Source of the DNA: Clostridia bacterium
Lineage (GTDB): Bacteria; Bacillota; DAOUPZ01
Direction of reading: 5' to 3'
Assembly: GCA_030625885.1 (NCBI GenBank)
Contig: DAOUPZ010000010.1
Span: forward strand, 29,812 to 93,811
DNA length: 64,000 nt
Both the position numbers and the translations under genes were made by a program. Below the pieces are notes generated by a model. That model saw only the letters and a list, made by a program, of their open reading frames with translations, had not been told where the DNA came from and did not search any database. This document shows, in pieces, positions 1 through 64,000 of the stretch. How positions within the stretch are numbered: the first letter of the stretch is position 1; each line of letters opens with the position of its first letter.

Positions 1-2
1 AA

Positions 3-146
3 GAACCTTCAAATGAAGAATTTTCTCAAAATGTAAAAGCTTTTATTGCTACATTGGAAAGTATAAGTGCAATAGAAAAGCTTTCTGATAACAGCTATAT
101 TGTGTATGATAGCGGAAGTATAGGAGGTGTGTCATGGTTAATATAA
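3..146 (+). CDS. 3' end of an upstream gene in the AT-rich island (frame 3, open from the window edge, stop TAA at 144-146). It overlaps the next start by 13 nt.
   Basis: Frame 3 is open from position 3 to the TAA at 144-146 (…EPSNEEFSQNVKAFIATLESISAIEKLSDNSYIVYDSGSIGGVSWLI*). GGAGG at 123-127 serves the ATG at 134. Composition matches the island. Confidence 0.4.
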   Translation, partial: EPSNEEFSQNVKAFIATLESISAIEKLSDNSYIVYDSGSIGGVSWLI

Positions 147-3100
147 CAACTATAGATGAAAAGATATATAATATTTTATTGAAATATATAAAGGGAAGGT
201 ATCTAGGAGATACTCTTTTTTGTTGTATATCAGGCTGCAATAATAGGGTGATAAAGTATATAAAAGACAATTTATCAATACTTCAAAGTATAGAGAAAGA
301 ATATCATATCATGCCTATTTTTGAAGAAAAAACCAATTTTTCGTTTAATGAAATTGTGAGAATAAGAAATGATAAGGATATTAAGAAAATAATTATTTTT
401 ACAAATGGAAGTATAAGTAATATAGATTCACTTAAGGATTTTGCCCAAGTTGACATTAAAAAAATTCCATTTATGGATTTATGGGGTATTATTCAAGAAG
501 AGTGTGAAATTTATTGGAATGAAAATGATAAGTATAATGCGATTGAAAAATTTTTAAAGGATTTAACAGATATAATACAGCCTGAAATATATAATTTAAT
601 AGAGTATTTAGAGAAAGTAAATAAAGATAGTGTAATATATGATGATTTAATTTTAGCATTGAATACAGATTTGTATATGTTTAATATCTGGGCATCTTCA
701 TGTAATACGGTGTTACGAAAAAGCAAATTACAGACTATATATCATAATTCTGATCCTATTCAAATTCATAAGAAGATAACATCACCAAAAGATATCGAAA
801 AAATACAAAAGAGCAAAGATATTGACAAAGCCATACGAGGAAGATTCGGCAATATACGAAAGCAAAAAACAATACTAAGAGAGATGTTTTATGAGCGAAA
901 ATATAGCCAAGCATACAGAGAAATTTATTATGAAATTATTGAAAATATTCTTAAAGGAAGTGGAAAAAAGAAGAAAAGGAAAACTCATGAAGAAGAGGAT
1001 TCTTATAGTTACACTAATATATATAGTCTAGCATTAGGTGCATTAGCAGATTTAGACAATGATGTCACAGTAAGTGTTGATGAAATTAAAAGAGTTACAA
1101 GTTTTAATGATATAGATTTTGAGAATGATGCTGAAGAAGATTATCATTATAAGGTTGATATACCGTATTACTCAAATGAACAAAGTAATAATGAAGATAT
1201 ATTCGTAAATTTGGAAGATGCTAAAGTGAAGTGGAGTCAGTTTCAAAATAACTTTGCAGATAAAGATTATAGAGAAGATATTGTAGAATTATGTGATAAT
1301 TTAAATATACATAATAAAGATAAAATAATTTTAAAAAATAAGTTGGAAAGGTATCTTAATGCTAGAGATTATTTTATAAAACAAAACAATAATCCAATTA
1401 ACCTCAATGGTCTATTAAATAATTCCATAAAGTATGTAACATCTTTTTTCGAACTAATAAAAGAATTATATAATTTTAGACAAGCTACAATAAAAAATAT
1501 TTCTATGAATGGTTTAATTAATAAACTTGTTAACATTGATATCAAAATAAAAAATAATGAAATATATGTACCATTCTATAGTCCATTATTAATATTTCAT
1601 TTGCATAATATGAGAAGTAGATATGAAAAATGTTTATCAATTATTAATAAAATGAATACATATAGAGTTGAGATATTAGAACAAATAAATACTAAAATTT
1701 TAAATGAATATATAGTTTATGATAATAAAACCTATTTATTATCTCAAGATAATAGTAAATTTCCTTATTACATTAAATATATATGTGAAGAATATGTAGA
1801 TAGTATTATTACAATTAATTTTAATGTTATTTCACCATATATAATTAAATATATTAAGAAATATCCTTATAAAAATATAATTAAATTATGTCTAATAGGT
1901 GAAGTAGATTTAAAATCATTAAAAAATACCCTGTTAAAAATATTAGAAAAGATAGATTATTCAAACTTAACACGTTTTAGGCTTAAAATTATTACAAAAT
2001 CACCCAATGATGTTAGAGAAGTTCTTATTTCATTGTTTGAACAAAAAGAAAGCTTAAATAAAAAAATTGAATGTACTATAGAAAGGATGAAGTTAAATAT
2101 TAATCTAGAAAAATATGTGGAGAATTTAATTATTGAAAATGATATAACACTATTTTTGGATAGCAGTATAATGTATTTAAAAACACGTTTTAATAAAAAG
2201 AATGATAGTTATATTGAGAGGGTGGTTAGCTATAGAGATATATCTAGTGAAATTAATAGTATTTCTTATGTTTTAGAAGGTAAAAAAGACAGTATGCCTA
2301 TTATACCTAATGTTATAAATGTATTACAGAACTCTATTGAAAATGAAAACTTACAGAATGGAGAACTAGATAAATATAACTTAAATAATAATTTGATTTC
2401 TTGTATAAATAAGACTTTAAGTGATCTGAAGAATGAAGATAAAGAAGTTATACTTCTTTCAAGTGATAGCAAAATAGATGAACAAATTTTAGATAATCGA
2501 AATCTTAGTGAAATTGACGAGGCTGTCAATAAAAATGACAAAATAAAAGTGTTGACATTTTGTAAATGCACTAAAAATAAAGATGAATATACATTTAAAG
2601 AAAGCAATCATTACATTGAGTTTAATGCAAGTAATTTGTTAGATAGTTTTTTAATTGATAGTAAGCTGGGTTTTTCTTTTATGGACATAGATTTTGAAGA
2701 TATAATTATACGTATGTCATATGGAAATTTTCCACAAGCAATTGATATAGCCTATTATTTTATTAAAGAGTATGATGATGAAATCAGTAAAAAGATTGAA
2801 ATTGAAGTAGAATGTAAAAAAATGTTTGATACATTTATTAAAGTATCTATTAAACCTGAGTTATTTTTAGATAATTATAACAAAGAAAATTTTGTTAAAC
2901 TATTGTTAAGGAGTGCTAAAACAGAGGAAGATGTAGTTTTTATATATTCATTTGAAAATATTTATAATGATATTAAAATTAATTATATAGGAAATATAGA
3001 TTATAAAGATAAATCAAATATTACTAAAATATCTTCAATTAATAGAAATACAGTGTATAGAATATTAAAAATTTTAGGTGAAGAAGCTATTTCTGAACAA

Positions 3101-3262
3101 GCAATAAATAATTTTTCAGAAATGCTCAAAGTTAATAATTTTAGTATTAGCAATTTACCAATGTTACAAATATTAATTTCAAAATATAACCACAATTATA
3201 ATAACATGAAATATTTATATGAGAATATAGGTGCCGTGATTAAAAATATGGAGGTGAAATAA
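134..3262 (+). CDS. Large hypothetical protein (1042 aa), N/K/I-rich, with no recognisable catalytic motif. It is the first complete gene of the island operon.
   Basis: Uninterrupted 3.1-kb ORF, RBS GGAGG 7 nt upstream. Its stop TAA is directly followed by the ATG of the next gene (taaATG). No Walker or other known motif found by eye. Confidence 0.7.
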   Translation: MVNITTIDEKIYNILLKYIKGRYLGDTLFCCISGCNNRVIKYIKDNLSILQSIEKEYHIMPIFEEKTNFSFNEIVRIRNDKDIKKIIIFTNGSISNIDSLKDFAQVDIKKIPFMDLWGIIQEECEIYWNENDKYNAIEKFLKDLTDIIQPEIYNLIEYLEKVNKDSVIYDDLILALNTDLYMFNIWASSCNTVLRKSKLQTIYHNSDPIQIHKKITSPKDIEKIQKSKDIDKAIRGRFGNIRKQKTILREMFYERKYSQAYREIYYEIIENILKGSGKKKKRKTHEEEDSYSYTNIYSLALGALADLDNDVTVSVDEIKRVTSFNDIDFENDAEEDYHYKVDIPYYSNEQSNNEDIFVNLEDAKVKWSQFQNNFADKDYREDIVELCDNLNIHNKDKIILKNKLERYLNARDYFIKQNNNPINLNGLLNNSIKYVTSFFELIKELYNFRQATIKNISMNGLINKLVNIDIKIKNNEIYVPFYSPLLIFHLHNMRSRYEKCLSIINKMNTYRVEILEQINTKILNEYIVYDNKTYLLSQDNSKFPYYIKYICEEYVDSIITINFNVISPYIIKYIKKYPYKNIIKLCLIGEVDLKSLKNTLLKILEKIDYSNLTRFRLKIITKSPNDVREVLISLFEQKESLNKKIECTIERMKLNINLEKYVENLIIENDITLFLDSSIMYLKTRFNKKNDSYIERVVSYRDISSEINSISYVLEGKKDSMPIIPNVINVLQNSIENENLQNGELDKYNLNNNLISCINKTLSDLKNEDKEVILLSSDSKIDEQILDNRNLSEIDEAVNKNDKIKVLTFCKCTKNKDEYTFKESNHYIEFNASNLLDSFLIDSKLGFSFMDIDFEDIIIRMSYGNFPQAIDIAYYFIKEYDDEISKKIEIEVECKKMFDTFIKVSIKPELFLDNYNKENFVKLLLRSAKTEEDVVFIYSFENIYNDIKINYIGNIDYKDKSNITKISSINRNTVYRILKILGEEAISEQAINNFSEMLKVNNFSISNLPMLQILISKYNHNYNNMKYLYENIGAVIKNMEVK

Positions 3263-4285
3263 ATGAATAATGAAACTGAAAAGAAAAGTAATATAATTTG
3301 TATAAATTCTATTAAAGGTGGAGCTGGAAAGACAACTATTGCATTATCATTAGCATATTCTTTGCTTTCAGAGTTAGAAGTTAAATATGATAGTGATAGA
3401 TTGCAAGGAGAAGATGAGAATGTTACAGAAATACAAGAGCCAAAAGTTTGTTATATTGATTTAGATATATTGGGTACGGGGGCTAAACACATAATTTATG
3501 GAGAAAATTATATTGAAGATGATATAAAGTATTTAAATGATATGAAATCTACCGATAAAGATTTTAAACAATACATAAACTACTTAATAATAGAAGGTAA
3601 AAAATTTTGTGTTGATTGTATTATATTGAATGATGCTCCTGAAGAAAAAAATAAGTTTATTAATAATGCACGTTCACATACATCTACAGTTAATATAAAT
3701 ATGTTTCAAGGTAGGGCAAAAAAATTATTAGCTGAAATAGTTAAAGAAAATATTTATGACTATATTATTATTGACTGTGCTCCAGGTTACGAAGGATTTT
3801 CGCGAAATATATATGATTATTTAAAAAAAGAAATCAAGCTAAGGTATAATCATGTGAGAAATGTATATAATTTATTTATAACCACTTTGGATAAAGCGCA
3901 TGTAATGAATACAATTTCTTTTGTATATAATATTATAACTGCCACTGATAATAACCTAAATATTAAAATAGTTCTAAATGATACTTTGAATTACTTTGAT
4001 AATGAAGGCAAAAAAGAGGAGTTTATTAGTAATGTGATTGATAAATTCTCATTATTAAGTAAGAAAGAGATGGAGGAGTGTGGGGACAACCATAATCCTT
4101 CAATAATTAGTTTTAATATTGAATCTATAGTTGTAAAAAAATATAGTGATATAGCATTAAATATGTTTTTTGGAAATGGCAAACAATTACATGGTACTAG
4201 ACTTTGTGAGAACATAGATGATCGAGAGCTAGTTAAAACATTAAAAATATTATCATTTGGAGGTAATGATATTGTGGATTATTGA
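3263..4285 (+). CDS. ParA/MinD/Soj-type P-loop ATPase (deviant Walker A).
   Basis: N-terminal ICINSIKGGAGKTTIALSLA matches the KGGxGKT deviant Walker A. The hydrophobic YDYIIIDCAPG matches a ParA-type Walker B. Translationally coupled to the flanking genes. Confidence 0.75.
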   Translation: MNNETEKKSNIICINSIKGGAGKTTIALSLAYSLLSELEVKYDSDRLQGEDENVTEIQEPKVCYIDLDILGTGAKHIIYGENYIEDDIKYLNDMKSTDKDFKQYINYLIIEGKKFCVDCIILNDAPEEKNKFINNARSHTSTVNINMFQGRAKKLLAEIVKENIYDYIIIDCAPGYEGFSRNIYDYLKKEIKLRYNHVRNVYNLFITTLDKAHVMNTISFVYNIITATDNNLNIKIVLNDTLNYFDNEGKKEEFISNVIDKFSLLSKKEMEECGDNHNPSIISFNIESIVVKKYSDIALNMFFGNGKQLHGTRLCENIDDRELVKTLKILSFGGNDIVDY

Positions 4286-5963
4286 TGATAATAATATGCA
4301 AAATTTTTTTTCTGAGTGGTACGATAAATCAAATAAGATATTTAGTGATGAATTATCGAATGATATAGAACAAATGAACAAAAACATATTTTTATCACAA
4401 AATATAGATTTGAATTATGCAACTATGCAAAAAAACTTACACATGATTTTTGGTGAAAATACAAATGTAGAAAAACAGGTTTGTTTATTTGATGGTGTAT
4501 TAGAATTTTTACAGCATGTTGTTCAAGTAGATGGAGCTGATAGATTATTTAGTAAACATTTTTATGATATTGAATGGAATATGTTTTTAGAAGCAGATTT
4601 TGAAAAAAGTGAGATGAAAGTATATAGAGATCATTTTGTACATCAAATTAGAAATGCTTATTTAGGATATTACCTAATATGGGAAATAGGATTATATAAA
4701 AATATTGAATATGCAGTTCATAAATATGGTTCAACAGGATTCTCACAATATATAAATATATATAAATCAAAAGAATTAAATTCTGATGATAGAAAAATTT
4801 TTTATCAAAAAGTAATAATGAAAACTTGGTTTTTATCAGCTCTTTTTCATGATATAGGATATCCATTAGCATATCACCAAAGATATTCAGCAAGAATGGA
4901 CAAATATATGCCATATCTTAGAGTTTTGGATAACAGAAGACAGATGGATTTTATAGAACTATCGGCATTATTATCAGATACTTACTTGTTTAAAATGGTT
5001 GATTATGAAGAATTGAAATTAAAATATGAAAGATTTGATCATGGAATGTTGTCAGCAATATGCTTGCTCTTAAACTATTATCATACCGGTGCTATACACA
5101 GATTGTCAAATTCGGATAGATGTTCAATTGAACTAGCTGCTTATGCAATATTTGTTCATACAAGAAATTATTCTATACAAGGAAATTTAGAAAAAAATAT
5201 AAGACCTATTTTTGTTGAAGATCCTATTGCATATCTGCTACGATTATGTGATGATTTACAAGAATGGGCAAGAGTATATTTTATAGTAGGAGAAAATAGT
5301 AATGTTTTAATATGTGATAAATGTAAAAAAACAGTTGAGAAACAGGAAAATAGTGATATATATAGATGTAAATGTGGTAATACCTTCAAGAAAATTACTT
5401 CCATTAATTATAGAAAGATTAATCTAGTTGAAGTATGTAAAAAACTAACAATTGAAGATGATGGTAAAAAAATTATCTTTAAATTGGATTATGATTTGTT
5501 AAAATTAATGGAAGTTATAAAAATAGATGAACAATATGCAAAATATAGGGTAAAAGAACTTTCCAATTTAAAGAAATTATTAACAGATCAAGCGTTATTA
5601 CCAGAAATTGATATTAATTACTTTATAAGTAATAATCATATGGAAATAAAAGTTGAAATATTCTTGAGATATATAGAAAAATATTTTAAAGAAAAATATA
5701 TTAAAATAGCGTCTAAAGATTCAAATAGAATTAAACATGAATTTATGTTAGAAAATCAGAAAGAAATAGAAACATCTATTATTCGCAATTTACACTTGGA
5801 GTGTGATGATAATATAAAAGAATCTCTACGATGTGAGATGGAGAGTATTATTGAATATTTATGCAATAATAAACAAAGAGAACTAATATGCAAAAATCCT
5901 CCATGTGAAAATTATATGGAAAATATATATCTATATACATTAATAGACGGTGTTTGTCAATAA
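4257..5963 (+). CDS. HD-domain (metal-dependent phosphohydrolase or nuclease-like) protein with an internal Cys4 zinc ribbon. Start is uncertain: TTG 4257 or 4272, or ATG 4296.
   Basis: RDHFVHQIRNAYLG (His motif I), LFHDIGYPLAYH (HD motif), FDHGMLSAICL and LLRLCDDLQEW (distal His and Asp). CDKCKK…(x14)…CKCG zinc ribbon. It overlaps the end of the ATPase gene by 29 nt. Confidence 0.6.
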   Translation: MEVMILWIIDDNNMQNFFSEWYDKSNKIFSDELSNDIEQMNKNIFLSQNIDLNYATMQKNLHMIFGENTNVEKQVCLFDGVLEFLQHVVQVDGADRLFSKHFYDIEWNMFLEADFEKSEMKVYRDHFVHQIRNAYLGYYLIWEIGLYKNIEYAVHKYGSTGFSQYINIYKSKELNSDDRKIFYQKVIMKTWFLSALFHDIGYPLAYHQRYSARMDKYMPYLRVLDNRRQMDFIELSALLSDTYLFKMVDYEELKLKYERFDHGMLSAICLLLNYYHTGAIHRLSNSDRCSIELAAYAIFVHTRNYSIQGNLEKNIRPIFVEDPIAYLLRLCDDLQEWARVYFIVGENSNVLICDKCKKTVEKQENSDIYRCKCGNTFKKITSINYRKINLVEVCKKLTIEDDGKKIIFKLDYDLLKLMEVIKIDEQYAKYRVKELSNLKKLLTDQALLPEIDINYFISNNHMEIKVEIFLRYIEKYFKEKYIKIASKDSNRIKHEFMLENQKEIETSIIRNLHLECDDNIKESLRCEMESIIEYLCNNKQRELICKNPPCENYMENIYLYTLIDGVCQ

Positions 5964-6095
5964 AGTTGTCATAAAAACCTAGAATTTCAGATTAATATTT
6001 TTCGGTATTTGTTGATCAGGTTTTTCCTCAGTTTGTTTTTCAGGATTAAGCCATACTTGATCTTCAAGTGACCAGTCACGAATGCCTTTGACGCT

Positions 6096-6215
6096 CTGTC
6101 AAAGGGACGGGGTTGTTGACAACACCCCTAATTTGGGATAACCTAGATTAGGGGTGTTTTTTATGCCGAGAAAAGCAAGAAACAAAATTGAGAGGCTAAC
6201 AGGTATCAACAGGGT
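6096..6215 (+). repeat. Structured repeat, copy 1: TTGACA, 36-nt perfect hairpin, T6, conserved ATGCCGAGAAAAGCAAGAA, and a GCTAACAGGTATCAACA box.
   Basis: Hairpin is ACACCCCTAATTTGGGATAACCTAGATTAGGGGTGT followed by TTTTTT. The flanking sequence aligns with copy 2 at 9198-9300. Confidence 0.7.
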
Positions 6216-6296
6216 GATTGTTTTAAAAGCAAAACAGCATCTTTTGTGGTATAATTATCCACAAAAGATGCTGTTTTTAGTATAGAGAGGAAGGAT

Positions 6297-6629
6297 ATGA
6301 TGGAAAAAATAAATTTAAGCGCTGCCAATGTGAAAAATGCTAAAAAAAATATCAAGAGGAACATTGATTTGCAAAAACCTTTTACTGTCGTGCTTCAAGG
6401 AAGAAAAGCGCAATCAATAATTAGAAAAATTAATACCTCTTCCCTTAAGGAGGATTTTGTAACCGCAAAAGGGGCATTATTAGATAGTGATTCTGATTTA
6501 AAATTTTATATCGTTGCAGCGATCGGGTTAATTACAATGGTAACTTCATTAGAAGGTTATAGACTATTTGTAAAAACAAATATAGATAATAGTGAGGAAG
6601 TAATAATCATATTTAAGAGAGAGAAATAA
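6297..6629 (+). CDS. Hypothetical small protein (110 aa).
   Basis: ORF with GAGAGGAAGG RBS-like sequence upstream. No motif recognised. Confidence 0.35.
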   Translation: MMEKINLSAANVKNAKKNIKRNIDLQKPFTVVLQGRKAQSIIRKINTSSLKEDFVTAKGALLDSDSDLKFYIVAAIGLITMVTSLEGYRLFVKTNIDNSEEVIIIFKREK

Positions 6630-6794
6630 ATTTTCCTCTTTCCTTCGCTTTTTCTGCAAACCTGTAATGTAAGTTTTTTATTGCGTTACGTATACTTAAA
6701 AAATAAAAGAGGAATACAATTTGTCAATCAGACAAATTAAGGGGTTAACGGGTATCAGCAATCTTGTTCCCCCTGCTAGATTGGAGGAAAACTT

Positions 6795-7079
6795 ATGCGG
6801 GATAATGTTTTAGATGAAATAAGAGAAATTGCTATGAAGTATAATATTCAAAAGGTTATACTGTTTGGCTCTCGTGCAAGGGGAGATTATTTACCTACTA
6901 GCGATTATGATTTTGCAATCATTGCAGAGGATTTATCTGTTTTGGATAAAGCTATTTTTTGTGCCGACGTTGAGGAAATTAACACACTCAAAAAAATTGA
7001 TATTGTATTTGTTGACTCAAATACTAGTAATGATTTGATGAAGAATATCAAGAGGGATGGTGTGATCATATATGAGTAA
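6795..7079 (+). CDS. Nucleotidyltransferase (MNT or MntA-like antitoxin) of an MNT/HEPN pair.
   Basis: LFGSRARGDYLPTSDYDFAI carries the GSxxxG…DxD pol-beta-type nucleotidyltransferase signature. It overlaps the downstream HEPN gene by 8 nt. Confidence 0.8.
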   Translation: MRDNVLDEIREIAMKYNIQKVILFGSRARGDYLPTSDYDFAIIAEDLSVLDKAIFCADVEEINTLKKIDIVFVDSNTSNDLMKNIKRDGVIIYE

Positions 7080-7464
7080 GTTAGAAACAAAATTAAATAA
7101 TTTTACTAATGCATTACAGAGATTAAAAGAAGCCGCAATAGAGCTTGAAAAAGATGATGCGAGTGATGTTGTGCGTGATGGTCTTATTCAAAGATTTGAG
7201 TTTACTTATGAACTTGCATGGAAGACCACAAAGCAATATTTGGAAGAGGTCGGTATTGTAGACAATAATTCTCCAAAAGCTGTTATAAAAGCAGCATATG
7301 CTCAGAATCTTATTTTTAATGAGCAAAACTGGTTACTTATGCTAAATGATAGAAATCTGACTTCTCATGTATATAAGGAAGAAATAGCAGAAGAAATAGC
7401 TGAGAGAATAACCGATTATTATATTAATGAATTTGAGAAATTGCTAAGCAAACTACAAGTATAA
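7072..7464 (+). CDS. HEPN-domain toxin (HepT-like).
   Basis: C-terminal RNLTSHVY fits the Rx4HxY HEPN motif. Size 130 aa. Gene order MNT then HEPN. Confidence 0.8.
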   Translation: MSKLETKLNNFTNALQRLKEAAIELEKDDASDVVRDGLIQRFEFTYELAWKTTKQYLEEVGIVDNNSPKAVIKAAYAQNLIFNEQNWLLMLNDRNLTSHVYKEEIAEEIAERITDYYINEFEKLLSKLQV

Positions 7465-7502
7465 ATAAGTCTGTTACCAGACAAAAACGGAAGGAGACGA
7501 CT

Positions 7503-7955
7503 ATGAAGAAATTAATTGTTTATGTTTCAGTACATCATAACAATACTAAGAAAGTAGCGGAGCGGATGGCAGCTGTTTTAGGTGCGGATTGCCTAGCAGC
7601 TAAAGATGTTGATCATGCGTTGCTTTTGGAATATGATGTGATTGGTTTGGGTTCGGGTATCTTTTTTGGTAGACATCATAATCGTTTGATTCAACTGGTT
7701 AAGGAAGCTGCTGTTTTAAAGGGGAAAAAGGTTTTTGTTTTTTCCACGGCTGGTTTTGAAAAAATAGCGTTTCATAATCACTTAAAACGATTACTTGATA
7801 ATATAGGTGCAGAAATTATAGGTGAATTTATTTGCTCTGGTTGGGATACTTATGGTCCTTTTAAATTAGTAGGTGGTATCAAAAAGAATAGACCGAATAA
7901 TCATGATTTAGAGCGGGCTGTTCAGTTTGCGGAGGAACTTAAAAAGGGAATATAA
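7503..7955 (+). CDS. Flavodoxin-like fold protein.
   Basis: MKKLIVYVSVHHNNTKKVAERMAAVLGA… has the typical flavodoxin N-terminus and a GLGSGIFFG loop. Confidence 0.5.
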   Translation: MKKLIVYVSVHHNNTKKVAERMAAVLGADCLAAKDVDHALLLEYDVIGLGSGIFFGRHHNRLIQLVKEAAVLKGKKVFVFSTAGFEKIAFHNHLKRLLDNIGAEIIGEFICSGWDTYGPFKLVGGIKKNRPNNHDLERAVQFAEELKKGI

Positions 7956-8024
7956 AGAAAGTATGGACTATATTTATGTATTGATAGTTTTTTATTTTAT
8001 TATATACTTTTTAGGGGTTGGGAA

Positions 8025-8070
8025 ACAATTAGGCATATTGTATTCATACAATATGCCTAATTGTTTTTTA
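8025..8070 (+). terminator. Intrinsic terminator after the flavodoxin-like gene.
   Basis: AAACAATTAGGCATATTGTA/TACAATATGCCTAATTGTTT perfect 20-bp stem followed by TTTTAAT. Confidence 0.6.
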
Positions 8071-8238
8071 ATTATATTAAAAATAAACATTGAACTGTTA
8101 TATGTAATGGTATATAATATAATTAAATAAAACATAATATAATATATATGCGGTATAAGCAAAATGAATCGATACAATAAAAGTATATAACAAGACAATT
8201 TATAAAAAATTTTTTAAAATATATAAAGGAGGCTTGGA

Positions 8239-9186
8239 ATGATGAAAGTTTTTGGACCAGTTCCTTCAAGGCGGTTAGGGCAAAGTTTGGGTATTAATAA
8301 TATTCCACCAAAATTTTGTACTTATTCCTGTGCATATTGTCAACTGGGGCACACTAAAAAAGTGCAAATTGAACGTCGTGAATTTTATAAACCAGCGGAG
8401 CTTGTAGCGGAGGTAGAAGAAAAAATAAAAAAAGCGGCAAAAGTAGGTGAGAAAATCGATTACATGACTTTCGTTGCAGATGGTGAACCCACTTTAGATA
8501 TTAATTTAGGTGCGATTATAGACGGTTTAAAACCGCTTGGTATTAAAATAGCCGTGATTAATAATAGTTCACTTATCTGGCGTGAAGATGTCAGAAACGA
8601 CCTTTTGAAAGCAGATTGGGTTTCTCTGAAAGTAGATAGCCTGAGAGAAGAAATATGGCGTAAGATAGATCGTCCTCATCGTGCTTTAAAGCTGGATTCT
8701 ATATTAGAAGGGATTCTGGCGTTTGCGAAAGTTTATAAAGGACAACTGATGACAGAAACGATGCTTGTAAAAGGTATTAACGATGAAGAAGAATATATTA
8801 AGGAAATTGCTGACTTTTTAGCAAAACTCAACCCCAACACATCCTACTTATCTATTCCAATCAGACCACCAGCTGAAGCGTGTATACAAGCGGCAGATGA
8901 AACATTTATCAATCAAGCTTATCAGATCATCAGTGAAAAAGTTAGCAATGTAGAATATCTGATCGGCTACGAAGGTAATGCCTTTGCTTTTACGGGAAAT
9001 GTAAAAGAAGATATCCTCAGTATTACTGCGGTACATCCAATGCGCCAAGATGCGATTGACGACTTTTTAGTTAAGGCAAATGCGACTTGGAATGTTATAA
9101 ATGATTTACTTAAAGAAGAAAAAATTTTCGAAATTAAACACGACAAAAATACTTTTTATATGCGAAATATTGGTTTAAGACGTTAG
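8239..9186 (+). CDS. Radical SAM enzyme.
   Basis: GPVPSRRLGQSLGINNIPPKFCTYSCAYCQLG carries the CxxxCxxC cluster motif immediately after the GPVPSRRLG N-terminus. Confidence 0.8.
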   Translation: MMKVFGPVPSRRLGQSLGINNIPPKFCTYSCAYCQLGHTKKVQIERREFYKPAELVAEVEEKIKKAAKVGEKIDYMTFVADGEPTLDINLGAIIDGLKPLGIKIAVINNSSLIWREDVRNDLLKADWVSLKVDSLREEIWRKIDRPHRALKLDSILEGILAFAKVYKGQLMTETMLVKGINDEEEYIKEIADFLAKLNPNTSYLSIPIRPPAEACIQAADETFINQAYQIISEKVSNVEYLIGYEGNAFAFTGNVKEDILSITAVHPMRQDAIDDFLVKANATWNVINDLLKEEKIFEIKHDKNTFYMRNIGLRR

Positions 9187-9197
9187 ATGCGAACGGG

Positions 9198-9300
9198 ATG
9201 TCAAGGGGGCAGGGTTATTGACAGTATCTCTAATCTAGGATAATCTAGATTAGAGATACTTTTTTATGCCAAGAAAAGCAAGAAGAAAGAGAGGCACAGG
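9198..9300 (+). repeat. Structured repeat, copy 2: TTGACA, 36-nt perfect hairpin, T6, conserved ATGCCAAGAAAAGCAAGAA.
   Basis: Hairpin is GTATCTCTAATCTAGGATAATCTAGATTAGAGATAC followed by TTTTTT. Outer stem bases differ from copy 1 but remain complementary. The inner CTAAT…GGATAA…CTAGATTAG core is conserved. Confidence 0.7.
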
Positions 9301-9304
9301 TAAT

Positions 9305-10033
9305 ATGGTAGTAATTATGATGTGTTTGATAATTATACTATTTGCCAGTGGTATTCAAGGGCTTACCAGTTTTGGATTTGCTATGATCGCAATACCCTTA
9401 TTAACGCTGTTTTTGCCTTTGAAAATTGTAACACCACTGCTTATTATCTATAGTTTGCTGGTTAATGTCATCATTATTTATAAGATAAAAGAATATATAC
9501 AAATTCAGAAAATGGTATATTTGATTATATCCGGGATAATAGGTACGCCTTTGGGGATTTATCTGTTATTAGTAATAGAGGAAGATATATTAAAAGCCGG
9601 TGTGGGAATTGTTATCTTGTTAGCTGCGGGGGCATTATATTATGGGTGTAAGGCAAATATTAAAAATCAAAAACTAGCGAACATCATAACAGGATTATTA
9701 AGTGGCATATTAAATGGTAGTTTAGCAATGAGTGGCCCGCCGGTCATTTTATTTTTGAAAAATGAAGATGTTGAAAAGCAAATTTTTCGAGCAAATCTTG
9801 CGTTCTACTTTGCTATTATTGACCTATTAACCATACCCATATTGATTTATGGAGGATTGATCACACAGGAGGTCTTAAGATATACGTTGTTTTTATTACC
9901 GGGACTTATTATAGGCGCATGGCTTGGAATGTATTTTAGTAATAAGGTGAACAATGAGATATTTAAAAGATTTACTTTATACCTAATAGCTGTTATGGGT
10001 GTTTTATCAATTGTGTCTTCAGTTATTAAATGA
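9305..10033 (+). CDS. TSUP (TauE/SafE) family membrane transporter. The start is probably at the internal Met MVVIMM rather than the MPRKAR of the ORF track.
   Basis: Polytopic membrane protein with duplicated 4-TM halves and GIIGTPLG / SGILNGSLAMSGPP glycine-rich motifs. The first 13 codons of the tracked ORF lie inside the repeat element. Confidence 0.6.
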   Translation: MVVIMMCLIIILFASGIQGLTSFGFAMIAIPLLTLFLPLKIVTPLLIIYSLLVNVIIIYKIKEYIQIQKMVYLIISGIIGTPLGIYLLLVIEEDILKAGVGIVILLAAGALYYGCKANIKNQKLANIITGLLSGILNGSLAMSGPPVILFLKNEDVEKQIFRANLAFYFAIIDLLTIPILIYGGLITQEVLRYTLFLLPGLIIGAWLGMYFSNKVNNEIFKRFTLYLIAVMGVLSIVSSVIK

Positions 10034-10293
10034 TTTTTATTCCCTCCCAAAATGCTTCTGCAAATTTCGGCATATTTTCCTAAAAGAATCTACAATAGAA
10101 AACATCACTATTGAGCTATAATGATGATGAAGTATTGCCAAGTCTTAATTGGGATTTTCCCGACACATGGATTTTTAACGGAGAAGATGCAATAAGACCG
10201 ACTCTTAAAAATGTAGGGGATGATAACGGGCAATAATTAATCCTAAACTCATTTCCTTGTGTCAAGATGAGGGGTTAAAGTTAAAAATTACTA

Positions 10294-10322
10294 TTGACAA
10301 ATGCATGATGAACAGGTATCAT
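10294..10322 (+). promoter_or_regulatory. Sigma-A-type promoter upstream of the SAM riboswitch.
   Basis: TTGACA at 10294-10299, 17-nt spacer, TATCAT at 10317-10322. Confidence 0.5.
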
Positions 10323-10361
10323 ATTTAGAAATAACAATTAAATATTAATCATGATCAATTG

Positions 10362-10482
10362 ATCTCTTATCGAGAGATGGCGGAGGGACTGGCCCAATGA
10401 AGCCCGGCAACCGATCTTTGCACATTTGTAGAGACACGGTGCCAATTCCAGCAGAATACATTTATTCTGACAGATAAGGGGA
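10362..10482 (+). ncRNA. SAM-I (S-box) riboswitch.
   Basis: CTCTTATCGAGAGATGGCGGAGGGACTGGCCCAATGAAGCCCGGCAACC…GGTGCCAATTCCAGCAGA…GATAAGGGGAGG matches the S-box consensus, including the P1 halves CTCTTATC/GATAAG. Confidence 0.85.
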
Positions 10483-10502
10483 GGCGTGTTTTTTGTGTAC
10501 TT

Positions 10503-10537
10503 TAAAACCTCTTCTTATTGGAGAGGTTTTTTGTTTT
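10503..10537 (+). terminator. Riboswitch expression-platform terminator.
   Basis: AACCTCTCTTATTGGAGAGGTT followed by a T-run. Its 5' arm CCTCTCTTAT can alternatively pair with the P1 3' strand GATAAGGGGAGG as an antiterminator. Confidence 0.7.
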
Positions 10538-10627
10538 GTGTAAGAAGTGATAAATTTGATTGAGAAAAAGAAAACGACTTAATGAGAATGACGTATGTTG
10601 TAATTGTGAAATTATTTTGAGAAGGGA

Positions 10628-12004
10628 ATGAGTGATATGAGGCGTTTAAGACAGTGTGGTAAAGAACATCCGTATATTTCTGTAGGAATATTTAAGCTTA
10701 GGATCCCATTTGTGCATTATGGATGGGAATGGCCTGAAGCTTTGCAAGGTATGATATTAGTTGCCGTGGCATTAGGTGCAATACCTATATTACAGGAAAC
10801 GTTAGGCGTTTCTTTTGATTTGGCGCTAACCATAGTTGCTTTGAATGGGATTTTATATGTTCTACATCCTACCTTTGGCGATCCGGTATTTCCGGGTTGG
10901 ATTACGCCTGCTATTCCTCTTGTATTAGGTTATACGGCTGGATTTTCCCAAGGCATTGATCGAATTCATGCTATTATTGCTTTGCAGTTATCTATGGCCA
11001 TCGTTTTTACTTTTATGGGGGTAACAGGTTTAGCTAAAAAAATGGTATCTATTGTACCGGTTTCCATGAGGGCGGGTATTATACTGGGAGCCGGTATTGC
11101 GGCCGTAGTAAGCGTTATTAAACCAGATGGCCGTATGGCCGGTCAAGAAACAACGATCTTAATCGGGAGTGTGATCTGTTATATTATTTTGTTTTCCTAT
11201 CGTTTCAGTTGTGTGAAAGAAAAAGTGGGGTTTTTGAAATATTTATCTAAATACGGTATGCTCCCTGGCATGATTATCGCCGCAATTATTGGCCCAATAG
11301 TGGGGGAGATTACATTTCCGCAAATAGAGATGGGGATGATCAGTTTTAGATTGGGTGAAGTGATTAAAGGGTATTCCGTTTTTGGTATTCCTGGTTTCCC
11401 GCCGCTTACGTATTTTCTCAAGGCGATTCCCCTGGCCATTACGGCTTATATTATAGCTTTTGGCGATTTTGTTGTCGCTGAGGTGGTAGCCAAGGATTCT
11501 AATAAGGTTCGTGGTGATGAACAGATTGATTTTAATGCCAATCGCTCCAATATTATTGCAGGTATAAGAAATTTAATCATGGGATTATTTGCACCATTTG
11601 CACCGTTATGCGGCCCGTTATGGGCCGGTGGTACCCTATCGATATATGAACGTTATAAAAGTGGTAGAAGGGATATGGATACCATATTTGGAGGAGCGGG
11701 TTCATATGTTATTACCATGGCGATTGCCGCATTTTTCTTACCCATTATTTCATTAGTAAAACCTGTGCTTCCTGCTGCTTTATCATTAACATTAATTGTT
11801 CAAGGGTTTGCATGTATCTATATCTCAATGGACATGATTAATACAAAGGAAGAACGTGGCACAGCAGGGATCATGGCTATTTTCTTAGCTTTTAGGGGTG
11901 CCTCATGGGGATTAGCAGCGGGTATTGTGCTTTGTTTGATTATTGGTTATAAGAAAGAGGTCATTGAATTGACTCCAAAATCTAAGGCGAAACGGTTAGC
12001 ATAA
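10628..12004 (+). CDS. Polytopic membrane transporter of unrecognised family, SAM-riboswitch regulated (alternative start ATG 10637).
   Basis: 458-aa hydrophobic protein with many predicted TM segments, directly downstream of the S-box leader. Confidence 0.6.
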   Translation: MSDMRRLRQCGKEHPYISVGIFKLRIPFVHYGWEWPEALQGMILVAVALGAIPILQETLGVSFDLALTIVALNGILYVLHPTFGDPVFPGWITPAIPLVLGYTAGFSQGIDRIHAIIALQLSMAIVFTFMGVTGLAKKMVSIVPVSMRAGIILGAGIAAVVSVIKPDGRMAGQETTILIGSVICYIILFSYRFSCVKEKVGFLKYLSKYGMLPGMIIAAIIGPIVGEITFPQIEMGMISFRLGEVIKGYSVFGIPGFPPLTYFLKAIPLAITAYIIAFGDFVVAEVVAKDSNKVRGDEQIDFNANRSNIIAGIRNLIMGLFAPFAPLCGPLWAGGTLSIYERYKSGRRDMDTIFGGAGSYVITMAIAAFFLPIISLVKPVLPAALSLTLIVQGFACIYISMDMINTKEERGTAGIMAIFLAFRGASWGLAAGIVLCLIIGYKKEVIELTPKSKAKRLA

Positions 12005-12036
12005 AAAAGATGCCCCTTTTGAGGGCATCTTTTTTT
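12004..12036. terminator. Bidirectional terminator between convergent genes.
   Basis: AAAAAAGATGCCCTTTTGAGGGCATCTTTTTTT: a GC-rich hairpin flanked by A-run and T-run. Confidence 0.7.
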
Positions 12037-14101
12037 ATTCTGCAAAAAACTCTTTGACAAATTCGGGCATATCTTCTTCAAAAAATCCGCCATAGAAAGT
12101 ATCGCCGTTGTTAAGGTAAAAGCCAATGGTATAAGGGGTGTTACCCTTATACTTATAACGACGCAAGCAGACTTCCAGTTGTTCGGGATCTTTGATTTCT
12201 AACCGTTTGATATTAGAATCTTTTGGTGCTTCTGTTTCCTGATAAGCTATTTGTTTTTTTTCATATGTTATTTCATTGTTATCAAGATTTCTTTCCACAA
12301 TCGCATATTTAATATCTTGAGCTGGGATAATCCGAGCATTATCAAATTCATTAATTTCTTTCAGCCACTGTTCAAAGTTGATGAATGATTTATTCCAGTT
12401 AAGATGAATGCGTTCTTCATTATTCATTAATATATTGATATCTGCCCATGCTGGTTTATTATCTGTCATTGATTCATAGGTTTGGTCTTTTACATCGTTT
12501 TGCAGCGCGTTGATTGCTTGTTTAATCAGGGTTGGGTCAGTAATTTTCACGCTTTTATTGATTTCATGGGCGTTAACTTCAATCTTATCAACAGGTTCAG
12601 GGGTAATATTTAATATGTCATAATGCAATTTTTTGTATTCTAATGATTCGTATAGGGGCTTGAGGTACGCCATATATTTATTGGTATCTATTTCATAATG
12701 GCGATAAAGCATCCGACCATTTTTTAATTTATAGGCTAGGCAAATATTTCGATTATGTGAGTTATAGTTTGATTGAATCTGATTTTTTTCCTCCTCTATA
12801 TTATTAATAATTTGCTTATGCAGTCGATAAATATTGACGATATTATAGGGATCTGAATAAATCATTTTAATATTATTTCTAGTGTATAATTTGGTTTGCA
12901 ATTCATGTGTATCAGAAGCGTAAGGGATATCCGGATTGGTTAAATTATAAAAAGAATGATTAAAATAGACGCTTTCTACATTCTTTAATTCGGGTATCGT
13001 TTTTTCATAACCGGTTAAGTCAAAGTTTATACCGGTTATGAGTACCGTCGTAATGACAGCATAGATCACATACCCTTTAAGATTTCTTACTTTAAAAATA
13101 GACAGTGATTTGTTAATGATAATTTCGATAATTACGTAACCCAATAGTGATCCGAGAAAGTAGCCAAAGATCGTCCAGCCCAGACCATCTTGTACTTCAT
13201 TAAAATAACTGCCAACTAGCAGCATACTACAAAAAGTGACACCGTATTTGAAAATCGGGCGCAGTGTACTGAAAGAAATTGAACAGGTAGCGGTTTCCAG
13301 CTGGCGTCGGTTGTACAAGATTCTGGCAATAAAATACAGGGTAATACTTATGCCGACGTAAGTTAATATGTCAATTGTCGTAAAGGGATTATGATATAAT
13401 TCGGGAATCCGCATGAGCGGGGAAATAATAATATTTTCCAGATAATAATCATACGCAAACCCATAAACGAACACTCTGATATTATGTAACAGTAAAAAAG
13501 ACAAACCGGTGGGTAAAAATAGTAATATATACGTTAAAACGCCCTGCACAGAAGTCATTCCGGTCATCATACCCACGGTTACAGTGCTGATAAAAAGAAT
13601 TAGGTTGAAGATCAGGTTGATACCGATCCAGGTAATGATATCTTGATTAGTAAAATAATGGATACCCAGCGCTGTTTTTATGATCCATGAGGTCAATCCA
13701 GTCACAATGATGGGAAGGTATAATAAGATGATGCCCGCTATTAAATGAGTATTATACAGCGTTTCCCGTTTGATAGGCAGGGTATGAATCATATTGGCGG
13801 ATCGATTGACCTGTAAATAACGGAAGAGCAGAATAGCGACTATTACCGGGATTGTGAGAATGAGAATAATCTGCATTCCGGAATCAAACTGAAAAATATC
13901 CCTAAATTGGTTTTGAAGCAGGTCGTATTGCGGCACGTATTCACCACCGAATTTTTTTTGTTCGCTGTAAAGCATCAGTATTTGCAGCGGGGTACTGAAA
14001 AGCAATCCTAAAAGATAGACGACGCCAATCCAGCTGAAGCCTTTAAAATCATTGAGCAGTATCCCAGGATTAATAAATGATATTTTTGATTTCATAGCCA
14101 T
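12035..14101 (-). CDS. ABC-transporter-associated membrane protein (N-terminal polytopic permease-like region plus a large C-terminal extracytoplasmic domain).
   Basis: 688 aa with multiple TM helices in the first ~340 aa. It overlaps the upstream ABC ATPase gene, in a YtrA-like operon context. Confidence 0.55.
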   Translation of the reverse strand: MAMKSKISFINPGILLNDFKGFSWIGVVYLLGLLFSTPLQILMLYSEQKKFGGEYVPQYDLLQNQFRDIFQFDSGMQIILILTIPVIVAILLFRYLQVNRSANMIHTLPIKRETLYNTHLIAGIILLYLPIIVTGLTSWIIKTALGIHYFTNQDIITWIGINLIFNLILFISTVTVGMMTGMTSVQGVLTYILLFLPTGLSFLLLHNIRVFVYGFAYDYYLENIIISPLMRIPELYHNPFTTIDILTYVGISITLYFIARILYNRRQLETATCSISFSTLRPIFKYGVTFCSMLLVGSYFNEVQDGLGWTIFGYFLGSLLGYVIIEIIINKSLSIFKVRNLKGYVIYAVITTVLITGINFDLTGYEKTIPELKNVESVYFNHSFYNLTNPDIPYASDTHELQTKLYTRNNIKMIYSDPYNIVNIYRLHKQIINNIEEEKNQIQSNYNSHNRNICLAYKLKNGRMLYRHYEIDTNKYMAYLKPLYESLEYKKLHYDILNITPEPVDKIEVNAHEINKSVKITDPTLIKQAINALQNDVKDQTYESMTDNKPAWADINILMNNEERIHLNWNKSFINFEQWLKEINEFDNARIIPAQDIKYAIVERNLDNNEITYEKKQIAYQETEAPKDSNIKRLEIKDPEQLEVCLRRYKYKGNTPYTIGFYLNNGDTFYGGFFEEDMPEFVKEFFAE

Positions 14102-14969
14102 GATCCCCCATTTCGTAAATAAATATTTCTTCTAGTGTCAGAGGCAGGACATCGAGAATAGCGGGTTGATATTGTTTAAACTGTTCAAGTATCTCTTCAC
14201 GATCACCCCGAACGATTAATATGAACACACTGCCTCTTTTTTCCTGGTAAAGGGGTTTCATATCAGTTATCAGAGACGGTGGGATTTCTTTTGAAAAGGC
14301 AATCTGAATTTTATGGACATCGGCTTTTAAGTCATCCAGTTCTTTTTCGATAATCAATGTACCTTGATGCATAATACCAATGTAATCACAAATGTCTTCC
14401 AATTCTCGTAAATGATGGGAAGAAATGATGACGGTCATTTGGCGGTTGGCAACATCCTGAATAATAAGATTCTTAACTTCCTGACGCATAACGGGATCTA
14501 AGCCGTCCAAAGGCTCATCTAAAATCATGACCTCCGGCATAATTGCAAAACTCAGCCAGAAAGCGACCTGGCGCTGCATGCCCTTAGATAGGGTTTTAAT
14601 ACGCTGATTGATATCCATATTAAAGACAGCCTGAAGCTTCAGAAATCGTTCGTTATTCCAGGTGGGATATACCCTTTGATAAAAACGTGCCATGTCTTTA
14701 ATGGTATAGTTCATAAAAAAGTAAAGCAAATCTGGAATAAAGACGATTTTTGATTTCACAGCATTGTTCTCGAAGACAGGGGCAGAATCAATCTGTATTT
14801 TGCCTGTTTTCTGGCGGTAGATGCCGGCTAAAAGTTTGAGCAGTGTTGTTTTACCAGCACCGTTAGAGCCCACTAAACCATAAATTGATCCTTTGTGAAC
14901 GGTTAAATTAATATCTTTTAGTGCTTCAAAATCGTCAAAATATTTACTGGTATTTTTAACTTCAATCAT
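14070..14969 (-). CDS. ABC transporter ATP-binding protein.
   Basis: Walker A GSNGAGKTTLLK, signature LSKGMQRQVA, Walker B ILDEPLDGLD. Confidence 0.85.
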   Translation of the reverse strand: MIEVKNTSKYFDDFEALKDINLTVHKGSIYGLVGSNGAGKTTLLKLLAGIYRQKTGKIQIDSAPVFENNAVKSKIVFIPDLLYFFMNYTIKDMARFYQRVYPTWNNERFLKLQAVFNMDINQRIKTLSKGMQRQVAFWLSFAIMPEVMILDEPLDGLDPVMRQEVKNLIIQDVANRQMTVIISSHHLRELEDICDYIGIMHQGTLIIEKELDDLKADVHKIQIAFSKEIPPSLITDMKPLYQEKRGSVFILIVRGDREEILEQFKQYQPAILDVLPLTLEEIFIYEMGDHGYEIKNIIY

Positions 14970-15354
14970 TTTCCCGGCCTCCTTTGTCAGTTAATGGTAT
15001 GTTCTTAATGAGATGAATGATTTCTTCTTGATTCATTCCCAAATAAAGCATTTCTGAAATGATTTTTAATAATTCTGTCCTTAAGTCGTCAAGTTTCTCG
15101 GTATTTATACTTTGAGTTGAGGGCATCACAAAATTCCCCTTTCCCGGAATGGAATAAATGTACTTTTGATGTTCCAGTTCTCGATAAGCTTTTTGAATGG
15201 TATTGGGGTTAACGGTTAATTCTTGAGCCAGCATACGAACAGATGGTAACTTTTCATCAGGCTTTAAAATATTTTTAATGATTAATTCTTTAAATTTAGT
15301 GACCAGTTGTTCATAAATGGGGAGACGACTCCGAAAATCAAGTTCAAACATCAA
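14962..15354 (-). CDS. GntR-family (YtrA-like) transcriptional regulator.
   Basis: KLPSVRMLAQELTVNPNTIQKAYRELE winged-HTH typical of GntR. Small (130 aa) YtrA-subfamily size, first gene of the ABC operon. Confidence 0.8.
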   Translation of the reverse strand: MMFELDFRSRLPIYEQLVTKFKELIIKNILKPDEKLPSVRMLAQELTVNPNTIQKAYRELEHQKYIYSIPGKGNFVMPSTQSINTEKLDDLRTELLKIISEMLYLGMNQEEIIHLIKNIPLTDKGGREND

Positions 15355-15576
15355 ACCCCTCCTTTCGTGTATAGTGTACTATCACTAGTAATACAGTTAA
15401 TACAGATGTATTATAACAAGTAAATACCCCCTTTGTAAATATTTAATTATAATTTTGTTTTGTCATTACGTTAAATGTACCTACTTAAAAACGCCATATG
15501 TGGTATAATTAACCATAAATGGCGTTTTGCGTAAAATATTAAGGCGCGTTATTATTTAGCAAAGGGAGGATAAAAT

Positions 15577-16467
15577 GTGAAAAAAATGTGGGTTGTTTTA
15601 TTTATCATAATGCTTCTATGCAGCGGTTGTTCCGGTATATCAATAACTACTTGTAGTGGAGAACCGCAAAATGATGGCAGTGATAATAAACAGGAAGAAA
15701 TAACATCTGAGCCTGAATCTAGCGATCATAATACGGTTCCCGGCAGTGTATGTCCCATAATTTCTGGTGCAGGTTGTGTAGTAGGGGGCGTAAAAGATGG
15801 GGAATGGCTTGAAGTGGGTGATGAGCTTCAGGAATTAATAAAAGGCGAGAAAAAATATAACATTTATTCATTAACAGGAAAGGTTGGGGAAGTGACGGGA
15901 AGTCCGGCTGTTTGGGTACAGGAGGCTGTGGAATGGTTGCGAGTAGAGTTTGCGCCGGAGTATAACCTGACAGCAGAAAATGTTGCTATGGCTGCAAGTA
16001 GGACGGCTATGCCGCGCGTACCCGTCATGCAAAAAGATAATATTGAGGGATATGAACAGGAGGTAAAGCGAATTTTAGAGAAAAATGGAATTACGGATAC
16101 TGTAATAAAGGTCAATCGGGTTATTCGTATTGATTTGGAAGGTGATGGTACGGAAGAAGTGATTGTAAATGCGTCTTCCTTAGAGGGTGAAACGCCTATT
16201 AAGGCCCAAAAAGGGGCATATTCCATGATTTTTTTGCGCAAATTAATTGATGGAAAAGTAAAGACGATGATGCTCAGGGAAGAATACTATACTGATTATT
16301 TAGAAGCACCAGTTATTAATAAAGTGGCTTCTGTTTTGGATGCAAATGGTGATGGGGTTATGGAAATCATGATCTGGGAAGCTTATTATGAGGGTGAGGC
16401 CATGTATGTTTATGAGATAAAAGACGATATGGCAAAAATTGTTTTAGGGTTTGCCATAGGGACTTAG
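15577..16467 (+). CDS. Putative lipoprotein (GTG start).
   Basis: Signal peptide with lipobox LLCSGCSG. No catalytic motif recognised. Confidence 0.5.
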   Translation: MKKMWVVLFIIMLLCSGCSGISITTCSGEPQNDGSDNKQEEITSEPESSDHNTVPGSVCPIISGAGCVVGGVKDGEWLEVGDELQELIKGEKKYNIYSLTGKVGEVTGSPAVWVQEAVEWLRVEFAPEYNLTAENVAMAASRTAMPRVPVMQKDNIEGYEQEVKRILEKNGITDTVIKVNRVIRIDLEGDGTEEVIVNASSLEGETPIKAQKGAYSMIFLRKLIDGKVKTMMLREEYYTDYLEAPVINKVASVLDANGDGVMEIMIWEAYYEGEAMYVYEIKDDMAKIVLGFAIGT

Positions 16468-16529
16468 GATTGTCATGAAGGGCTTTAATGGTTACCCCGC
16501 TAAGTAGATTCTACTTAGCGGGGCGATTG

Positions 16530-17672
16530 TTATTTTCCCATAAATCGTATTTCTCGCGGGCCTTTTATTAGTAAGTGATAATCTGGTATTTGAGGTAATG
16601 ATGAAAGTGGCATATATAAGGTGTTTTCTTTTATGATGCCGTCTTTTTTAGCTGAAATAATTGTTTGTTGTTCTGACCATTTGATCTGGGCAGAAAACAT
16701 TTCGGAATTCCAGGTTACAGTGCCGCCTAATTTGGTAAATAAATCGCGAACCGGTAAATAATAAGTGTTGTTTACCCGAAAAGGGCTGTGCTTAAACTCA
16801 ATTAAATCATCATTTAGATAGATTTGAGGCGCAATTTTGGCAACCGGTGTTTGTTCTAAGGCCATTGCTTTAACAACTTTTAAAACAAATTCCTGACAAT
16901 AGCCGCCTGCTTTTGGGTCCCATCCCTGGTTAAGGAGTTCACTGTTGGAAATGATACGAATACCTAAAAACGGAATACCATATGCTTCTGCTACCTGGGC
17001 CACAGAGGCAGTTTCCATTTCTTCAGCGGAAGTATTAAAGGTTTCATGAATCCAGTTAATGTGATCTATTTCTCGATTCCACTTGTTATCCGTTCCAATC
17101 GTTCCTAGAACAATGTTTCCGTGGGTATAAAGGTTTGCAATACTTTGAGCGGTTTTAATTAATTGCGGTGAACCCTCAAAACGATTAAAATCTTTTCTTT
17201 CTCCATTTATTAGTACCTGAGCAGCCATAGGCATCCAGCTTGTTGGTTCAATTCCCTCGCCTTTATCCTGATGGTTGCTTTTTAACATGCCTGTACTGAT
17301 TGATTTTCCCCCTAATATGATGTCAAATTGATTTAAATTGGGATCATGGCCGCCTGAAGTACCTTGATTGATAATATAAAGCGGGTTGAATTTTTCAATA
17401 CCTAAAACGGTAGCTGCAGCAGCATTGGTCATCCCTATTTCTGTTCTGGATACAACGACAGGCTGGCTCTCTATCGTTCCTTGCCAGAAAGTCCATCCGG
17501 CATAGGTTACTTCTTGGGGATTTTCCAGGGCATTAACCAGAGTTTGGATTTCCAAGTCCATGGCTCCCTGAATTAAAATGGGTTGAGTGCTTGACTGAGA
17601 AGCTAGAGCGCTGGAAAGGCAAGCTAAAAGCAATAGAAAGATCAAACCTGTAATAAATAATTTTCTTTTCAT
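16530..17672 (-). CDS. Secreted MTA/SAH-nucleosidase-like (PNP_UDP_1) domain fused to a C-terminal copper-amine-oxidase N-terminal-like domain.
   Basis: Signal peptide. ILIQGAMDLEI (GAMxxE), NQGTSGG, MESAAVAQVA and RIISN motifs parallel those of Pfs. C-terminal YYLPVRDLFTKLGGTVTWN is CuAO_N-like. Confidence 0.6.
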   Translation of the reverse strand: MKRKLFITGLIFLLLLACLSSALASQSSTQPILIQGAMDLEIQTLVNALENPQEVTYAGWTFWQGTIESQPVVVSRTEIGMTNAAAATVLGIEKFNPLYIINQGTSGGHDPNLNQFDIILGGKSISTGMLKSNHQDKGEGIEPTSWMPMAAQVLINGERKDFNRFEGSPQLIKTAQSIANLYTHGNIVLGTIGTDNKWNREIDHINWIHETFNTSAEEMETASVAQVAEAYGIPFLGIRIISNSELLNQGWDPKAGGYCQEFVLKVVKAMALEQTPVAKIAPQIYLNDDLIEFKHSPFRVNNTYYLPVRDLFTKLGGTVTWNSEMFSAQIKWSEQQTIISAKKDGIIKENTLYMPLSSLPQIPDYHLLIKGPREIRFMGK

Positions 17673-17821
17673 GAAGCACCTCCATGTATATGTTGATAAA
17701 AATAAAATTCAATATAAATTAGGGTTTCCCTTTTTATTTGTTTAAAAGAATGTAAAATGTATAATACCTAATGAGAGATTGTGTATAATAAATAGTGATG
17801 ATTAAATGAAGGGGGATATAA

Positions 17822-18241
17822 ATGAAATTTAAACAATTTGGTAATCGGTACGTCGTACGAATTGATAAAGGAGAAGAAATTGTTCAATCGTTAAAATGTT
17901 TTTGTGAAGATCAGAAAATAAAATTGGGCTGGGTTTCGGCAATAGGAGCAGCTAATCGAGTGACCATTGGGTGTTTTGAGACCGGCACGAAAAAGTATCA
18001 TCAGAATGAATTAACTGGAGATTATGAAATCACCAGTTTAACGGGGAATATATCCCAGAAAGAGGGTGAAGTTTATTTACATCTGCATATTAATTTAGCA
18101 GATATGAATTCTCAAGCTTTTGGAGGACACTTAAATTCAGCCTGGATCAGTGGTACTTGTGAAATGATTGTTGATGTCATCGAAGGTGTGGTTGAAAGAG
18201 CGTTTAATGAAGAAGTAGGATTAAACCTTTATAAAATATGA
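17822..18241 (+). CDS. PPC/DUF296-domain protein.
   Basis: GEEIVQSLKCFCEDQKIKLGWVSAIGA…YEITSLTGNIS…VYLHLHINLAD…FGGHL matches the DUF296 pattern. Confidence 0.5.
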   Translation: MKFKQFGNRYVVRIDKGEEIVQSLKCFCEDQKIKLGWVSAIGAANRVTIGCFETGTKKYHQNELTGDYEITSLTGNISQKEGEVYLHLHINLADMNSQAFGGHLNSAWISGTCEMIVDVIEGVVERAFNEEVGLNLYKI

Positions 18242-18447
18242 TGTTGTTGTGGCTCTCATTTGCTAATTATTTTCGGATGAGAGTTTTCTTTATGTTAGAA
18301 TGATTTTCCAATAAAAATACGTTGATAAAATGCGTGCATTTAGTGTAAAATTAAAATGTAATGATTATAAATTGTCAATCATCACAACTAAATAATTGTT
18401 TTAATATGTGTTGCCCTTTCGAATAACAATAGAAAGAAGGGAGATCA

Positions 18448-18870
18448 ATGGAACTTAGCAACTTAAATATTGAAAAATATTTGAAACAAAATGGTATTAA
18501 ACCGTCCTATCAAAGAATAAAAATTTTTGAGTATTTGGTAAAGCATCGCAATCATCCCACGGTAGATATAATTTACCAGGAATTAGTCAAAAATATACCC
18601 ACGCTTTCTAAAACCACTGTTTATAATACTTTAAAGTTGTTTTTAGAGAAAAGAATCATACAGTTAATTGTTATTGAAGAAAATGAAACGAGGTATGATG
18701 CGGATATTACAACACATGCGCACTTTAAATGTGAAAAGTGTGGTCGTGTTTATGATATTCGAGTGGATCTGACGGAAATGAAAATTGAAGGATTAAAGAC
18801 GTTTCAAGTTAAAGAGAATCATATTTATTTTAAGGGTATTTGTGAAAAGTGTCTGAAAGAGAATAAGTAA
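18448..18870 (+). CDS. Fur-family metalloregulator (PerR/Zur-like).
   Basis: HPTVDIIYQEL…TVYNTLKLF DNA-binding helix. HAHFKCEKCG…CEKC metal site. Confidence 0.8.
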   Translation: MELSNLNIEKYLKQNGIKPSYQRIKIFEYLVKHRNHPTVDIIYQELVKNIPTLSKTTVYNTLKLFLEKRIIQLIVIEENETRYDADITTHAHFKCEKCGRVYDIRVDLTEMKIEGLKTFQVKENHIYFKGICEKCLKENK

Positions 18871-19173
18871 AACTCCCAAGAGGTATTTTGGGAGTTTTTT
18901 TTGTGTTTAAGGGAGTTTCAAAAGAAGTATTTATCAAACATTAAATAATATATATTTGCGCATAATATGAAAGATATAGTTGAAAACCATTATTAATTTT
19001 ATATTTTATCTTTAATTATGAAATGTGTTGAAAAAAGACGAAATATGCCGAAATATTAATCATTATTATCATAATTAAAACATTTTAGCCATAATAATAA
19101 TTGATATAGTATAAGTTATTTTGTATAATGAAACTGTTGAAGATGTTGTAATTAAGATAATAGAAACATTGGC

Positions 19174-19300
19174 AGAGTATTCAAGAAGAATGCTATGGTA
19201 GATCTAAGAGAAACCTGAGGGTGGCTCAAAGGAAGACCAATATTTTTATAGCGAAGCTCATATTTTGAGTAGGCGCATAAAAGTATTGGTTATTTTTATT
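19174..19300 (+). other. Conserved leader-like element A (~125 nt) ending in a terminator-like hairpin AAGACCAATA/TATTGGTT plus T-run.
   Basis: Aligns over its whole length with element B at 19810-19918 (GAAT..TGGTRG.T.TAAGRAAAACCTGAGGGTGG.TC..AGGAAGACCAAT.TTTTTAT…ATTGGT.T.TTTTT). Confidence 0.6.
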
Positions 19301-19353
19301 TCGTAAAAAATAGTAGCAATTGTAATTGTTGGAATCTGAGAGGATGTGAGATC

Positions 19354-19803
19354 ATGACTGATTTTACCGATAAAATGGGAAAGACAGGGAAGTCTAACAA
19401 TAAGCAAAAGCAAAATGGTAACAACTCAAGAGACATCAAGTTAAATAACCAACAGAGAAAACAAATGCAGCATGAATTAAAACTATATATGGAAAAATAT
19501 TTTAAACAGAAATTAGGCAAAGGTGTTGATTATACTAAAATAGTAATCTGGGATGATATGCTTATCATTCGAGGAGAGAGTTTTTTAACGGAACCAGAAA
19601 AATACATTGTTCAAACACCTATGGGGCGGGATGTGGTTAAAGCAGCTCGGATGGAGGTCGCTAGACAGCATTCCATAGATAATCTGGCATATTTTGAAAA
19701 AAGGCTAGGTGCTACATGTATTCATCAAGTTTATGATATAGAATCAGAAAAGGATTATTGGATCCATGTGATGGTTTTTGATCGAGTGTTGACAGAAGTA
19801 TAG
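19354..19803 (+). CDS. Hypothetical protein with a K/N/Q-rich N-terminus.
   Basis: 149-aa ORF, RBS GAGAGGATG upstream. Flanked on both sides by the leader-like elements. Confidence 0.5.
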   Translation: MTDFTDKMGKTGKSNNKQKQNGNNSRDIKLNNQQRKQMQHELKLYMEKYFKQKLGKGVDYTKIVIWDDMLIIRGESFLTEPEKYIVQTPMGRDVVKAARMEVARQHSIDNLAYFEKRLGATCIHQVYDIESEKDYWIHVMVFDRVLTEV

Positions 19804-19809
19804 AAAAGG

Positions 19810-19918
19810 GAATATTTTGGTGGTTTTAGGAAAAACCTGAGGGTGGTTCTGAGGAAGACCAATGTTTTTATGACGTACTCTATTCTGAGTGTGTGCATGA
19901 GAATATTGGTCTTTTTTT
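19810..19918 (+). other. Conserved leader-like element B, upstream of the alcohol dehydrogenase gene.
   Basis: Second copy of element A. Terminator-like AAGACCAAT…ATTGGTCTTTTTTT. Confidence 0.6.
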
Positions 19919-19986
19919 GTACTAGAATGATTTCTAAAAGGTTTTAAGGGTCAACAGGCCTTAAAATAAATAAAAAATAGGGGGAA

Positions 19987-21051
19987 TTGAACATGAATCA
20001 AAAAACAATGAAAGCTGCAGTGTATCATGGACCGGGGGATATGAGATTGGATGAGGTGCCGGTACCTCAAATTATTGAACCAGATGATGCTATTGTTCGG
20101 GTAACGACATCGACTATTTGCGGAACTGATATTCACATTGAAGCAGGTGGTATGCCAGAAGTTGAACCTGGACGCGTTATAGGTCATGAATTTGTGGGAG
20201 AAGTTGTAGAAGTGGGTCCAAATGTAAGAAATGCTAAAGTAGGGGATAAAGTAGCTGTTTCTTGTGTCACACAATGTGGAGAATGCTTCTATTGTGTTCG
20301 TGGAGACTATTCCCACTGTACAACTGGAAGCTGGATTTTCGGTTATATGATTGATGGCTGTCAGGCTGAATATGTTCGTGTCCCACATGCTAACATGGGA
20401 TTGCATCAAATTCCGGAAGGGCTAACCGAAGAAGATGTATTATTTGTGGGTGATATCTTATCTACAGGTTATTTTGGCGCAGAAAAAGCAAGAATTCAAC
20501 CTGGTGACACAGTAGCAGTAATGGGTTGTGGTCCTGTTGGAATGTGTGCTATGGCAACAGCAAGATTATGGGGACCTTCACAAATTATTGCTGTGGATAT
20601 GAATCAAGATCGATTGGATATTGCGGTAAAAGAAGGTATTGCAGATATTGCTATTAATCCTGCAAAAGAAAATGCTGCGGAAAAAATTAGAGAATTGACT
20701 CAAGGTCGTGGTGCTGATGTAACAATCGAAGCAGTAGGGGCAAAAGGAACTTATGAGTTAGCGCTAGACGCCGTAAGAGCAGGTGGAAATGTTTCAATTA
20801 TAGGTGTATTTGAAAAACCACAAGAATTACCAATGAATAAATTATGGATTAAAAATATTAATATCAGCATGGGATTGGTTACTGCTAACCGTATTCCAGA
20901 ATTAATTAAACTCATTCAGACTGGAAAAATTAACACCAATTTCTTAATTACACATCGGGCACCACTAAATGATATTCTTAAAGGTTACGATGTTTTTGGC
21001 AATAAGAAAGACAATTGCCTAAAATGGATTGTTACACCTTTTGAAAAATAA
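19987..21051 (+). CDS. Zn-dependent medium-chain alcohol/threonine dehydrogenase family oxidoreductase.
   Basis: CGTDIHI…GHEFVGEVVEVG catalytic Zn site. C-x2-C-x2-C-x7-C structural Zn site. GCGPVG NAD fold. Confidence 0.85.
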   Translation: MNMNQKTMKAAVYHGPGDMRLDEVPVPQIIEPDDAIVRVTTSTICGTDIHIEAGGMPEVEPGRVIGHEFVGEVVEVGPNVRNAKVGDKVAVSCVTQCGECFYCVRGDYSHCTTGSWIFGYMIDGCQAEYVRVPHANMGLHQIPEGLTEEDVLFVGDILSTGYFGAEKARIQPGDTVAVMGCGPVGMCAMATARLWGPSQIIAVDMNQDRLDIAVKEGIADIAINPAKENAAEKIRELTQGRGADVTIEAVGAKGTYELALDAVRAGGNVSIIGVFEKPQELPMNKLWIKNINISMGLVTANRIPELIKLIQTGKINTNFLITHRAPLNDILKGYDVFGNKKDNCLKWIVTPFEK

Positions 21052-21403
21052 ATAATCATATGAGTTATTGTACTTGGGGTTAACACTAGTAATAAATAAC
21101 CTCAAGTACAAGATATAAATGAAAGAAAATATGAATGATTAAAGTTTATTAGTATTCTGTAATTAAGCTTGTGGTAAGTACCCCCAATATTTACCACATG
21201 ATTCATGTTCAAAGAAGATATATAACCAGTGTAGTTACCAGTGTAAACAAGCAAAAACTTTCCTTTATTAAGGGAGGTTTTTTGCTGTATCAAAAAGAAT
21301 GAGATAATAAAGAAAAACAAGATGAATAATAAAAATTACATGTTTTGATGTTGATTAGGTAACTTGCATGATAGGATAAATAACTAAGTTTGGAGAATTA
21401 AAA

Positions 21404-22330
21404 ATGAACTATAAAAAGATATTTACTGATCCCTCAGGGGTATTATTTTTTTCTATAATTTGCTGTTTCTTGTGGGGGAGTGCCTTTCCTGTTTTGAAGA
21501 TTAGTTTTGAAAAAATGGGATTCTTGCCAGAAAACAGTTTGGATAAGATGGCTTTTGCGGGAATGCGTTTTTTGTTAGCATCGATTATAATTTTCTTTTT
21601 TTATAGAATTGTGTTAAAGGGCAGTATTGCTATTCCAAAATCGTTAGGGTGGCAATTGTTGTTGTTAGGGATTTTTCAAACAAGCCTCCAATATTATTTT
21701 TTTTATAATGCATTAGCCTATATAACCGGAATGAAAGGTGCGATTTTAGAGTCGGTTGGTAGTTTTTTTGTTGTAATATTCGCCCATTTTTTGTACAAAA
21801 ATGATCGGATAAATAACAGGAAAGTATGGGGGGTAATATGTGGCTTTGTTGGTATTTTACTTGTTAATTGGGGAAAAGAATTTTCGTGGACATTTTCTAT
21901 TAAAGGAGAAGGTTATCTCATTTTTTCAGGGTTAGTCAGTGCACTGGGAATGTTGTTAGCAAAAGAGCTTTCTAAGCAGATTCATCCATTTTTGCTTACG
22001 GCATGGCAGATGTTTATTGGATCGCTAATTTTGTTATTATTGGGCATGTCTCGAATTGCGGCTGTTATGGTGCAATTTACACCAATAACAGAAATCCTTT
22101 TTATTTATGCAGCACTTCTATCTGCCATTGCTTTTTCCATTTGGCACTTGCTTTTAAAATATAATAAAGCGGGTGAAGTGGTACTTTATCAATTTATGAT
22201 TCCGGTATCAGGAGCATTACTGTCAACAATTTTTATTCCCGGAGAAAAATTGACTTTGTTTATGATATTGGGGTTGATATTTGTAAGTTTAGGAATATTG
22301 ATTGTTAATATACAAATAAAAGAGAAATAA
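21404..22330 (+). CDS. DMT-superfamily (EamA-like) transporter.
   Basis: Ten TM segments arranged as two EamA-like halves. Confidence 0.7.
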   Translation: MNYKKIFTDPSGVLFFSIICCFLWGSAFPVLKISFEKMGFLPENSLDKMAFAGMRFLLASIIIFFFYRIVLKGSIAIPKSLGWQLLLLGIFQTSLQYYFFYNALAYITGMKGAILESVGSFFVVIFAHFLYKNDRINNRKVWGVICGFVGILLVNWGKEFSWTFSIKGEGYLIFSGLVSALGMLLAKELSKQIHPFLLTAWQMFIGSLILLLLGMSRIAAVMVQFTPITEILFIYAALLSAIAFSIWHLLLKYNKAGEVVLYQFMIPVSGALLSTIFIPGEKLTLFMILGLIFVSLGILIVNIQIKEK

Positions 22331-22399
22331 ATATTAATTATAAAAAATATGTATCTATTTTAGATACATATTTTTTTGAAAAATAATTCAAAAAAGATA

Positions 22400-22428
22400 T
22401 TGACAAAACGATTAAATGTAATTATAAT
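22400..22428 (+). promoter_or_regulatory. Consensus sigma-A promoter for the reverse rubrerythrin gene, followed by a Per-box-like palindrome (22437-22451).
   Basis: TTGACA at 22400-22405, 17-nt spacer, TATAAT at 22423-22428. Downstream TTGTAACTATTACAA is a 7-1-7 inverted repeat resembling TTATAATNATTATAA. Confidence 0.55.
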
Positions 22429-22478
22429 AAAATTGTAACTATTACAAATTATTATAAAAAGCTAAAGGAGGATTTACA

Positions 22479-23027
22479 ATGAAAAAATTTGTTTGTTCTG
22501 TTTGTGGTTATGTACATATGGGAGATACTGCGCCAGAAAAATGTCCGCAATGTGGTGTAGCAGCAGATAAGTTTATTGAAAAAGTTGAAGGCGGAGATTT
22601 GAAATGGGCTGATGAACATAAAATTGGTATCGCAAAAGGGTTAGATCCGGAAGTGGTTCAATGTTTAAAAGATAATTTTATGGGTGAATGTACGGAAGTG
22701 GGGATGTACTTGGCAATGGGTCGTCAAGCGGATCGGGAAGGATATCCTGAGGTAGCAGAAGCTTATAAAAAAATTGCTTTTGAAGAGGCAGAACATGCCG
22801 CAAAATTTGCAGAGCTTTTAGGGGAAGTCGTTGCCGCAGATACCAAAACCAATTTACAAATGCGAGTGGATGCAGAACATGGTGCTTGTCAAGGTAAAAA
22901 GGATTTAGCAACAAAAGCAAAAGAACTCGGTTATGATGCTATTCATGATACGGTACACGAAATGTGCAAGGATGAAGCGCGTCATGGCTCCGCATTTGCT
23001 GGAATGTTAAAAAGATATTTTGGCTAG
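22479..23027 (+). CDS. Reverse rubrerythrin (N-terminal rubredoxin-like domain plus ferritin-like diiron domain).
   Basis: CSVCGY…CPQCG rubredoxin motif followed by E…EAEH diiron helices ([20 protein letters not shown]). Confidence 0.8.
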
Positions 23028-23257
23028 AGTAAACATAATAAGGTTAAGAAGTGCTTGTCGAAAATGATAGGCACTTTTTTTATGGGCTAAACAGATTATA
23101 TTTAGTTATGAAACAGAAGGAAGAGAATCATTGATGTTGAAGTTTTAATTATATTACCCTTATTTGGAAATGTATGCTACGTATATATGAGGTTTTAGGA
23201 TGAAAAAATAAAATGAGATATTATAAGCATCAAAGCTAAATATAAAGGGGAAATATA

Positions 23258-23764
23258 ATGAAACAAATTTTATTGATTTTATTATTACAGCTGATTTACC
23301 TGCCGCTTTTGACACTAAGAACAATTTTTCTGGTTAGAAATAATAGTGTGTTGGCTTCAATTTTAGGCTTTATGGAAGCATTGGTTTATATATTTGGCTT
23401 AGCACTTGTTTTTAGCGGCGAACAAACCATGCTGGCTATGATTGTATATGCTGTTGGTTATGGCTTAGGGATTTTTGTAGGTGTCTATATTGAGCAAAAG
23501 TTAGCCATTGGGTATACAACGTTTGCAGTATGTTTAATAAACAAGAATGCAGAATTAATAGCGCATCTTAGAATTGAAGGATTTGGGGTCGCAGTTTTTG
23601 AAGGTGAAGGAATGGATGGGAAACGATACAGGTTGGAAATTTTAACAGAACGGAGTCGGGAAAAAGAGTTATTAGAATTCATTGAAGCACATGAGCCCGA
23701 AGCATTTATTGTTTCTTATGAGCCAAAGAAATTTAAGATAAGAAGAAATTTACTATTTAAATAG
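23258..23764 (+). CDS. DUF2179/UPF0316-like small membrane protein.
   Basis: Four TM N-terminal half plus a soluble C-terminal domain, the pattern typical of the UPF0316 family. Confidence 0.45.
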   Translation: MKQILLILLLQLIYLPLLTLRTIFLVRNNSVLASILGFMEALVYIFGLALVFSGEQTMLAMIVYAVGYGLGIFVGVYIEQKLAIGYTTFAVCLINKNAELIAHLRIEGFGVAVFEGEGMDGKRYRLEILTERSREKELLEFIEAHEPEAFIVSYEPKKFKIRRNLLFK

Positions 23765-23777
23765 GAGCGATATCATT

Positions 23778-24401
23778 ATGGGAAATAAACAGGAACTGTT
23801 TTGGGAATTTGAAAAACATTTAATGGAAGATTCCAAACCATCTAACTATTTCAATGAAATGCTTAAGTCAGGGCTGTTTTCCGAAACATATCCTTTTACA
23901 TTATTAGGAGATTTAATGGATACATCGCAATCGGCCAAGTATCATCCAGAAGGGAGTGTTTGGAATCATACCATGCTGGTTGTGGATCAAGCTGCTCAAG
24001 TGAAGCAGCGCAGCCAAGCGCCACGAGTTTTTATGTGGGCAGCGTTATTACATGATTTAGGCAAAGCCCGTACAACCAGAGAGAAGAAGGGCAGGATTAC
24101 TTCTTATGATCATGATAAATGTGGGGCAAAACTTGCTGCAGAATTTCTCGAAGTATTTAGCGATGATCAGGATTATATAAAAAAGGTAGCGAAAATGGTA
24201 AGATGGCATATGCAAACGCTTTTTGTGGTACGTGATTTGCCATTTGCAGAAATTAAGAAAATGCTTGATGAAGTTTCACTGGATGAAATTGCGTTATTGT
24301 CATTGTGCGACCGTTTAGGGAGAGGTGGGATGACACCGCAGAAAATCGCAGAAGAACGAGAAAATATCAGATGCTTTGTGGAAAAATGCCAGACTTACTA
24401 A
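23778..24401 (+). CDS. HD-domain phosphohydrolase.
   Basis: H…LLHDLGK…D motif series. Confidence 0.65.
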   Translation: MGNKQELFWEFEKHLMEDSKPSNYFNEMLKSGLFSETYPFTLLGDLMDTSQSAKYHPEGSVWNHTMLVVDQAAQVKQRSQAPRVFMWAALLHDLGKARTTREKKGRITSYDHDKCGAKLAAEFLEVFSDDQDYIKKVAKMVRWHMQTLFVVRDLPFAEIKKMLDEVSLDEIALLSLCDRLGRGGMTPQKIAEERENIRCFVEKCQTY

Positions 24402-24494
24402 TCCATCATTTGCAATAGAGGTTTATGAGAAGGATGCTGGAAAAAAAGATCCGGCATCCTTCATGAAAGTATTAAATAGAGTGGAAGTTGCTTT

Positions 24495-25262
24495 TTATAT
24501 ATCTAAGATTTTCCTCAATTCTTTTGCTTGTCGGCGGCTGACCTGTATTTTGCTTTGGCTTTTATCTGTTAGAACAAGATTATAAGTACCTTTGAAAAAG
24601 GGAAGAACTTCTTTGATTTTACTAAGATTGACGATAAAGCTTCTGTGTGTTCTGAAAAATGTTTTCGAGTCCAATTTTTTTTCTAATGATGATAATGTAT
24701 ATCGAGTAATATATTGATCATTGGCGGTTTTGACATATACATAGCTTTGTTCAGTGTAAAAGTAGTAGATATCATCTGTACTTAATATAATGATTTTACC
24801 ATTTTTTTCTGCGGATAGTCTGATCATATTGTCTGGTGGAATATTACTTTTTTCAATTGATTGATCAGATAAATCATCATTATTAATACTGATTTTAGAA
24901 ATGGCTTTAGCTAACTTACTTTCTTCTATGGGTTTTAGTATATAATCTATAGCATTAACTTCAAAAGCTTTATAAGCATATTCTTCATATGCTGTTACAT
25001 AAATAATCTTTGGCGGATTTTCCATGTTTGCGATTTCTTTTCCAACATCTATGCCATTTGAATTAGGAAATGATATATCTAAGAAAACGACGTCATAGTT
25101 TAGGGCGTTGATTAAAGTTAATGCTTCTTCAGCATTGGTTGCTTCTCCAACTATATTGATATGATGTAATTTATTTAGGCAATATCTTAATTCTTCTCTG
25201 GCGGGGTATTCGTCATCTACTATTAAAGCTCTAATTTTTATCATATTCCAACCTACTTTCAC
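24495..25262 (-). CDS. LytTR-family response regulator.
   Basis: Receiver domain (LIVDDE…D) and C-terminal LytTR domain (FFRTHRSFIVNLSKIKEV). Confidence 0.85.
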   Translation of the reverse strand: MKVGWNMIKIRALIVDDEYPAREELRYCLNKLHHINIVGEATNAEEALTLINALNYDVVFLDISFPNSNGIDVGKEIANMENPPKIIYVTAYEEYAYKAFEVNAIDYILKPIEESKLAKAISKISINNDDLSDQSIEKSNIPPDNMIRLSAEKNGKIIILSTDDIYYFYTEQSYVYVKTANDQYITRYTLSSLEKKLDSKTFFRTHRSFIVNLSKIKEVLPFFKGTYNLVLTDKSQSKIQVSRRQAKELRKILDI

Positions 25263-26592
25263 CTTCTAAACATATAGGTATTTTAAACCACGCTTTTGTT
25301 CCTTGATCATAAACACTTTCAATGTTTAATCCATAACGATCTCCATAGAGAAGCTTTAGTCTTTCATTAACATTAGGGATTCCGACGCCGCATCCTGTAC
25401 CGTAACCTGGAAGAAAAACATGGTGAAGGTTTTCTTTTTTTATACCTATACCATTATCAGTGACTGAAATGATTATTTCGTCATAAATCTTTTTTGCTGA
25501 TATTTTCACTAAGCCTTCATTTGATTTCGGGATAATTCCGTGTAGTATAGAATTTTGTACTAAGGGTTGAATCGTTAAAACAGGGATCATAATATGTTTT
25601 AAGTTTTCATCTATATCCAATATAACGCTTAGTTTATCTCCGAATCTAGCTTTTTCAATTAAGATATAGGTTTTTACATAGTTTAATTCTTCTTCTAAGG
25701 TGATATATCTATTATTATTATTAAGCATATATCTCAATAGAGAGGATAATTCGATGACGAGTTTTCTGGCATACTCAGGGTTTTTGTTGATATACATATT
25801 GATCGTATTCAGGGTATTAAACAAAAAATGTGGGTTAATTTGTGCTTGCAATGCATCAAGTTTAGCTTCTGTAACTAATTTTGCCTGTCTTTCTAATTCT
25901 GATAATTGTATTTGTACATTTAATAAATTAGCAAGACCGGTTGCTAACCTTACGGTATCATTTGATATTTTACCTTTTTCTGTATGATATAATTTTAAAG
26001 TGCCAATTACTTTATCTTTGTAAAATAAGGGTACGATGATGGCTGATTCGAGGGGGCAAATGCAATTTTTAACATGGCAATTAAATTCATTTTTGCTTTT
26101 AATAATTTTAGTTTTACCAGTCTTAATAGCATCCATGGTGGCCTGAGTTACAATTGGATTGCCCGGAGGATGATGTTCGCATCCTGTTCCTATGAATGCA
26201 AGCACTTTTGTGGTATCAGTAATGGCAACTGCAGGGACGTCGCTGATTGTTTTAATAATATTTGCAATAATTTTGGCTGTTTCTTCATTTAGACCATGTC
26301 TTAAATGAGGTAAAGTTTTATTTGCGATTAGCATGGTATTTTTTAGGGATTCGTAGTTGCTTTGAGTTTGATTTAATTTTTGTTTTGCAGGTATTTTGAT
26401 GATTAGAATGCTCCCGACGAAGCATGATAGTGCAATTAACATGATTTGAAAATAAAATGTTTTATAAATATATGAAAAAATTGAAACAACACATATAAAG
26501 AATACAAACAGATACAAAATTCTAACAGTAAAAATAGAATGGATTATTTTATTCATACTGCTTAATGTGTATTTTATTCTTTTTGTTTTCAT
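25231..26592 (-). CDS. Sensor histidine kinase of the LytS/YehU type (2 TM, GAF-like domain, His_kinase/HATPase).
   Basis: INPHFLFNTLNTI phospho-acceptor box typical of PF06580. GxGxG ATP lid near the C-terminus. Confidence 0.8.
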   Translation of the reverse strand: MKTKRIKYTLSSMNKIIHSIFTVRILYLFVFFICVVSIFSYIYKTFYFQIMLIALSCFVGSILIIKIPAKQKLNQTQSNYESLKNTMLIANKTLPHLRHGLNEETAKIIANIIKTISDVPAVAITDTTKVLAFIGTGCEHHPPGNPIVTQATMDAIKTGKTKIIKSKNEFNCHVKNCICPLESAIIVPLFYKDKVIGTLKLYHTEKGKISNDTVRLATGLANLLNVQIQLSELERQAKLVTEAKLDALQAQINPHFLFNTLNTINMYINKNPEYARKLVIELSSLLRYMLNNNNRYITLEEELNYVKTYILIEKARFGDKLSVILDIDENLKHIMIPVLTIQPLVQNSILHGIIPKSNEGLVKISAKKIYDEIIISVTDNGIGIKKENLHHVFLPGYGTGCGVGIPNVNERLKLLYGDRYGLNIESVYDQGTKAWFKIPICLEGESRLEYDKN

Positions 26593-26844
26593 TATTGTTT
26601 CTCCTATATTTTTTATTTTATTATATCCTTATTAAACATCAGACGTCAAAAAAAATATAATGATCGGATATATAGACCTTTAAACGGTCTTTTTTTTATT
26701 TAAACGGTTATTATGCAATTTAATTTACCATTTATTTACCACTCATATATTCAAAATGACCATTTATGTACTGATTGATACCGTTGAAATGGAAAAACTA
26801 TCTAATTGTGCTTGTACTCATATATGATAAATAAAAAAGGAGGA

Positions 26845-28761
26845 ATGATTATGAGCGATTCAATGAAAAATAGTAAAAAAATATACGGACCAAATCCATC
26901 ATTTGTGGAAAATGCTAATGTCAAAAAGATTGATGAAAATCTTAGTATAGAAAGATTTTGGGAAAAAGAGGCAGAAAGGCTACATTGGTTTAGGAAATGG
27001 GATTCTGTTTTAGAGGGAGAGATTCCTTTCACAAGATGGTTTACCAACGGCAAAATCAATGCGAGTTATAATTGTATTGATAGACACTTAAATAGCTGGA
27101 AAAAGAATAAAGCTGCGTTGATATTTGAAGGTGAACCGGGGGATAGAGCGGTCTATACGTATCAAGATTTGTATAGGGAAGTTACGAAATTTTCCAACGT
27201 CCTTAAAAAAATGGGAATTAATAAAGGGGATGTTGTAACCATTTATTTACCGATGATTCCTCAAGCGGTCATATCAATGTTGGCATGTTCTAGAATTGGT
27301 GCCGTTCATTCAGTTGTATTTGGCGGGTTTTCATCTCAAGCGCTTAGCGATAGAATCAATGATTCTGAAGCGAAACTGGTGATTACATCGGATGGGTATT
27401 GGCGAAGAGGAGGGATTGTACAAGCTAAAGATCGTGTAGATAAAGCGCTGTATGAGACAACCACAGTAGATCATGTTATCGTTATCCAACGATCTAAGAA
27501 TCATATTCATATGGTTAAAGATAGAGATTATTGGTATCACGAATTAATGGATTGGGCGGAAATAGGTTGTGAAGCGGAGGCAATGGATGCTGAAGATGAT
27601 TTGTTCATGCTTTATACGAGTGGGACGACGGGCAAGCCTAAAGGTGTGGTTCATTCAACAGGTGGTTATTTAACTGGCGTTAGTTCAACACATCATAATG
27701 TTTTTGATCATAAAGATGAAGATGTTTATTGGTGTGCAGCAGACATCGGTTGGATAACAGGTCACAGCTATATTGTTTATGGGCCATTGAGTAATGGCTC
27801 AACATTGTTGATATATGAAGGTGCGCCGGATTACCCAGCTAAAGATAGGACATGGGATATTGTGGAAAAATATAGCGTTTCCATACTATATACAGCACCT
27901 ACTGCGATTAGAATGTTTATGAAATGGGGAGAAAAATGGTTAGAAAATAAAAACCTTTCTTCTCTTAGATTGCTTGGATCAGTTGGAGAACCTATAAATC
28001 CGGAAGCTTGGGAGTGGTATTATAAGAATGTAGGTAAAGGTAATTGCCCTATTGTTGATACCTGGTGGCAAACAGAAACAGGCAGTATTATGATTTCTTC
28101 ATTACCAGGCATAAATAAGATGAAGCCGGGTTCCGTGTGTAAACCTTTACCGGGTATTTGTGCCGATGTTGTAGATGATAAAGGTGAATCTGTACCATAT
28201 GGAAGAAATGGATATTTAGTTGTTAAAAGGCCGTGGCCTTCAATGTTAAGAAATGTATATAAGAATACACAAAGATATGTGGAGACGTATTGGAGTATGT
28301 TTGACGGGATGTTCTGTACGGGAGATGGGGCATTCAAAGATGAAGATGGATATATATGGGTTTCCGGTAGAGTGGATGATGTCATAGTTTGTGCGGGTCA
28401 TAATATTGGTTCTGCAGAAGTAGAGAGTTCAATCGTTACACATAAAAGTGTTGCAGAAGCGGCTGCGATTGGTTGTAATAACGCAATAAAAGGTTTAGGG
28501 ATTTGTATATTTGCGACACTAAAAGAAGGAGAATTTCCAAGTCGAGATTTGGAAAATGAATTGAGTGAAATTATCATTGCAGAAATAGGTAAATTTGCTA
28601 AGCCTGATAAATATTTCTTTGCTAAGGAGCTTCCCAAAACGAGAAGTGGTAAGATTATGAGGAGATTATTAAGAGATGTTGCAGAAGGCAGAGAGCTTGG
28701 AGATACGACAACATTACTAGATGTGAGTGTCATAGACGATTTTATGACCATGGATGATTAA
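26845..28761 (+). CDS. acs: Acetyl-CoA synthetase (acetate–CoA ligase).
   Basis: YTSGTTGKPKGV AMP-binding motif. Length and N-terminal WF..W region typical of Acs. RBS AGGAGG before ATG 26845. Confidence 0.9.
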   Translation: MIMSDSMKNSKKIYGPNPSFVENANVKKIDENLSIERFWEKEAERLHWFRKWDSVLEGEIPFTRWFTNGKINASYNCIDRHLNSWKKNKAALIFEGEPGDRAVYTYQDLYREVTKFSNVLKKMGINKGDVVTIYLPMIPQAVISMLACSRIGAVHSVVFGGFSSQALSDRINDSEAKLVITSDGYWRRGGIVQAKDRVDKALYETTTVDHVIVIQRSKNHIHMVKDRDYWYHELMDWAEIGCEAEAMDAEDDLFMLYTSGTTGKPKGVVHSTGGYLTGVSSTHHNVFDHKDEDVYWCAADIGWITGHSYIVYGPLSNGSTLLIYEGAPDYPAKDRTWDIVEKYSVSILYTAPTAIRMFMKWGEKWLENKNLSSLRLLGSVGEPINPEAWEWYYKNVGKGNCPIVDTWWQTETGSIMISSLPGINKMKPGSVCKPLPGICADVVDDKGESVPYGRNGYLVVKRPWPSMLRNVYKNTQRYVETYWSMFDGMFCTGDGAFKDEDGYIWVSGRVDDVIVCAGHNIGSAEVESSIVTHKSVAEAAAIGCNNAIKGLGICIFATLKEGEFPSRDLENELSEIIIAEIGKFAKPDKYFFAKELPKTRSGKIMRRLLRDVAEGRELGDTTTLLDVSVIDDFMTMDD

Positions 28762-29152
28762 GCGTGTAGGATCAAATATGTAAATGAACTAACATGAGAA
28801 CGGTCGATGAGCTGTTCTCATGTTTTTTAGTATGCGGTAGATTATGTTAGAGCCGGTTACTTTTTTGTTTGAGATATAGATATCCAAGCTGATAACTTAA
28901 ATTATAGATTTTTTTATCTTTTATTTCCAACTAACCAACTTTCCAACTAACCAACTGCCCTCTGAAATTAAGCTCTAAGAAAAATATTTGATGCGTTCAA
29001 TATAATAATTTTAATTTTGACATTGGATATCTATAACAACGCCGTTTAATGGATATTAGCGCTCAAAAAGGGCTGATTTGAACCATTGAAAGCATAATGG
29101 TCGTTAAAGTTCAGGATACGTATTAGAATAAATAAAAAAGGGTGGTGTAGAA

Positions 29153-29410
29153 ATGGATAATCAGAAACGATATCAAGCGTATTGGAAAAAGAATGTTTCA
29201 GTCATTAGAAATCTATTAATTGTTTGGGCAACAGTGTCTTTTGGAGTTGTAATATGTTTAGGTGATGTGTTGAGTGATATTAGATTTTTTGGTGTTAATC
29301 TATCCTTTTGGTTTGCGCATCAAGGTGCAATCATTGTGTTTGTACTATTGATACTATATTATGCATGGAAAATGGATAAGATTGATAAAGAATATGGTGT
29401 GGAGGAATAA
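29153..29410 (+). CDS. DUF4212 small membrane protein (accessory subunit of solute:sodium symporters).
   Basis: 85 aa with 2 TM and a YWKKN…FWFAHQGA pattern, immediately upstream of an SSS transporter. Confidence 0.7.
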   Translation: MDNQKRYQAYWKKNVSVIRNLLIVWATVSFGVVICLGDVLSDIRFFGVNLSFWFAHQGAIIVFVLLILYYAWKMDKIDKEYGVEE

Positions 29411-29482
29411 TGATAGACCCGATAAGCTGTGGTTAGATCGCGTTAAGTTAAACTTTATAAACAGAGATAGGAGGATTGCAAA

Positions 29483-31159
29483 ATGAGTGTTGAAGTTTTA
29501 ACTTTTGTCTTAATTTTAGTAACATTTGGGATTTATGCTTATATCGGATGGTGGGCGAAAGCAGTAGATACACAAAGCTTCTATGTAGCAGGTCATGGCA
29601 TTCCAACCACTGCCAATGGAGCAGCAATAGCTGCAGATTGGATGTCAGCAGCATCTTTTATATCAATGGCAGGGCTTATATCTTTCCTGGGATATGACGG
29701 GACCATTTATTTGATGGGATGGACGGGTGGGTATGTTCTGCTTACATTATTGCTTGCGCCATATTTGAGGAAATTTGGCAGATATACGGTTCCTGACTTT
29801 ATTGGAGATCGATTCTATTCTAATAAAGCGAGAGCAGTTGCAGCGATTGCCACAATATTTATTTCATTAACTTATGTGGCAGGGCAGATGCGTGGTGTCG
29901 GAATCGTTTTTAGTAGATATTTACAAGTGGATGTGAACGCAGGTGTTATCATTGGAATGGCCATTATTACTTTTTTTGCGGTGATTGGGGGCATGAAAGG
30001 GATCACATGGACACAGGTTGTACAGTATATCATTCTGATGATTGCGTTTTTAATACCTGCTATTGCGATTTCATTTAAACTGACAGGAATCCCTATTCCA
30101 CAAGCGGCACTTACATTTTCAGATATTGCCACTCGATTAGGGGTTGCTCAGATTGAGATGGGGTTAGGGGAGTATATCATTCCATTTCAGAACATTAGCA
30201 AATTAAATGTATTTATGATGACATTAGCATTAATGGTAGGGACAGCAGGGTTACCGCATGTGATTACTAGATTCTATACCGTAAAAACGGTAAGAGCAGC
30301 AAGATGGTCGGGTGTATGGACATTGATTTTTATATCTATTTTATATACGACAGCACCAGCACTTGGCGCATTTGCAAAGTTTAATCTTATAGATACATTA
30401 AACCAAAAACCGATTGAAGCAGTTAGACAAATTGAATGGGTGGAAAAATGGGAAAACACAGGACTGCTTTCATTTGAAGATAAAGATGGCGATGATAATT
30501 TGCAGTTTTCTTCATCACCTAAAACAAATGAGGTTTTCATTGATAGAGATATTATTGTATTAAGTACGCCAGAAGTGGCAAATTTAAATCCAATCATTAT
30601 TGCATTGTTATCAGTAGGGGGATTAGCAGCGGCTCTATCAACAGCAGCAGGATTGCTGTTAGCAATGTCTAGTGCAGTTTCTCATGATGTTTATTATCGA
30701 ATTCTAAAACCAAATGCAACAGAAAAAGAAAGATTATGTGTTGCAAGGATGATGATCTTTGTTTCGGTAATAGCAGCAGGTTATTTTGGTATTAATCCAC
30801 CGGGGTTTGTTGGAGAAGTTGTGGCATTTGCCTTTGGGTTGGCAGCAGCTAGTTTGTTTCCACAAATTTTCCTGGGGATATTTGATAAACGGAATAACCG
30901 GGAAGGTGCAACGGCAGGCATCATAGTCGGATTAGTATTTACATTGGTCATGATCACGCTTATGAAGTCCGTGCCATTATTAGGAACTAAATCCCCCATT
31001 ATATCAGATTTGTTTGGGATAAATGCACAGGGTGTCAGTATAATAGGTATGATTCTTAATTTCGGTGTATCGTATATTGTATCAAGAAATACGGCGGAAC
31101 CGCCTGTAGAGATCCAAGAGATGATTGAAAACATTAGAATACCGAAAGAGTATGCTTAA
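29483..31159 (+). CDS. Solute:sodium symporter family permease (ActP-like acetate or monocarboxylate permease).
   Basis: 13-14 TM SSS architecture. Genetic linkage to acs and DUF4212. Confidence 0.8.
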   Translation: MSVEVLTFVLILVTFGIYAYIGWWAKAVDTQSFYVAGHGIPTTANGAAIAADWMSAASFISMAGLISFLGYDGTIYLMGWTGGYVLLTLLLAPYLRKFGRYTVPDFIGDRFYSNKARAVAAIATIFISLTYVAGQMRGVGIVFSRYLQVDVNAGVIIGMAIITFFAVIGGMKGITWTQVVQYIILMIAFLIPAIAISFKLTGIPIPQAALTFSDIATRLGVAQIEMGLGEYIIPFQNISKLNVFMMTLALMVGTAGLPHVITRFYTVKTVRAARWSGVWTLIFISILYTTAPALGAFAKFNLIDTLNQKPIEAVRQIEWVEKWENTGLLSFEDKDGDDNLQFSSSPKTNEVFIDRDIIVLSTPEVANLNPIIIALLSVGGLAAALSTAAGLLLAMSSAVSHDVYYRILKPNATEKERLCVARMMIFVSVIAAGYFGINPPGFVGEVVAFAFGLAAASLFPQIFLGIFDKRNNREGATAGIIVGLVFTLVMITLMKSVPLLGTKSPIISDLFGINAQGVSIIGMILNFGVSYIVSRNTAEPPVEIQEMIENIRIPKEYA

Positions 31160-31315
31160 TTGTTTTGTTAAATTTTAAACTTTTTTCAATATATTACTCG
31201 TAAAAGAAGCTTCTTTGGTGTACGTTATACATAGTAACCAAATTTGAAGCTTCTTTTTGGGTTTATAGATTATTCAGATTTTGGTTATAATATGACGAGA
31301 AAAAAGGTGATAAAA

Positions 31316-32140
31316 ATGCATATCGGATGTCATTTAATGGTTTCTAAAGGATATGAAAACATGGGGAAAGTGGCATTAGAAATAGGTGCTAATGTATTTC
31401 AGTTTTTTACACGAAATCCGCGTGGAGGAAAGGCTAAAGCATTAGATCTGGAGGATGTTGAAAAATTACGAGTGCTAATGAAAGAAAATGATTTTGGTCC
31501 GCTGCTGGCGCATGCGCCTTATACAATGAACATGGCGTCCTATAAAGAAGATACTTGGGAATTTGCTAAAAGGACTTTAGCGGATGATTTAAAACGATTG
31601 GAAGACATTCCTTGTTCGTTATATACATTTCATCCGGGAAGTCACACCGGAAAAGGATATGATTACGGAATTGAAAGAATTGCAACAGGTTTAAATGAAG
31701 TGTTTACGGGCAATGAAAATACGCTGATTTTATTGGAGACGATGTCTGGCAAAGGAACGGAGATCGGGTATACCTTTGAGCAATTAAGAGCGATCATGGA
31801 TAAAGTAAAGTATTCCGAAATGTTGGGGGTAACGCTGGATACCTGCCATGTTTTTTCCGCGGGTTATGATATTGTTAATGATTTAGACAACGTTTTGGAA
31901 CAATTTGACAACATCATTGGGATAGATCAATTGAAAGCCATTCATCTGAATGATAGTATGAAAGAATTTAACAGCCGCAAGGATCGTCATGCGGGGATCG
32001 GCGAAGGTACCATTGGTCTTGAAGCCATTGTTAAAATTATCACTCACCCTCAGCTTAAGGATTTGCCTTTCTATTTAGAAACACCATATGATCCTGAAGG
32101 ACATCGAAAAGAAATGGAACTGTTGAAAACGTTTAGATAA
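31316..32140 (+). CDS. nfo: Endonuclease IV (AP endonuclease, TIM-barrel).
   Basis: HAPYTMNMAS, FHPGSH and LDTCH…HLND metal-ligand motifs of Nfo. Start taken at the MHIGCH Met with RBS AAGGTGA. Confidence 0.75.
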   Translation: MHIGCHLMVSKGYENMGKVALEIGANVFQFFTRNPRGGKAKALDLEDVEKLRVLMKENDFGPLLAHAPYTMNMASYKEDTWEFAKRTLADDLKRLEDIPCSLYTFHPGSHTGKGYDYGIERIATGLNEVFTGNENTLILLETMSGKGTEIGYTFEQLRAIMDKVKYSEMLGVTLDTCHVFSAGYDIVNDLDNVLEQFDNIIGIDQLKAIHLNDSMKEFNSRKDRHAGIGEGTIGLEAIVKIITHPQLKDLPFYLETPYDPEGHRKEMELLKTFR

Positions 32141-32221
32141 TTTTAGGATTTTTTAACCAAACAGGAATAAAAGAAAAGGGTGGTACTTTGTTTCGAACGA
32201 TATAAAGTACCATCCTTTGTT

Positions 32222-33295
32222 TTAAAGGTTATAAATTAACTCTGTTCGAGATGTTACGCCTGTTTTTGTAAAAATCCGCTTGATATAAGTTTTTACTGTG
32301 TTTTCACTGATAAAAAGAGCTTGGGATATTTCTTTGTTTGTTTTTCCTTCTACAATTAAGGTGATGACGTCCATCTCACGCTTCGTAAATTTAATGGCAT
32401 TATTTTTTTTCCAGTCAGCTTTGTGAGGATTATAGTGCATATTGATAATGATAAGACAATGTGGTCTATGATTAATATTTTCATCTTCTAAGATTATGAT
32501 TTTAAAATGAGCTTTTCCATCTTTGAAGTTTAGAGAACCTGTTTCAAAATATGGACCGGAAACGGAACGATTCTTATGTTCAGTGATAAGATGGCAGCAG
32601 ATTTCTTTTAGATAGCTGTAAACGTTTTGGCCTGTTACAAGTTGAAGGGTTAATATGTTCTCAGCCAAAGGGTTGGAGCCCGTTATTTTACCATTGCTGT
32701 CGACTAAACAAAGCCCTGTTTTTTTATAACCGTTAGTATAACGCATGGTTTCCAAGGGGGAATGGTTGTTAAGTAAAGAAGCGTTATGAAAAGCATTGTT
32801 GATATGACCGTGTAATAATCTTAATATATCCATTTCTCTGTCACTAAAGTCTGGAGAATTTGCGCTGCGATGCAGAGATATTTCCCCTATTAAACGGTTG
32901 TCATTTAATATTTGTAGACAAGCAAGGTGATGCATTCCATGCGGGAGCAGGAAATCGGCGCGATGTTCATTTTTTGCCCATTTTTTGTAATCCATATAAT
33001 CAGAACTACGGTCTATGATCGGAATAGAATTGCCGGAAAATACAGCTTTTTTGTATTCGTCTTTATCTTCATAATATAATTTGTACTGATGAAAAAGACT
33101 TGCATTCAGGTTAAGAATAAAGGGTTCTGAAAAGCAAAAGGTTTCCGGGTCAGCCGTGAAGAAAGCCCCACTATCGTAGGGAATAAGATGCGAAAGATGA
33201 TTCATGATCAGTGGACGAATTTCTTCCACAACAGTGCTTTGATAAAGCTTTTTAATCATGGTGTCGTAAACTTTAAATTCATCCCAGCGAAGCAT
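32222..33295 (-). CDS. LuxR-family transcriptional regulator with N-terminal sensory domains.
   Basis: C-terminal EISQALFISENTVKTYIKRIFTKTGV helix-turn-helix. Confidence 0.7.
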   Translation of the reverse strand: MLRWDEFKVYDTMIKKLYQSTVVEEIRPLIMNHLSHLIPYDSGAFFTADPETFCFSEPFILNLNASLFHQYKLYYEDKDEYKKAVFSGNSIPIIDRSSDYMDYKKWAKNEHRADFLLPHGMHHLACLQILNDNRLIGEISLHRSANSPDFSDREMDILRLLHGHINNAFHNASLLNNHSPLETMRYTNGYKKTGLCLVDSNGKITGSNPLAENILTLQLVTGQNVYSYLKEICCHLITEHKNRSVSGPYFETGSLNFKDGKAHFKIIILEDENINHRPHCLIIINMHYNPHKADWKKNNAIKFTKREMDVITLIVEGKTNKEISQALFISENTVKTYIKRIFTKTGVTSRTELIYNL

Positions 33296-33443
33296 TTTTT
33301 TCCCTCCTTTTGCTTAAAGGATTTTTAACCGTAACGAAGAATTTACATAATAACAGTTAATATTACTTATTTCGACATAAGTCAAAGGTGTTCCTTTTTG
33401 AAGAAGTGGAAAATATTATAAGTGAGTAGAGGGATTAAATGAT

Positions 33444-34685
33444 ATGAAGATTGAAACCTATGGACTACAGCCTGTTCCCGAAATCGAGAGAAAATCCAAC
33501 TGGTTTGATTTATTTGTCATTTGGGGAGGCGTAAGCTTTTGTCTGCCATCTTTTATCGTTGGGGCGTTGCTTATTCCTACATTTTCTTGGGGTGAGGCTG
33601 TTCTTATTAATTTTATAGGGAACCTGGCAGTGGGGATACTCATTGTGCTAGGCGGTTACTACGGAACGAAAACAGGCTATCCCGCTGTCATTTTTGGACG
33701 CTATGTATTTGGTTATCCGATTGGGCAATGGCTGCCTACCATTTCTTTACTCTTTTCAACACTAGGCTGGTATGCTGTTATGACAGCATTGACAGGCCAA
33801 ATGTTAAACGTGACGCTTGAAAAATTTGTGGGTTTTTCCAATTTAACACTCGTAACGATCATAGTGGGTGTTTTGAATGCTTTTACGGCTGTGTTTGGGT
33901 ATCAAAAGATTCGGTGGTTTAGTAAGCTGTCATTTCCTATACTCAGCTTTTTTTGTATTATTATAACCATAAAAATAGCTTCCTTTGGCCCCGTATCCAT
34001 GGCGCTTGACTATCAACCCACTCGGCTGCTTACTTATGGAGAAGGGATAGACATCATAATTGGCAGCTTTATTTCAGGGGCATTTGCGGCCTCAGACTTT
34101 TCCCGATATGCAAAGAGTAATAGGCATAATTGGGTGGGGACATTATCGGGCACATTTTTTGTCTCATTTATACTGGGACATTTAGGAATGATATCTATGA
34201 TCGTGACGGGAAATTCCAATCCTTTGCTTATGATACAAGATATGGGAATGGGCATACCAGTACTCATCTTTGTCCTGCTGGCAAATTGGACAACCAACGA
34301 TAATATGCTCTATTCTTCCGGGTTGGCGATGACAAATGTGTTACCTTCGTTTGACCGTTGGAAAAGTACACTTCTGTGTGGTGGACTTGGAACAGTACTA
34401 GCTGTACTTGGTGTGACTCATTTTGTTAAATCATGGTTAATGATGATGGCATGTATTTTTTCACCACTTCTCGGGGTGGTGTTATCAGAATTTTTTATTA
34501 TAAAAAGAGGCGCTGTTCATACTTCAATTAATGTGGAAGCTGTGATTGCTGTAGGAGGAGGAATTTTTTTAGCAAAAATTACGCCGCCGCAGTACATGGC
34601 TTCAGTAGTAGGATTATTGGCAAGCGGCTTAATTTATATTGGAGCAGTGAGATTGAATAAAAAAACGACAAAGGGAGCCTCTTAA
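33444..34685 (+). CDS. NCS1-family permease (cytosine/purine/uracil type, CodB-like).
   Basis: LQPVPEIERKSNWFDLFVIWGG N-terminus and 12-TM layout. Confidence 0.7.
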   Translation: MKIETYGLQPVPEIERKSNWFDLFVIWGGVSFCLPSFIVGALLIPTFSWGEAVLINFIGNLAVGILIVLGGYYGTKTGYPAVIFGRYVFGYPIGQWLPTISLLFSTLGWYAVMTALTGQMLNVTLEKFVGFSNLTLVTIIVGVLNAFTAVFGYQKIRWFSKLSFPILSFFCIIITIKIASFGPVSMALDYQPTRLLTYGEGIDIIIGSFISGAFAASDFSRYAKSNRHNWVGTLSGTFFVSFILGHLGMISMIVTGNSNPLLMIQDMGMGIPVLIFVLLANWTTNDNMLYSSGLAMTNVLPSFDRWKSTLLCGGLGTVLAVLGVTHFVKSWLMMMACIFSPLLGVVLSEFFIIKRGAVHTSINVEAVIAVGGGIFLAKITPPQYMASVVGLLASGLIYIGAVRLNKKTTKGAS

Positions 34686-34707
34686 GAGGCTCCCTTTGTC
34701 GTTTTTT
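34667..34707. terminator. Bidirectional terminator between the convergent permease and glnA.
   Basis: GACAAAGGGAGCCTCTTAAGAGGCTCCCTTTGTC followed by TTTTTTT. Confidence 0.7.
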
Positions 34708-34729
34708 TATTGCGTTACATATAGATATT

Positions 34730-36169
34730 CTATAAGTCGTAATACAACCCAAATTCTGCTGGGTGAGGAATTTGATTTAGTTCGGCAACCTCTTTGCGTT
34801 TTTTCTCAATCCAGATCTCAATTAAACGTTCAGGGAAGACGTTACCTTTTAGTAAGAAATCATGATCAGCTTCAAGGGCTTCTAAAGCTTCATCCAGTGA
34901 TTTGGGTAATGATTTTAATTTGGCTTGTTCATCTTCAGAAAGATGATATAAATTGTAATCATAGGGGCCAAATCCCATTTCAACTGGATCCATTTTTTTA
35001 TCAATACCGTCCAAACCAGCCATTAGGATGGCTGCATAAGCATAATATGGATTGCAGGTTGCATCTGGACATCTCATTTCAAAACGTTTTTTATCCGGTG
35101 CTTTGGCGTAAGCAGGGATACGGATAACAGCACTGCGATTAGCAGTCGCAAAACCGATCGTTACGGGTGCTTCATAACCGGGAACCAGACGTTTAAAGGA
35201 ATTTGTACTTGGGTTTGTGAGTGCACACAGGGCAGGTGCGTGTTTTAACATGCCGCCAATAAAATAAAGCGCGGTTTGGCTGAGACCGGAATAACCTTTT
35301 TCGTCATAGAAAACAGGCTGACCTTCTTTAAAGAGGTGCATATGGACATGCATTCCATTACCAGCTTCCGCAAATAAAGGCTTAGGCATAAAGGTTGCGC
35401 TTTTTCCAGAAGCGAAAGCCGCATTTTTAACAATGTGTTTAATGAGCATGGTTTTATCAGCCATTTCACGCATGGGGCCGAATTCTACTTCGATTTCTAC
35501 CTGACCCGGGCCGCCTACTTCATGATGATGGTATTTAACTGGAATATCGCGTTCTTCCATGAGCATACACATCTGGCTCCGCAGATCATAGAGGATATCC
35601 ATCGGGGGAGCAATATGATATCCGGCCTTATTTGGAATCTTGTAGCCTAAATTCTGAAATTCTTGCTCACTACTATTCCATTCTGCTTGTTCAGCGTCAA
35701 TTTTAAATCCGGTAGAATTTGGTTTGACTTCATAACTGATGTGATCAAAAACATGAAATTCAAATTCTGGACCAATTCTCATTTCATCTGCGATACCAGT
35801 AGATTTCATATATTCTTCCGCATGGTATGCGACATTACGAGGGTCTTGCTCAAAACGACGATTGGGATTTCCAATAACAAAAACATCGCCAATCATAGAA
35901 AGGGTAGGAACTTCAACAAAGGGATCTAAACAGGCTGTAGTGATATCGGGAATAAAAACCATATCACTTTTCTCTACTGGTGCAAAACCATAATTGGAGC
36001 CATCGAAGCCAATACCATTTTCCATGGTATCTTCATTAAATCGGCCAACTGGAATACTTAGATGACGCCATCTGCCAAAGAGATCGATCATTTTGAAGTC
36101 TACCATCTGGATATTTTGTTCTTTACAATACTTTTTTACCTCATCAAGCGTTTTGAACATTTCTTTCAC
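34730..36169 (-). CDS. glnA: Glutamine synthetase.
   Basis: GNGMHVHMHL and NPST…FKRLVPGYEAP catalytic-domain motifs. Confidence 0.85.
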   Translation of the reverse strand: MKEMFKTLDEVKKYCKEQNIQMVDFKMIDLFGRWRHLSIPVGRFNEDTMENGIGFDGSNYGFAPVEKSDMVFIPDITTACLDPFVEVPTLSMIGDVFVIGNPNRRFEQDPRNVAYHAEEYMKSTGIADEMRIGPEFEFHVFDHISYEVKPNSTGFKIDAEQAEWNSSEQEFQNLGYKIPNKAGYHIAPPMDILYDLRSQMCMLMEERDIPVKYHHHEVGGPGQVEIEVEFGPMREMADKTMLIKHIVKNAAFASGKSATFMPKPLFAEAGNGMHVHMHLFKEGQPVFYDEKGYSGLSQTALYFIGGMLKHAPALCALTNPSTNSFKRLVPGYEAPVTIGFATANRSAVIRIPAYAKAPDKKRFEMRCPDATCNPYYAYAAILMAGLDGIDKKMDPVEMGFGPYDYNLYHLSEDEQAKLKSLPKSLDEALEALEADHDFLLKGNVFPERLIEIWIEKKRKEVAELNQIPHPAEFGLYYDL

Positions 36170-36480
36170 TCTCCTCTAATAGATTGTTGGTAACGGATAA
36201 TTCATGATGCTTGTTACCTATCATTGGAACATTTGTACATATTAATACAAATATAGTAGAATTATAACATAATTACATTATGAAGGAACATTTTATAATA
36301 AATTTCTACTAATTTTACGTTAATTTCTTTAATATATTCAGGTGATATTTACGTAATCGGAATATTGTTAATAAATGTAAATTATTTATTACATTATCTA
36401 TAATTATAATTACATAACAGAAGCCTGGATGACACATATCAAAAAAATGTATCATCCAGGCTTCTGTATTTAATATTATC

Positions 36481-38229
36481 TTATTCTTGTGGATTCACAA
36501 GAATGTTCTTATGATGGTCATAGAGGACGAATCCCGGTTTAGCCCCTTTAGGCTTACGCACGTATTTGCGTAACGTATAGTCAACGGGTACTTTGGTATC
36601 ATGTTTGGCTTTACTATGGCGTGCGGCCAAAATGGCAGCTTCTTTGATGGTGGAATAGGGAACCTCTTTTCCATGGGGAATTTTGATAATAACATGAGAA
36701 CCAGGGATATCTTTTGTATGGAACCATAAATCATGAGGTTCTGCCAATTTAAACGTTAACATATCGTTTTGACGGTTATTTTTTCCTACATATATATCCC
36801 AATCGTTTTCAGATCGGATATGCAACGGGGGACTGGGTTTACTTAATTTTTCTGTATTCTTTTTATTTTTAGAAGAAACTTTTTTGATATAATTTCCTTT
36901 TATTAATTCTCTTTTAATCTCTGCTAATTCTTCTAAAGATTGAACGCCTTCAATATTGACTAATATACCATCTAAATAATCTATTTCTGATTTGGTTTCG
37001 GACATTAACTTTTCAGTTGCTGTAAGCGTATTTTTAGCTTTTGCGTAGCAGGCGAAATAACGTTGGGCATTTTCAATAGGTGATAGATTAGGATTCATGG
37101 CGATCGATATTTTCTTTTGTTGTGGATCATGGTAATCAATGACTTCAATGGATTCCAAACCCGTACTAATTTGATAAAGATTAGCGGTAATTAATTCGCC
37201 TAGTTTTTGGGTACTCAAATCTTGTTGTGCATGATTGAAAGCCTCTTCTTGTAATGTGTATTTTTTTACAAAACGGTTAAAGTGTTGCCTTACAATCTTT
37301 TCAATGGGGTGTTTAGCGCCTTGTAATTTTACAATCTGCTGTTTTTCATAGAAAAAATAATCTGTTGCCTGATTCATGCTAGGAAAGGAGCGGCTTTCAA
37401 GTCCTTCATATTGTTCTAAAGGAAAAGGGGAAAAGAATTTGGGTGCGCCTCGATCCATTACTATAATCGGTTCAAAATTTTTGTGATGTGCTTTTTGGGT
37501 GAAACCTTGTAAAACTTCCCACAAAGATGAAATATCTTGGCGACTCCAATTTTGTGATGAAGGTGAAAGATGGGCGCGATAAATGGCTTCCTTGATGAGT
37601 TGCGGGCTCATTCCTGCTACATGCTCTAAAAACACTTTCCATAATGCTTTAGGAGATTGAATATTAAAAAATATTTCCGTAAAAGTATTTTCCGATAGTA
37701 AAAAGGGATTGAATTTATTTTGCTCTGGCGGTGTTTCGTAGGGAATACCTGGAAGCACCTCGCGACGTCGACTGATGGCAGTCGTAATATATTTCATGCA
37801 TCCTAAAATATTTTTATTTTCTTTGTCAATCAGTATCAAATTACTATGCCGTCCCATTATTTCTAAAATAAGCTCATAAGAGCGTAGATCACCTACTTCA
37901 TCATTGTTTTCAATGTGAATGATAACCACCCGTTCAATACCGGGTTGAGAAACACCCGTTATTTTTCCATGGGATAAATATTTGCGCAACAGCATACAGA
38001 ACATAGGCGCTGTTTGCGGGTTAATATACCGATGTTGGGTTGAATGAATACGGGAGGATTCGGGGTTTGCAGATAATAGCAGTGAAAATTTCTCTTTGTT
38101 AGAACGCATTTGTAAAATAACTTCATATTTATGAGGTTGATGTATTTTATCAATGCGAATGTGGGTCAGTTGATTGTTTAATTCATCGACTAGTGCCATA
38201 ATGGCAAAACCGTCAAGGGACATAGGCAA
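36481..38229 (-). CDS. rqcH: RqcH/FbpA (NFACT-family ribosome quality control protein).
   Basis: MPMSLDGFAIMALVDELN N-terminus, coiled-coil middle region, C-terminal DUF814/NFACT-R with DIPGSHVI. Confidence 0.8.
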   Translation of the reverse strand: MPMSLDGFAIMALVDELNNQLTHIRIDKIHQPHKYEVILQMRSNKEKFSLLLSANPESSRIHSTQHRYINPQTAPMFCMLLRKYLSHGKITGVSQPGIERVVIIHIENNDEVGDLRSYELILEIMGRHSNLILIDKENKNILGCMKYITTAISRRREVLPGIPYETPPEQNKFNPFLLSENTFTEIFFNIQSPKALWKVFLEHVAGMSPQLIKEAIYRAHLSPSSQNWSRQDISSLWEVLQGFTQKAHHKNFEPIIVMDRGAPKFFSPFPLEQYEGLESRSFPSMNQATDYFFYEKQQIVKLQGAKHPIEKIVRQHFNRFVKKYTLQEEAFNHAQQDLSTQKLGELITANLYQISTGLESIEVIDYHDPQQKKISIAMNPNLSPIENAQRYFACYAKAKNTLTATEKLMSETKSEIDYLDGILVNIEGVQSLEELAEIKRELIKGNYIKKVSSKNKKNTEKLSKPSPPLHIRSENDWDIYVGKNNRQNDMLTFKLAEPHDLWFHTKDIPGSHVIIKIPHGKEVPYSTIKEAAILAARHSKAKHDTKVPVDYTLRKYVRKPKGAKPGFVLYDHHKNILVNPQE

Positions 38230-38329
38230 ACACTCCTATTCTGAAATTTAAAATGGAAAATTGAAAATGTAAAATAAAAGGAATAAAAGATAATGAAGTT
38301 TTATTATTTATTCTATATTCTATATTAGA

Positions 38330-38500
38330 AAGTATAACTTTTGATGTGAAAGTTTGTACTTAGACGGTTATGCTTCCAGTCAATTTATAACTTCTATCTT
38401 CTAGCATGACCATGTCCAAGTGGGTTTAATTTTTTTCTACCTGCTACCTGCTGGTTGCTACCTGCCCAAAAACGGTGAAAGCCGTTTTTCGCATTTCTAA
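38330..38500. repeat. Copy of a dispersed ~150-bp intergenic repeat family (includes a CTACCTG heptamer run).
   Basis: TTAGACGGTTATGCTTCCAG…AGCATGACCATGTCCAA…TTTTTTTCTACCTGCTACCTGCTGGTTGCTACCTGCC aligns with 57230-57440 and partly with 61380-61620. Confidence 0.6.
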
Positions 38501-38699
38501 TTCAGTATACAGTCCTATAATTAATACGTCAATCTAACGCTAGTTTTTCCATTTTTTTTGTTTTAATTTTTAATTTACTATTATTAATTTTTAATTTCAT
38601 TGACAAGACTTTTTCCACTATAATATAATAAGGTTTAATTGGTAATAATAAGGTGAAAAACGGCGCAATTTTTAAAAATCGAGAGGGAGGTTAAGAAAA

Positions 38700-39542
38700 T
38701 TGAAGTTTGCTAAGATTCATGGACTAGGAAATGATTTTGTTATTGTTGACCATAAAGAATTGCCTCATGATGATTATAAAACATTAGCTATAAAAGTATG
38801 TGACCGTCATTTTGGTATCGGTGCGGATGGTCTTATTTTAGTGTTTCCTTCTGAAATAGCTGATTTTAAGATGAGAATTTTTAATGTGGATGGCAGTGAA
38901 GCAGAGATGTGTGGTAATGGTATTCGCTGTTTTGCCAAATATCTTTATGAACATGATTTGACTCATGAAAAGAAGATTACGATAGAAACCCTTGCGGGTA
39001 TAATCATTCCTCATTTAGTGATTAATAATGGTAAAGTGGATCAGGTTCGAGTAGATATGGGGGAACCCCGCTTAAAGCGGAGCGAAATTCCAGCAACAGG
39101 AAATGAAGAGCGTGTGGTTGACGAGCCTTTGGATGTGAAAGGACAAATATATCGTATTACAGGTGTATCCATGGGAAATCCTCATTGTATTACCTTTGTT
39201 GATCATGTAGATGATATTGTTTTAGACGTTATAGGTCCTATGATAGAAAGTCATCCTCTTTTTCCTCAGAAAACGAACGTAGAGTTCATTGAGGTAGTGG
39301 ATAGAAATGAAATTAAAATGCGAGTTTGGGAACGGGGCAGCGGGATTACGTTAGCTTGTGGTACAGGTGCTTGCGCCTCGGTTGTTGCATGTGCATTAAA
39401 TAATAAAACTGAGCGTAAGGTTAAGGTACATTTGCCGGGTGGTGATTTATTGATCGAATGGGCTGAAAACAATCATGTTTATATGACAGGTTCTGCAACG
39501 GAAGTTTTTGTAGGCGAGATGGAAGAAGTTCATAATTCATAA
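38700..39542 (+). CDS. dapF: Diaminopimelate epimerase (TTG start).
   Basis: [17 protein letters not shown], and the two catalytic Cys motifs ([17 protein letters not shown]). Confidence 0.85.
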
Positions 39543-39727
39543 TTAATAATTTACAATAAAAAACAAAAGATTATGAAGAGCAGGCAGCCAACGGAATATA
39601 ATTGACAACTGACGATTAATAATAATTTATAAAGGATAAAAACAATTTTAAAAATATATTTTTATCTAGAGTTTGCTACAAGAAATGGGTTAGAATTAGC
39701 TAAATGCTATTAATAGGAGCTGATGAC

Positions 39728-40606
39728 ATGGTTAAAAGCATGACAGGATATGGACGTGGAGAGAGTTATGGAGCAGGGTATCATATGACTGTAGAGATGC
39801 GTTCTGTTAATCATCGCTATAGTGAAACTGCGATACGACTTCCCAAGCAGTATGCGATGTTTGAAGATCCAATAAGACAGGATATTCTTTCTAAAGTGAA
39901 ACGGGGACGCATAGATGTATACTTTACCTTTGAGGAAAATGAATCTCGCCATAAACAGATTTTTGTTGATCAGGAGCTTGCACAGAAATATTACCATGCG
40001 TTGAAAGATTTGGCAGAATCCTGCCATTTTCGAGATGATTTAGGCGTTAGCTTATTGACACATATTCCTGAATTAGTTCGTATCGAGGATGCTGGTACAG
40101 ATCCAGAAGAATTATGGCCCTATCTGGAGGAAGCTTTGCAAAGTGCTTTAAAAGCGCTTGTGGTTATGAGAGAAAAAGAAGGCAATAAATTATGGGAAGA
40201 TATTGAAGGTCGTTTGCAATACATTAGTAACCTTATTTCTCAAATTGAAACGCGTGCACCTAAAGTTGTCGATGAACATGCAGAAAAATTAGAACAACGT
40301 ATTAATGATATTGCAGCGGGTGTTCAAATTGAAGAAAATCGGTTGGCAATGGAAGTCGCTTTTTTTGCTGATAAAAGTAATATTACAGAAGAGATTGTAC
40401 GCTTTAAAAGTCACGTCGTGCAATTTTACGATACCATGAAAGTGACGGATAGTATTGGTAGAAAGTTAGATTTCTTAGTGCAAGAAATGAATCGAGAAAT
40501 TAATACAATTGGTTCTAAAGCCAATGATTTAGAGATTACCCGCAATGTAGTAGAAGTTAAGAGTGAAATGGAAAAAATAAGAGAACAAGTGCAAAATCTA
40601 GAGTAA
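39728..40606 (+). CDS. YicC-family protein.
   Basis: MVKSMTGYGRGE N-terminus and C-terminal DUF1732-type region. Conserved position upstream of remA and gmk. Confidence 0.8.
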   Translation: MVKSMTGYGRGESYGAGYHMTVEMRSVNHRYSETAIRLPKQYAMFEDPIRQDILSKVKRGRIDVYFTFEENESRHKQIFVDQELAQKYYHALKDLAESCHFRDDLGVSLLTHIPELVRIEDAGTDPEELWPYLEEALQSALKALVVMREKEGNKLWEDIEGRLQYISNLISQIETRAPKVVDEHAEKLEQRINDIAAGVQIEENRLAMEVAFFADKSNITEEIVRFKSHVVQFYDTMKVTDSIGRKLDFLVQEMNREINTIGSKANDLEITRNVVEVKSEMEKIREQVQNLE

Positions 40607-40702
40607 AATGCTGTATACTATGGATGGAGTAGAAAGCGTGAACAAGAAGATTTACTTGTCGTTGCTAGAGTTATACATTAACATAGTGGGAGGTTAAGTT
40701 AC

Positions 40703-40984
40703 ATGGACATTAAGCTAATTAATATTGGTTTTGGAAATATTGTGGCAGCTAACCGTATTGTTGCAATTGTCAGCCCAGAGTCTGCACCAATAAAGAGAAT
40801 TATCCAAGAAGCGCGGGATCGAGGTATGTTAATAGATGCAACATATGGAAGAAGGACGCGTGCAGTTGTTGTTACGGATAGTGATCATATTATTCTATCT
40901 GCTGTACAGCCTGAAACGGTTGCGCATCGTCTTGGCAGTAAAGATTGTAGTAAATATATAAATGAAGAACCTGATGAATCTTAA
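40703..40984 (+). CDS. remA: RemA (DUF370) biofilm or matrix regulator.
   Basis: [34 protein letters not shown]. Confidence 0.8.
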
Positions 40985-40999
40985 TAAAAGGTAGAGGGT

Positions 41000-41572
41000 G
41001 TGTTGGAATTGGAAGTGAAACAGCACAAAAAGGGGAGGCTGTTTGTTATCTCTGGTCCTTCAGGTGCTGGAAAGGGCACGTTATGTAGTGAAATACTAAA
41101 AGAAGAACAAGTAATGTTGTCAATTTCTGCTACCACGCGGGCACCACGAGAAGGAGAGATAGATGGTAAACATTATCATTTTCTTACTGCCCAAGTTTTT
41201 CGTAAAATGATTGAAGAAGATCAATTATTGGAATGGGCAGATGTCTTTGGAAATTATTACGGAACGCCTCGGAAATTTGTAGAAGAGAAATTAGAAAAGG
41301 GTCAAAATATTATCCTTGAAATAGATGTGCAAGGTGCTTTGCAGGTGAAAGAAAAGCTGCCTGAGGCCGTTCTTATTTTTGTAAAACCACCGTCTATGCA
41401 AGAGCTTAGGAGAAGAATTGAAAGTCGAGGGACGGAAAATAAAGAGGTCCGTGAGAAAAGATTGCAAGAGGCTGCACGAGAACTAGAATTTGCTAAAAAA
41501 TATGATTATGTTATTATTAATGATGATTTAAAAAATGCGTTAAATGATTTAAAACAAATTTTATACCGCTAG
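41000..41572 (+). CDS. gmk: Guanylate kinase.
   Basis: GPSGAGKGT P-loop and guanylate-kinase core. Confidence 0.85.
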   Translation: MLELEVKQHKKGRLFVISGPSGAGKGTLCSEILKEEQVMLSISATTRAPREGEIDGKHYHFLTAQVFRKMIEEDQLLEWADVFGNYYGTPRKFVEEKLEKGQNIILEIDVQGALQVKEKLPEAVLIFVKPPSMQELRRRIESRGTENKEVREKRLQEAARELEFAKKYDYVIINDDLKNALNDLKQILYR

Positions 41573-41604
41573 ATGATGCGGTAAGAGGAGGGGAAAAAAA
41601 TAAT

Positions 41605-41817
41605 ATGATGCTTTATCCTTCTTTAGATACTTTAGTCCAAAAAGCGGATAGTCGTTATACATTGGTTATTGCCACTGCTAAACGAGCGCGCCAAATTATG
41701 GATGGTTCAGATGTTTTATTGGAAGCAGAGGCGTCTAAGCCGGTTACCAAAGCTTTGACAGAAATCAATGAGGATAAAATAAAGTATAAGATTTTATCTA
41801 AACCAAAAGAAGTATAA
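41605..41817 (+). CDS. rpoZ: RNA polymerase omega subunit.
   Basis: SRYTLVIATAKRARQI. Confidence 0.85.
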   Translation: MMLYPSLDTLVQKADSRYTLVIATAKRARQIMDGSDVLLEAEASKPVTKALTEINEDKIKYKILSKPKEV

Positions 41818-41823
41818 AATGAG

Positions 41824-43032
41824 GTGAAAGGATTGTCACAGCAAAATATTGTCGTTGGCGTGACGGGTGGGATTGCCGCTTACAAAATGGTTGATGTCGT
41901 GAGTCAATTAAGAAAAGCAGGATTTAATGTTCATGTTATCATGACGGCAAATGCAAGTCAATTTATTAATCCTCTAACCTTTCAAACAATTTCTCAAAAT
42001 GCGGTCATGGTGGATCAGTTTCAAGCACCATCCCATTGGGATGTGCGACATATCTCAATGGCTGATAAAGCGGATTTATTTTTAATCGCCCCTGCATCTG
42101 CAAATATGATTGGCAAAATTGCTAATGGAATTGCAGATGATATGTTATCGACAACTGTCATGGCAACGACGGCGCCGGTACTTATTGCGCCAGCAATGAA
42201 TGTGCATATGTACGAAAATGAAATTGTACAGCAAAATATTAATAGGCTAAAGGCGTTGGGGTATCAATTTATTGATCCGGAGTTTGGACGATTGGCTTGT
42301 GGATATGAAGGTAAAGGCCGTTTGGCGTCTAATGATGTCATTGTTAATACAATCCTGGAATTTAATTGTCTTAAAGACTTACAGGGACAGAAAGTATTAA
42401 TTACAGCAGGGCCTACTCGTGAGCATCTTGATCCTGTACGTTTTTTTAGTAATCCATCTACAGGGAAAATGGGATATGCGCTTGCTTCTCAGGCCGGGAA
42501 GCGAGGGGCATCTGTAACATTGATATCGGGTCCTTCACATTTGCCTGATCCGAAGGATGTGAATACGGTTCGTGTACAAACAGCCCAGCAAATGTACGAA
42601 GCTGTTTTAGAGCATGAATGTGATGCTGATATTATCATTGGAGCAGCAGCGGTGGCAGATTATCGCCCCGTTCAGCAAGCTGCCCAAAAAATAAAAAAGG
42701 CACAGGATGAATTGACATTAACACTGGTGAAGAATCCTGATATTTTAAGAGAAATCGGTAAGCACAAGAATAATCGTATTCTAGTAGGATTTGCAGCAGA
42801 AACGCATGAACCCCTAAAATATGGCCTAGAAAAACTGGTTAAAAAGAATCTTGATCTAATAGTAATTAATAATGTGAGCGATTCTGATGCGGGATTTGCT
42901 GTTGATACAAATCGGGTGGTACTAATGGATGTTGAAGGAAACGAGGAAAAAATCGAATTAACTTCTAAGCAGCAGATTGCCATTGCCATATGGGATTATA
43001 TTGTCAAACATTTGATAAATAAGGAGGCATGA
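41824..43032 (+). CDS. coaBC: Bifunctional phosphopantothenoylcysteine decarboxylase / phosphopantothenate–cysteine ligase (GTG start).
   Basis: IVVGVTGGIAAYK flavoprotein N-terminus and C-terminal CoaB domain. Confidence 0.9.
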   Translation: MKGLSQQNIVVGVTGGIAAYKMVDVVSQLRKAGFNVHVIMTANASQFINPLTFQTISQNAVMVDQFQAPSHWDVRHISMADKADLFLIAPASANMIGKIANGIADDMLSTTVMATTAPVLIAPAMNVHMYENEIVQQNINRLKALGYQFIDPEFGRLACGYEGKGRLASNDVIVNTILEFNCLKDLQGQKVLITAGPTREHLDPVRFFSNPSTGKMGYALASQAGKRGASVTLISGPSHLPDPKDVNTVRVQTAQQMYEAVLEHECDADIIIGAAAVADYRPVQQAAQKIKKAQDELTLTLVKNPDILREIGKHKNNRILVGFAAETHEPLKYGLEKLVKKNLDLIVINNVSDSDAGFAVDTNRVVLMDVEGNEEKIELTSKQQIAIAIWDYIVKHLINKEA

Positions 43033-43039
43033 TGGTTGA

Positions 43040-44239
43040 ATGAAAAGTAAGCGTTATTTATTTACATCGGAATCAGTGACAGAAGGGCATCCTGATAAAA
43101 TTGCAGATCAAATTTCTGATGCTGTACTAGATGCTATTTTAAAAGAAGATCAAACGGCACGAGTTGCTTGTGAGACGATGGTTACCACAGGGATGGTTAT
43201 GGTAACGGGCGAAATTACGACGCATTGTTATGCAGATATTCCTAAGATTGTACGACAAACAATTAGAGAGATTGGTTACACACGTGCCAAATATGGTTTT
43301 GATTGTGATACTTGTGCTGTGCTGACTTCAATTGACGAACAATCCGGTGATATTGCTATGGGTGTTGATAAAGCGCTGGAAGCAAGAACCGGGGAAATGA
43401 CAGAAGAGAATATTGAAGCCACTGGAGCCGGAGATCAAGGCCTTGTATTTGGTTATGCAACCAAGGAAACATCGGAACTGATGCCTTTGCCGATTTCACT
43501 GGCTCATAAATTAGTACAAACTTTAGCTAAAGTACGTAAATCAGGAGAAATTGAATATTTGCTGCCTGATGGTAAAAGCCAGGTTACAGTAGAATACGAA
43601 GGGGATAAGCCAATTCGGGTTGATACAGTTGTTATTTCCACTCAGCATATGCCTTCCGTCTCTCATCAACAAATTGAGCAGGATATTATTGAAAAAGTTA
43701 TTAAAGTTACAATCCCTGCGGAATTGTTAGATGATCAAACTAAGTATTATGTGAATCCTACCGGACGTTTTGTTATTGGCGGGCCGCAAGGCGATGCTGG
43801 ATTGACTGGAAGAAAGATTATTGTGGATACTTATGGGGGAATGAGTCGTCACGGCGGGGGTGCATTTTCCGGAAAAGATCCGACAAAAGTTGATCGTTCT
43901 GCTAGTTATGCGGCTCGATATGTGGCCAAGAATATTGTTGCTGCTGGGCTGGCTGATCGCTGTGAAGTCCAAATCGCTTATGCAATTGGCGTAGCGCAGC
44001 CTGTTTCTATTATGATAGAATCATTTGATACCCATCATGTATCACAGGAAAAGATTTTAGAATTGGTGCAAAAACATTTTGATTTAAGACCTGCAGCCAT
44101 TATACGGGATTTAGATTTGCAACGTCCCTTATATCGGCAGGTAGCAGCATATGGTCATTTTGGGCGAAATGATTTGGATTTACCCTGGGAAAGAACAGAT
44201 AAAGCAGATGTTTTACGTAAAGGAGCAGGCTTAGAATAA
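43040..44239 (+). CDS. metK: S-adenosylmethionine synthetase.
   Basis: [43 protein letters not shown]. Confidence 0.9.
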
Positions 44240-44332
44240 CCTATTTCCTCTACTCATTAATGAGTAGAGGATTTTTTTCGTTTTTGTCGAATTACTCTTA
44301 TTCAGATTTATCTTACTACCGGAGGAATTCGA

Positions 44333-46603
44333 ATGAAACCAATGAAAAATATAGTAGAAGTTATTATAGATATTGGAAGTTCAGCTTTAAATCAAACATT
44401 TTACTATCATGTTCCAGAGTCTTTGCAACAAGAGATTGAGATTGGCCACGCAGTCTTGGTCCCTTTGCGTAATCGCACTCAAGTGGGTTATGTTGTAGGG
44501 TATGTTGAACAAACGACAATGAATAATATGAAAGATATTAAGGAAATATTAGGAGAGCGTCCCTGGTTCGATGCTGATATGTTGGATTTAGCGCGGTGGA
44601 TGGAACAATACTATATGTGCTCACTGATGGATGCTTTAAACAGTATTTTACCTACTGGAATCAAAAATCGTGTCAAGAAAACGGAGCTTCTTCCCCCAAA
44701 AGTTCAGGTTCGCTATGAAAAATGGGCGTGTTTAAAAATAACGAGTGACAAAATGGCTGAATTATTACCTTCTTTAGTGCATCGGGCACCCAAGCAAGCT
44801 ACTATGCTTTCAATTTTGCAGCATGAAAAAGAAATGCCGGTTCGTTTGTTGCTAAAACAAGCTGCAACTACCCATAGTACACTAACAGCACTAAACCAAA
44901 AAGGGTGTATTGAAATAAAAGAAAAGGAGTTTCGGCGAGATCCGTTTACAGCGATTCAGGTTGAGCCTGACTCTCCCATGTCCCCTACTGTCGAACAGCA
45001 CTTAGCTTTAGAAAAGATTGATAAAGAATGGAAACAAAAACAGAAGCATCCTCTTTTACTTCATGGGGTAACGGGAAGCGGAAAAACAGAAATATATCTT
45101 CAAACCATTAATCAAGTGATTAAGGAAGGGAAACAGGCCATTGTGCTTGTGCCTGAAATTTCTCTAACACCTCAGATGGTAAAACGATTTAAAGCACGAT
45201 TTGGTAATGATGTTGCTGTTCTTCATAGTGGACTGTCATTAGGAGAACGGTATGATGAATGGCGCCGTATTAAAGAGAATAAGGTGAAGATTGTTGTTGG
45301 AGCACGTTCAGCTATCTTTGCGCCCTTTAAGAAGCTTGGGCTCATTATTATTGATGAAGAACATGAAAATACTTATAAACAATCTTGTCACCCCCGTTAT
45401 CATGCGCGTGAGGTAGCTATTAGGCGTAGTATGAAGGAAGATGCGCTGGTTATTTTGGGGAGCGCTACCCCTTCTTTGGAGAGCTATCAAAAGGCATTAA
45501 AAGGGGAATATTTGCTCGTTGAAATGAAAAAAAGGATAGATGGCCGAGCCTTGCCTCCCGTTAAATTGGTTGATTTACGGGAAGAGATTAAGAAAGGCAA
45601 TAAGAGTATATTAAGTTATTCTTTGCAGCAAGCTATTAATGAAAGGTTGGAAAAACAGGAACAAATCATCTTATTTTTAAATAGAAGGGGATTTTCTACC
45701 TTTGTTTTATGTCGGGAGTGTGGTTTGGTACTTCGGTGTCATCATTGTGATGTTTCTTTAACCTATCACGCGGATCACCATAAAATGCACTGTCATTTTT
45801 GTGATCACCAAGAATCAGTACCTGATCGGTGTCCTAGTTGTCAGAGTCCATATATTAAATATTTTGGTATTGGAACCCAAAAAGTAGAGGAAGTCGTAAA
45901 AAGTACTTTCCCAGAAGCAAGGGTACTACGGATGGATATGGATACGACTTCCCGTAAAGGTGATCATGAGCGCTTATTGTCTGCTTTTGAGCATCACGAA
46001 GCTGATATTCTAATAGGCACGCAAATGATTGCCAAAGGATTAGATTTTGGAAATGTGACGCTGGTGGGGGTTATTTCTGCAGATACATCGCTTCATCTGG
46101 CTGATTTTCGCGCGGGGGAAAGAACATTTCAACTGATGACGCAGGTGGCTGGTCGAGCGGGGAGAGGTACTTTAGGAGGAGAAGTGATTGTGCAGACGTA
46201 TTCTCCACAGCATTACAGTTTGATTGCTGCTGAGCATCATAATTATCAGGCATTTTACGAAGATGAAATAAAAGCGCGGCAGGAACTGGATTATCCGCCT
46301 TTTTCTCATATTATCCGGCTTTTGATTACGAGTATCCAAGAGAAGCAGACGATACAAGGTGCAGAAACGTTAGGAAATCATTTGCAAATTTTTGCGAATG
46401 AAAGGGGTTGTCACGTATTAGGTCCTGTTCAAGCTCCAATTTCCAAGATTAAGAACGCTTATCGCTGGCATATTATTTTAAAAGGTGAAAATATGATGGC
46501 TTTACAAGATACCGTTCATCAAGCATTGGCAGCTTTTAAAAGTGCAGCGCGGACATTACACGTCGATATTCATATTGATGTTGATCCCCTGTCAATGTTA
46601 TAA
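44333..46603 (+). CDS. priA: Primosomal protein N' (PriA helicase).
   Basis: GVTGSGKTE Walker A, DEEH, Cys-rich zinc-binding region CRECG…CHHCD. Confidence 0.9.
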   Translation: MKPMKNIVEVIIDIGSSALNQTFYYHVPESLQQEIEIGHAVLVPLRNRTQVGYVVGYVEQTTMNNMKDIKEILGERPWFDADMLDLARWMEQYYMCSLMDALNSILPTGIKNRVKKTELLPPKVQVRYEKWACLKITSDKMAELLPSLVHRAPKQATMLSILQHEKEMPVRLLLKQAATTHSTLTALNQKGCIEIKEKEFRRDPFTAIQVEPDSPMSPTVEQHLALEKIDKEWKQKQKHPLLLHGVTGSGKTEIYLQTINQVIKEGKQAIVLVPEISLTPQMVKRFKARFGNDVAVLHSGLSLGERYDEWRRIKENKVKIVVGARSAIFAPFKKLGLIIIDEEHENTYKQSCHPRYHAREVAIRRSMKEDALVILGSATPSLESYQKALKGEYLLVEMKKRIDGRALPPVKLVDLREEIKKGNKSILSYSLQQAINERLEKQEQIILFLNRRGFSTFVLCRECGLVLRCHHCDVSLTYHADHHKMHCHFCDHQESVPDRCPSCQSPYIKYFGIGTQKVEEVVKSTFPEARVLRMDMDTTSRKGDHERLLSAFEHHEADILIGTQMIAKGLDFGNVTLVGVISADTSLHLADFRAGERTFQLMTQVAGRAGRGTLGGEVIVQTYSPQHYSLIAAEHHNYQAFYEDEIKARQELDYPPFSHIIRLLITSIQEKQTIQGAETLGNHLQIFANERGCHVLGPVQAPISKIKNAYRWHIILKGENMMALQDTVHQALAAFKSAARTLHVDIHIDVDPLSML

Positions 46604-46692
46604 TAAAGTGTTAATTAATATTGGATTATCATAAAATTGTTGTGGGTTACAGAATAGATAAATACTAAATTAATAAGGGAGGAATTTGAGTC

Positions 46693-47154
46693 ATGCGTCT
46701 TAAAATATATCGGATTGGTGTAGAAGAAGAGGAAAAAGTGCTACGGAAAAAGGCAAAACCTTTGCAAAGAGTTGATACGGCAGTGCAAAAATTCGTAGCG
46801 GATATGTTTGAAACAATGTATGAAGCACCTGGCGTTGGTTTGGCAGCACCGCAAGTAGGACGTTCTCGGAGAATTATTGTCGTAGATGTCGGTGAGGATC
46901 CTATAGCGCTCATTAATCCGGTCATTAAAAAATTTGAAGGAGAAGAATGGGATACAGAAGGATGTCTAAGTGTTCCTGGTAAAGCAGGAGAAGTGTGTCG
47001 TGCAAAGCGCGTTGAAGTAGAAGGTTATGATTTAAAGGGAAAAAAAGTCAGAATAAAGGCAGAAGGTTTTCAAGCCCGTGCATTACAGCATGAGATTGAT
47101 CATCTTGATGGAACGCTCTATATCGATAAAGCTGAAGATATTAAAGATGTATAA
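46693..47154 (+). CDS. def: Peptide deformylase.
   Basis: GVGLAAPQVG, EGCLS, HEIDHLDG. Confidence 0.9.
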   Translation: MRLKIYRIGVEEEEKVLRKKAKPLQRVDTAVQKFVADMFETMYEAPGVGLAAPQVGRSRRIIVVDVGEDPIALINPVIKKFEGEEWDTEGCLSVPGKAGEVCRAKRVEVEGYDLKGKKVRIKAEGFQARALQHEIDHLDGTLYIDKAEDIKDV

Positions 47155-47375
47155 ATAAGAAAACAAGGGTGTGTTGCGTAATAAGAAAAAGTTGTTGCTT
47201 TGTTTTTGGTGTAGAAATTTCTGGCGCTTAGTTCTCAGTTCTCGGAAAAATAAAAAGACGTTGAAGGTAGAAGGAAAAAGATTAAAGCTTTATTTTAGCT
47301 TGTTTAATTTATCTTTTGCTGAGAACTGATAACTAATAACTGATAACAGTACTTAAAGTAAAGAAGGTGAAAAAT

Positions 47376-48317
47376 ATGCGAATTATTTTTATGGGAACTC
47401 CAGATTTTTCTGTTCCTACGCTTGAGGCACTAATCAAAAGTAGGGAAGAGGTCATTGGCGTGGTGACGCAACCCGATCGTCCAAAGGGAAGGGGTAAGAA
47501 GCTGGCACTTTCCCCAGTAAAAGAAGCGGCATTAGCTGCTGGCCTTCCTGTGTTTCAACCTAAAAAAGTAAAAACGCCGGAATTTATTGCTCAGTTAAAA
47601 TCACTAAATCCAGACTTGATTGTGGTAGTTGCCTTTGGGCAAATTCTATCCCAAGAAATACTCTCATTGCCACAGTATGGCTGTATTAATGTGCATGCTT
47701 CTCTGTTACCTTACTATCGGGGTGCTGCTCCGATTCACTGGGCAGTGATTAATGGTGAAACAGAAACAGGTATTACAACCATGCACATGGATGCAGGATT
47801 AGATACAGGAGATATGTTGATCCAGGAAAAAATATCCATTAGACCTGAAGATACAACTGTACAAATTCATGATCAATTGGCCGTTTTAGGTGCAAAAGTA
47901 CTAATAGATACATTGCAAGCGTTAAAGGCTGGAACGTTAAAATCTACTAAACAGAATGATGCTGTATCAACGTATGCGCCGCTGCTGAAGAAAGAGCATG
48001 AAATAATTAATTGGGTTGAGGATGCTGCTGTCATTCATAATAAGATAAGGGGCTTAAATTCTTGGCCAGGTGCGTATACCTATTATAAAGGCAAACGACT
48101 AAAAATATGGCAAAGTCGGATATATAGCGAGCAAGATACAAATAATGTACCTGGAGAGGTAATTAATATAGAGCAGCAAGACGGATTTATTCTACAAACT
48201 GGAAAAGGAACATTATTAATTTTAGAGGTTCAGCCTGAGGGGAAACAGAGAATGAAAGCGGAAGCTTTTGCAAGGGGTTATCATCTTGGAGCTGGCGACA
48301 AAATGGAAGAGGCATAA
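47376..48317 (+). CDS. fmt: Methionyl-tRNA formyltransferase.
   Basis: RIIFMGTPDF, HASLLPYYRGAAPI. Confidence 0.9.
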   Translation: MRIIFMGTPDFSVPTLEALIKSREEVIGVVTQPDRPKGRGKKLALSPVKEAALAAGLPVFQPKKVKTPEFIAQLKSLNPDLIVVVAFGQILSQEILSLPQYGCINVHASLLPYYRGAAPIHWAVINGETETGITTMHMDAGLDTGDMLIQEKISIRPEDTTVQIHDQLAVLGAKVLIDTLQALKAGTLKSTKQNDAVSTYAPLLKKEHEIINWVEDAAVIHNKIRGLNSWPGAYTYYKGKRLKIWQSRIYSEQDTNNVPGEVINIEQQDGFILQTGKGTLLILEVQPEGKQRMKAEAFARGYHLGAGDKMEEA

Positions 48318-48320
48318 ATA

Positions 48321-49109
48321 ATGGCACAAATAATAGAAGAGGCAAAGAAGCGCTTGTTTTTAGAAATGTTGTTACTAGGACTAGCATTTTTAATGCTTAT
48401 TGCAGTCGGATTCTGGTATTTGGTATTTCGTCCTCAGCATCAGCTGTATCAAACTATAACAACGATTATGGGATCACTTCTGTTTATAGTTATTATATTC
48501 TTAGGTTTGGGAATAATAGGAACGGTGTATGCCATTATCAAAGGGCATACTTTTCCCTTTTTACAAAATTCAATTCGATTTGCTGTTTATTTATTATATC
48601 CCATGGCGATTTATGTGGGTAAAATGTTGGATATTGAAAAAGAGGCAGTGGAACGTTCTTTTATAGCAGTGAACAATCAATTGGTGAAGGCTAAAGTGAA
48701 AGGTATACCACCCCAAAACATTCTTATTTTGACACCTCATTGTTTGCAAAAGAGTGATTGTCCCCATAAGATTACCGTGAATGCTTGGAATTGTAAGCAG
48801 TGTGGGCGTTGTTCAATTAATGGATTACTGGATCTATCTTGCAAATATGGTGTGCAAGTAGCAGTGGTAACAGGGGGGACATTAGCACGGATTATGATTA
48901 AAAAGATGAGACCGAAAGCCATCGTAGCAGTGGCTTGTGAACGTGATTTAACGGCAGGTATTCAGGATGCTTACCCTATTCCTGTATTGGGTGTTTTAAA
49001 TATGCGTCCTGAAGGTCCTTGTATGAATACCAGTGTGAATCTCGATTTAGTAGAGGAAAAAATTTTGGAGTTAGTGCAGCCTTTGGCTGCGGCAAGTGGG
49101 AAAAGATAA
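48321..49109 (+). CDS. DUF116-family protein (membrane N-terminus, Cys-rich C-terminal domain).
   Basis: CPHKITVNAWNCKQCGRCS motif. Lies in the conserved fmt–rsmB interval. Confidence 0.7.
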   Translation: MAQIIEEAKKRLFLEMLLLGLAFLMLIAVGFWYLVFRPQHQLYQTITTIMGSLLFIVIIFLGLGIIGTVYAIIKGHTFPFLQNSIRFAVYLLYPMAIYVGKMLDIEKEAVERSFIAVNNQLVKAKVKGIPPQNILILTPHCLQKSDCPHKITVNAWNCKQCGRCSINGLLDLSCKYGVQVAVVTGGTLARIMIKKMRPKAIVAVACERDLTAGIQDAYPIPVLGVLNMRPEGPCMNTSVNLDLVEEKILELVQPLAAASGKR

Positions 49110-49202
49110 GTGGAAAGACAAAATAAAGCAGTTAGCTCTTAGCAGTTAGGGAAAGATTAACGGCCAACCCTTAAAAGCTAGTAAATAAAGGAGGCAACGA
49201 AC

Positions 49203-49886
49203 ATGTTTTATTGGGGAGACTTTACATATATTTTGCTGATACCCGGGATGATATTGGCTTTTTACGCTCAGAGTAAAGTTAAGTCTACTTTTGCAAAGTT
49301 TTCGCGCGTATCGACATCTGGAGGTCTTAGCGGGGCTCAGGTGGCTCGGGCGTTGCTGGATGATGGCGGGTTGCAGGACGTTGCAATTGAACAAGTAGCT
49401 GGGCGTCTTTCCGATCATTATGACCCACGGATAAAAAAGCTGCGTCTTTCTTCCGAGGTATATCACGGGACTTCAGTCGCTTCAGTAGGCGTAGCGGCGC
49501 ATGAGACAGGGCATGCCCTGCAGCATGCAAATCATTATGTTCCCCTTAGTTTACGTAATACCATTGTACCGGTAGCGCAACTGGGATCAACCGCTGCGTT
49601 TCCCTTGTTTTTTATTGGTCTTTTAATGAGAAGCGGCTTTTTTATGGATTTAGGGATTATCTTTTTTATGGGTGCTCTGGTTTTTCAATTGGTTACTTTG
49701 CCTGTAGAATTTAATGCAAGCCGACGTGCTGTTTATCTTTTGGAAAAACGCCATTTTTTAACAGCACGTGAATTAGATGGGGCTAAGCATGTGCTTAGTG
49801 CAGCGGCTTTGACCTACGTTGCGGCAGCAGCTATGGCGGCGCTTCAACTGGTAAGGCTATTAATTTTAAGAGGAAATAGAGATTAA
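49203..49886 (+). CDS. Membrane zinc metallopeptidase (YugP-like).
   Basis: GVAAHETGHALQH HExxH motif. TM segments. Confidence 0.7.
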   Translation: MFYWGDFTYILLIPGMILAFYAQSKVKSTFAKFSRVSTSGGLSGAQVARALLDDGGLQDVAIEQVAGRLSDHYDPRIKKLRLSSEVYHGTSVASVGVAAHETGHALQHANHYVPLSLRNTIVPVAQLGSTAAFPLFFIGLLMRSGFFMDLGIIFFMGALVFQLVTLPVEFNASRRAVYLLEKRHFLTARELDGAKHVLSAAALTYVAAAAMAALQLVRLLILRGNRD

Positions 49887-49908
49887 TTCCCTATTATGGA
49901 GGTTAAAC

Positions 49909-51252
49909 ATGACTGCAACAAAGAAACGCAGCGCACGTGAATGGGCGTTAATTATTTTAAAACGAGTCACAGAGGAACAAGCTTATGCACATATTGTTCT
50001 GGATCAATCCTTGGAGAAGAGTAACCTTTTGGATTTGGATAAGTCCTTGGTGACCGAATTGGTATATGGAACACTACAGTATCTTAATCAAATGGATTGG
50101 ATTATTGGACAATTTTCTTCACAGAAGGTTAAAAAAATAGCACCGTGGATTAAAAATATATTGCGTATGGGTATATATCAATTGATATATCTAGATCATA
50201 TTCCTTCCCATGCAGCCGTTCATGAAGCGGTGGAACTGGCTAAAAAGTATGGACATGCCGGGACGGTTCGCTTTGTAAATGGGGTATTGCGTAGTATATT
50301 GCGTCAAAAGGATAATATTTCATATCCTGACATTAAACAGGATCCGATTGCACATATTACCTATAAATATGCGCATCCGGAGTGGCTTGTAAAAGCTTGG
50401 GTTAAGGAACTGGGTGTTGATGAAACGATTTTGCTTTGTAAAGAAAATAATGATAAAGCACCGATGGTACTACGAACTAATACATTGTGCATGACACGAG
50501 ATATGTTAAAAGAACAATTAGAAGCAGAAGGTGTCGAGACAATTGAAAGCAAATGGACGCCAGAAGCGCTGAAGGTCATGTCCAGATTTAACGTGAGGCG
50601 TTCTGAGGCCTTTGATAAGGGGTTCTTTCAGGTGCAAGATGAGAGTTCACAATTGGTGGCGAGATTGTTGGATCCACGTCCAGATGAATTTATTATTGAC
50701 AGTTGTAGTGCACCTGGCGGAAAAACAACCCATATTGCTCAGTTAATGGAAAATACTGGGCGTATTCTGGCTTGTGATATCCAAAATAATAAATTATCAT
50801 TGGTTGCACAAAGCACCGCACGATTGGGTATTACTATTGTGGAGACGAAACGTATGGATGCGAGAGATTTACAGCATGATTTTTCTGCAAAAGCAGATCG
50901 TGTGTTAGTCGATGCGCCTTGTTCAGGTTTGGGAATTATTCGTCGCAAGCCAGATATAAAATGGCAAAAAGGTTTGGAACAATTGGAAAAATTGCCTGAA
51001 TTACAATTAGAAATATTAAGCCAAGCAGCCCAGTGTGTTCGAACAGGAGGGTATTTAGTGTACAGTACGTGTACATTAAATCCTGCCGAGAATCAAGGCG
51101 TAATCAAATCATTTCTAAGCATTAACCCTGATTTTCAATTGGTGCCATTAGCAGAAGAATGGCCCCAAAAAGAGGGGATGGTACACTTATTTCCGCATCG
51201 TCATGGCACGGATGGTTTTTTTATGGCGAAAATGAGACGCAAAGAAGATTGA
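49909..51252 (+). CDS. rsmB: 16S rRNA m5C967 methyltransferase.
   Basis: NusB-like N-terminus, SAM fold DSCSAPGGKT, PCSGLG. Confidence 0.85.
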   Translation: MTATKKRSAREWALIILKRVTEEQAYAHIVLDQSLEKSNLLDLDKSLVTELVYGTLQYLNQMDWIIGQFSSQKVKKIAPWIKNILRMGIYQLIYLDHIPSHAAVHEAVELAKKYGHAGTVRFVNGVLRSILRQKDNISYPDIKQDPIAHITYKYAHPEWLVKAWVKELGVDETILLCKENNDKAPMVLRTNTLCMTRDMLKEQLEAEGVETIESKWTPEALKVMSRFNVRRSEAFDKGFFQVQDESSQLVARLLDPRPDEFIIDSCSAPGGKTTHIAQLMENTGRILACDIQNNKLSLVAQSTARLGITIVETKRMDARDLQHDFSAKADRVLVDAPCSGLGIIRRKPDIKWQKGLEQLEKLPELQLEILSQAAQCVRTGGYLVYSTCTLNPAENQGVIKSFLSINPDFQLVPLAEEWPQKEGMVHLFPHRHGTDGFFMAKMRRKED

Positions 51253-51265
51253 AAGGTGAAGTATA

Positions 51266-52330
51266 TTGAGAGAGAAAAAGATAGCTTTAAAAGGTTTGTT
51301 GTTCAGTGAAATGCAGCATTTCGTAAAAGATATAGGGGAACCAAAGTTTCGTGCTCAGCAATTAATGGATTGGATATATAAAAAGAATGCAGTTGATTTT
51401 GAGGAGATGACTAATCTTTCCAAAACATTGCGGGAAAAATTAAATAAGTGTGCAACAATTAATGATTTACAGAATAAAAATTGTTCTGTTTCAAAAATTG
51501 ATGGAACCATGAAGTTTTTATTTGCTTTAGAAGATCATCATACGATTGAAAGTGTGATCATGTTTCATCCTGACCGAGTGTCCGCAAAGCGGGTTACAGC
51601 CTGTATATCAACCCAAGTAGGGTGTGCTATGGGATGTTCATTTTGTGCGACGGGGAAAAGTGGTTTAGTGCGCAATTTAACATCATCTGAAATTGTGAAT
51701 CAAGTGGCTACTTTAAATCATGTGCTGGCTGCTAGTAATGAAGGTCCTATTAATAATGTTGTTATTATGGGAATGGGAGAGCCGCTGGCAAATTACGAAT
51801 CAACATTAAAAGCGATCCATATTTTTAATATGAAAGAGGGCTTTCAAGTTGGAGCACGGCATATCACTTTATCCACCTGTGGTTTAGTGCCCCAAATTTT
51901 AAGGTTAGCAAAAGAGGAATTACAAATTGTTTTGGCAATTTCGCTTCATGCGCCTAATGATACATTAAGAAATCAGCTGATACCGATTAATCGTAAGTAT
52001 CCCTTGGCACAATTAATAGATGCTTGTCAGCAATATATCCATGATACTGGAAGGCGAATCACTTTTGAGTACAGCTTGATGAGTGGTGTGAACGATACAT
52101 CTCATGATGCCAAGGAATTAGCTGCGTTATTAAAAGGATTGTTATGTCATGTTAATTTAATACCCATAAATCCCGTGGAAGACACCAATTATAAACGAGC
52201 AACGGAAGTTCACATTGCAAAATTCAAAGAAATTCTTGAAGAGAAAGGAATTCCGGTGTCTCGTAGAGAAGAAAAAGGAGCAGATATTGAAGCTGCCTGT
52301 GGGCAACTACGTCGACGTCAAATGACGTAG
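51266..52330 (+). CDS. rlmN: 23S rRNA/tRNA m2A methyltransferase, radical SAM (TTG start).
   Basis: GCAMGCSFCATG cluster motif. Confidence 0.9.
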   Translation: MREKKIALKGLLFSEMQHFVKDIGEPKFRAQQLMDWIYKKNAVDFEEMTNLSKTLREKLNKCATINDLQNKNCSVSKIDGTMKFLFALEDHHTIESVIMFHPDRVSAKRVTACISTQVGCAMGCSFCATGKSGLVRNLTSSEIVNQVATLNHVLAASNEGPINNVVIMGMGEPLANYESTLKAIHIFNMKEGFQVGARHITLSTCGLVPQILRLAKEELQIVLAISLHAPNDTLRNQLIPINRKYPLAQLIDACQQYIHDTGRRITFEYSLMSGVNDTSHDAKELAALLKGLLCHVNLIPINPVEDTNYKRATEVHIAKFKEILEEKGIPVSRREEKGADIEAACGQLRRRQMT

Positions 52331-52346
52331 GTTGGGAGGTAAAGAA

Positions 52347-53072
52347 ATGGAAATGGGTATTTGTTCTCATGTAGGATGTGTCCGCGAAATGAATCAGGAC
52401 AGTTTTGGCTATTCATTACAAGCGCCAATCTTTATTGCTGTTGCTGATGGAATGGGAGGACACAAGGCAGGAGAGGTAGCTAGCGCACTGGCTATTCGAA
52501 CGACAGAGGAAAAGGTTTCTAAAACCAGTCATCTCGATATACGAGATATCTTTAACAGCGCGAACGAAAAAATTATCAACCATGCCAACCTACATGATAA
52601 AATATGTTCAGGAATGGGAACAACCTTGAGTTTAGGGGTTTTGAGGCGAGAACGACTATACATAGGTCATATTGGGGATAGTCGTATCTATCTTATTCGT
52701 GATGGTGACATTAAGCTTTTGACCAAAGACCATTCATTGGTTGCTGAGTTAGTGGAAAAAGGAGAAATTAAGCCGGAACAAGCCGAAAGTCATCCTCAGC
52801 GACATATTATCACGCGGGCGTTAGGGATCGATGAGCAAGTCTTACTGGACGAAAGCGAGGCGATGATATTAGTGCAGGATATTCTCGTTTTTTGTACAGA
52901 TGGATTAACGAATTTGGTGAATAATCAAGAAATTAAAGAAACCTTGCTTTCTGCTGCAAATTTACAAGATGGCGCGGAATGTCTGGTTAATTTAGCGAAT
53001 CAGCGTGGCGGACATGATAACATTACGATTGTATGTGGGATGGTTGAAGCCTGTGATATTGAGAAGAGGTGA
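52347..53072 (+). CDS. PP2C-family Ser/Thr phosphatase.
   Basis: VADGMGGH, GHIGDSR, DGLTN. Confidence 0.85.
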   Translation: MEMGICSHVGCVREMNQDSFGYSLQAPIFIAVADGMGGHKAGEVASALAIRTTEEKVSKTSHLDIRDIFNSANEKIINHANLHDKICSGMGTTLSLGVLRRERLYIGHIGDSRIYLIRDGDIKLLTKDHSLVAELVEKGEIKPEQAESHPQRHIITRALGIDEQVLLDESEAMILVQDILVFCTDGLTNLVNNQEIKETLLSAANLQDGAECLVNLANQRGGHDNITIVCGMVEACDIEKR

Positions 53073-53076
53073 AATA

Positions 53077-54978
53077 ATGGTTGGAACAGTGTTGAGTGGT
53101 CGATACGAAATATTAGAGAAAGTCGGAGAAGGTGGCATGTCTGTTGTATATAAGGCGCGTGATCGAGTGTTAAATCGCATCGTGGCCGTTAAAATATTGC
53201 GTGAACAGTTGACCGGTGATGAAAATTTCATTCGTGCTTTTCATCGTGAAGCTCAGGCAGCTGCTAGTTTATCCCATCCTAATATTGTTAGTATTTATGA
53301 TGTGGGTCAAGATGCAGATAAACATTTTATCGTCATGGAGCTTATTGAGGGTAAACATTTAAAGGATATTATTCGTCAAGAAGCCCCCTTTCCGATAAAG
53401 CAGTCTTTAATAATCACACGTCAAATATGTGATGCTTTAAGCCATGCTCATCAAAAGAACATCATTCATTGTGACATTAAACCCCACAATATTTTGATTA
53501 ATGAAGATGGGCGAGTGAAAGTAGCGGATTTTGGTATTGCAAGGGCAGTTAATTCTGTTACGATGAATCTTTCTGATGGGATTATGGGTTCGGTACTTTA
53601 CTTTTCACCGGAACAAGCCCAACAGGAAACATTGAATCGGACATCTGATATTTACTCCCTTGGTATTGTCTTATATGAAATGCTGATGGGAAATGTTCCG
53701 TTTTCCGGGGAAAATCCTATTGCCATAGCGCTTAAGCACGTGCGGGAAGATATTCCTATTACGGATGAAATGGCAAATCGGTGGCCTAAAGAATTGATTA
53801 ACATATTACATAGAGCATTGGAAAAAAACCCTGATGATCGTTATCAATCTGCACAACAAATGGCACGGGATGTCAGTACTTGTCTGGATAAAATTGCGCG
53901 GAATCCTAAATGGGATGATGAAGCAAACCAAACAGCTGTTTTTGCGGGGTTAAATCCTAATGAAACGGAAGAAGAGGAATTAGCGTTACGGCGTCATCGG
54001 AGGGAAAAATCAGTGAAAAAAACAGGTTCTCGTAAACATAAAATCGGTATTGCCGCAATTCTTTTAATAGCAATGTCCTTAGGCATATTTATTGGATTAT
54101 GGAAATTTGCTCCAGCACAGAGTGTTGAAATGCCAAAGTTAATCGGAGAAACCGTTAAGGATGCACAAGGAACATTGGAGGATATTGGATTAGAAGTGAA
54201 CGACATCAAAGAAAAAGAAGATCAAGATTTTCCACCAGGTGTTATTGTTGATCAAGAACCCTCAGAAGGGACAAAGATTGGCAAAGGAAAGGGTGTTACG
54301 CTCTTTGTGAATAAAAGTGATGGTGGTTTAGTCCAAGTACCTAGCGTCGTTGGAAAAACGTTAGAAGATGCAGAACGTTTGTTAGAAGAGGCAGGATTCC
54401 AGATTGGAAATGAGACAAATGCCTATTCGGAAGATATTCCTGAAGATGAAGTGATGGCACAAAATCCTCGTGGCAGGACACAAGTAGGGTATGGGGAAAA
54501 GATTGATTTAGTGATTAGCATGGGCAAAGAAATTGAAACCGTTGTTGTTCCGGATTTTACAGATCAAACAGTAGAACAGGCAAAACAACGTTTGGCGTCA
54601 TTAAATTTAGAACTAGGTAAAGTAGAAGAACAGGAAAACGATCATGTGAATTCCGGACTTATATTCAAACAGCGTCCTGGTAAAGAGATGATCGTAGAAG
54701 CGGGTTCAACAGTTGATTTTGTTGTTTCTGCTGATCGTGAGCAGGAGCAGGAGAATAGAGTACGGACATATACAGTGAAATATAAACTTCCTGAAAGTGC
54801 AGTAGAATCGAAAGTGGATATCATTCTTAAAGATTTAAGAGGAACACGTACGGTATATACGGGAAGTCATAGTCCCGGTGATGTTCTTGAAGAAACCATA
54901 AAATGGGAAGGACAACAGGCTTTAGTTCAAGTTTTAGTCAATGGCAGTGTAGTGGCGGAAGAAATTATTACGCCTTAG
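53077..54978 (+). CDS. prkC: Ser/Thr protein kinase with PASTA repeats.
   Basis: GEGGMSVVYKA, HCDIKPHN, DFG, TM segment, three PASTA-like repeats. Confidence 0.9.
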   Translation: MVGTVLSGRYEILEKVGEGGMSVVYKARDRVLNRIVAVKILREQLTGDENFIRAFHREAQAAASLSHPNIVSIYDVGQDADKHFIVMELIEGKHLKDIIRQEAPFPIKQSLIITRQICDALSHAHQKNIIHCDIKPHNILINEDGRVKVADFGIARAVNSVTMNLSDGIMGSVLYFSPEQAQQETLNRTSDIYSLGIVLYEMLMGNVPFSGENPIAIALKHVREDIPITDEMANRWPKELINILHRALEKNPDDRYQSAQQMARDVSTCLDKIARNPKWDDEANQTAVFAGLNPNETEEEELALRRHRREKSVKKTGSRKHKIGIAAILLIAMSLGIFIGLWKFAPAQSVEMPKLIGETVKDAQGTLEDIGLEVNDIKEKEDQDFPPGVIVDQEPSEGTKIGKGKGVTLFVNKSDGGLVQVPSVVGKTLEDAERLLEEAGFQIGNETNAYSEDIPEDEVMAQNPRGRTQVGYGEKIDLVISMGKEIETVVVPDFTDQTVEQAKQRLASLNLELGKVEEQENDHVNSGLIFKQRPGKEMIVEAGSTVDFVVSADREQEQENRVRTYTVKYKLPESAVESKVDIILKDLRGTRTVYTGSHSPGDVLEETIKWEGQQALVQVLVNGSVVAEEIITP

Positions 54979-54992
54979 AGAGGAATGTGACA

Positions 54993-55859
54993 ATGCAAGA
55001 AGGTAAAATCATAAAGGCATATGGTGGTTTTTATTATGTACAAACGGGGACGGACATTGTTCCATGTTTTTTGCGGAAACGCATCAAAAGGGAAGTGAAT
55101 GTTCTCGTGGGTGATGAAGTAAAAATACAAATGGCAGATCAGGAAAAAGGGGTTATTGAGGCGCTTTTACCGCGTCGGAATGAACTTCTGCGTCCTCCTG
55201 TGGCCAACGTGGATCAGATGGTGATTGTATTTGCTGCCTCAGAACCAGAACCTAACTTTATGCTATTAGATCGGTTCCTCTTTCTAGGGGAGAAGGCAGG
55301 TCTTCATATCATCATTTGTTTTAACAAGATGGATTTGGTAGATTTGCCTGATTTTCAAGCGAAGACAGCGTTATATCATAAAATAGGTTATCCAGTGCGG
55401 TACTTAAGTGCCAAAAAAGAGTTAGGGATAGATGCTTTCAAGGAAGTATTAAGCCAAAAGATTTCTGTTTTTTGCGGCCCTTCAGGTGTTGGTAAATCGG
55501 CATTATTAAATGTTGTTCAACCTGGAATGCAACTTAAGACAGGTGAACTCAGTGAAAAGATAAAGCGGGGCAAGCATACAACTCGCCATGTGGAATTGCT
55601 TCCTTTCAAACAAGGCGGATACGTTGTAGATACACCTGGTTTTAGTTATTTGACTTTTGAAGATATGAAACCAGAACAGGTTATTGATTATTTTCCTGAT
55701 TTGAAACCGTATCAAAAAAACTGTCAATATGGTGAGTGCCTACACCAACAACAAACGGGTTGTGGTGTTTATGAAGCGCTTTTAGCAGGAAACATTAGTA
55801 TAGAGCGTTACGAGCGTTACTTGGAGTTTCTAACAGAAATTAGTGGGGAGGAAAAATGA
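54993..55859 (+). CDS. rsgA: Ribosome small-subunit-dependent GTPase A.
   Basis: OB-fold N-terminus, circularly permuted GTPase (NKMD…GPSGVGKS), C-terminal Zn-finger Cys/His. Confidence 0.85.
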   Translation: MQEGKIIKAYGGFYYVQTGTDIVPCFLRKRIKREVNVLVGDEVKIQMADQEKGVIEALLPRRNELLRPPVANVDQMVIVFAASEPEPNFMLLDRFLFLGEKAGLHIIICFNKMDLVDLPDFQAKTALYHKIGYPVRYLSAKKELGIDAFKEVLSQKISVFCGPSGVGKSALLNVVQPGMQLKTGELSEKIKRGKHTTRHVELLPFKQGGYVVDTPGFSYLTFEDMKPEQVIDYFPDLKPYQKNCQYGECLHQQQTGCGVYEALLAGNISIERYERYLEFLTEISGEEK

Positions 55860-56530
55860 TGATTCAAATTGCACCATCCTTATTAGCAGCAGACTTTGGG
55901 GCTTTAGGGGAAGAAATTATACGTGCTCAAAAAGCGGGAGCAGATATGATTCATATTGATGTCATGGATGGCCATTTTGTACCTAACATTACGATAGGCC
56001 CTCCTATTATTAAAACACTTAGAAAAGTTTCGCAGCTGACTTTTGATGTTCACCTCATGATTGAAAATCCGGAAAATTATATTAAAGCTTTTGCAGAAGC
56101 AGGTAGTGATATCATTTCCGTGCATGTGGAAACGTGTCCTCATTTACATCGTGTTGTACAATTGATAAAGTCTTACGGGGTGAAAGCTGCCGTAGCGCTT
56201 AATCCTGCTACACCAGTCGTTCTTTTGGAGGATATTCTGGAAGAGATTGATATGGTTTTAATCATGTCTGTGAATCCTGGTTTTGGTGGGCAGCAGTTTA
56301 TTCCAGCTGCAACTTCTAAAATAAAGCGTCTAAAAGAGATGATTGACCAGAAAGGGTTAGATGTGGATATTCAGGTAGATGGAGGCGTAAACGAAAAGAT
56401 AGCCTCATTGGTTGCTGAAGCGGGTGCGAATATTCTGGTGGCTGGATCTGCTGTTTACGGTAAATCAGATGTCAAACAGGCGATTGAGGGAATACGAAGA
56501 AGTGCGGAAAAGGCAATTCACAATTCATAA
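55856..56530 (+). CDS. rpe: Ribulose-phosphate 3-epimerase.
   Basis: IAPSLLAADF, HIDVMDGHFVPN, VDGG. Confidence 0.9.
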   Translation: MMIQIAPSLLAADFGALGEEIIRAQKAGADMIHIDVMDGHFVPNITIGPPIIKTLRKVSQLTFDVHLMIENPENYIKAFAEAGSDIISVHVETCPHLHRVVQLIKSYGVKAAVALNPATPVVLLEDILEEIDMVLIMSVNPGFGGQQFIPAATSKIKRLKEMIDQKGLDVDIQVDGGVNEKIASLVAEAGANILVAGSAVYGKSDVKQAIEGIRRSAEKAIHNS

Positions 56531-56548
56531 TTATTAATTCATAATTAA

Positions 56549-56632
56549 AAGGCTAAAGGCTAAAGGCTAAAGGCTAAAGGCTAAAGGCTAAAGGCTAAAG
56601 GCTAAAGGCTAAAGGCTAAAGGCTAAAGGCGT
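56549..56632. repeat. Tandem heptamer array (GGCTAAA)x~12.
   Basis: Directly visible: perfect 7-nt periodicity. Confidence 0.95.
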
Positions 56633-56768
56633 AAAAGGTTGAAGGGAAAAGATAAAGGCTGAAAGTTAATGCAAAAATGGGGATATTCCGTGAGGTACGA
56701 GCGGTGTGTCCCCACTTTTTGCATATGGAGTAGATAAAAGAATTGCTAACTCCTTTTTACAAATGTCT

Positions 56769-56797
56769 TGACTTTTGTAAAAATATCGGTAATACTA
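56769..56797 (+). promoter_or_regulatory. Putative promoter of the FMN riboswitch and rib operon.
   Basis: TTGACT, 17-nt spacer, AATACT. Confidence 0.4.
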
Positions 56798-56815
56798 TTG
56801 ATAGACAATTAAATA

Positions 56816-56935
56816 ATATGTCTCTTCGGGGTGGGTGCAAGTCCCAACCGGCGGTTAAAGCCCGCGAGCCACATCATGTGGTTGATTCAGTGTAATTCTG
56901 AAGCCGACAGTTAAAGTCTGGATGGGAGAAGAGGA
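56816..56935 (+). ncRNA. FMN riboswitch (RFN element).
   Basis: TCTCTTCGGGGTGGGTGCAAGTCCCAACCGGCGGT…AGCCCGCGAGC…GGTTGATTCAGTGTAATTCTGAAGCCGACAGT.AAAGTCTGGATGGGAGAAGAGG matches the RFN consensus. Confidence 0.9.
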
Positions 56936-56963
56936 TTTAGAATAATTTTGTAGTGATATGTAT

Positions 56964-56996
56964 ACCCTGAGGATAAGAATAGCCTCAGGGTTTTTT
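56964..56996 (+). terminator. FMN riboswitch terminator.
   Basis: CCCTGAGGATAAGAATAGCCTCAGGG followed by TTTTTT. Confidence 0.75.
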
Positions 56997-57039
56997 ATTT
57001 GTATGAAAATGAGAATTTTAGCAAGAAATATAAACAAAT

Positions 57040-57510
57040 CGTTCGCTGACAAAGTTTTTTGAGTGGTTCTAACAGCTTGTTACGCCAAAAATCCTAAATT
57101 TTTGATTCAAAAATTTTTAACGGATTTCCGGCGTCCCTTCGCTGAGAACCACATACAAAAAACTTTGAATGCTTACTCATTTGTTTATATTTCTTAGGTT
57201 TTTAATTATGAATTATGAATTGAAAGCTTGTGCTTAGACAAGGTTATGCTTCCAGATAATTTCTGAAGCTAAAGAATGTTGTACAAGGAGACAACTTGCT
57301 TACTGTAGATCATTTGCAGAAGATCGTAAGGTGTTAGGTCACCGACGCCATAAATTGTCTTTCAGCATAACCATGTCTAAAACGGTAATCTTTTTCTACC
57401 GGCTGGTTGCTATCTGCCAAAAAGCTTTGAATGCTCACGCATTTGTTTATATTTCTTAGACTTTTAATCTTTTAATTATGAATTATGAATTATGAATTAT
57501 GAATTGAAGG
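57040..57510. repeat. Repeat-rich spacer: an internal ~65-nt duplication (AAAGCTTTGAATGCT.AC.CATTTGTTTATATTTCTTAG…AATTATGAATTATGAATTG), a copy of the dispersed family, and a (GAATTAT)n heptamer run.
   Basis: 57159-57225 aligns with 57421-57510. 57230-57440 aligns with 38330-38470. Confidence 0.7.
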
Positions 57511-57513
57511 ACG

Positions 57514-58623
57514 GTGGTGAAAGCAGTGAATCATGAACAATATATGGAAATGGCTTTGGGTTTAGCACAAAAAGCGTTGGGAAGAACCAGTCCCAACCCA
57601 ATTGTGGGTGCCTTAATCGTTAAGGATGGGAAAGTAATTGGGCGTGGCTATCATCAGAAAGCGGGAACACCCCATGCGGAGATTCATGCACTGAAGGAAG
57701 CGGGTGAAGCGGCAAGAGGAGCAATAATGTATGTTACACTGGAACCCTGTTCGCATTATGGTAGAACGCCCCCTTGTGTAGATGCAATCATTAAAGCAGG
57801 TCTTTCTGAAGTGATTATTGCGATGGAAGATCCCAATCCATTAGTTGCGGGAAAGGGAATTGAGATGCTTAAGGTGGCAGGAATTAGAACGGTTACCGGT
57901 ATTTTAGAAGAAAAGGCAAGACGAAGTAACGAAGTTTTTTATATGTATATGACGACTGGAAAACCATTTGTGGCGCTGAAAACGGCCATGACCTTGGATG
58001 GGAAAATTGCCACACCGCAAGGTGACTCTAAATGGATTACTGGAGAGGTGGCACGCCAGGCTGTGCATCAATTGCGTAATAGGTATGACGCTGTTATGGT
58101 AGGGCTGGGTACGGTGATAAAAGATGATCCGCAATTGACCACCCGTTTAGATACTCAGTCAGGGCGGGATGCCCATCGAATTATTGTTGATTCTCGGGGA
58201 GAAATACCATTGGAATCACGTGTTTTATCTTTAAATTCGGCTGCGGATACCCTTATTGCGGTGACACATTTGGCTTCAGGTGATAAACTTCGGTTAATCC
58301 AAGAAAAGGGAGCCAAAGTACTGAACTGTCCTGTTTGTGATGGTGAAGTGGATTTGGTTTATTTGATGAATAAATTAGGAGAACAAGGTATCACCAGTAT
58401 TTTGTTAGAAGGTGGTGGTACCTTAAACGCTGCAGCTTTAAGAACCGGTATTATAGATAAAGTGTATGCTTTTATTGCACCTAAGATTCTAGGCGGGGTT
58501 GATTCGTTAACCCCGGTAGAAGGCGTAGGAATGGAATGGGTCAAAGATGCGATTAGCATTACTGATACGCAGGTAACGCGATATGGAGAGGATGTTTTGA
58601 TAGAAGGATATGTAAACAGTTGA
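57514..58623 (+). CDS. ribD: Bifunctional riboflavin biosynthesis deaminase/reductase (GTG start; alternatives 57526 and 57544).
   Basis: HAEIHAL…PCSHYGRTPPC deaminase zinc site. C-terminal reductase domain. Confidence 0.9.
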   Translation: MVKAVNHEQYMEMALGLAQKALGRTSPNPIVGALIVKDGKVIGRGYHQKAGTPHAEIHALKEAGEAARGAIMYVTLEPCSHYGRTPPCVDAIIKAGLSEVIIAMEDPNPLVAGKGIEMLKVAGIRTVTGILEEKARRSNEVFYMYMTTGKPFVALKTAMTLDGKIATPQGDSKWITGEVARQAVHQLRNRYDAVMVGLGTVIKDDPQLTTRLDTQSGRDAHRIIVDSRGEIPLESRVLSLNSAADTLIAVTHLASGDKLRLIQEKGAKVLNCPVCDGEVDLVYLMNKLGEQGITSILLEGGGTLNAAALRTGIIDKVYAFIAPKILGGVDSLTPVEGVGMEWVKDAISITDTQVTRYGEDVLIEGYVNS

Positions 58624-58767
58624 AAGTTTACAGTGGACAGTTGACAGTTAAAAGAAGGAGTGAAGAAAAGGAGTTAGCAGTTAGGTCTTAGCAGTTAGGA
58701 AAAGATAAAAGATAGAGTGAAGAGGAACGAGATAATAAAAGATAGAGGGAAAAGGGGGAAGGGAAGG

Positions 58768-59421
58768 GTGTTCACAGGCATTGTAGAAGAAATTGGTACG
58801 GTTCAAGAGATACAGTGGGGGGCTAATTCTTGTCGGTTAACGATTATAGCTCAGGTTGTTTTAAAAGATGTAAAAGTAGGCGATAGTATTGCTGTTAATG
58901 GTATTTGCCTAACCGTAACAACTTTTTCAGCCACTTCATTTACAGTAGATGTGATGCCAGAGACACTCCGTAAAACCAGCCTGCATCATTTACGGAGTGG
59001 AGGAAGGGTAAATTTAGAGCGGGCACTACAGGTAGGGGGTCGTTTGGGCGGGCATTTTGTCAGCGGGCATATTGACGGGGTAGGGGAAATAATGGCTTTA
59101 ACCCAGGAGGATAATGCACTTCTTATTACCATAGATGCGCCGCTTCAGGTGATGCGATATATTCTTCCTAAAGGTTCTGTAGCCATTGATGGAACCAGCC
59201 TCACTGTTGTCTCTTGTAGGGATCAATCTTTTGTGATTTCTTTGATTCCCCATACCCGCAGTGTAACCATACTAGGTGCAAAACGTGTGGGAGAATCGGT
59301 TAATTTGGAAGGCGATATGATTGGTAAATATGTTGAGAAGTTGCTTCATTCTAAGCAAGAAGATAGTGTAGAACCTAGTGGTTTAAGTATGGAGAAACTA
59401 GTAGATAGTGGATTCCTATAA
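58768..59421 (+). CDS. ribE: Riboflavin synthase (alpha subunit; GTG start).
   Basis: VFTGIVEEIGTV N-terminus and internal repeat GHIDGVGEI. Confidence 0.85.
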   Translation: MFTGIVEEIGTVQEIQWGANSCRLTIIAQVVLKDVKVGDSIAVNGICLTVTTFSATSFTVDVMPETLRKTSLHHLRSGGRVNLERALQVGGRLGGHFVSGHIDGVGEIMALTQEDNALLITIDAPLQVMRYILPKGSVAIDGTSLTVVSCRDQSFVISLIPHTRSVTILGAKRVGESVNLEGDMIGKYVEKLLHSKQEDSVEPSGLSMEKLVDSGFL

Positions 59422-59424
59422 GGG

Positions 59425-59520
59425 CAGTTGACAGTTGACAATGGACAGTTGACAGTTAAAAAGATAAAAGATCAAATAAGGTAAGTAGTAAGTAGTAAGT
59501 AGTAAGTAGTAAGTAGTAAC
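59425..59520. repeat. Heptamer tandem repeats: (CAGTTGA/GACAGTT)n and (GTAAGTA)x5.
   Basis: Directly visible 7-nt periodicity. Confidence 0.9.
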
Positions 59521-59575
59521 CGTAGGGCATGTACCACTTACTACTTACCCTATTATAATAAAAGGAGATGAGCAT

Positions 59576-60781
59576 ATGGGTCAATTTAACACCATTCCTG
59601 AAGCCTTGGAGGATATTAAGGCGGGGAAGATGATTATCGTTGTAGATGATGAAAATCGAGAAAATGAAGGCGATTTAGTGATGGCTGCAGAAAAGGTTAC
59701 GCCTGAAGCAATTAATTTTATGACAAAGGCTGGGAGAGGGTTGATTTGTGTACCGCTTATTGAAGAAAGACTTGAAGCTTTAATGCTGCCGCAGATGGTA
59801 AGTCAAAATTCAGACAGTCACGAAACGGCTTTTACGGTTTCGGTGGATGCAAAATATAAAACGACAACGGGGATTTCGGCTCCGGAGAGAGCCGTAACCA
59901 TTCAAACGTTAATCGATCCGTCAACTCAGCCTGATGAATTAGCTCGGCCTGGGCATATTTTTCCACTACGCGCTAAAGAGGGTGGTGTTTTGCAGCGGTC
60001 AGGCCATACGGAAGCAGCTGTTGATTTAGCAAAATTAGCAGGTTTTTATCCCGGAGGGGTTATTTGTGAAATAATGAATGAGGATGGGACAATGTCCCGT
60101 GTACCACAATTGTTTGAAGCCGCCAAAAAATATGGTTTAAAAATGATTACAATTGCAGATTTAATAGCTTATCGAATGCTTAATGAAAAGTTGATCAAAC
60201 GTGTATCGGAGGCAAATTTGCCAACCAAATATGGTGTGTTTAAAGTGATTGCTTATGAAAATAAGTTGGACAAACATGAGCATATTGCTTTGGTCAAAGG
60301 TGATATTGATACTGCAGATAAAGCTTTAGTCCGGGTTCACTCAGAATGCTTAACTGGAGATGTATTTGGTTCTTTAAGATGTGATTGTGGTGATCAATTA
60401 GCAAGTGCGTTACGGCAAATAGAAGAAAACGGTACGGGTGTTTTGTTGTATATGCGGCAGGAGGGAAGAGGAATTGGTCTTGCCAATAAGATAAAGGCGT
60501 ATGCCTTGCAGGATCAAGGTAAAGATACGGTGGAAGCAAATATCCTGCTAGGATTTCCCGATGATTTACGAAATTATGGCATTGGTGCACAAATTTTGGT
60601 GGATTTAGGGATAAAGAAAATGAGTCTAATGACTAATAATCCTAAAAAAATGATTGGTCTAGAGGGATATGGATTAGAAATAACGGAACGCGTACAGATT
60701 GAAATAGAGCCTAATGAAATTAACAAAACCTATTTGCAGACAAAGAAAGAGAAGATGGGACACTTGCTCCATAAAGCATAA
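59576..60781 (+). CDS. ribBA: Bifunctional 3,4-dihydroxy-2-butanone-4-phosphate synthase / GTP cyclohydrolase II.
   Basis: [11 protein letters not shown] (DHBP synthase). CxCGxxxxxC zinc site ([15 protein letters not shown]), RQEGRGIG. Confidence 0.9.
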
Positions 60782-60841
60782 AGGGTATTTATGCTTTATG
60801 GGATTTAAAATTGAAAGTTGATACAACAAGGAGGCATATTG

Positions 60842-61312
60842 ATGACAAAAACATACGAAGGTCATTTGATTGGTGAAAATTTGAAATTTGGGATTGTGGT
60901 TAGCCGTTTTAACGAATTTATTACGGGTAAATTACTAGCAGGTGCTTTGGATGCATTAAAGCGTCATGGCGTAGATGAACAACATATAGAAATTGCCTGG
61001 GTACCAGGTGCATTTGAGATTCCATTAGCAGCACAAAAGATGGTAGCATTGAAAAAATATCATGCAGTGATTTGTCTTGGTGCGGTCATACGAGGTGCTA
61101 CACCCCATTTTGATTATGTATGCAGTGAAGTATCCAAAGGCGTGGCACATATTTCTCTGCAATCCGGTTTGCCAGTTATTTTTGGTGTTGTCACAACTGA
61201 TACCATTGAACAAGCGGTAGAACGTGCGGGTACAAAGGCAGGTAATAAAGGCTATGATGCTGCGTTATCAGCCATTGAAATGGCAAATTTGTTAACAGAT
61301 ATAAAAGGTTAA
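60842..61312 (+). CDS. ribH: 6,7-dimethyl-8-ribityllumazine synthase.
   Basis: [37 protein letters not shown] before ATG 60842. Confidence 0.9.
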
Positions 61313-61379
61313 TTTATTTAACAAGGCATCTTAATCTCTTTATGATTAAGATGCCTTGTTTTTGTAATACTAGGAGTAA

Positions 61380-61620
61380 AGAGATGCAGGTAGCGAACAG
61401 CAGGTAGCAGGTAGGTTTAATTTGATGTTCTCTACTTTTTTAATAGTGTTTGTTACTAGACCATTAATAGGTTATAAAAGCTTTTTTAATAATCTATAAC
61501 TTGTATTTAAAAAGTAAAAATCCACAAAACTTTTTAGCCCTAACCAACATTTATTGCAAATCCTAAAATGATCTAATTTAGTCCTACCTGCTGGTTGCTA
61601 CCTGCTACCTGCAAAAATAG
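61380..61620. repeat. Intergenic repeats: GCAGGTA/CTACCTG heptamer runs in inverted orientation, ~200 nt apart.
   Basis: 61385-61415 GCAGGTAGCGAACAGCAGGTAGCAGGTAGG. 61583-61612 CCTACCTGCTGGTTGCTACCTGCTACCTGC (same motif as 38441-38470). Confidence 0.7.
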
Positions 61621-61706
61621 TCGTAGACTATTTTTTATCATATTATTCCTACCAATGGCATATATATCAATAAGAGGAAAATAGTGATAAGTAGAGGGAG
61701 ACGAGC

Positions 61707-62948
61707 ATGAAAAAGTTAAAACGTTTGATGATAAAGATGATTTGTATACTTGGTTTATGCGGGGTGATCTGGTTTGTTTTATTGCAGAATCCTAAATTTA
61801 TTGTGCAAAATGAGTATTATCAAAAGGCTTACAACGGGTTAGCCTATCATTGGACGGTTCATCAGGATCTTGTTAAGATAGATGATGAACAAGAGCAAAA
61901 CCTAATTCAGTGTTATGAAAATTTTTTAACCCCCCATGAAATGGGTTTGCTTCAACAAAAAAAAATAATAGTTCTGCAGCCTGATGAGGTGCTATTACGG
62001 GAGGCACTGGGGGAAGAAATAGCTGAGGATATTTTTCCAATATTAGTTTATACACCGCACGAAAAGAAAGAAAATAATATTTGTGAAGAGATGAAAAAGC
62101 TATCTGATGTGGTTAGAGCAGCTCATAACTTACATATCAAGGTAATTGTGGATTGCTCATATTCTGATCGGTTAAGACGTATGCCAGAGGGATTTAATAG
62201 CGTTCTTCTTTGTAAACAATATGGTATCCGACGGATTGTTGTTTTTGATGGAGGGCATCATTTGGCTTCATTACCTTTGAATCCGGATTTTATTTTACTC
62301 CCTTTAACAGCTGTTGGTAACCATATGAGATATGTTAATCACGCCTTTATGCGGGATGCGATACCTCTTAATAATGTAAGTGAGATTGTTAATCATTTGG
62401 AATTAGATACAGTGATGATGCATACTTCGCGAATTCGTACGATTGCTAAGACCAAAGGGTCTATGGGTGAATTGGCTCGTCAAATTCTCATAAAAGGGGA
62501 TAAAGCAAGAGAAGATTTATCAGTTATGGCAGGAGAATATCAGACTGAATGGTCATCATATGCTATGGATCAAGTGCAGGCCAGAGATTGTATGGTAATT
62601 GCGCCCAAACAAACGGCAATGATTTATATTTCTCAATGGCAAGAAGATGCTGAACATATTTTAGGGCAAATAGAAAAGCAGGTTACAGAAGCATTAAGCG
62701 AAAATCCCATAAAAACATTTTATATTGCTATTGATTATGGGGATAGTACGATAAAATCATTAGGGAAAAAAATAGTCAATCCGACAATTTTGGAGGAGAA
62801 GGTTAAAAAAATAGGAGATACGCACAATCTTAAAATTAAAATTGTTAACATCCCGTATTCAGGATGGGATTTGTATTGGCAGAAAATAATTGGTTTTGTG
62901 AAACAAAAAAAGGATTTGGTTCGCCAAATCCTTTCCTTTCATTTATAA
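61707..62948 (+). CDS. Hypothetical membrane-anchored protein.
   Basis: N-terminal signal-anchor MKKLKRLMIKMICILGLCGVIWFVLL. 413 aa. No motif recognised. Confidence 0.5.
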   Translation: MKKLKRLMIKMICILGLCGVIWFVLLQNPKFIVQNEYYQKAYNGLAYHWTVHQDLVKIDDEQEQNLIQCYENFLTPHEMGLLQQKKIIVLQPDEVLLREALGEEIAEDIFPILVYTPHEKKENNICEEMKKLSDVVRAAHNLHIKVIVDCSYSDRLRRMPEGFNSVLLCKQYGIRRIVVFDGGHHLASLPLNPDFILLPLTAVGNHMRYVNHAFMRDAIPLNNVSEIVNHLELDTVMMHTSRIRTIAKTKGSMGELARQILIKGDKAREDLSVMAGEYQTEWSSYAMDQVQARDCMVIAPKQTAMIYISQWQEDAEHILGQIEKQVTEALSENPIKTFYIAIDYGDSTIKSLGKKIVNPTILEEKVKKIGDTHNLKIKIVNIPYSGWDLYWQKIIGFVKQKKDLVRQILSFHL

Positions 62949-63134
62949 CGCACGTTGCACTTTTCCTGCTTTTAAACATTTTGTACAAACATGGACCCGT
63001 TTAGGAGTGCCGTTAACAATGGCTTTGACTTTTTGTACGTTAGGAGCCCATTGTCTGTTTGAAACGCGATGGGAGTGACTCACTTTATTTCCAAAAGTAA
63101 CGGTTTTGCCACAAATTTCACATTTTTTAGACAT
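62943..63134 (-). CDS. rpmB: 50S ribosomal protein L28.
   Basis: MSKKCEICGKTVTFGNKVSHSHRVSNRQWAPNVQKV. Confidence 0.9.
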   Translation of the reverse strand: MSKKCEICGKTVTFGNKVSHSHRVSNRQWAPNVQKVKAIVNGTPKRVHVCTKCLKAGKVQRAL

Positions 63135-63268
63135 CTATTCCACCTCCTTCAAGACGAGAAGCTTTACAATAAATACTGTTTAGATAAAATTAACTCAATA
63201 AGTATTTTATCATATATTATAGTAAGTTGACAAGAGATAAAGAAATTTTCAATTTATATAATTGGTGT

Positions 63269-64000
63269 TTATTCAACGCCAATTATATAGTAGTACAGTG
63301 GTTGGCCGCCATTATGACACTCAACTTCACAGTCTGGATATAATGACTCAATATTTTCTGCTAATGTTGCAGCCGTTTCTTTATTAATATCTTGACCATA
63401 AATTAAAGTGATGATTTCACTTTCATCATCAACCATTTTTGACAGAACTTCCATTGTAATTTCTTCAATGTTTTTACCAACATATTGAATATGATTGTCA
63501 ATTAATCCGAGAATATCGTCTTTTTGAATTGCCTTGCCTTCATAATTGGAATCACGAACAGCATAAGTAATTTCTCCTGTTTTAACTTTTTGAAGTGCAT
63601 TGCACATGGCACTTTCATTTTCTTCACGTGATGCATTTTCGTTGAAGGCTAGAATAGCCGTAATACCTTCCATGAGTGTTGTAGAAGGAATAAGGGTAAC
63701 GGATTGATCACTTATTTCCTTTGCTTGTTGAGCCGCGAGAATAATATTTTTGTTATTAGGCAAAATGTAAATTTCATCACTGTTAATACTGTCAATACTT
63801 TGAAGAATATCTTCAGTACTGGGATTCATTGTTTGTCCGCCTGTGATGATTTCATCCACTCTCAAGTTTTGTAATAATGCTTTAATACCTTCACCTGCAG
63901 CAACACTGATAAAACCATAGGGTTTTTTAGGAATAGATTGACTTGCGGCAGCTTCATCATAGGGTAAAGATTCTTTTTGCGTTTGGAATTCTTTGCTTTG
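63269..64000 (-). CDS. fakA: C-terminal part of the DAK2-domain fatty-acid kinase subunit (YloV/FakA-like). The 5' end lies beyond the window.
   Basis: The ORF is open to the window edge and ends …ECHNGGQPLYYYIIGVE, as in YloV/FakA. Position next to rpmB as in Bacillus. Confidence 0.65.
   Translation of the reverse strand, partial: QSKEFQTQKESLPYDEAAASQSIPKKPYGFISVAAGEGIKALLQNLRVDEIITGGQTMNPSTEDILQSIDSINSDEIYILPNNKNIILAAQQAKEISDQSVTLIPSTTLMEGITAILAFNENASREENESAMCNALQKVKTGEITYAVRDSNYEGKAIQKDDILGLIDNHIQYVGKNIEEITMEVLSKMVDDESEIITLIYGQDINKETAATLAENIESLYPDCEVECHNGGQPLYYYIIGVE

Follow-up and report, generated by a model that had tools for sequence, protein, structure and literature searches.

A mobile five-gene operon of Clostridia that credibly joins SspF/SspG relatives to an undescribed trio with a ParA/MinD-type ATPase and an HD protein

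Introduction

What does the AT-rich island at the start of a 64,000-nucleotide stretch of a Clostridia contig (GenBank DAOUPZ010000010.1, positions 29,812 to 93,811, hereafter the window) encode, and could it be an immune system? An earlier note on this DNA had described the island as a translationally coupled ORFan operon of three genes that matched no named system. We found that the island holds three complete genes and a fragment of a fourth, the tail of a five-gene operon that is conserved and horizontally mobile. The operon credibly encodes a candidate immune system, a new variation on those that restrict DNA, in which relatives of SspF and SspG, two known anti-phage restriction proteins, would be joined to an undescribed trio: a large scaffold protein, a ParA-type ATPase and an HD enzyme.

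Composition, gene order and operon boundaries

GC content was 0.205-0.265 in every 1-kb bin of window positions 1-6000, 0.33-0.34 at 6001-10000 and 0.29-0.44 over the rest of the window. The GC profile, proposed beforehand as a check on the island, was therefore not flat, with 1-6000 (20-27% GC) clearly below its flanks (29-44% GC elsewhere). As described, open reading frames at 134-3262, 3263-4285 and 4257-5963 followed the 3' end of an upstream gene (to 146), all on the + strand. However, these are not a three-gene unit with a separate gene in front, as the window start cuts the operon; a longer contig covering the window (L001; window position = L001 position - 4673) showed two further operon genes upstream, making five coupled genes, g1 to g5. 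The features are listed below, in window coordinates unless L001 is named.

L001 1652-3304, upstream of the window: g1, SspF/DndF-type P-loop kinase, 550 aa, by its PADLOC SspF match
L001 3305-4819, + strand: g2, SspG/MAD7-like protein, 504 aa, last 48 codons at window 1-146, by a C-terminal MAD7/SspG match
122-128, + strand: Shine-Dalgarno sequence of g3, GGAGGTG, read in the sequence inside the 3' end of g2
134-3262, + strand: g3, 1042-aa core protein, made up of an N-terminal region (about residues 1-400) and the C-terminal ~650 aa
3250-3256, + strand: Shine-Dalgarno sequence of g4, GGAGGTG, read in the sequence inside the 3' end of g3
3263-4285, + strand: g4, predicted ParA/MinD-class (deviant Walker A) ATPase, 340 aa, by Pfam AAA_31 and motifs
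4257-5963, + strand: g5, predicted HD-superfamily phosphohydrolase, 568 aa, start ambiguous (4257, 4266 or 4272)
6121-6165, + strand: intrinsic terminator, 17-bp stem with 7 G-C pairs (stem region 6121-6158) and T-run

The g2 stop codon (144-146) lies beyond the g3 ATG at 134, giving the 13-nt overlap that had been noted, which is consistent with translational coupling. The junction taaATG was likewise confirmed at 3260-3265, with the g4 ATG directly after the g3 stop. At the third junction an overlap is present, but its length is 14-29 nt and not surely the 29 nt first given, because g5 has three candidate starts (TTG 4257, ATG 4266 and TTG 4272) against a g4 end at 4285. ATG 4266 is the start called in public data, yielding 565 aa, and TTG 4272 has the best spacing of the candidates from GGAGG at 4259-4263. 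The terminator closes the operon about 160 nt past the g5 stop; the reported MNT/HEPN pair follows at 6795-7464 (MNT, PF18765; HEPN-type, PF08780) and adjoins the window copy of the operon. Attachment-site repeats and tRNA integration sites were looked for around the island, and a conserved sixth small gene 5' of g1; none was found.

Distribution and genomic context

The ORFan description did not survive the searches. Relatives of g5 numbered more than 150 and occurred in 277 genome loci, and 31 of the 80 species-level genome loci retrieved, mostly from gut Clostridia plus Calditrichales, carried all five genes with their order unchanged. The neighborhoods of homologues, which the earlier note had suggested inspecting, thus show the same genes in the same order in dozens of genomes. 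Orthology of all five genes with order kept was established for the window operon (L001), L002, L003/L004, L005 and L006/L007, and the set was also present in two metagenome loci, L091 and L092.

A three-gene form, consisting of a homologue of the g3 C-terminus (X), g4 and a long g5, occurred in 19 further loci. X matched g3 residues 397-1044 (hhalign probability 99.3%), and D676, Y681, S777 and P484 were conserved in both forms. Because the trio of g3 C-terminus, g4 and g5 occurs alone in these 19 loci, it is taken as the core, and computation shows g3, g4 and g5 as an older, separable trio. The five-gene form was found in Bacillota and Calditrichales and the three-gene form in Treponema and Rikenellaceae. 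We also asked if g1 or g2 could be the counterpart of X, or of the extension at the C-terminus of the long g5, and rejected this, as hhalign probabilities were below 1%.

Operon GC was below flank GC, with median differences of 0.058 and 0.061. Integrase or transposase genes adjoin the operon in L001, L002, L005 and L008. In L091 and L092 the adjoining genes are Tn7-like (TnsA/TnsB/TniQ), and the cargo there is of NACHT, DUF87 and Mrr type; many loci lack mobility genes in the vicinity of the operon. The proposal of a horizontally acquired, compositionally deviant and translationally coupled operon in mobile or defence-type contexts was supported. A plasmid, phage or viral origin was rejected, as no relatives were found on 72,556 plasmids or in 50,697 phage genomes, and IMG/VR held one distant match. 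A TIR-CHAT-TPR gene adjoins the operon in L002.

The upstream genes g1 and g2

The g1 protein of the window operon matched PADLOC SspF models with an E of 9e-23, and SspF was matched in all five orthologues tested (E 1e-13 to 1e-22) over roughly the first 230-310 residues, varying by orthologue. Two orthologues also matched PADLOC DndF (E 2.4e-12 and 3e-6). Across 34 g1 sequences, the Walker A motif GxAGDGK[ST], N123 at the Walker B position and the cysteines C181, C184 and C190 were invariant, as was D91-F92-S93 where DndF has 'ND'; position 90 was Asn in 6 of the 34, the commonest residues there being Met (9), Asn (6) and Gln (5). Computation shows g1, judged by these matches and residues, to be a derived P-loop kinase of the F type. 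A g1 profile search aimed at bona fide SspF/SspG/SspH loci returned 16 matches, all of them orthologues.

The C-terminus of the window operon's g2 matched NCBIfam MAD7 at an E of 1.7e-8, below the curated cutoff; across the g2 sequences, E values for this domain ran from 7e-9 to 2e-6, with scores of 13-35 bits against a 410-bit cutoff. PADLOC SspG matched two of five g2 orthologues (3.5e-11 and 5.4e-10), over the C-terminal ~150 residues only, and did not match g2 of the window operon. These comparisons show computationally that g2 probably carries a G-type C-terminal domain. The link from g2 to DndG, a triple winged-helix subunit, is indirect: g2 matches MAD7, and Mad7 matches DndG 7EXX according to the MADS authors. 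A 20-sequence g2 profile aimed at 7EXX matched nothing in the PDB, DndG chains included.

The g3, g4 and g5 proteins

The N-terminal ~1-400 residues of g3, of alpha/beta and helical character, are confined to the five-gene form, while the C-terminal ~650 aa are common to both forms. A methyltransferase-like Rossmann domain at ~567-800, in which D670, D676 and Y681 are invariant, was the sole domain found; no restriction-endonuclease or HerA/FtsK domain was present, nor any conserved instance of GxxxxGK[ST]. The fold is of the Rossmann type expected of class I SAM-dependent methyltransferases, but the glycine-rich SAM loop after strand 1 is missing (position 589 was Asp in 22 and Gly in 11 of 35 orthologues). 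No methyltransferase profile in Pfam or NCBIfam matched g3, five orthologues had no match of any kind in Pfam, NCBIfam or PADLOC, a g3 profile matched nothing in the PDB, and the Foldseek matches in the PDB, to methyltransferase/GRAS structures, were all weak (E >= 0.015). A word-indexed search with the 1042-aa protein found one homologue, and an exhaustive profile search found 30 sequences, all same-length orthologues. The g3 protein was the fastest evolving, with 17-26% identity where g5 keeps 33-41%, as expected for an invader-facing subunit.

The KGGAGKT of the reported ATPase motif was confirmed in g4, which matched Pfam AAA_31 at an E of 8e-10 (above the curated cutoff) and also CbiA and ParA; NCBIfam ParA_partition reached 27.6 bits against a 180-bit cutoff, and PADLOC gave only P-loop noise, to mad8 and, in a type B copy, to PDC-M28B. 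In all 34 type A orthologues S16, K18, G19, G20, K23, D66, D68, G71, D171, P174 and T208 were invariant, with G22, T72 and C172 kept in 33; in 20 type B orthologues K-GG-G-K, DxD and the Walker B Asp were likewise invariant. By its motifs, g4 is a catalytically intact ParA/MinD ATPase, and the signature lysine of KGGxGK[ST], the DxD switch and the Walker B Asp together imply an ATP-sandwich dimer.

The g5 protein is laid out as an HD domain (~90-340), a Cys4 zinc ribbon (C353, C356, C371, C373), a beta domain and a C-terminal helical domain. As had been read from the third open reading frame, the HD motifs and the four cysteines are there, and they were invariant in 73 homologues. With the H...HD...H...H...D metal-binding motifs and the HD fold of the superfamily, computation shows g5 to be an intact HD phosphohydrolase of binuclear type with a zinc ribbon. 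It matched nothing in Pfam, NCBIfam or PADLOC, and is a new family without a Pfam model.

Proposed function and alternative explanations

We infer a defence function for the operon. We consider the chances about even that the five-gene operon, with the island as its distal portion, is a self-contained system against phages or plasmids that belongs to the F-G-H type (DndFGH/SspFGH) and has a different effector end. In such a system, the F-like kinase g1 would be the nucleotide sensor or switch and the G-like g2 the DNA-binding subunit. Both may dock on the N-terminal ~400 residues of g3, thereby controlling the core; that region of g3 occurs solely in operons with F and G. The ParA-type g4 would dimerize with ATP on DNA, forming a DNA-bound, ATP-gated platform in the role of HerA/FtsK in DndH and SspH, and g5 could be the nuclease that nicks or degrades invading DNA, a task that falls to the restriction-endonuclease domain in DndH. 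The conserved D670/D676/Y681 pocket of the fast-evolving g3 would read a feature of the DNA or of the invader. Since the operon lacks a modification enzyme, sensing, and not a self mark, would serve for discrimination.

Other explanations assign different tasks to the same proteins. The methyltransferase-like domain of g3 and X might be active in a non-canonical way and mark host DNA, with F/G, ParA and HD proteins restricting unmarked DNA, which would make the operon a self-contained modification-restriction system. This appears unlikely, as the SAM loop is missing, the profile and Foldseek results offer no firm methyltransferase match, and DndH has a comparable inactive domain. We regard as similarly improbable a nucleotide-directed abortive or starvation response, in which the HD protein would hydrolyze nucleotides (dNTPs, a signalling nucleotide or a phage-modified nucleotide) and not DNA, with the F-type kinase acting on the same pool. 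Alternatively, the operon might maintain or partition a mobile element (an integrative element or a Tn7-like transposon), its ATPase serving in segregation or target choice and not in immunity, which would suit the ParA/MinD class of g4 and the integrase, transposase or Tn7 genes adjoining the operon in six contexts. However, no ParB or centromere-binding partner was seen among the called neighbors in ten contexts, the plasmid and phage collections held no relatives and IMG/VR one distant match, and the F/G-type partners are restriction components. Moreover, many loci lack nearby mobility genes, so the operon behaves as cargo, and we consider this explanation very improbable.

A bolder reading can be put forward tentatively, and we think it rather less probable than not: the trio of g3 C-terminus or X, ParA and HD protein could be a previously unrecognized autonomous immune module. 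Its large subunit would then be an active, non-canonical DNA-modifying or -reading enzyme with the D670/D676/Y681 pocket, and the ParA-type ATPase, a kind of protein familiar from DNA segregation, the DNA-surveillance motor of a nuclease. By the evidence of the five-gene form, F/G sensors would have been swapped between unrelated effectors, HerA/REase in Dnd and Ssp and ParA/HD here.

Should a defence role be borne out, the operon would be the first case of immunity founded on a ParA/MinD-type ATPase that is coupled to an HD enzyme, and the phosphorothioate-associated F and G subunits would be a portable sensor module able to drive a completely different effector. It would then bear directly on how machines of the DndFGH/SspFGH type tell foreign from self DNA without modification genes. 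For biochemistry, a minimal version is available in the three-gene form. Gut Lachnospiraceae commonly carry the system, and few defence systems have been tested in these bacteria, making it relevant to phage-microbiome work.

Comparison with known systems

The claim that the island matched no named system held for g3 to g5 in PADLOC 2023, NCBIfam 2026 and Pfam 2025, but not for g1 and g2, which matched SspF, DndF, SspG and MAD7. Among PADLOC v2 models, Gabija, Septu, PARIS, Wadjet, Zorya, BREX, Lamassu, Menshen and others had no match at E <= 0.1 for g3 or g5 of any orthologue. A literature search of incomplete coverage, and hence a weak negative, found no described ParA+HD defence system and no 'SspFGH-like' or 'DndFGH-like' system.

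Both the ATPase and the HD protein have well-known relatives. Like ParA, MinD and Soj, g4 has the signature lysine, DxD switch and Walker B Asp, but no partner of the ParB, MinE or centromere kind accompanies it, it does not occur on plasmids, and its gene always precedes that of the HD protein, whose start overlaps or is closely spaced. With the Cas3 HD domain, YhaM, class I PDEs and PPX/GppA, g5 shares the five-motif signature and HD fold, to which it adds the Cys4 ribbon, beta domain and helical C-terminal domain.

MADS, the methylation-associated defence system of P. aeruginosa SMC4386, contains, by its authors' account, the DndG-like Mad7 (matching 7EXX) and the HerA-like Mad8, preceded by the protein kinase Mad6 (bioRxiv 10.1101/2023.03.30.534895), and in its authors' model MAD6, MAD7 and MAD8 are all mandatory. 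The C-terminal ~150 residues of g2 match the MAD7 model. In contrast, MAD6 was unmatched, the MAD8 matches were P-loop noise on g1 and g4 (E ~0.01-0.04), and there is no N6-methylase, specificity subunit, OLD/Toprim or DUF4276 protein, methylase and specificity subunit being absent from operon and flanks.

SspFGH of Vibrio anguillarum FF-93 is a restriction module dependent on single-strand phosphorothioate modification (PMC8092258). Our operon resembles it in having a first gene for a Walker A protein that matches SspF profiles in all orthologues, a second whose C-terminal domain matches SspG profiles in two of five orthologues, and a large protein at third position, in tightly coupled, co-directional genes. 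It differs in that g3 has neither SspH similarity nor an FtsK-like ATPase, in the ParA-type ATPase and HD/zinc-ribbon genes that are always present as extras, and in hosts that are mostly gut Clostridia and not Proteobacteria. No PAPS-reductase, DUF4007 or cysteine-desulfurase type gene (sspBCD/iscS) was among the called neighbors within 10 kb in ten annotated contexts.

The published hallmarks of DndF, from DndFGH (DptFGH), are an intact Walker A, a Walker B with Asn, a strand 2 that ends in ND and an optional Zn insert (PMC10853773). The g1 protein has a canonical Walker A, Asn where Walker B would have Asp, and cysteines inserted in the lid; it is only partly alike at 'ND', with an invariant Asp-Phe-Ser and Asn in a minority of sequences. 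DndH carries an inactive DAM methyltransferase domain (PMC10853773), similar to g3, a large third subunit with a methyltransferase-like Rossmann domain lacking the SAM loop. However, g3 is shorter (1042 aa against about 1700) and could not be related to DndH by sequence, the ATPase is a polypeptide of its own, of the ParA/MinD class, and not a C-terminal HerA/FtsK domain, and the putative nuclease is a separate HD protein and not a PD-(D/E)xK domain. In both cases, the ATPase is borrowed from DNA-segregation machinery. No modification genes were found with our operon, which in this respect resembles the stand-alone DndFGH that Rakesh, Aravind and Krishnan (PMC10853773) proposed to discriminate by sensing and not by a self mark. 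Since g1 and g2 match SspF, DndF, SspG and MAD7, the operon is best placed within the F/G-type restriction family, as a probable variant whose effector trio is new, and not as a system unrelated to everything described.

The AT-rich island and the operon it carries

The operon at the start of the window is best described as a variant of the F/G-type restriction systems (DndFGH, SspFGH and MADS), with an undescribed core trio. The low GC content described in the earlier note was borne out, as GC per kb was 0.205-0.265 over window 1-6000 versus 0.33-0.34 over the following four kb and 0.29-0.44 across the remainder. The open reading frames named there were also present at the coordinates given, all on the + strand.

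Features of the operon in the window
ends 146, +, 3' end of the upstream gene (g2)
134-3262, +, g3, 1042 aa
3263-4285, +, g4, 340 aa
4257-5963, +, g5, 568 aa
122-128, 3250-3256 and 4259-4263, Shine-Dalgarno GGAGG(TG), one per junction, within the 3' end of the preceding gene
6121-6158, intrinsic terminator with a 17-bp stem, closing the operon

The proposed gene coupling held at every junction of the window operon, where neighbouring genes either overlap or abut directly, stop to start; the 29-nt g4/g5 overlap was uncertain, with a range of 14-29 nt, because g5 may begin at TTG 4257, at TTG 4272 or at ATG 4266, the start used in public data. Tight coupling was repeated in the gene calls of other loci, e.g., as 4-nt g2/g3 overlaps. 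Between the g5 stop and the terminator (window 5964-6120) lay ~160 nt of higher-GC non-coding DNA, which may be what is left of a degraded gene or of the junction at which the insertion took place.

The window cuts the operon. L001, a Logan contig encoding the 1042-aa protein, reached 4673 nt further upstream, where a tyrosine-integrase fragment is followed by two additional coupled genes, g1 (550 aa) and g2 (504 aa); the last 48 codons of g2 correspond to window 3-146. A search for a conserved sixth gene upstream of g1 found none. The sole close relative of g3 (56% identity) was encoded in a JGI metagenome locus, L002, with an identical five-gene arrangement and likewise in an AT-rich island (GC 0.27 vs 0.42-0.53).

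Downstream of the island, Pfam confirmed the previously noted overlapping toxin-antitoxin pair, MNT (PF18765/PF01909) and HEPN-type NTase_sub_bind (PF08780), at window 6795-7464. A perfect 19-nt inverted repeat with a 9-nt loop (AAAACAGCATCTTTTGTGG / CCACAAAAGATGCTGTTTT; 6231-6277) could be an operator or attenuator; 20 nt downstream of it lies an ORF of 110 aa (6297-6629) with no Pfam match. Together with the terminator at 6121-6158, this repeat is probably what had been reported as a structured repeat. The strong positive GC skew of the window fits a leading-strand region, and its two riboswitches fit a Bacillota host.

Features downstream of the toxin-antitoxin pair
7503-7955, flavodoxin-like gene, next after the pair
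8239-9186, radical SAM gene, after the flavodoxin-like gene
10364-10480, +, SAM riboswitch, 88.5 bits
56818-56937, +, FMN riboswitch, 109.6 bits

Protein identities

Public records label all of these proteins hypothetical. PADLOC SspF models were matched by g1 in 5/5 orthologues tested (E 1e-13 to 1e-22), two of which also matched DndF (E 2.4e-12 and 3e-6). Across 34 g1 orthologues, the Walker A motif GxAGDGK[ST], an Asn at the Walker B position (hhAAN-G-F), D-F-S and three cysteines were invariant. The C-terminal ~150 residues of g2 matched NCBIfam MAD7 in three orthologues at E 7e-9 to 2e-6 and in a fourth at 0.028, all scores being far below the curated cutoff, and matched PADLOC SspG in two orthologues (E 3.5e-11 and 5.4e-10). 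A direct link between g2 and DndG was looked for and not recovered. Mad7 has been described as homologous to DndG and Mad8 to HerA, while Mad6 was described only as a protein kinase (bioRxiv 10.1101/2023.03.30.534895); going by what its authors note, a module of this kind is present in MADS at least in its G-like and HerA-like parts. The exclusion of a Dnd/Ssp likeness in the earlier note was mistaken, because the two genes cut off by the window edge encode an F-type and a probable G-type subunit.

The g4 protein belongs to the ParA/MinD class of ATPases, with Pfam AAA_31 matched above cutoff, and its signature lysine, P-loop lysine, DxD and Walker B Asp were invariant in 34 five-gene (type A) and 20 three-gene (type B) sequences. 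Residues 10-177 aligned to the NCBIfam "KGGVGR-motif variant AAA ATPase" domain model below cutoff (E 4e-5). This alignment was wider than that from any ParA or MinD model, and hints that g4 may be closer to the little-studied KGGVGR-motif variant group.

Distribution and two forms of the cassette

Contrary to the earlier proposal, the proteins are not ORFans: a word-indexed search gave 153 relatives of g5, all lacking Pfam domains, and g5 occurred at 277 loci among 185,579 species-level genomes. When 80 fetched loci were scanned with HMMs of the five proteins, 31 carried type A, g1-g2-g3-g4-g5, with order and orientation kept, in Lachnospiraceae, Hungatella, Eubacterium, Blautia, Acetatifactor, Kineothrix, Faecalicatena, Clostridiaceae and one Calditrichales genome. 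Type B, found in 19 of the 80 in hosts including Treponema, Rikenellaceae and Christensenella, consisted of another large gene, X, followed by g4 and a longer g5 (730-960 aa). The remaining distant g5-like proteins among the fetched loci were without g4.

All 19 X proteins formed a single family, which aligned to g3 residues 397-1044 in profile-profile comparison (probability 99.3%, E 5e-20). The same comparison ruled out X or the long-g5 extension as g1 or g2, as neither matched. The core is thus the trio of the g3 C-terminal part (or X), g4 and g5. To this core the five-gene form adds three elements that always come together: g1, g2 and a ~400-residue g3 N-terminal region.

Several loci departed from these forms. 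At L036 (8823-17231), from a Rikenellaceae MAG, X lies ~2.8 kb downstream of g4 and the long g5 rather than upstream, making it a rearranged three-gene form. Decaying copies also exist, as g5 was split into two ORFs at L045 (9678-11371) and only g5 fragments were left at L066 (9977-10485; Petralouisia muris). Six Methanobrevibacter contigs (L072, L078, L079, L084, L085 and L089) encoded tandem pairs of distant g5-like HD proteins (750-830 aa) with no ParA-like gene, a separate archaeal branch of the g5 family.

Genomic context and mobility

Horizontal acquisition of a coupled operon, as earlier suggested, was upheld. Operon GC was below that of the flanks in most loci (median difference 0.058 for type A, n=34, and 0.061 for type B, n=21), and the operon sat between unrelated housekeeping genes that differed by genome in some loci and adjoined integrases or transposases in others. 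In two metagenome loci, Tn7-like tnsA/tnsB/tniQ-tnsD directly adjoined it, along with NACHT, DUF87 and Mrr genes. None of the annotated contexts had a methylase or ssp/dnd modification gene next to the operon.

Other cargo was seen nearby. In L002, transposase fragments separate the operon from a gene of >1199 aa with TIR, CHAT and TPR domains 3.7 kb downstream (19597-23141), another conflict-type gene within that island. In L093 (4051-5756) and L094 (4758-6158), type B operons lie inside polysaccharide-biosynthesis loci, with AAA-ATPase_like/PDDEXK_9 or ATPase_2/DUF234 genes ahead of them that are possibly further variable-island cargo.

Interpretation and comparison with known systems

The case for a real, selected and mobile multi-gene system is strong; homology and fold assignments, catalytic-residue conservation, co-occurrence and mobility all came directly from computation. 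Evidence for what the operon does is indirect, and we consider the chances about evenly balanced that it is a stand-alone anti-invader system of F-G-H type. For such a defence role, we infer that g3, in the H position, would keep no more than its reader and scaffold roles, to which a methyltransferase-like domain belongs, while ATPase and nuclease functions would come from the separate ParA-type g4 and HD protein g5. The F and G subunits would dock on the g3 N-terminus, and g4 would serve as a DNA platform.

Were g3 instead an active non-canonical modifier, the operon would be a complete modification-restriction system, which appears unlikely. It is similarly improbable that the HD enzyme acts on nucleotides rather than DNA. 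A mobile-element maintenance module is a very unlikely reading; a search of 72,556 plasmids and 50,697 phage genomes gave no relatives, and IMG/VR yielded only one distant HD match.

No description of the system was found in profile libraries or the searchable literature, in agreement with the earlier view that it matched no named system, and the combination of a ParA-type ATPase, an HD protein and a large partner was rightly called unusual. DndH has a methyltransferase-like domain, as g3 does. Segregation ATPases were repeatedly "captured" in DndH (Rakesh et al., PMC10853773), and on the F-G-H reading that capture would be paralleled here, but with a different ATPase class.

Follow-up and report, generated by a model that had tools for sequence, protein, structure and literature searches.

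The described systems closest to the locus reported here are restriction modules built from F, G and H subunits and the MADS system. SspFGH is a phosphorothioate (PT)-linked restriction module (Wang et al. 2021, PMC8092258), and DndFGH modules are commonly found on their own without modification genes, so that genomic coupling to PT genes is not obligatory (PMC10853773). The F subunits of these modules are derived P-loop kinases with an intact Walker A, in which Asn replaces the Walker B Asp, strand 2 is followed by an acidic residue and the helical lid is large; DndH has an inactive P-loop-type domain at its start and also carries a Rossmann methyltransferase domain that has eroded (Rakesh, Aravind and Krishnan 2024, PMC10853773). 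MADS comprises eight genes (mad1-8), of which MAD6-8 form a mandatory core that is required for protection (Maestri et al. 2023/2024; bioRxiv 10.1101/2023.03.30.534895).

The window that we analyzed, a stretch of 64,000 nucleotides from a Clostridia bacterium, begins inside an operon. A preliminary description of this DNA had implied that the long open reading frame at its left end, here called gene C, is the first of three genes. An extended locus (L002) that is identical to the window across their overlap, with window position 1 at L002 position 4674, corrects this view: The window edge cuts off the upstream part of a five-gene operon, A-B-C-D-E, in which C comes third. Its features are as follows, in window positions unless stated otherwise.

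Gene A: L002 positions 1658-3304, wholly upstream of the window; 548 aa; SspF/DndF-type P-loop kinase.
Gene B: L002 positions 3305-4819, with its 3' end at window positions 1-146, forward strand; 504 aa in full; MAD7/DptG/SspG-like putative DNA-binding subunit.
Gene C: 134-3262, forward strand; ATG to TAA, 1042 aa; unnamed family, largest subunit of the cassette.
Gene D: 3263-4285, forward strand; 340 aa; predicted ParA/MinD-type (deviant Walker A) ATPase.
Gene E: 4257-5963, forward strand, overlapping the end of D; about 565 aa; predicted HD domain plus Cys4 zinc ribbon.
Intrinsic-terminator-like hairpin: 6121-6158, forward strand, about 160 nt past gene E; 17-bp stem followed by a T run; probably terminates the operon.

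The genes are tightly packed. C starts 13 nt before the end of B, and the ATG of D at 3263 directly abuts the TAA of C (3260-3262) with a GGAGG 8 nt upstream that lies inside C, which confirms the translational coupling to the ATPase that had been claimed from the window alone. Candidate start codons of gene E are TTG at 4257, ATG at 4266 or TTG at 4272. The hairpin was located at L002 10794-10831 and converted with an offset of 4673 nt.

Gene C is real, as had been proposed from its uninterrupted length. At the base composition of this region a stop would be expected every 9.6 codons, and the probability of 1042 open codons is about 1e-50, so that chance can be dismissed as the origin of the frame; the other five frames across 134-3262 contain 42-202 stops each. 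GC content by codon position is 31/21/16%, and a dN/dS of 0.20 against a JGI homologue at 56% identity indicates that the gene is under purifying selection. No named family matches it: The C family gave no hit when searched against NCBIfam and PADLOC (26 members), Pfam (two C proteins) or PDB sequences. Its designation as an ORFan nevertheless goes too far, because exhaustive HMMER searches recovered 30 cluster representatives at 50% identity, and a query with a compositionally normal member returned 82 clusters at 90% identity, which sets a lower bound for the size of the family; most come from gut Clostridia. Word-indexed searches miss these relatives since the window's own C is low-complexity and AT-rich. 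We looked for Walker A, HD, nuclease and transmembrane motifs in C and found none, and a Kyte-Doolittle scan had no 19-residue window above 1.6 (maximum 1.05) and hence no transmembrane segment; together with the domain searches, these scans agree with the earlier statement that C lacks a P-loop, catalytic motif and membrane segment.

The gene order is conserved. Each of the 39 non-redundant loci, with C at identities as low as 24%, has A-B-C-D-E on a single strand with genes that abut or overlap, and the comparison that the preliminary description had suggested, whether homologues of C are always followed by ParA-like and HD genes, thus came out positive for 39/39 non-redundant full cassettes. 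There is also a three-gene variant, where D and E follow a shorter homologue named C'. In the window, the first 6 kb have 23.5-25% GC compared to 33-42% in the remainder, and the operon sits on an island of ca. 9 kb at 24% GC that we interpret as horizontally acquired. Among 144 proteins flanking sampled independent loci, 169 different Pfam families were matched and only recombinase, integrase and transposase-associated domains recur, which together with the low-GC island suggests that the cassette is self-contained and mobile. Known defense genes showed no clear enrichment among these 144 immediate neighbors. Single loci adjoin a type I restriction-modification (R-M) system, a TIR-CHAT protein, integrases or transposases.

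The two upstream genes that had been missed in the window, SspF-like A and MAD7/G-like B, are the operon's only link to known biology. Gene A matches the PADLOC SspF model at E 9e-23, with further SspF matches at 5e-20 and 6e-14, and in hhalign comparisons A aligns with F proteins from four true F-G-H loci over 303 columns (probability 99.3%, E 1.8e-20). The features of F subunits are all present: an Asn at Walker B (IIAANSG), the residues ND ending strand 2 (YINDFSE) and a lid with a Cys cluster, next to an intact Walker A motif. Invariant positions are G63, A65, G66, D67, G68 and K69 of Walker A, D89, N121 and three Cys. The NCBIfam DptF model does not match gene A, which places A nearer to SspF than to DptF. 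The evidence for gene B is confined to ca. 110-170 C-terminal residues, where it matches the NCBIfam MAD7 model (E 1.7e-8; 34 bits, far under the cut-off of 410) and, over 113 columns, the G proteins of true F-G-H triads (hhalign probability 53.8%, E 1.3e-4). G subunits are multi-wHTH DNA-binding proteins of about 450-500 aa whose gene directly follows that of F; with 487-527 aa and a position directly after A, the B proteins fit this in size and place. One gene B homologue gave a weak SspB match (E 0.002).

The first part of the operon resembles SspFGH in that the largest protein comes third, after an SspF homologue and a G-sized protein of ca. 500 aa, with all genes co-directional and tightly packed. 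Unlike SspFGH, the cassette has additional ParA-type ATPase and HD genes, is found chiefly in gut Clostridia instead of Proteobacteria and has no sspABCD genes nearby; neither these nor dndABCDE were found in the cassette, among the 144 immediate neighbors or among the window genes examined. Compared to DndFGH/DptFGH, gene A shares the DndF-type features listed above, whereas the NCBIfam models for DptF, DptG and DptH miss the cassette. MADS resembles it in the ca. 170 C-terminal residues of B, but the cassette has five genes instead of eight and lacks MAD6, MAD8 and the methyltransferase, specificity-subunit and kinase genes. Membership in MADS was considered and rejected, as NCBIfam gives no MADS-family match for A, C, D or E.

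Downstream of C, gene D matches Pfam AAA_31 (E 8e-10; 39.3 bits against a cut-off of 27) as well as CbiA and ParA. Like ParA/MinD proteins, it has a KGGxGK[TS] motif with the signature lysine and conserved switch and Walker B aspartates; K18, G19, G20, G22, K23, D66, D68 and D171 are invariant. By these sequence features D is a member of the ParA/MinD (deviant Walker A) superfamily. Assignment as a specific ParA, MinD or partition equivalog was rejected because the NCBIfam matches to ParA_partition, MinD and a KGGVGR-variant ATPase score far below their cut-offs and mostly cover the P-loop only. Gene E was described earlier as an HD protein, and this holds: Although neither Pfam (HD models included) nor PDB sequences match it, residues H123, H126, H195-D196 (FHDIGYP), D258-H259, H298 and D329 (RLCDDLQEW) are invariant across seven loci. 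Judged by these motifs, E belongs to the HD superfamily of metal-dependent phosphohydrolases. It shares the H..HD..H..D metal-binding signature with the Cas3 HD nuclease and gave weak matches to PADLOC Cas3 effector models (E 0.035-0.41), but unlike Cas3 it has no helicase domain and no Pfam HD match. Four further cysteines (C350, C353, C368, C370; invariant in the same seven loci) form a zinc ribbon that suggests nucleic-acid binding. Candidate substrates are DNA, RNA, dNTPs and cyclic nucleotides, and E may also be a dNTPase or a cyclic-nucleotide phosphodiesterase.

A ParA/MinD-type ATPase on a low-GC island, with integrase, resolvase and transposase genes flanking several loci, could also be read as a module that serves to maintain or segregate an integrated mobile element, with D acting in partition and C as the adaptor to the element's DNA. 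We consider this very improbable. Unlike known ParA/MinD systems, D has no ParB, MinE or centromere-binding partner, is absent from plasmids and sits between a protein of ca. 1,000 aa and an HD protein. Known partition systems have no role for an HD protein with a zinc ribbon, the components to which A and B are homologous have been described only in restriction and defense modules, and the flanking mobile-element genes vary between loci. In tblastn searches of 72,556 plasmids and 50,697 phages, C and E had no match; E had one distant match among 2.9 million viral contigs. C itself bears no signature of an adhesin or plasmid replication protein, the two identities that would have spoken against the preliminary description's view of this gene.

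What C does was approached through an AlphaFold model (pLDDT 81.7), supplemented by a separate model of its N-terminal module (pLDDT 81.3, pTM 0.75), and through residue conservation. The predicted parts of the protein, all on the forward strand, are the following.

N-terminal module: 134-1138 (aa 1-335); predicted four-stranded alpha/beta domain without Walker A, then a helical lid.
Lys/Glu-rich linker, GKKKKRKTHEEEDS: 959-1006 (aa 276-291); predicted to be disordered, with pLDDT below 50 in both models.
Conserved core: 1283-2965 (aa ca. 384-944); common to the C' proteins of 690-860 aa.
Rossmann-like alpha/beta domain: 1832-2563 (aa ca. 567-810); from the secondary structure of the predicted model.
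Most conserved core motif, D670-ITLFL-D676-SS-IM-Y681: 2141-2176; strand 4 of the Rossmann domain and the following loop.

In Foldseek searches, the best matches of the N-terminal module were AAA+ clamp-loader/ORC/DnaA modules (E at least 0.047), and those of the whole chain were PsiM, METTL13, MnmC-N, DOT1L, SpeE and GRAS (E 0.014-0.8, probability up to 1.0, weak TM-scores of ca. 0.35-0.45). With best E-values of 0.014 and 0.047 and TM-scores of 0.2-0.45 these matches are non-significant, and the domain assignments should therefore be read as suggestions only. The search reports no query ranges, and we infer from the beta-alpha-beta topology that the methyltransferase matches belong to aa ca. 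567-810, where strand 4 of the model is followed by an insertion and the domain ends in a beta-hairpin. Conservation marks R78, N79, S99, L100, K101, L180 and S206 (invariant) as well as D98 and W186 (nearly invariant) in the N-terminal module. In the core motif, D676 is invariant and D670 and Y681 nearly so among 26 sequences, with the consensus DxxFxxDSSxLY in the C family and D(I/L)VFFLDxxxLY in the C' family. The invariant polar residues R78, N79, D98, S99, K101, D670, D676 and Y681 could be catalytic rather than structural.

This raises the question of whether C is an active enzyme whose Rossmann domain modifies DNA or nucleotides as a methyltransferase-like self-marking arm, which would make the cassette a complete modification-restriction system. 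N6-adenine methyltransferases carry FDxxxx[DNS]PP[YFW] at strand 4 and the following loop, where C and C' keep D670-x5-D676-S-S-x-x-Y681; the likeness to class I SAM-dependent methyltransferase folds is recurrent, though weak, and no other modification gene lies in or adjoins the cassette. Nevertheless, we regard an active enzyme as improbable. The class I fold is a Rossmann-like fold of seven strands in which a Gly-rich SAM loop follows strand 1 and a catalytic motif follows strand 4. In C, the loop after strand 1 reads LIGEVD with a single Gly in place of the GxGxG-type SAM loop, the fold E-values are weak, and no methyltransferase model matched 26 C proteins (NCBIfam, PADLOC), two C proteins (Pfam) or four C' proteins (Pfam, PADLOC). 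Moreover, DndH carries a comparable methyltransferase domain that is demonstrably eroded (PMC10853773).

The last point also bears on whether C is a highly diverged orthologue of DndH, SspH or MAD8 that has lost the C-terminal restriction endonuclease (REase) and HerA/FtsK parts, so that the operon would be a deviant SspFGH/DndFGH with D and E as later replacements. C occupies the H position directly after the F-like and G-like genes, and it resembles the N-terminal two thirds of DndH in combining an inactive P-loop-type domain with an inactive methyltransferase-like Rossmann domain that has a strand-4 insertion (PMC10853773). Two segments are colinear in hhalign, H 49-146 with C 14-106 and H 426-732 with C 344-638, albeit non-significantly. 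However, comparing four H proteins to the 26-member C profile gave a probability of 0.9% (E 0.062), a negative result that is not strong because the H profile is shallow (four sequences, three of them close relatives), and the 26 C members have no SspH/DptH (PADLOC) or Dpt/MADS (NCBIfam) matches. These comparisons thus found no H subunit in the cassette. The same is true for a HerA/FtsK translocase, which in DndH comes with an REase: The only ATPases of the cassette are F-like A and ParA-type D, and C has no FtsK/HerA sequence match nor any such chain among the best 50 fold matches listed. Its N-terminal module is also nearer to AAA+/clamp-loader modules than to the SF2 C-terminal domain of the DndH comparison, both likenesses being weak.

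The core of C also occurs without any F-G pair. The C' and C families are clearly homologous (hhalign probability 99.8%, E 1.6e-27, 533 columns), and in other genomes the core (aa ca. 384-944) is found with D and E alone in three-gene modules, whereas the N-terminal module is present in 39/39 loci with A and B but in 0/15 loci without them. The core of C can thus stand alone with D and E, and recruitment of an F-G pair by a C-D-E module fits this independence better than the decay of an H subunit, which we consider unlikely. Relatives of gene E were found in 295 GTDB species genomes. It is conceivable, if somewhat short of an even chance, that C'-D-E is an autonomous anti-invader system, common among gut Clostridia and not described before, in which a DNA-bound ATP switch of the ParA type does the job of the HerA/FtsK translocases in Dnd/Ssp/BREX-related "capture" systems. 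If so, the five-gene form in the window would be a natural chimera: The module would have gained an N-terminal adaptor and taken over the F-G sensor pair from restriction systems of the phosphorothioate type, and F-G would prove to be a portable sensor cassette that can also drive effectors of unrelated kinds.

Our preferred reading, to which we give about an even chance, is that C is a large non-catalytic hub of a self-contained, restriction-like and defense-like operon of five genes. The preliminary description had likewise proposed a sensor or scaffold, and of these we favor the scaffold as a role deduced from gene order and domain co-occurrence. A would be a nucleotide-binding sensor and B a DNA-binding protein that together recognize foreign DNA or infection-derived nucleotides. 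This pair would dock onto the N-terminal 335-380 residues of C with their degenerate P-loop-like domain and helical lid, while the core with its methyltransferase-like Rossmann domain devoid of the SAM loop would form an effector module together with D and E. D would dimerize on ATP binding and E act as a phosphohydrolase or nuclease. A signal passing via C to the ParA-type ATP switch on DNA would then license the HD protein to degrade nucleic acid; defense as the overall function, the physical contacts, the direction of signaling and nuclease activity are all deduced in this scheme. C would functionally stand for DndH/SspH with ATPase and nuclease supplied in trans, ParA in place of HerA/FtsK and HD in place of the REase. 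Broadly as in DndFGH, an ATPase and a nuclease would receive input from numerous DNA-binding or sensor domains, but in contrast to DndH the roles of REase and HerA/FtsK are apparently found in separate proteins of unrelated folds.

At present, the value of these observations lies in a well-defined computational hypothesis and a set of loci. If the hypothesis is true, the F and G components of Dnd/Ssp/MADS-type restriction would be exchangeable sensors that are not tied to a DndH-type nuclease-translocase, and the cassette would provide a naturally occurring contrast that helps to work out what these two subunits sense. In addition, a defense-like system would have a ParA/MinD-type ATPase among its core components. 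At least 82 unannotated clusters of proteins of ca. 1,000 aa would gain a testable function, as would the wider three-gene module of human and mouse gut Clostridia, bacteria for which few defense systems have been characterized.

The reading frame of gene C, whose length the preliminary description had judged very unlikely to arise by chance, is a real gene:

134..3262, plus strand: gene C, ATG to TAA, called as an ORF of 1042 aa

GC content is 23.5-25% over the initial 6 kb of the window and 33-42% over the other 58 kb. At the base composition of the island, stop codons should come about 9.6 codons apart, which puts the probability of 1042 open codons at P ~ 1e-50, and the five alternative frames over the same stretch contain 42-202 stops. 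The GC content of C falls from 31% at codon position 1 to 16% at position 3, and a dN/dS of 0.20 was obtained relative to its closest homologue (56% identity). The product was said to have neither a P-loop nor a transmembrane segment, and indeed we found no Walker A motif in C and a maximum Kyte-Doolittle hydropathy of 1.05 in 19-residue windows. Its proposed translational coupling to the ATPase gene (gene D) also agrees with the sequence, where the ATG of D directly follows the TAA of C with a GGAGG 8 nt upstream.

The window edge cuts the operon. A Logan contig (L002), which shows no difference from the window where the two overlap, reaches 4.7 kb further upstream and reveals two additional co-directional genes ahead of C, i.e., A (548 aa, with the Walker A motif GDAGDGKS) and B (504 aa), which overlaps C by 13 nt. 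Downstream of C follow D (340 aa) and E (about 565 aa), and then a terminator:

6121-6158: terminator with a 17-bp stem, after gene E

The low-GC block coincides with this five-gene cassette, and the remaining window is ordinary chromosome encoding, e.g., PriA, acetyl-CoA synthetase, and a solute symporter. No att-like direct repeats flanking the island were found within the 11-kb contig and no tRNA genes near it. An 85-aa fragment with a weak Phage_integrase match, ca. 450 nt upstream of gene A (L002 961-1218), suggests a degraded integrase at the left border of the island. Directly past the operon terminator lies a 110-aa ORF (window 6297-6629) that has no Pfam match and is also gene-called on the Logan contig. 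Just downstream of the island, the ORF at 7072-7464 strongly matches NTase_sub_bind (HEPN-type; Pfam E 2.6e-39) and is preceded by a 94-aa ORF (6795-7079) overlapping its start, and the two look like an MNT/HEPN toxin-antitoxin pair.

C is not an ORFan as previously described but a member of a real, though unnamed, protein family. Word-indexed searches with the window's C protein recovered merely 2 proteins (itself and one relative) and again 2 with a 26-sequence profile, because the AT-rich, low-complexity composition swamps the index. Exhaustive HMMER searching of 1.84 billion representatives yielded 30 proteins at E <= 1e-3 (17 of them at E <= 1e-10), nearly all 950-1130 aa long, and a compositionally normal member used as query led to 82 clusters at 90% identity, none with a Pfam domain and all named ones annotated as 'hypothetical protein'. 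Word-indexed search with this AT-rich, Ile/Asn/Lys-rich query thus gave 2 matches for a family of at least 82 clusters, and ORFan calls made on low-GC sequences by such searches alone are unreliable.

Neither C of the window nor its homologue at locus L001 has a match in Pfam, NCBIfam, or PADLOC, and none of the 26 aligned members matches NCBIfam or PADLOC models. PDB sequence searches using profiles of A, B, C, and E were negative, and a TRIM25 coiled-coil match for C (E 0.026) was discounted as compositional. Across the 26 members, R78, N79, S99, L100, K101, L180, S206, P484, and D676 are invariant, and D98, W186, Y297, P421, Y573, D670, and Y681 nearly so. Two identities that would have spoken against a role of C in the putative system, a surface protein or adhesin and a plasmid replication or partition protein, were both rejected: C has no transmembrane segment, no repeats, no hydrophobic stretch at its N-terminus, and a cytoplasmic-type helical and alpha/beta build, and both C and E are missing from plasmid and phage collections.

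Of the partners of C, A and putatively B link the cassette to known restriction systems. A matches the PADLOC SspF models (E 9e-23) as well as the F proteins of our four reference F-G-H(FtsK) triads, which are genuine triads from haloarchaeal and cyanobacterial plasmids (hhalign 99.3%, E 1.8e-20), and it shares with DndF-type proteins (PMC10853773) an Asn at Walker B (IIAANSG), an ND behind strand 2 (YINDFSE), and a cluster of three Cys. The C-terminal ca. 170 residues of B match the MAD7 model of NCBIfam (E 1.7e-8, with a score well under the cut-off of that family), and the C-terminal part also matches G proteins (54%, E 1.3e-4); B is thus a candidate MAD7/G-like protein with moderate support. 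D is a ParA/MinD-type ATPase with invariant KGGxGK[TS], D66, D68, and D171. E combines an invariant HD signature (H123, H126, H195-D196, D258-H259, H298, D329) with a Cys4 zinc ribbon and is detected by none of the Pfam HD models. Methanobrevibacter genomes encode distant E-like HD proteins of ca. 750-830 aa in tandem pairs, with an RyR domain on one copy at L073 (Pfam E 3e-14):

L073 7277-12067: tandem E-like pair
L080 9689-14398: tandem E-like pair
L081 7245-11968: tandem E-like pair
L087 7251-12115: tandem E-like pair
L088 7260-11926: tandem E-like pair

The order A-B-C-D-E is found in all contexts retrieved through gene C (7/7). Alignments of C were unusable for a pattern scan of genomes since no stretch is conserved enough, and motifs of E were therefore taken as anchor. 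A relative of E is encoded in 295 GTDB species genomes, from which we fetched 80 loci, mostly from MAGs of Lachnospiraceae and other Clostridia of mouse and human gut with outliers in Calditrichales, Rikenellaceae, and Treponema, and scanned all loci with HMMs built from our own alignments of the cassette proteins. The full cassette is present at 39 non-redundant loci, at which C is followed by the ParA-like and HD genes D and E, as the preliminary description had proposed to check. D and E without A or B were seen at 16 loci (including L063 on a truncated contig) and an E-like protein only at 29, where most of these proteins are distant relatives and a few contigs are truncated.

At 14 of the loci with D and E lacking A and B, D is preceded by a 690-860-aa protein (C'). 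As a family, the C' proteins are homologous to residues ca. 384-944 of C (hhalign 99.8%, E 1.6e-27, 533 columns); the most conserved motif of C recurs in them and reads D(I/L)VFFLDxxxLY in C' and DxxFxxDSSxLY in C. Four C' proteins searched against Pfam and PADLOC had no match. The cassette thus has two forms, a three-gene core C'-D-E' and the five-gene form, in which C carries ca. 335-380 additional N-terminal residues. This N-terminal module occurs at 39/39 loci with A and B and at 0/15 informative loci without them, and no other gene carries it. The three-gene form, with E' of 725-890 aa, is found in MAGs of Lachnospiraceae, Eubacterium, Rikenellaceae, and Treponema:

L021 6468-12157: C'-D-E', A and B absent
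L030 6524-12088: C'-D-E', A and B absent
L034 6464-11986: C'-D-E', A and B absent
L043 4650-10655: C'-D-E', A and B absent
L049 6263-12223: C'-D-E', A and B absent
about 10 more loci: C'-D-E', A and B absent

E' is 150-300 aa longer than E of the window, and the extra region has no Pfam or PADLOC match. At two loci, gene C is split into ORFs of 617 aa and 378 aa (L065 3634-7208) or gene E into ORFs of 128 aa and 436 aa (L048 9678-11371), and these cassettes look like decaying copies.

An AlphaFold2 model of C based on the 26-sequence alignment (pLDDT 81.7, pTM 0.65) predicts the following architecture:

aa 1-125: alpha/beta domain, followed by a helical lid to ca. aa 325
aa 276-291: disordered basic/acidic linker
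aa 338-520: beta-hairpin and long-helix bundle
between the helix bundle and the Rossmann-like domain: beta-meander
aa ca. 567-810: Rossmann-like domain, carrying an insertion behind strand 4 and closing with a hairpin
beyond the Rossmann-like domain: more beta elements, followed by a helical bundle at the C-terminus

Foldseek found nothing at E <= 1e-3 for the whole model in PDB and BFVD. Recurrent weak matches are to class I methyltransferase folds, with PsiM (E 0.014, probability 1.0) alongside METTL13, MnmC-N, DOT1L, SpeE, and GRAS; the loop after strand 1 of the Rossmann-like domain lacks the Gly-rich SAM motif, and an invariant acidic/aromatic motif is kept at the strand-4 position. Residues 1-335 modelled separately (pLDDT 81.3, pTM 0.75) likewise gave nothing in the PDB at E <= 1e-3, and the weak but thematically uniform matches are to AAA+ clamp-loader, ORC, DnaA, and FtsH modules (best E 0.047), plus a small number of SF2 remodellers of lower probability. 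Because the family has no Walker A motif, we read the N-terminal region as a degenerate P-loop-like module that is probably nucleotide-free. All these fold assignments are hints rather than demonstrations.

C occupies the position that H holds in DndFGH/SspFGH systems, and DndH likewise has an inactive P-loop-type domain at its start and an eroded Rossmann methyltransferase domain within (PMC10853773). A split and very remotely related DndH is a less likely rival explanation for C. However, comparison of the C profile with the four H proteins of the plasmid triads, which make a shallow profile, was not significant (hhalign 0.9% probability, E 0.06), the SspH and DptH models match no C member, and C has no REase and HerA/FtsK domains. 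We therefore neither file C as an H protein nor class the cassette with SspFGH/DndFGH, since the search for the defining H subunit revealed no significant homology. Among the plasmid loci, the F-G-H(FtsK) triads of two haloarchaeal plasmids (L090 6844-16673 and L092 6843-16673) directly follow a 'Druantia DruA' or DUF4338 gene and lie opposite a large DEAD/DEAH helicase operon, which may make them composite Druantia-like/F-G-H islands. The locus on a Pseudanabaena plasmid (L091 8797-17542) has two small additional ORFs between G and H and encodes an F protein of 610 aa with an N-terminal extension; genes for a 'DNA phosphorothioation-associated putative methyltransferase' and a DUF4007 protein are found within a few kb of it.

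The surroundings of the cassette are varied, with matches to 169 different Pfam families among 144 flanking proteins from independent loci. Recurrence is limited to serine recombinases (4), sigma factors (4), integrases (2), and transposase-associated domains (2), and neither the cassette nor these neighbours include a conserved modification enzyme. Individual cassettes adjoin integrases (L002 and L008), a resolvase (L009), a type I R-M system (L003), or, at L001, a TIR-CHAT-TPR protein and transposase fragments. By tblastn, C and E are absent from 72,556 plasmids and 50,697 phages, which led us to reject a plasmid partition/replication set or a phage gene set, and 2.9 million viral contigs contain one distant relative of E only. 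Given these varied flanks and the absence from plasmids and phages, the cassette is a self-contained, horizontally moving chromosomal island.

Because the core of C is always accompanied by D and E and its N-terminal module always by A and B, the simplest interpretation makes C a physical hub, whose core would assemble the HD protein with the ParA-type ATPase and whose N-terminal module would dock the F-G pair. SspFGH has been shown to damage unmodified DNA and to inhibit phage replication. By analogy to what has been shown for SspFGH and proposed for DndFGH, the sensing of nucleotides or DNA would fall to A and B, D would be a switch that works on DNA and depends on ATP, and E would serve as effector, either a nuclease or a phosphohydrolase. 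The methyltransferase-like domain of C may read DNA or bases rather than act as an enzyme. Literature searches found no defense module combining ParA-like and HD proteins, and neither the cassette nor its three-gene core turned up in PADLOC-DB 2.0, NCBIfam 20.0, Pfam, or the searchable literature, though a newer DefenseFinder model or another paper may describe them. We rate the cassette as a putative restriction-like system that contains F-G but differs in its hub, ATPase, and nuclease; its three-gene core might itself constitute a new system. As comparative genomics, the cassette is a solid and specific finding, and a ParA in place of HerA/FtsK would be surprising to a specialist.

Follow-up and report, generated by a model that had tools for sequence, protein, structure and literature searches.

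What function may be attributed to a protein that combines an HD-like series of histidine and aspartate motifs with a four-cysteine cluster, and whose gene lies directly behind that of a ParA-like ATPase? The question is raised by gene E of a 64,000-nucleotide stretch of DNA from a Clostridia bacterium (contig DAOUPZ010000010.1, positions 29,812 to 93,811 of the forward strand; hereafter the window). The original prediction, made from the sequence alone, had proposed an HD-domain protein with an embedded zinc ribbon acting as a putative immune effector, and both the reading frame and the motifs quoted for it are present where it had placed them (Table 1). Here, we examine the operon to which gene E belongs, the nature of its motifs and fold, its genomic surroundings, and the readings of its function that these allow.

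Table 1. Coordinates of the operon genes and of the features of gene E (positions are those of the window).
Feature	Position	Strand	Description or basis
Gene A, SspF-like P-loop ATPase	upstream, outside the window		550 aa; contig L001; PADLOC SspF
Gene B, 3' end, MAD7-like	3..146	+	504 aa in full; cut by the window edge
Gene C, first of the C-D-E core	134..3262	+	1042 aa; ORF; no library match
Gene D, ParA/MinD-class (deviant Walker A) ATPase	3263..4285	+	340 aa; AAA_31, PHROG, motifs
Gene E, ORF	4257..5963	+	568 aa as the longest ORF, from a TTG start
GGAGG ribosome-binding site of gene E	4259..4263	+	within the 3' end of gene D; read from the sequence
Divergent HD domain, gene E	4614..5276	+	about residues 120-340; invariant columns, sub-threshold PF01966, hhalign
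RDHFVHQ motif, gene E	4626-4646	+	sequence
FHDIGYP motif, gene E	4845-4865	+	sequence
DHG motif, gene E	5037-5045	+	sequence
HT motif, gene E	5157-5162	+	sequence
CDDLQEW motif, gene E	5247-5267	+	sequence
CDKCKK...CKC motif, gene E	5313-5375	+	sequence
Cys4 zinc ribbon, gene E	5313..5375	+	C353-x2-C356-x14-C371-x-C373; all four Cys invariant
Intrinsic-terminator-like hairpin, operon end	6121..6158	+	17-bp stem, then a T run

The operon and its three-gene core

Gene E is the last of five genes in the order A-B-C-D-E, and the left edge of the window cuts the operon. Because the window begins inside it, three of the five genes had been seen originally; a Logan contig (L001) that matches the window with 100% identity along 6683 bp reaches 4673 bp further upstream and contains the five-gene operon at its positions 1652-10636. 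The product of gene A matched the PADLOC SspF model (9.3e-23) over residues 15-267, with a conserved Walker A motif, and that of gene B matched the NCBIfam antiphage_MADS7 model at 1.7e-8 and 34 bits, far under the cut-off of 410 bits. Gene C had no Pfam, PADLOC or NCBIfam match, and a Walker A motif was absent from the 29 type-1 and 19 type-2 members checked. It is homologous to the ~750-aa first gene (C3) of three-gene operons (hhalign probability 99.4%, E = 7e-22, 540 columns), and its D676 is invariant. We show that C-D-E is a conserved three-gene core, found also alone as a three-gene operon, to which A (SspF-like) and B (MAD7-like) were added in one clade that includes the operon of the window. 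Identical gene order was observed in 65 genome loci and 9 metagenome contexts. Near the terminator-like hairpin at the operon end, the GC content climbs from 0.24-0.25 to 0.33. The defence libraries (PADLOC 2023, NCBIfam 2026) did not recognise C, D or E, and no description of the operon was found in the libraries or literature searched.

Gene D was assigned through Pfam AAA_31 (8e-10, 39.3 bits, cut-off 27) and the PHROG 'ParA-like partition protein' (8e-15). As read from its sequence, the motifs for ATP binding (Walker A, A' and B) are intact, with K18-G-G-x-G-K23, D66-x-D68 and D171..P174 kept in 50-53 of 53 homologs. It thereby shares with the ParA/MinD/Soj ATPases the KGGxGKT signature lysine, the DxD Walker A' and the hhhhDxxP Walker B; unlike them, it matches the family models mainly in the N-terminal P-loop region, has no ParB/MinE-type partner or centromere, and keeps the HD protein as its invariant neighbour. 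Considering that a ParB, centromere-binding or MinE-type partner was absent from all the operons examined, a true ParABS partition locus was rejected for want of a ParB.

The reading frames of D and E overlap, as the 3' end of gene D runs over the start of gene E, and the two genes are translationally coupled. Their pairing, which had been noted as unusual, is no local accident: it is kept in essentially every locus examined, and a ParA-like gene lies immediately upstream of the HD gene in every genome locus where the preceding gene could be read (53/53). Judging from the sequence, translation of gene E probably starts at ATG 4266 or TTG 4272, and not at the TTG of position 4257. The former, 2 nt downstream of the GGAGG, is the start of an identical database protein (P0001), and the latter is a candidate because the GGAGG lies 8 nt upstream of it.

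Motifs, zinc ribbon and fold of gene E

In the gene E protein, a divergent set of HD-type metal-binding motifs is joined by a Cys4 zinc ribbon and, at the C-terminus, by an alpha/beta domain; the AlphaFold2 model of the protein was confident (pLDDT 87.4, pTM 0.90). It belongs to a family of ~1,660 clusters at 50% identity (mainly from gut Lachnospiraceae and other Clostridia) for which Pfam has no model, and the best 150 matches of a search of 1.84 billion proteins were all close family members. In an alignment of 43 homologs (mean column identity 28%), the invariant residues comprised R124, H126, H129, Q130, H198, D199, I200, G201, Y202 and P203, followed by H262, H301, T302, R329, D332, D333, Q335, E336 and W337, and by the cysteines C353, C356, C371 and C373. 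Such motif conservation, as seen in the aligned sequences, is far beyond chance. The putative metal ligands are H126 or H129, H198-D199, H262, H301 and D332, and a distant clade, 23-27% identical, keeps the same H/HD/H/H/D series as well.

The reading of these motifs as HD ligands, originally made from their order and spacing, was supported by this invariance (H..HD..H..H..D in 43 homologs), by the PF01966 matches of distant relatives, and by profile-profile alignment. The profile search that had been proposed as a check succeeded in part: PF01966 was the commonest sub-threshold family in per-member Pfam scans (8 of the 43 homologs, best E = 0.029) and was matched by distant relatives at E = 9e-4, with the FHDIGYP segment on the HD doublet, at a score (19.9 bits) that stays under the cut-off of 22. 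The Pfam scan of the gene E protein itself gave no HD match at E <= 1. For the profile-profile comparison, the gene E family profile was set against the aligned sequences of 80 relatives of the PF01966 protein encoded in the window, and hhalign returned P = 2.1e-5 (probability 76.7%), placing FHDIGYP on LLHDiGK; the extended alignment set lCDDL on lCDRL, i.e. the terminal Asp in register. The HD motif was the only one aligned with confidence, the first and middle His motifs of gene E being left unaligned. Comparisons with single sequences were uninformative, both for the window's own HD protein (where just the HD motif aligned, at a probability of 8%) and for E. coli YfbR, whose homolog search (for an HD profile) recovered only relatives of at least 79% identity, too alike for use.

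The structural check was run with AlphaFold2 and Foldseek, and HD-type enzymes headed a list of non-significant matches. The full model best matched the PPX/GppA C-terminal domain and PDE10, at non-significant E-values of at least 0.13; a domain-only model performed more weakly, and viral structures gave no Foldseek match. These top neighbours act on small molecules, an observation that counts against a nuclease. No profile or fold match (Pfam, Foldseek) reached the curated or significant threshold for HD. Searching the PDB with HMMER profiles, built for the gene E family (A1, A2) and for the distant clade (A4), recovered no HD protein, the N-terminal HD-CE domain of the protein from L064 had no matches in a homolog search, and the sole PADLOC match of gene E was a non-significant one to the Cas3 HD model (E = 0.41). 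The family HMM was also used to rank 2,726 local ORFs, and the first 11 non-family matches included three canonical HD proteins, a result that we discounted as partly circular, since both the profile and the selection lean on the HDIG motif. From its motifs, we predict that gene E encodes a divergent HD-type metal-dependent hydrolase.

The zinc ribbon held up as well. Its four invariant cysteines fall in a beta-strand segment of the confident model (predicted strands 359-362, 368-370 and 376-378), and the only weak Pfam/PDB matches in this segment were zinc ribbons. The spacing first given, CDKCKK-x14-CKCG, needs a correction: x14 is right as the count between the second and third Cys (CxxC-x14-CxC), whereas just 12 residues lie from CDKCKK to CKCG. 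Throughout the family, CxxC-x(12-52)-CxC directly follows the DDxQEWxR motif in 270/308 members, the loop varying from 12 to 52 residues. The segment is weakly basic (mean net charge +1.2), and its charge does not tell substrates apart.

Genomic setting and relation to known systems

The operon of the window is located in a low-GC island; it is preceded by a fragment of an integrase and followed by an MNT/HEPN pair. The surroundings of the island were searched for att-like direct repeats, with AT-rich chance matches as the only result. Integrases or transposases were found beside the operon in four other loci (L002, L005, L075, L077), and in a single case (L076) a Tn7-like element carries it as cargo, an Mrr nuclease being encoded close by. 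A TIR-CHAT protein is encoded near the operon in L077, and cas3 lies ~10 kb from it in L027. The operon is chromosomal and occurs in unrelated neighbourhoods, some of which (L003) have no mobile-element genes at all. The operon is nearly missing from phage contigs: among 2.9 million viral contigs, just one distant relative was detected. An IMG/VR scan with YfbR gave no match. Modification genes (PAPS-reductase, cysteine desulfurase and others) were lacking within 10 kb in the 8 annotated contexts, and no operon examined contained a nucleotide cyclase or synthetase.

Gene E has the His/Asp order and the all-helical domain of the HD phosphohydrolases (PF01966; Cas3/Cas10 HD nucleases, the CCA-adding-type HD domain). 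It departs from the known ones in scoring below all curated thresholds, in its large inter-motif insertions (~70 aa from the first His to the HD doublet), and in the fused Cys4 zinc ribbon and C-terminal domain. As in Cas3, catalysis is presumed to lie with the HD domain in a defence operon that includes an ATPase; in contrast to Cas3, the domain carries no helicase fusion, its partner ATPase is of the ParA/MinD class and not SF2, and no helicase or cas genes lie inside the operon. A Cas3-like protein was rejected on account of the missing helicase. With SAMHD1/dGTPase-type defence enzymes, which act alone as dNTP triphosphohydrolases, gene E has in common the idea of an HD-superfamily enzyme as antiviral effector, whereas it shows no sequence match to them, belongs to a multi-gene operon and bears a zinc ribbon.

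The SspFGH, DndFGH (DptFGH) and MAD6-8 modules follow an order also found here, namely an SspF-like protein (A), a remote MAD7-like one (B) and a large third protein. Unlike these modules, the operon has no nearby sspBCD, dnd or methyltransferase genes, carries two additional genes (ParA-like and HD), and has a C-D-E core that is also present without A and B. Genes B and C gave no PADLOC match, be it to SspG, to SspH or to any other model; gene C does not detectably resemble SspH, DptH or MAD8, nor does it have the C-terminal FtsK-like ATPase described for SspH (PMC8092258). The MADS core comprises MAD6, MAD7, MAD8 and a methyltransferase (bioRxiv 10.1101/2023.03.30.534895), and the operon yielded no MAD6 or MAD8 match and no methylase. 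An Ssp or Dnd system was rejected for the lack of modification genes and of SspG or SspH. Modules of the SspFGH and MADS types normally need a DNA-modification partner against self-damage, and the absence of this usual partner counts against the explanation that we favour below.

Readings of gene E function

We consider it somewhat probable that gene E is the catalytic effector (an HD nuclease under ATPase control) of a defence-type operon that is horizontally mobile and not previously described; it is the genomic context that suggests the immune role. The HD site would cleave nucleic-acid phosphodiester bonds and is probably binuclear, as are those of Cas3/Cas10 HD domains and phosphodiesterases; the zinc ribbon would assist in holding the substrate. 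The ParA-like ATPase (gene D) may dimerise on ATP and DNA and recruit or license the HD enzyme, the gene C protein could be a scaffold or sensor, and A and B might contribute an SspFGH/MADS-like layer of DNA surveillance, here without a modification enzyme. A further proposal, possible though doubtful, is that C-D-E constitutes a new, modification-free defence, in which the ParA/MinD-class ATPase, bound as an ATP sandwich dimer to DNA of the nucleoid or of foreign origin, would sense DNA state or location, replace the FtsK/HerA-type motor found in Ssp, Dnd and MADS restriction modules, and license the HD–zinc-ribbon nuclease, with A and B as plug-on sensors of the SspF/MAD7 type.

Gene E could, instead of a nuclease, be a small-molecule phosphohydrolase that depletes dNTPs (in the manner of SAMHD1/dGTPase) or breaks down cNMPs, cyclic oligonucleotides, (p)ppGpp or polyphosphate. 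Its best (non-significant) structural neighbours, the exopolyphosphatase/GppA C-terminal domain and the cyclic-nucleotide phosphodiesterases, would agree with such an activity, as would a zinc-ribbon region that is not strongly basic and the six-residue H..HD..H..H..D pattern, which is common to phosphodiesterase-type HD enzymes. We nevertheless regard this as unlikely, considering that no operon encodes a nucleotide cyclase or synthetase, that the partners (ParA-like and SspF-like ATPases) are of DNA-associated types, and that zinc ribbons fused to catalytic domains are usually nucleic-acid binders.

The ParA/MinD class of gene D, and the association of the mobile operon with integrases, transposases and a Tn7-like element, would also suit a role outside defence, be it housekeeping or a module for mobile-element maintenance, partition or DNA processing (the ParA-like protein positioning DNA that the HD protein processes). 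Such a role appears quite improbable, since neither a ParB nor a centromere-binding partner is present, the operon lies on chromosomes in surroundings unrelated to one another (some, such as L003, without mobile-element genes), several loci have other defence genes nearby, and A and B resemble proteins (SspF- and MAD7-like) that to our knowledge are known only from defence systems.

Convergence or decay as the origin of the HD-like motif series, with the domain serving as a non-catalytic helical scaffold, is highly improbable: the HD profile and fold matches are indeed all non-significant and hhalign is confident on the HD motif only, yet every putative ligand is invariant at ~30% identity and again in the distant clade (23-27%), so that a decayed site is not expected, and the motif contexts (a hydrophobic helix followed by HDIG; LxLCDxL) parallel those of the bona fide HD protein of the same window (23778-24401).

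The operon is compact (3 to 5 genes, 5 to 9 kb) and directly clonable. If the reading of gene E as the ATPase-controlled HD effector of a defence-type operon is confirmed, a Pfam-less family of ~1,660 clusters would have a fold, active site and role assigned to it, and an HD enzyme under the control of a ParA-type ATPase would stand as a new multi-gene defence architecture. SspF/MAD7-like components would then function without phosphorothioation or methylation genes, and the finding would bear on how restriction modules of the Ssp, Dnd and MADS types discriminate self from non-self.

The five-gene operon and its surroundings

The longest open reading frame of gene E contains all the motifs that had been quoted for it in the original prediction. 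Because a GGAGG lies at 4259-4263, the real start is likely ATG 4266 (the one used by P0001, a database protein of 100% identity) or TTG 4272. Both candidates fall within the last codons of gene D, and D and E are therefore translationally coupled. GC content is 0.24-0.25 over the initial 6 kb, vs 0.33-0.42 in the rest of the window. The Logan contig L001 shares 6,683 bp with the window at 100% identity and continues 4.7 kb to its left, where it holds two more genes (co-oriented and tightly packed), with an integrase fragment farther upstream. The SspF-like ATPase (gene A) has, in addition to its Walker A, a ferredoxin-like cysteine cluster (CSDCKLCNNCP); with C181, C184, C190 and C241 kept in 32/33 homologs, it could bind a metal or an Fe-S cluster.

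The operon terminator is separated from an overlapping gene pair by a 110-aa ORF unrelated to the operon, which is not conserved beside it at other loci and had no family match except a weak one to the PADLOC candidate system PDC-M38B (E = 0.016). The pair itself (a minimal nucleotidyltransferase, Polbeta/NTP_transf_2, 4e-18, followed by an NTase_sub_bind, HEPN-like protein, 2.6e-39) looks like a MNT/HEPN toxin-antitoxin-type module. Farther on, a near-perfect hairpin between flavodoxin and radical-SAM genes (20-bp stem, GGAAACAATTAGGCATATTGTA..., then a T run) could act as a terminator or represent a repeat element, and two riboswitches, both above the Rfam gathering threshold, are consistent with a Bacillota host.

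Features of the operon and of the surrounding window (window positions unless stated)
Feature	Position	Length or residues	Remarks
Gene A	L001 1652-3304, upstream of window start	550 aa	Walker A; PADLOC SspF 9.3e-23; conserved Cys181/184/190/241
Gene B		504 aa	remote NCBIfam MAD7 match (1.7e-8), far under cut-off
Gene C	134-3262	1042 aa	matchless in all family searches; no P-loop
Gene D	3263-4285	340 aa	ParA/MinD class
Gene E	4257-5963 (+)	568 aa	predicted HD–zinc-ribbon protein
RDHFVHQ (gene E)	4626-4646	124-130	
FHDIGYP (gene E)	4845-4865	197-203	
DHG (gene E)	5037-5045	261-263	
HT (gene E)	5157-5162	301-302	
CDDLQEW (gene E)	5247-5267	331-337	
C353-x2-C356-x14-C371-x-C373 (gene E)	5313-5375	353-373	
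Terminator hairpin	6121-6158		strong; 3' of gene E
110-aa ORF	6297-6629 (+)	110 aa	
Overlapping gene pair	6795-7464 (+)		
Hairpin with T run	8021-8068		
SAM (S-box) riboswitch	10364-10480		upstream of gene for 458-aa membrane protein
Bona fide HD protein	23778-24401 (+)	207 aa	PF01966 6.8e-10; PDB matches 3wfp, 2pq7
FMN riboswitch	56818-56937		

A divergent HD-like region and a zinc ribbon

The product of gene E is a member of a large uncharacterised family. A search of 5.8 billion proteins recovered 153 homologs, none of them informatively named or assigned a Pfam domain, and a profile of the HD region retrieved 1,664 proteins at E <= 1e-3 (195 at E <= 1e-30) from 1.84 billion cluster representatives. 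In an alignment of 43 diverse members (28% mean column identity) the invariant residues comprised a first cluster (R124, H126, H129, Q130), the FHDIGYP segment (H198, D199, I200, G201, Y202, P203), the middle histidine motifs (H262; H301, T302), the CDDLQEW region (R329, D332, D333, Q335, E336, W337) and five cysteines (C353, C356, C371, C373, C394). The six-residue H, HD, H, H, D pattern of gene E typifies the binuclear members of the HD superfamily; D332 is likely the final metal ligand, since the same aspartate is also conserved in a distant clade.

Direct tests for an HD domain were negative or sub-threshold, while the indirect sequence evidence all points to one. Pfam, NCBIfam and PHROG gave no match to the HD region of the query, PADLOC returned Cas3 alone (non-significant, E = 0.41), and HMMER profiles of the family retrieved no HD protein from the PDB. 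When the 43 homologs were scanned singly, PF01966 (HD) was the family matched by the largest number (8/43, best E 0.029). Relatives from reference genomes at 23-27% identity retain RDHxxHQ, FHDIGYP, THG, MHD and D..QEF.RP and match PF01966 at E = 9e-4 to 0.08 (19.9 bits vs a cut-off of 22), with their FHDIGYP aligned to profile positions 22-48, the HD-doublet site. The AlphaFold2 model is confident (pLDDT 87.4, pTM 0.90), is all-helical over residues 126-338 and places the conserved His/Asp at helix ends.

As a reference we used 80 metagenomic relatives of the window's bona fide HD protein, which is related to the HD-like domain of A-adding enzyme (PDB 3wfp) and whose five motifs parallel those of gene E. 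Profile-profile comparison by hhalign related the two families at P = 2.1e-5 (probability 77%), pairing ...aaLFHDIGYP... of the gene E family with ...aaLLHDiGK...; under a permissive alignment threshold the terminal 'LLRlCDDL' also fell on the reference 'ALLglCDRL'. We consider it very probable that gene E carries an HD domain: the original assignment is upheld by the invariant motifs, the sub-threshold PF01966 matches and the hhalign score, although the Pfam threshold is not passed.

The proposed zinc ribbon was borne out. Its four cysteines are all invariant in the 43-member alignment, and the model places them in a short segment of three strands; the Cys4 motif recurs in 270/308 family members (loop of 12-52 residues), and the weak matches in this segment were solely to zinc-ribbon proteins or domains (eL43, JACKDAW, HVO_2753, DUF7695, Zn_ribbon_recom, HypA). 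The clade at 23-27% identity is devoid of it.

A three-gene core associated with mobile elements

The neighbourhood survey, which drew on metagenomic contexts and on 65 loci in reference genomes (one genome per species), distinguished two architectures: type 1, A-B-C-D-E as in the window (E of 525-580 aa), and type 2, C'-D-E (C' of ~700-900 aa, E of 730-960 aa). Homology links C with C' (hhalign probability 99.4%, E = 7e-22) and likewise the two D groups (99.9%), and thus C-D-E constitutes the core and A and B an add-on. Type-2 E proteins (e.g., L005 10001-12403) have an additional N-terminal segment and a C-terminal extension ending in a conserved 'DA(Y/F)TDL', missing from the window's protein.

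The ParA-like gene, predicted as partner of gene E, directly precedes it, mostly overlapping, at every locus with enough upstream sequence, which makes the pairing universal. Since K18, G19, G20, G22, K23, D66, D68 and D171 are conserved in 51-53/53 sequences (P174 in 50/53), gene D is expected to bind and hydrolyse ATP; it belongs to the same class as ParA/MinD ATPases but is without a partition partner. The pairing reaches one distant clade (Bacteroidota, Ignavibacteriota, Cloacimonadota), in which the first gene encodes an ATPase of 560-700 aa that exceeds the Pfam cut-offs for CbiA, ParA and AAA_31, and the second an HD-like protein of 440-460 aa without zinc ribbon. Further distant branches of the gene E family are without the ATPase gene. 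In one of them, a protein from Desulfosporosinus sp. OT (L064 139-2136, 665 aa), with no ParA-like neighbour, combines two HD-type domains: N-terminally canonical HD-CE/PF01966 (HD-CE 1.2e-17), C-terminally the gene E family (RDHFIH, FHDIGYP, CDEIQEW).

Most hosts are Lachnospiraceae or other Clostridia of gut metagenomes, while Calditrichales and Rikenellaceae occur sporadically; among 2.9 million viral contigs we found one distant relative only. The operon flanks vary between loci, and include two integrases and a transposase (L002), an integrase and a DDE transposase (L005), a UPF0236 transposase (L075), transposases with a TIR-CHAT-TPR protein nearby (L077), and cas3 at ~10 kb (L027). At L076 (1-11599) the five-gene operon is apparently cargo of a Tn7-like transposon, as it directly follows TnsA, TnsB and TniQ/TnsD; an Mrr-type (Mrr_cat) nuclease gene lies ~6 kb downstream.

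Putative function

We reason that gene E, as a putative HD hydrolase with catalytic-type residues, would be the catalytic effector and would most likely act on nucleic acid as a metal-dependent phosphodiesterase; this is suggested by its zinc ribbon, by partners of DNA-associated types and by analogy with the Cas3 and Cas10 HD nucleases. The main rival is action on a small molecule (dNTPs or a nucleotide signal). Gene D would serve as a switch that depends on ATP, or as a platform that binds DNA, and so recruit or license E; gene C would be a scaffold or sensor, and A and B an added Ssp/MADS-like surveillance module.

The likeness to the SspFGH and MADS restriction modules runs through A and, weakly, B only; the operon fails the other defining features of both. 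No methyltransferase, PAPS-reductase-like or cysteine-desulfurase gene accompanied it in any annotated context, which is notable because SspFGH damages unmodified DNA and becomes toxic if its modification partner is missing (PMC8092258), and MADS has MAD6-8 as its obligatory core (bioRxiv 10.1101/2023.03.30.534895). Either this is a real difference, or the Ssp/MADS analogy is loose. For the operon as a whole, the main rival to defence is another role on mobile elements; no description of a ParA-like + HD system was found in the literature.

Judged from sequence, gene E is best regarded as a separate family of the HD superfamily, new and divergent, with a zinc-ribbon insertion and a score under the Pfam threshold. 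The original reading, an HD protein with a zinc ribbon as putative effector beside a ParA-like ATPase, is supported, and is extended by the universal pairing, the three-gene core and the five genes at the window's locus. The operon is well defined, lends itself to cloning and may represent a new defence architecture.

Follow-up and report, generated by a model that had tools for sequence, protein, structure and literature searches.

Two hairpin-bearing repeats in a Clostridia bacterium contig are probably decayed left ends of RayT/TIRYT-type transposase elements with a putative terminator and promoter role

The window analyzed here is a 64-kb stretch of a Clostridia bacterium contig. Within it, an ORF at 4257-5963 on the + strand is followed by a 3-kb block containing a hypothetical gene, an MNT/HEPN pair, a flavodoxin-like gene, and a radical SAM gene (8239-9186), and then by a gene of the TauE/SafE family. 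Flanking this block are two direct repeats (n = 2) of approximately 105 nt each, both on the + strand: copy 1 at 6097-6231 and copy 2 at 9199 to approximately 9304. An earlier note on this DNA placed them at 6096-6215 and 9198-9300, and we located both there on the same strand; the core that it described stands, and the real unit runs further, to 6231 in copy 1 and approximately 9302 in copy 2. Common to both copies are a 25-nt box, a 16-bp hairpin, a T6 run, and a start box, ATGCCRAGAAAAGCAAGAA. The 25-nt box, TGTCAARGGGRCRGGGTTRTTGACA, is found at 6097-6121 and 9199-9223, and these are the sole matches in 64 kb at three or fewer mismatches, where the chance expectation is 0. Searches of the window likewise found the hairpin core only at 6128-6151 and 9230-9253 and the start box only at 6163 and 9266. 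Identity between the copies is only about 77% across the box and hairpin, and the view that they do not represent a recent duplication is supported.

In copy 1, the box (6097-6121) has the form TGTCAA-N13-TTGACA and matches both the left and right boxes of two related loci described below (L011 and L013). Its 3' half, TTGACA at 6116-6121, is a consensus -35 hexamer by sequence and promoter spacing. Folding, a terminator scan, and covariation define a leader hairpin and T-run at 6122-6162 on the + strand, with the 5' arm at 6122-6137, the loop at 6138-6141, the 3' arm at 6142-6157, and the T6 run at 6157-6162. The 3' arm contains a Shine-Dalgarno-like GGGGTG (6151-6156), and a -10-like TAACCT (6139-6144) lies 17 nt past TTGACA. 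Downstream are codons 1 to 8 of a transposase gene (MPRKARNK, 6163-6186; full-length genes begin MPRKARKKSESGIYH) and the final 15 codons of the same gene (IERLTGINRVIVLKA, 6187-6231), the latter recognized by tblastn and a profile. Copy 2 has the same layout on the + strand: a box at 9199-9223 with TTGACA at 9218-9223, a leader hairpin and T6 at 9224-9265 defined by the same three approaches (5' arm 9224-9239, loop 9240-9243, 3' arm 9244-9259, T6 9260-9265), a -10-like TAATCT at 9241-9246, and, from alignment of both copies, eight N-terminal codons (MPRKARRK) followed by GAGAGGC-ACAGGTA (9266-9302).

Relatives of the repeats were found by a genome scan that used the T-run and start box as query. 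At loci from Syntrophomonas, Pelotomaculum, Alkaliphilus, and Peptococcaceae, the box, hairpin, and ATG lead into a full gene for a 253-aa Y1 (HUH) transposase. The ORFs that they precede are full-length in L011 (Syntrophomonas) and L013 (Pelotomaculum) and frameshifted in L012. Both full-length ORFs match Pfam Y1_Tnp (E ~1e-17) and score 78.7 and 74.3 bits against NCBIfam REP_Tyr_transpos, for which the cutoff is 80. Across 27 sequences there is no variation in HUH (H60-V-H62) or in Y119 of the RYIHQNP motif, and at E <= 1e-30 there are at least 4972 relatives, many of them named RayT or REP-associated tyrosine transposase. The top PDB match to an AlphaFold model of a full-length relative is 4ER8_A, E. 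coli TnpA-REP (E 9e-8, TM 0.76, target-normalised). C-terminal residues 194-252 of this model are confidently predicted to be all-helical, and a Pfam HTH_19 match falls below its cutoff (E 0.0045, 17 bits). An inverted copy of the box lies directly past the stop codon of full-length genes, where no hairpin comparable to that of the left end is found; in L011, L013, L016, L025, L085, L138, and L140, the gene lies between a left box and an inverted right box. The copy 1 box corresponds to the terminal inverted repeat at the left end of elements of the RayT/TIRYT type. The element itself is what remains of an internally deleted Y1 transposase gene of this type, with its inverted-repeat box, putative promoter/leader, and first codons.

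The earlier note overlooked this identity. In copy 1, the N- and C-terminal codons are fused in frame by an internal deletion of approximately 700 nt, and tblastn aligned 6184-6231 with transposase residues 238-253 at 75% identity (profile E 0.0056). The GAGAGGC-ACAGGTA of copy 2 matches the codons for E-R-(L)-T-G at the transposase C-terminus; the 3' end of L140 reads GAGAGGCTTACAGGTATCAAT. The N/C junctions of the two copies agree within 6 nt. A third remnant, KIKEEYNLSIRQIKGLTGISNLV at 6700-6768 on the + strand, is the 3' end of a RayT-type gene, with 65% identity over 20 aa and a match of 6700-6762 to transposase profile positions 227-247 (E 3e-4, six-frame search of the window). The related box that the earlier note saw at 6748-6764 is real homology and lies inside this profile match. 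Because copy 1 retains some of the gene positions covered by the third remnant, the latter is a relic in its own right. Judged by eye only, a weak right-box-like GTTCCCCCTG follows it at about 6771-6780. The last 5 to 15 codons of the gene are retained in copies 1 and 2 and the last 5 to 23 across all three remnants, and the eight N-terminal codons are retained twice. An intact Y1 gene is absent from the window, where the six-frame profile search matched only N- and C-terminal remnants, and a box search of both strands of the 64 kb found only the two left boxes and no right-end box after copy 1. Internally deleted mini-elements are present elsewhere (L123, L024:8689, and L101/L107/L111), and the L123 junction is similar, not identical, to that of the window. 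The N- and C-terminal DNA stretches of the transposase gene resemble each other, and the common junction could have arisen twice. If so, the compensatory differences described below might predate decay and be uninformative about present function.

In Bacillota metagenomes, the box recurs as a dispersed repeat of the REP/REPIN-like kind, at no fewer than 120 loci. Of 207 boxes in a surveyed 734 kb, 57 form convergent doublets at spacings of 12-229 nt, 41 adjoin Y1 coding sequence, and 109 stand alone; 188 are not within long ORFs. The window holds only two. The generic REP-like family that the earlier note had raised against its own reading therefore fits the box part, whereas the hairpin-ATG part belongs only to leaders of the transposase gene.

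The stem of copy 2 has 16 perfect pairs and that of copy 1 has 16 pairs including two G.T, so the perfect stem that had been described for both holds for copy 2 and not for copy 1. The leader stems by themselves fold at -25.2 and -22.1 kcal/mol; folding z-scores on the + strand are -5.1 and -4.4, and the minus strand of copy 1 folds worse than its + strand. Eleven transitions, and no other changes, separate the two stems. Four pairs are changed on both sides, three changes are wobble-compatible, and none disrupts pairing. In simulations, 11 random transitions left 16 of 16 pairs in 1.5-1.7% of trials (p ~0.016, a modest value). The 3' arm is the Shine-Dalgarno sequence in related leaders, and copy 2 is alone among 21 leaders in having lost it; GAGATAC stands in its place, and 5'-arm changes fully restore pairing. 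A U-A pair at alignment columns 64/140 is present in one sequence only, which we read as copy 2. In a covariance-model alignment of the 21 leaders, two-sided changes were present in 13 of 16 pairs and 89% of cells were paired, counts that are inflated by the fitting of the alignment to the structure. The observed values were reached by 0 of 500 shuffles, and slid controls were 34-52% paired. G.U made up about 18% of cells, mostly a 5'-arm U facing a 3'-arm G, a bias that fits sense-strand RNA pairing onto a fixed G-rich Shine-Dalgarno sequence. The proposal of selection for structure is thus upheld, and the lack of covariation in additional copies that the earlier note named as contrary evidence was not seen in these leaders.

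Folding and the terminator scan (17 pairs plus a T-run each) also agree with the suggestion that both hairpins may be sense-strand terminators. Each has a G+C-containing stem-loop directly followed by a T-run, as in intrinsic terminators, and lies on the + strand downstream of a co-directional gene, the ORF ending at 5963 for copy 1 and the radical SAM gene ending at 9186 for copy 2, as the first terminator-like structure past it. A T-run of at least five is found in only about half of hairpin-bearing leaders and a stable hairpin is absent from 6 of 20 full-length leaders, indicating that termination is not family-wide. A search of the window against Rfam 15 at the gathering score left the element unmatched and returned only a SAM riboswitch (10364-10480) and an FMN riboswitch (56818-56937).

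Spacing between the -35 and the putative -10 is conserved. TAnnnT is found 16-18 nt past TTGACA in 18 of 20 leaders, and at exactly 17 nt in 15, compared to 10% of composition-matched shuffles. In hairpin-bearing leaders the motif sits in the loop, and leaders lacking a hairpin still keep it. The -10 hexamers of the window are weak, and a consensus promoter scan of the window called neither. From these sequence features we infer that the leader could be a self-insulated promoter that spares the element's own transcripts while incoming ones are terminated and their ribosome-binding site is occluded. In an intact element, the Y1 (HUH) transposase gene lies between 25-nt inverted boxes. TTGACA in the 3' half of the left box would act as the -35, and TAnnnT, 17 nt downstream in the hairpin loop, as the -10. 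The 3' arm would be the Shine-Dalgarno sequence and the 5' arm its anti-Shine-Dalgarno. Transcripts from the element's own promoter would start inside the 3' arm, so the hairpin could not form and the Shine-Dalgarno sequence would be free. Read-through transcripts from upstream would hold both arms, fold, and, in leaders that have a T-run (both window copies do), stop there; those passing it would have an occluded Shine-Dalgarno sequence.

Copy 2 abuts the likely true start of the TauE/SafE-family gene. The Pfam domain begins at ORF residue 21, and 12 of 12 TauE homologues begin 9-17 residues later than the ORF (equivalent to ORF residues 10-18), near M14 at 9305, making 9305-10033 (+ strand) the probable native gene. 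The MPRKARRKRG codons, suspected previously of being untranslated, are missing from all 12 homologues and are not native to TauE. The putative promoter of copy 2 and GAGAGG would directly precede this start, and GAGAGG (9289-9294), derived from the relic and 10 nt upstream of M14, may serve as the TauE ribosome-binding site. In our reading, both copies are probably decayed left ends of RayT/TIRYT-type elements, and these relics would probably serve today as punctuation between transcripts. Such a reuse, with terminator and promoter roles, is plausible and still hypothetical. We propose only tentatively that the relics have been domesticated, with the box-hairpin insulator ending the upstream operon and the loop promoter restarting transcription for the next gene. 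Service as punctuation would explain why pairing was kept by compensation despite loss of the Shine-Dalgarno sequence.

It is somewhat unlikely, by our estimate, that the copies are neutral relics without present function, descended from two parent elements whose leaders had already diverged and been compensated and whose hairpins have not yet eroded. Internal deletions with similar junctions do recur independently (L123, L024:8689), the hairpin was already under selection in intact ancestors, and the two-copy test reaches only p ~0.016. However, copy 2 keeps 16 of 16 pairs as the one leader of 21 without a Shine-Dalgarno sequence, and since an intact element would not tolerate this loss, the change most likely came after decay. 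Both hairpins also lie exactly where an operon terminator is expected, and the near-identity of the two junctions argues in the same direction. It is improbable, in our view, that the hairpin acts not as RNA but as single-stranded DNA recognized by the Y1 transposase, in the way of REP hairpins or the subterminal hairpins of IS608/ISDra2. Y1 transposases bind DNA hairpins, the top structural match shows TnpA-REP in complex with a REP hairpin, and the hairpin here adjoins the terminal box, but the right end has no comparable hairpin and neither do 6 of 20 full-length leaders at the left. In addition, the 3' arm is the Shine-Dalgarno sequence (copy 2 excepted), hairpin loops carry the -10, the G.U pairs are strand-specific, and the copy 1 minus strand folds worse.

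That the repeats are recombination or att-like borders of a mobile 3-kb cassette, as the earlier note had suggested, is very improbable. The idea draws on direct repeats around accessory-type genes and on an MNT protein that matches candidate defence families (PDC-S09). Yet no integrase or recombinase was found in or beside the block (a recombinase domain was sought in 6297-9186), and composition does not shift at copy 2; the sole break, at copy 1 (GC ~0.2-0.28 to 0.32-0.41), sets off the upstream 6 kb and not the block. The repeats are pieces of a transposase gene and not sites, the block itself contains a third such piece, and the box and hairpin have diverged by almost a quarter. Relatives with the same flanks were not found: the nearest TauE homologues are 55% identical, non-syntenic, and in unrelated contexts, and the exact proteins recur on just a single 3.7-kb contig, whose sequence is the same. 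Hardly credible at all is a free-standing RNA with no connection to mobile DNA that regulates the downstream genes in cis, for example as an attenuator or a riboswitch-like leader. The strong conserved structure with its T-run would suit one, but Rfam offers no match, a Y1 transposase gene or its fragments lie behind the structure in every informative relative, and the conserved box past the T-run is the start of that gene.

The left-end reading places the relics near several known systems. TIRYT, or "TIRtron," elements (PMC3733652, Di Nocera et al. 2013) have been equated with TnpA-Y1 subclass 2.1 (PMC6006769, Quentin et al. 2018). As described in the parts of these accounts used here, they share with our elements a RAYT-like Y1 gene between terminal inverted repeats that are not GTAG REPs, repeats in moderately abundant families that are often inverted dimers, and a long protein with a C-terminal helical extension, which in the predicted model here may be HTH-like. 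Their terminal motif, GGGGWSAS (GGGG[AT][CG]A[CG]), is G-rich like the box core GGGGACGG, with matches at 7 of 8 positions. Unlike TIRYTs, the window has internally deleted relics only, with the left boxes alone surviving. We found no mention of Firmicutes examples, a leader hairpin, or a promoter in those parts of the accounts (PMC3733652, PMC6006769). The REP/REPIN-RAYT systems of E. coli (TnpA-REP) and Pseudomonas (REPINs) resemble ours in the best match of the predicted fold (4ER8), in one member at the same locus in 10 assemblies, and in a dispersed, mostly intergenic flanking repeat that often forms convergent doublets. In contrast, the flanks here are 25-nt inverted boxes, TGTCAAGGGGACGGGGTTGTTGACA, that lack GTAG and combine a 6-bp stem and a G-rich loop of 13 nt, and the REP_Tyr_transpos score is just under the cutoff. 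Unlike classical REPINs, some derivatives keep gene fragments as MITE-like internal deletions.

Elements of the IS200/IS605 type lack terminal inverted repeats and instead have a subterminal hairpin at each end, with both hairpins oriented alike. A score of 21.9 bits against NCBIfam transpos_IS200 (cutoff 55), the inverted-repeat ends, and the lack of a right-end hairpin all speak against membership in this group. In the fold-back inhibition of IS10 and IS50, only transcripts initiated outside the element contain the sequence that base-pairs with the start region of translation. The leader may follow the same logic by analogy, although those DDE transposases are unrelated and there is no terminator function. 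The left end of IS200 has a terminator against impinging transcription and a stem-loop that sequesters a near-consensus Shine-Dalgarno sequence, AAGGGGGU (PMC4513863). By analogy, our Y1 transposase gene would be shielded from impinging transcription at its left end. One hairpin here appears to do both jobs, whereas IS200 uses two separate structures, and a -10 in the hairpin loop would let the element's own transcripts escape. The inverted-repeat ends, with a right end that has no hairpin, also differ from IS200, which lacks terminal inverted repeats.

If the relics are indeed punctuation, copy 2 would also give TauE its promoter and ribosome-binding site, and copy 1 together with a hairpin at 6231-6277 would define a transcript of approximately 130 nt. 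More generally, these elements would represent a RayT subclass with a previously undescribed design, a promoter inside a terminator/anti-Shine-Dalgarno hairpin. With the -35 inside the terminal inverted repeat, every dispersed box would seed a potential promoter.

The earlier note placed two copies of a structured element on the + strand of the window, and we confirmed both at those positions as direct repeats (copy 1, 6097-6231; copy 2, 9199-9304). In the 64-kb window there are exactly two occurrences apiece of the 25-nt box, hairpin core, and ATGCCRAGAAAAGCAAGAA box, against none expected by chance. The copy 1 hairpin pairs 6122-6137 with 6142-6157 (16 pairs, two of them G.T), the copy 2 hairpin pairs 9224-9239 with 9244-9259 (16 perfect pairs), and a T6 run and then an ATG follow in both. 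On the + strand both copies folded far better than shuffled sequence (z = -5.1 and -4.4) and a terminator scan flagged both hairpins as terminator-like. Between the stems there are 11 differences, every one a transition; both sides changed in four pairs, three changes are wobble-compatible, and no pair is broken. When 11 random transitions were simulated, all 16 pairs survived in approximately 1.6% of trials. These results uphold the claims that the element is structured and resembles a terminator. No Rfam family matches the repeat element at gathering thresholds.

A scan for TTTTATGCCNAGAAAAGCAAGAA in one genome per species returned five loci and in three of these the match is the start of a transposase-type gene. 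These are L011 from a Syntrophomonas MAG, L013 from Pelotomaculum propionicicum, and L012 from Anaerovirgula, where the gene is frameshifted. The box lies upstream of the gene in all three, and the hairpin and T-run are also present in L011 and L012. MPRKARKKSESGIYHIIMRGINRQ is the beginning of this parent ORF. The 253-aa proteins match Pfam Y1_Tnp (E about 1e-17) and score 78.7 and 74.3 bits against NCBIfam REP_Tyr_transpos, slightly below its 80-bit cutoff; the IS200 model is far off. Relatives of the full-length protein with E <= 1e-30 number at least 4972, many of them named RayT or REP-associated tyrosine transposase, including proteins from Peptococcaceae, Syntrophomonas, Alkaliphilus, Wukongibacter, Anaerovirgula, and Formimonas. 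The AlphaFold model of a full-length relative (mean pLDDT 87.8) has as its top PDB match 4ER8_A, the E. coli TnpA-REP in complex with a REP hairpin (E 9e-8, target-normalised TM 0.76), ahead of the ISDra2, IS608, and IS200 transposases. The HUH motif and the RYIHQNP tyrosine do not vary across 27 sequences. Full-length genes end in ...SIRQIERLTGINRGVILKA and a stop codon with an inverted box directly after it. Thus, the gene is flanked by 25-nt terminal inverted repeats.

Neither tblastn nor a search of the six-frame window with the family profile detected a full-length Y1 gene in the window. What tblastn did find on the + strand was the N-terminal eight codons of the gene, at 6163-6186 in copy 1 and 9266-9289 in copy 2. 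The profile matched C-terminal codons in copy 1, KIERLTGINRVIVLKA, at 6184-6231 of the same strand (profile positions 238-253, E 0.0056). In copy 1, therefore, the box and leader precede MPRKARNK, which is joined to the final 15 codons of the gene. Copy 2 contains the box, the leader, and MPRKARRK followed by GAGAGGC-ACAGGTA, which corresponds to ER(L)TG codons of the transposase C-terminus (compare GAGAGGCTTACAGGTATCAAT in the Peptococcaceae locus L140), and then TauE. An origin of these codons in the gene N-terminus (SESGIYH) was considered and rejected in favor of the C-terminal ERLTG because GAGAGGC..ACAGGTA matches the 3' end of full-length genes 14 of 14. The N::C junctions of the two copies coincide to within 6 nt, and the window box search found no right box in either copy. 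A third relic, KIKEEYNLSIRQIKGLTGIS, is the only other match to the family in these searches and lies at 6700-6762 on the + strand (profile positions 227-247, E 3e-4); it overlaps gene positions that copy 1 retains and is thus a separate remnant. The sequence at 6748-6764 that had been called a related box is indeed related, and is better described as part of this third relic. The transposase origin of the repeats was missed in the earlier note, and from these sequence matches we identify the feature as RayT/TIRYT relics with their leader, in place of a structured element bracketing a cassette.

The view that the copies are cassette borders was not borne out, given that the 3-kb block contains no recombinase, base composition does not shift at copy 2, and the third relic sits within the block. 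The sole GC step, at about 5.96 kb, coincides with copy 1, and it sets apart the three genes upstream, not the 3-kb block. Exact matches to the radical SAM and TauE proteins were confined to a single 3.7-kb contig identical in sequence, and no synteny with the window was seen around the nearest TauE homologues. The upstream block (1-5963) is AT-rich, with a GC content of 0.19-0.28 compared to 0.32-0.41 downstream, and contains three co-directional ORFs at 134-3262 (1042 aa), 3263-4285 (340 aa, with a ParA/AAA_31-like P-loop), and 4257-5963 (568 aa). The 1042-aa and 568-aa ORFs, and also the ORF at 6297-6629, had no function assigned by Pfam or PADLOC. This block may be an acquired island. The 3-kb block includes a gene pair encoding MNT (Polbeta/NTP_transf_2) and HEPN-like (NTase_sub_bind) proteins at 6795-7464; in PADLOC the MNT member of the pair matched the candidate defence family PDC-S09 (E 1e-11).

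Comparable decay products occur at other loci. In L123 a leader and an N::C fusion lie between left and right boxes, and in L024:8689 a left box and leader are followed by 11 codons and a sequence resembling a right box. A multi-copy element in L101, L107, and L111 has about 33 codons from the end of rayT set between a box and an inverted box. Its copies at L101 1094-1260, L101 2496-2660, L107 1196-1354, and L111 944-1105 are near-identical, which indicates that internally deleted derivatives can multiply. The N::C fusion pattern specific to copy 1 had no match in a metagenome scan, and blastn of a plasmid collection gave nothing but chance AT-rich matches in Leuconostoc. Among viral contigs the start box had no matches, the hairpin core had nine that we regard as chance for a 16-mer, and a scan guided by protein yielded three loci only.

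A metagenome scan with a degenerate box gave at least 120 loci. Among the matches listed, which span 734 kb, there were 207 boxes at up to 3 mismatches; 41 adjoined full or fragmentary Y1 coding sequence, 57 formed convergent inverted doublets with spacings of 12-229 nt, 109 were solo, and 188 of the 207 were outside long ORFs. The box is a dispersed REP-like repeat. Di Nocera et al. (2013, PMC3733652) describe RAYT genes whose flanking repeats are either GTAG REPs or long TIRs of unrelated sequence ('TIRtrons', 'TIRYT'), with GGGGWSAS common to many TIRYT TIRs and the families moderately abundant and often dimeric. Quentin et al. (2018, PMC6006769) treat TIRYT as Y1 subclass 2.1, with a C-terminal HTH extension. 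Clostridia are among the hosts of RAYT group 1 (Bertels et al. 2017, PMC5581495). In the present family the box carries GGGGACGG, agreeing with the published motif at 7 of 8 positions, and the AlphaFold model has a helical C-terminal region, in which Pfam HTH_19 scored below its cutoff (E 0.0045, 17 bits). On these two features TIRYT is probably the closest match. At the Peptococcaceae SCADC rayT locus (L140-L146), partial-box arrays extend about 120 nt either side of the gene (upstream GGGGATGTCATG..., downstream CATGACACG...); all 10 places returned are this same locus and repeat number varies between assemblies. In Wukongibacter baidiensis (L136, 1-6762) about ten box-like covariance-model matches in 6.7 kb alternate with small ORFs beside a Barstar-domain gene and a rayT gene.

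A plain MAFFT alignment of the leaders gave only a weak RNAalifold consensus (-1.9 kcal/mol) because the arms were misregistered, and we therefore used a covariance-model alignment. The model, built on four gaplessly aligned leaders, retrieved 21 distinct leaders. In this 21-leader alignment, which is fitted to the structure, both sides changed in 13 of 16 hairpin pairs and 89% of cells were paired; none of 500 shuffles reached the observed values, and pairing in slid controls was 34-52%. G.U pairs make up about 18% of cells, chiefly a 5'-arm U facing a 3'-arm G. The 3' arm is the Shine-Dalgarno (SD) sequence (GGAGGTG or GGGGTG), 6-8 nt before the start codon, and the 5' arm is complementary to it; copy 2 (GAGATAC) is the sole exception among the 21 leaders. 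TTGACA lies 40-44 nt from the start codon, a nearly constant spacing; the equivalent hexamer in L012 is TTGGTT, at 47 nt. TAnnnT occurs 16-18 nt past TTGACA in 18 of 20 leaders (exactly 17 nt in 15), compared to 10% of composition-matched shuffles. It is retained even in leaders that have no hairpin, sits in the loop where the hairpin exists, and is what had been noted as the conserved inner core GGATAA.

This arrangement suggests that the -35 element comes from the box and the -10 element from the hairpin loop. RNA initiated at the element's own promoter would begin in the 3' arm, leaving the SD free. Transcripts arriving from upstream would hold both arms, and would be stopped if the leader has a T-run, as both window copies do, or otherwise be translationally silent. 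The left end of IS200 has a terminator against impinging transcription and an SD-sequestering stem-loop (PMC4513863); the proposed logic is the same, here compressed into one hairpin. Between the copy 1 relic and the ORF at 6297-6629 is a perfect 19-bp hairpin (6231-6277) followed by a T-run, with a 9-nt loop, TATAATTAT, that is preceded by TGG and so forms an extended -10 (TGnTATAAT). It has the design of the rayT leader, with the promoter placed inside the loop of a terminator. Bounded by the putative promoter of copy 1 and this hairpin, a transcript would measure about 130 nt. Between the flavodoxin-like and radical SAM genes, positions 8023-8066 form a perfect 21-bp palindrome that has a 2-nt loop and a T-run, with a promoter-like site downstream at 8090-8118.

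The TauE ORF is called on a matching public contig at 9266-10033 (255 aa) from the transposase-derived ATG. Twelve TauE homologues (44-55% identity) all start 9-17 residues past this ATG, aligning near M14 at 9305, and the TauE Pfam domain begins at ORF residue 21. These observations indicate that the MPRKARRKRGTGN extension is transposase-derived and probably outside the native TauE protein, in agreement with the earlier suggestion that the MPRKARRKRG N-terminus is probably not translated. The start is likely at 9305, giving 242 aa, and the 9266 call, with 13 extra transposase-derived residues, likely wrong. Just past TauE, a SAM riboswitch (10364-10480) lies upstream of a permease-like gene (10628-12004), and an FMN riboswitch is at 56818-56937; both are above the Rfam gathering score.

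The copy 2 relic abuts the TauE start with GAGAGG 10 nt upstream of it, and could be the source of both the TauE promoter and, as GAGAGG, its ribosome-binding site. For the co-directional genes ending at 5963 and 9186, the window hairpins are in each case the first terminator-like structure downstream. Copy 2 has lost the SD and kept 16 of 16 pairs through matching 5'-arm changes; the simplest reading is that the hairpin itself was under selection after gene death. We consider present-day reuse of the relics possible but somewhat doubtful.

For the window itself, a likely mis-called TauE start is corrected. More broadly, the analysis documents the cis-anatomy of RAYT-like genes in a large branch from Bacillota, which numbers at least 4972 proteins. 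The parts are dispersed 25-nt inverted boxes, a putative -35 element in the box, and a covarying hairpin that would hide the SD and has a putative -10 element in its loop. This anatomy is not reported for the group in the passages of the papers cited here. Its main value is in the leader and promoter design and the possible reuse, which are useful though not surprising to a specialist. If the relics do serve as terminator and promoter modules, they would be a clean case of a host reusing transposon regulatory DNA.
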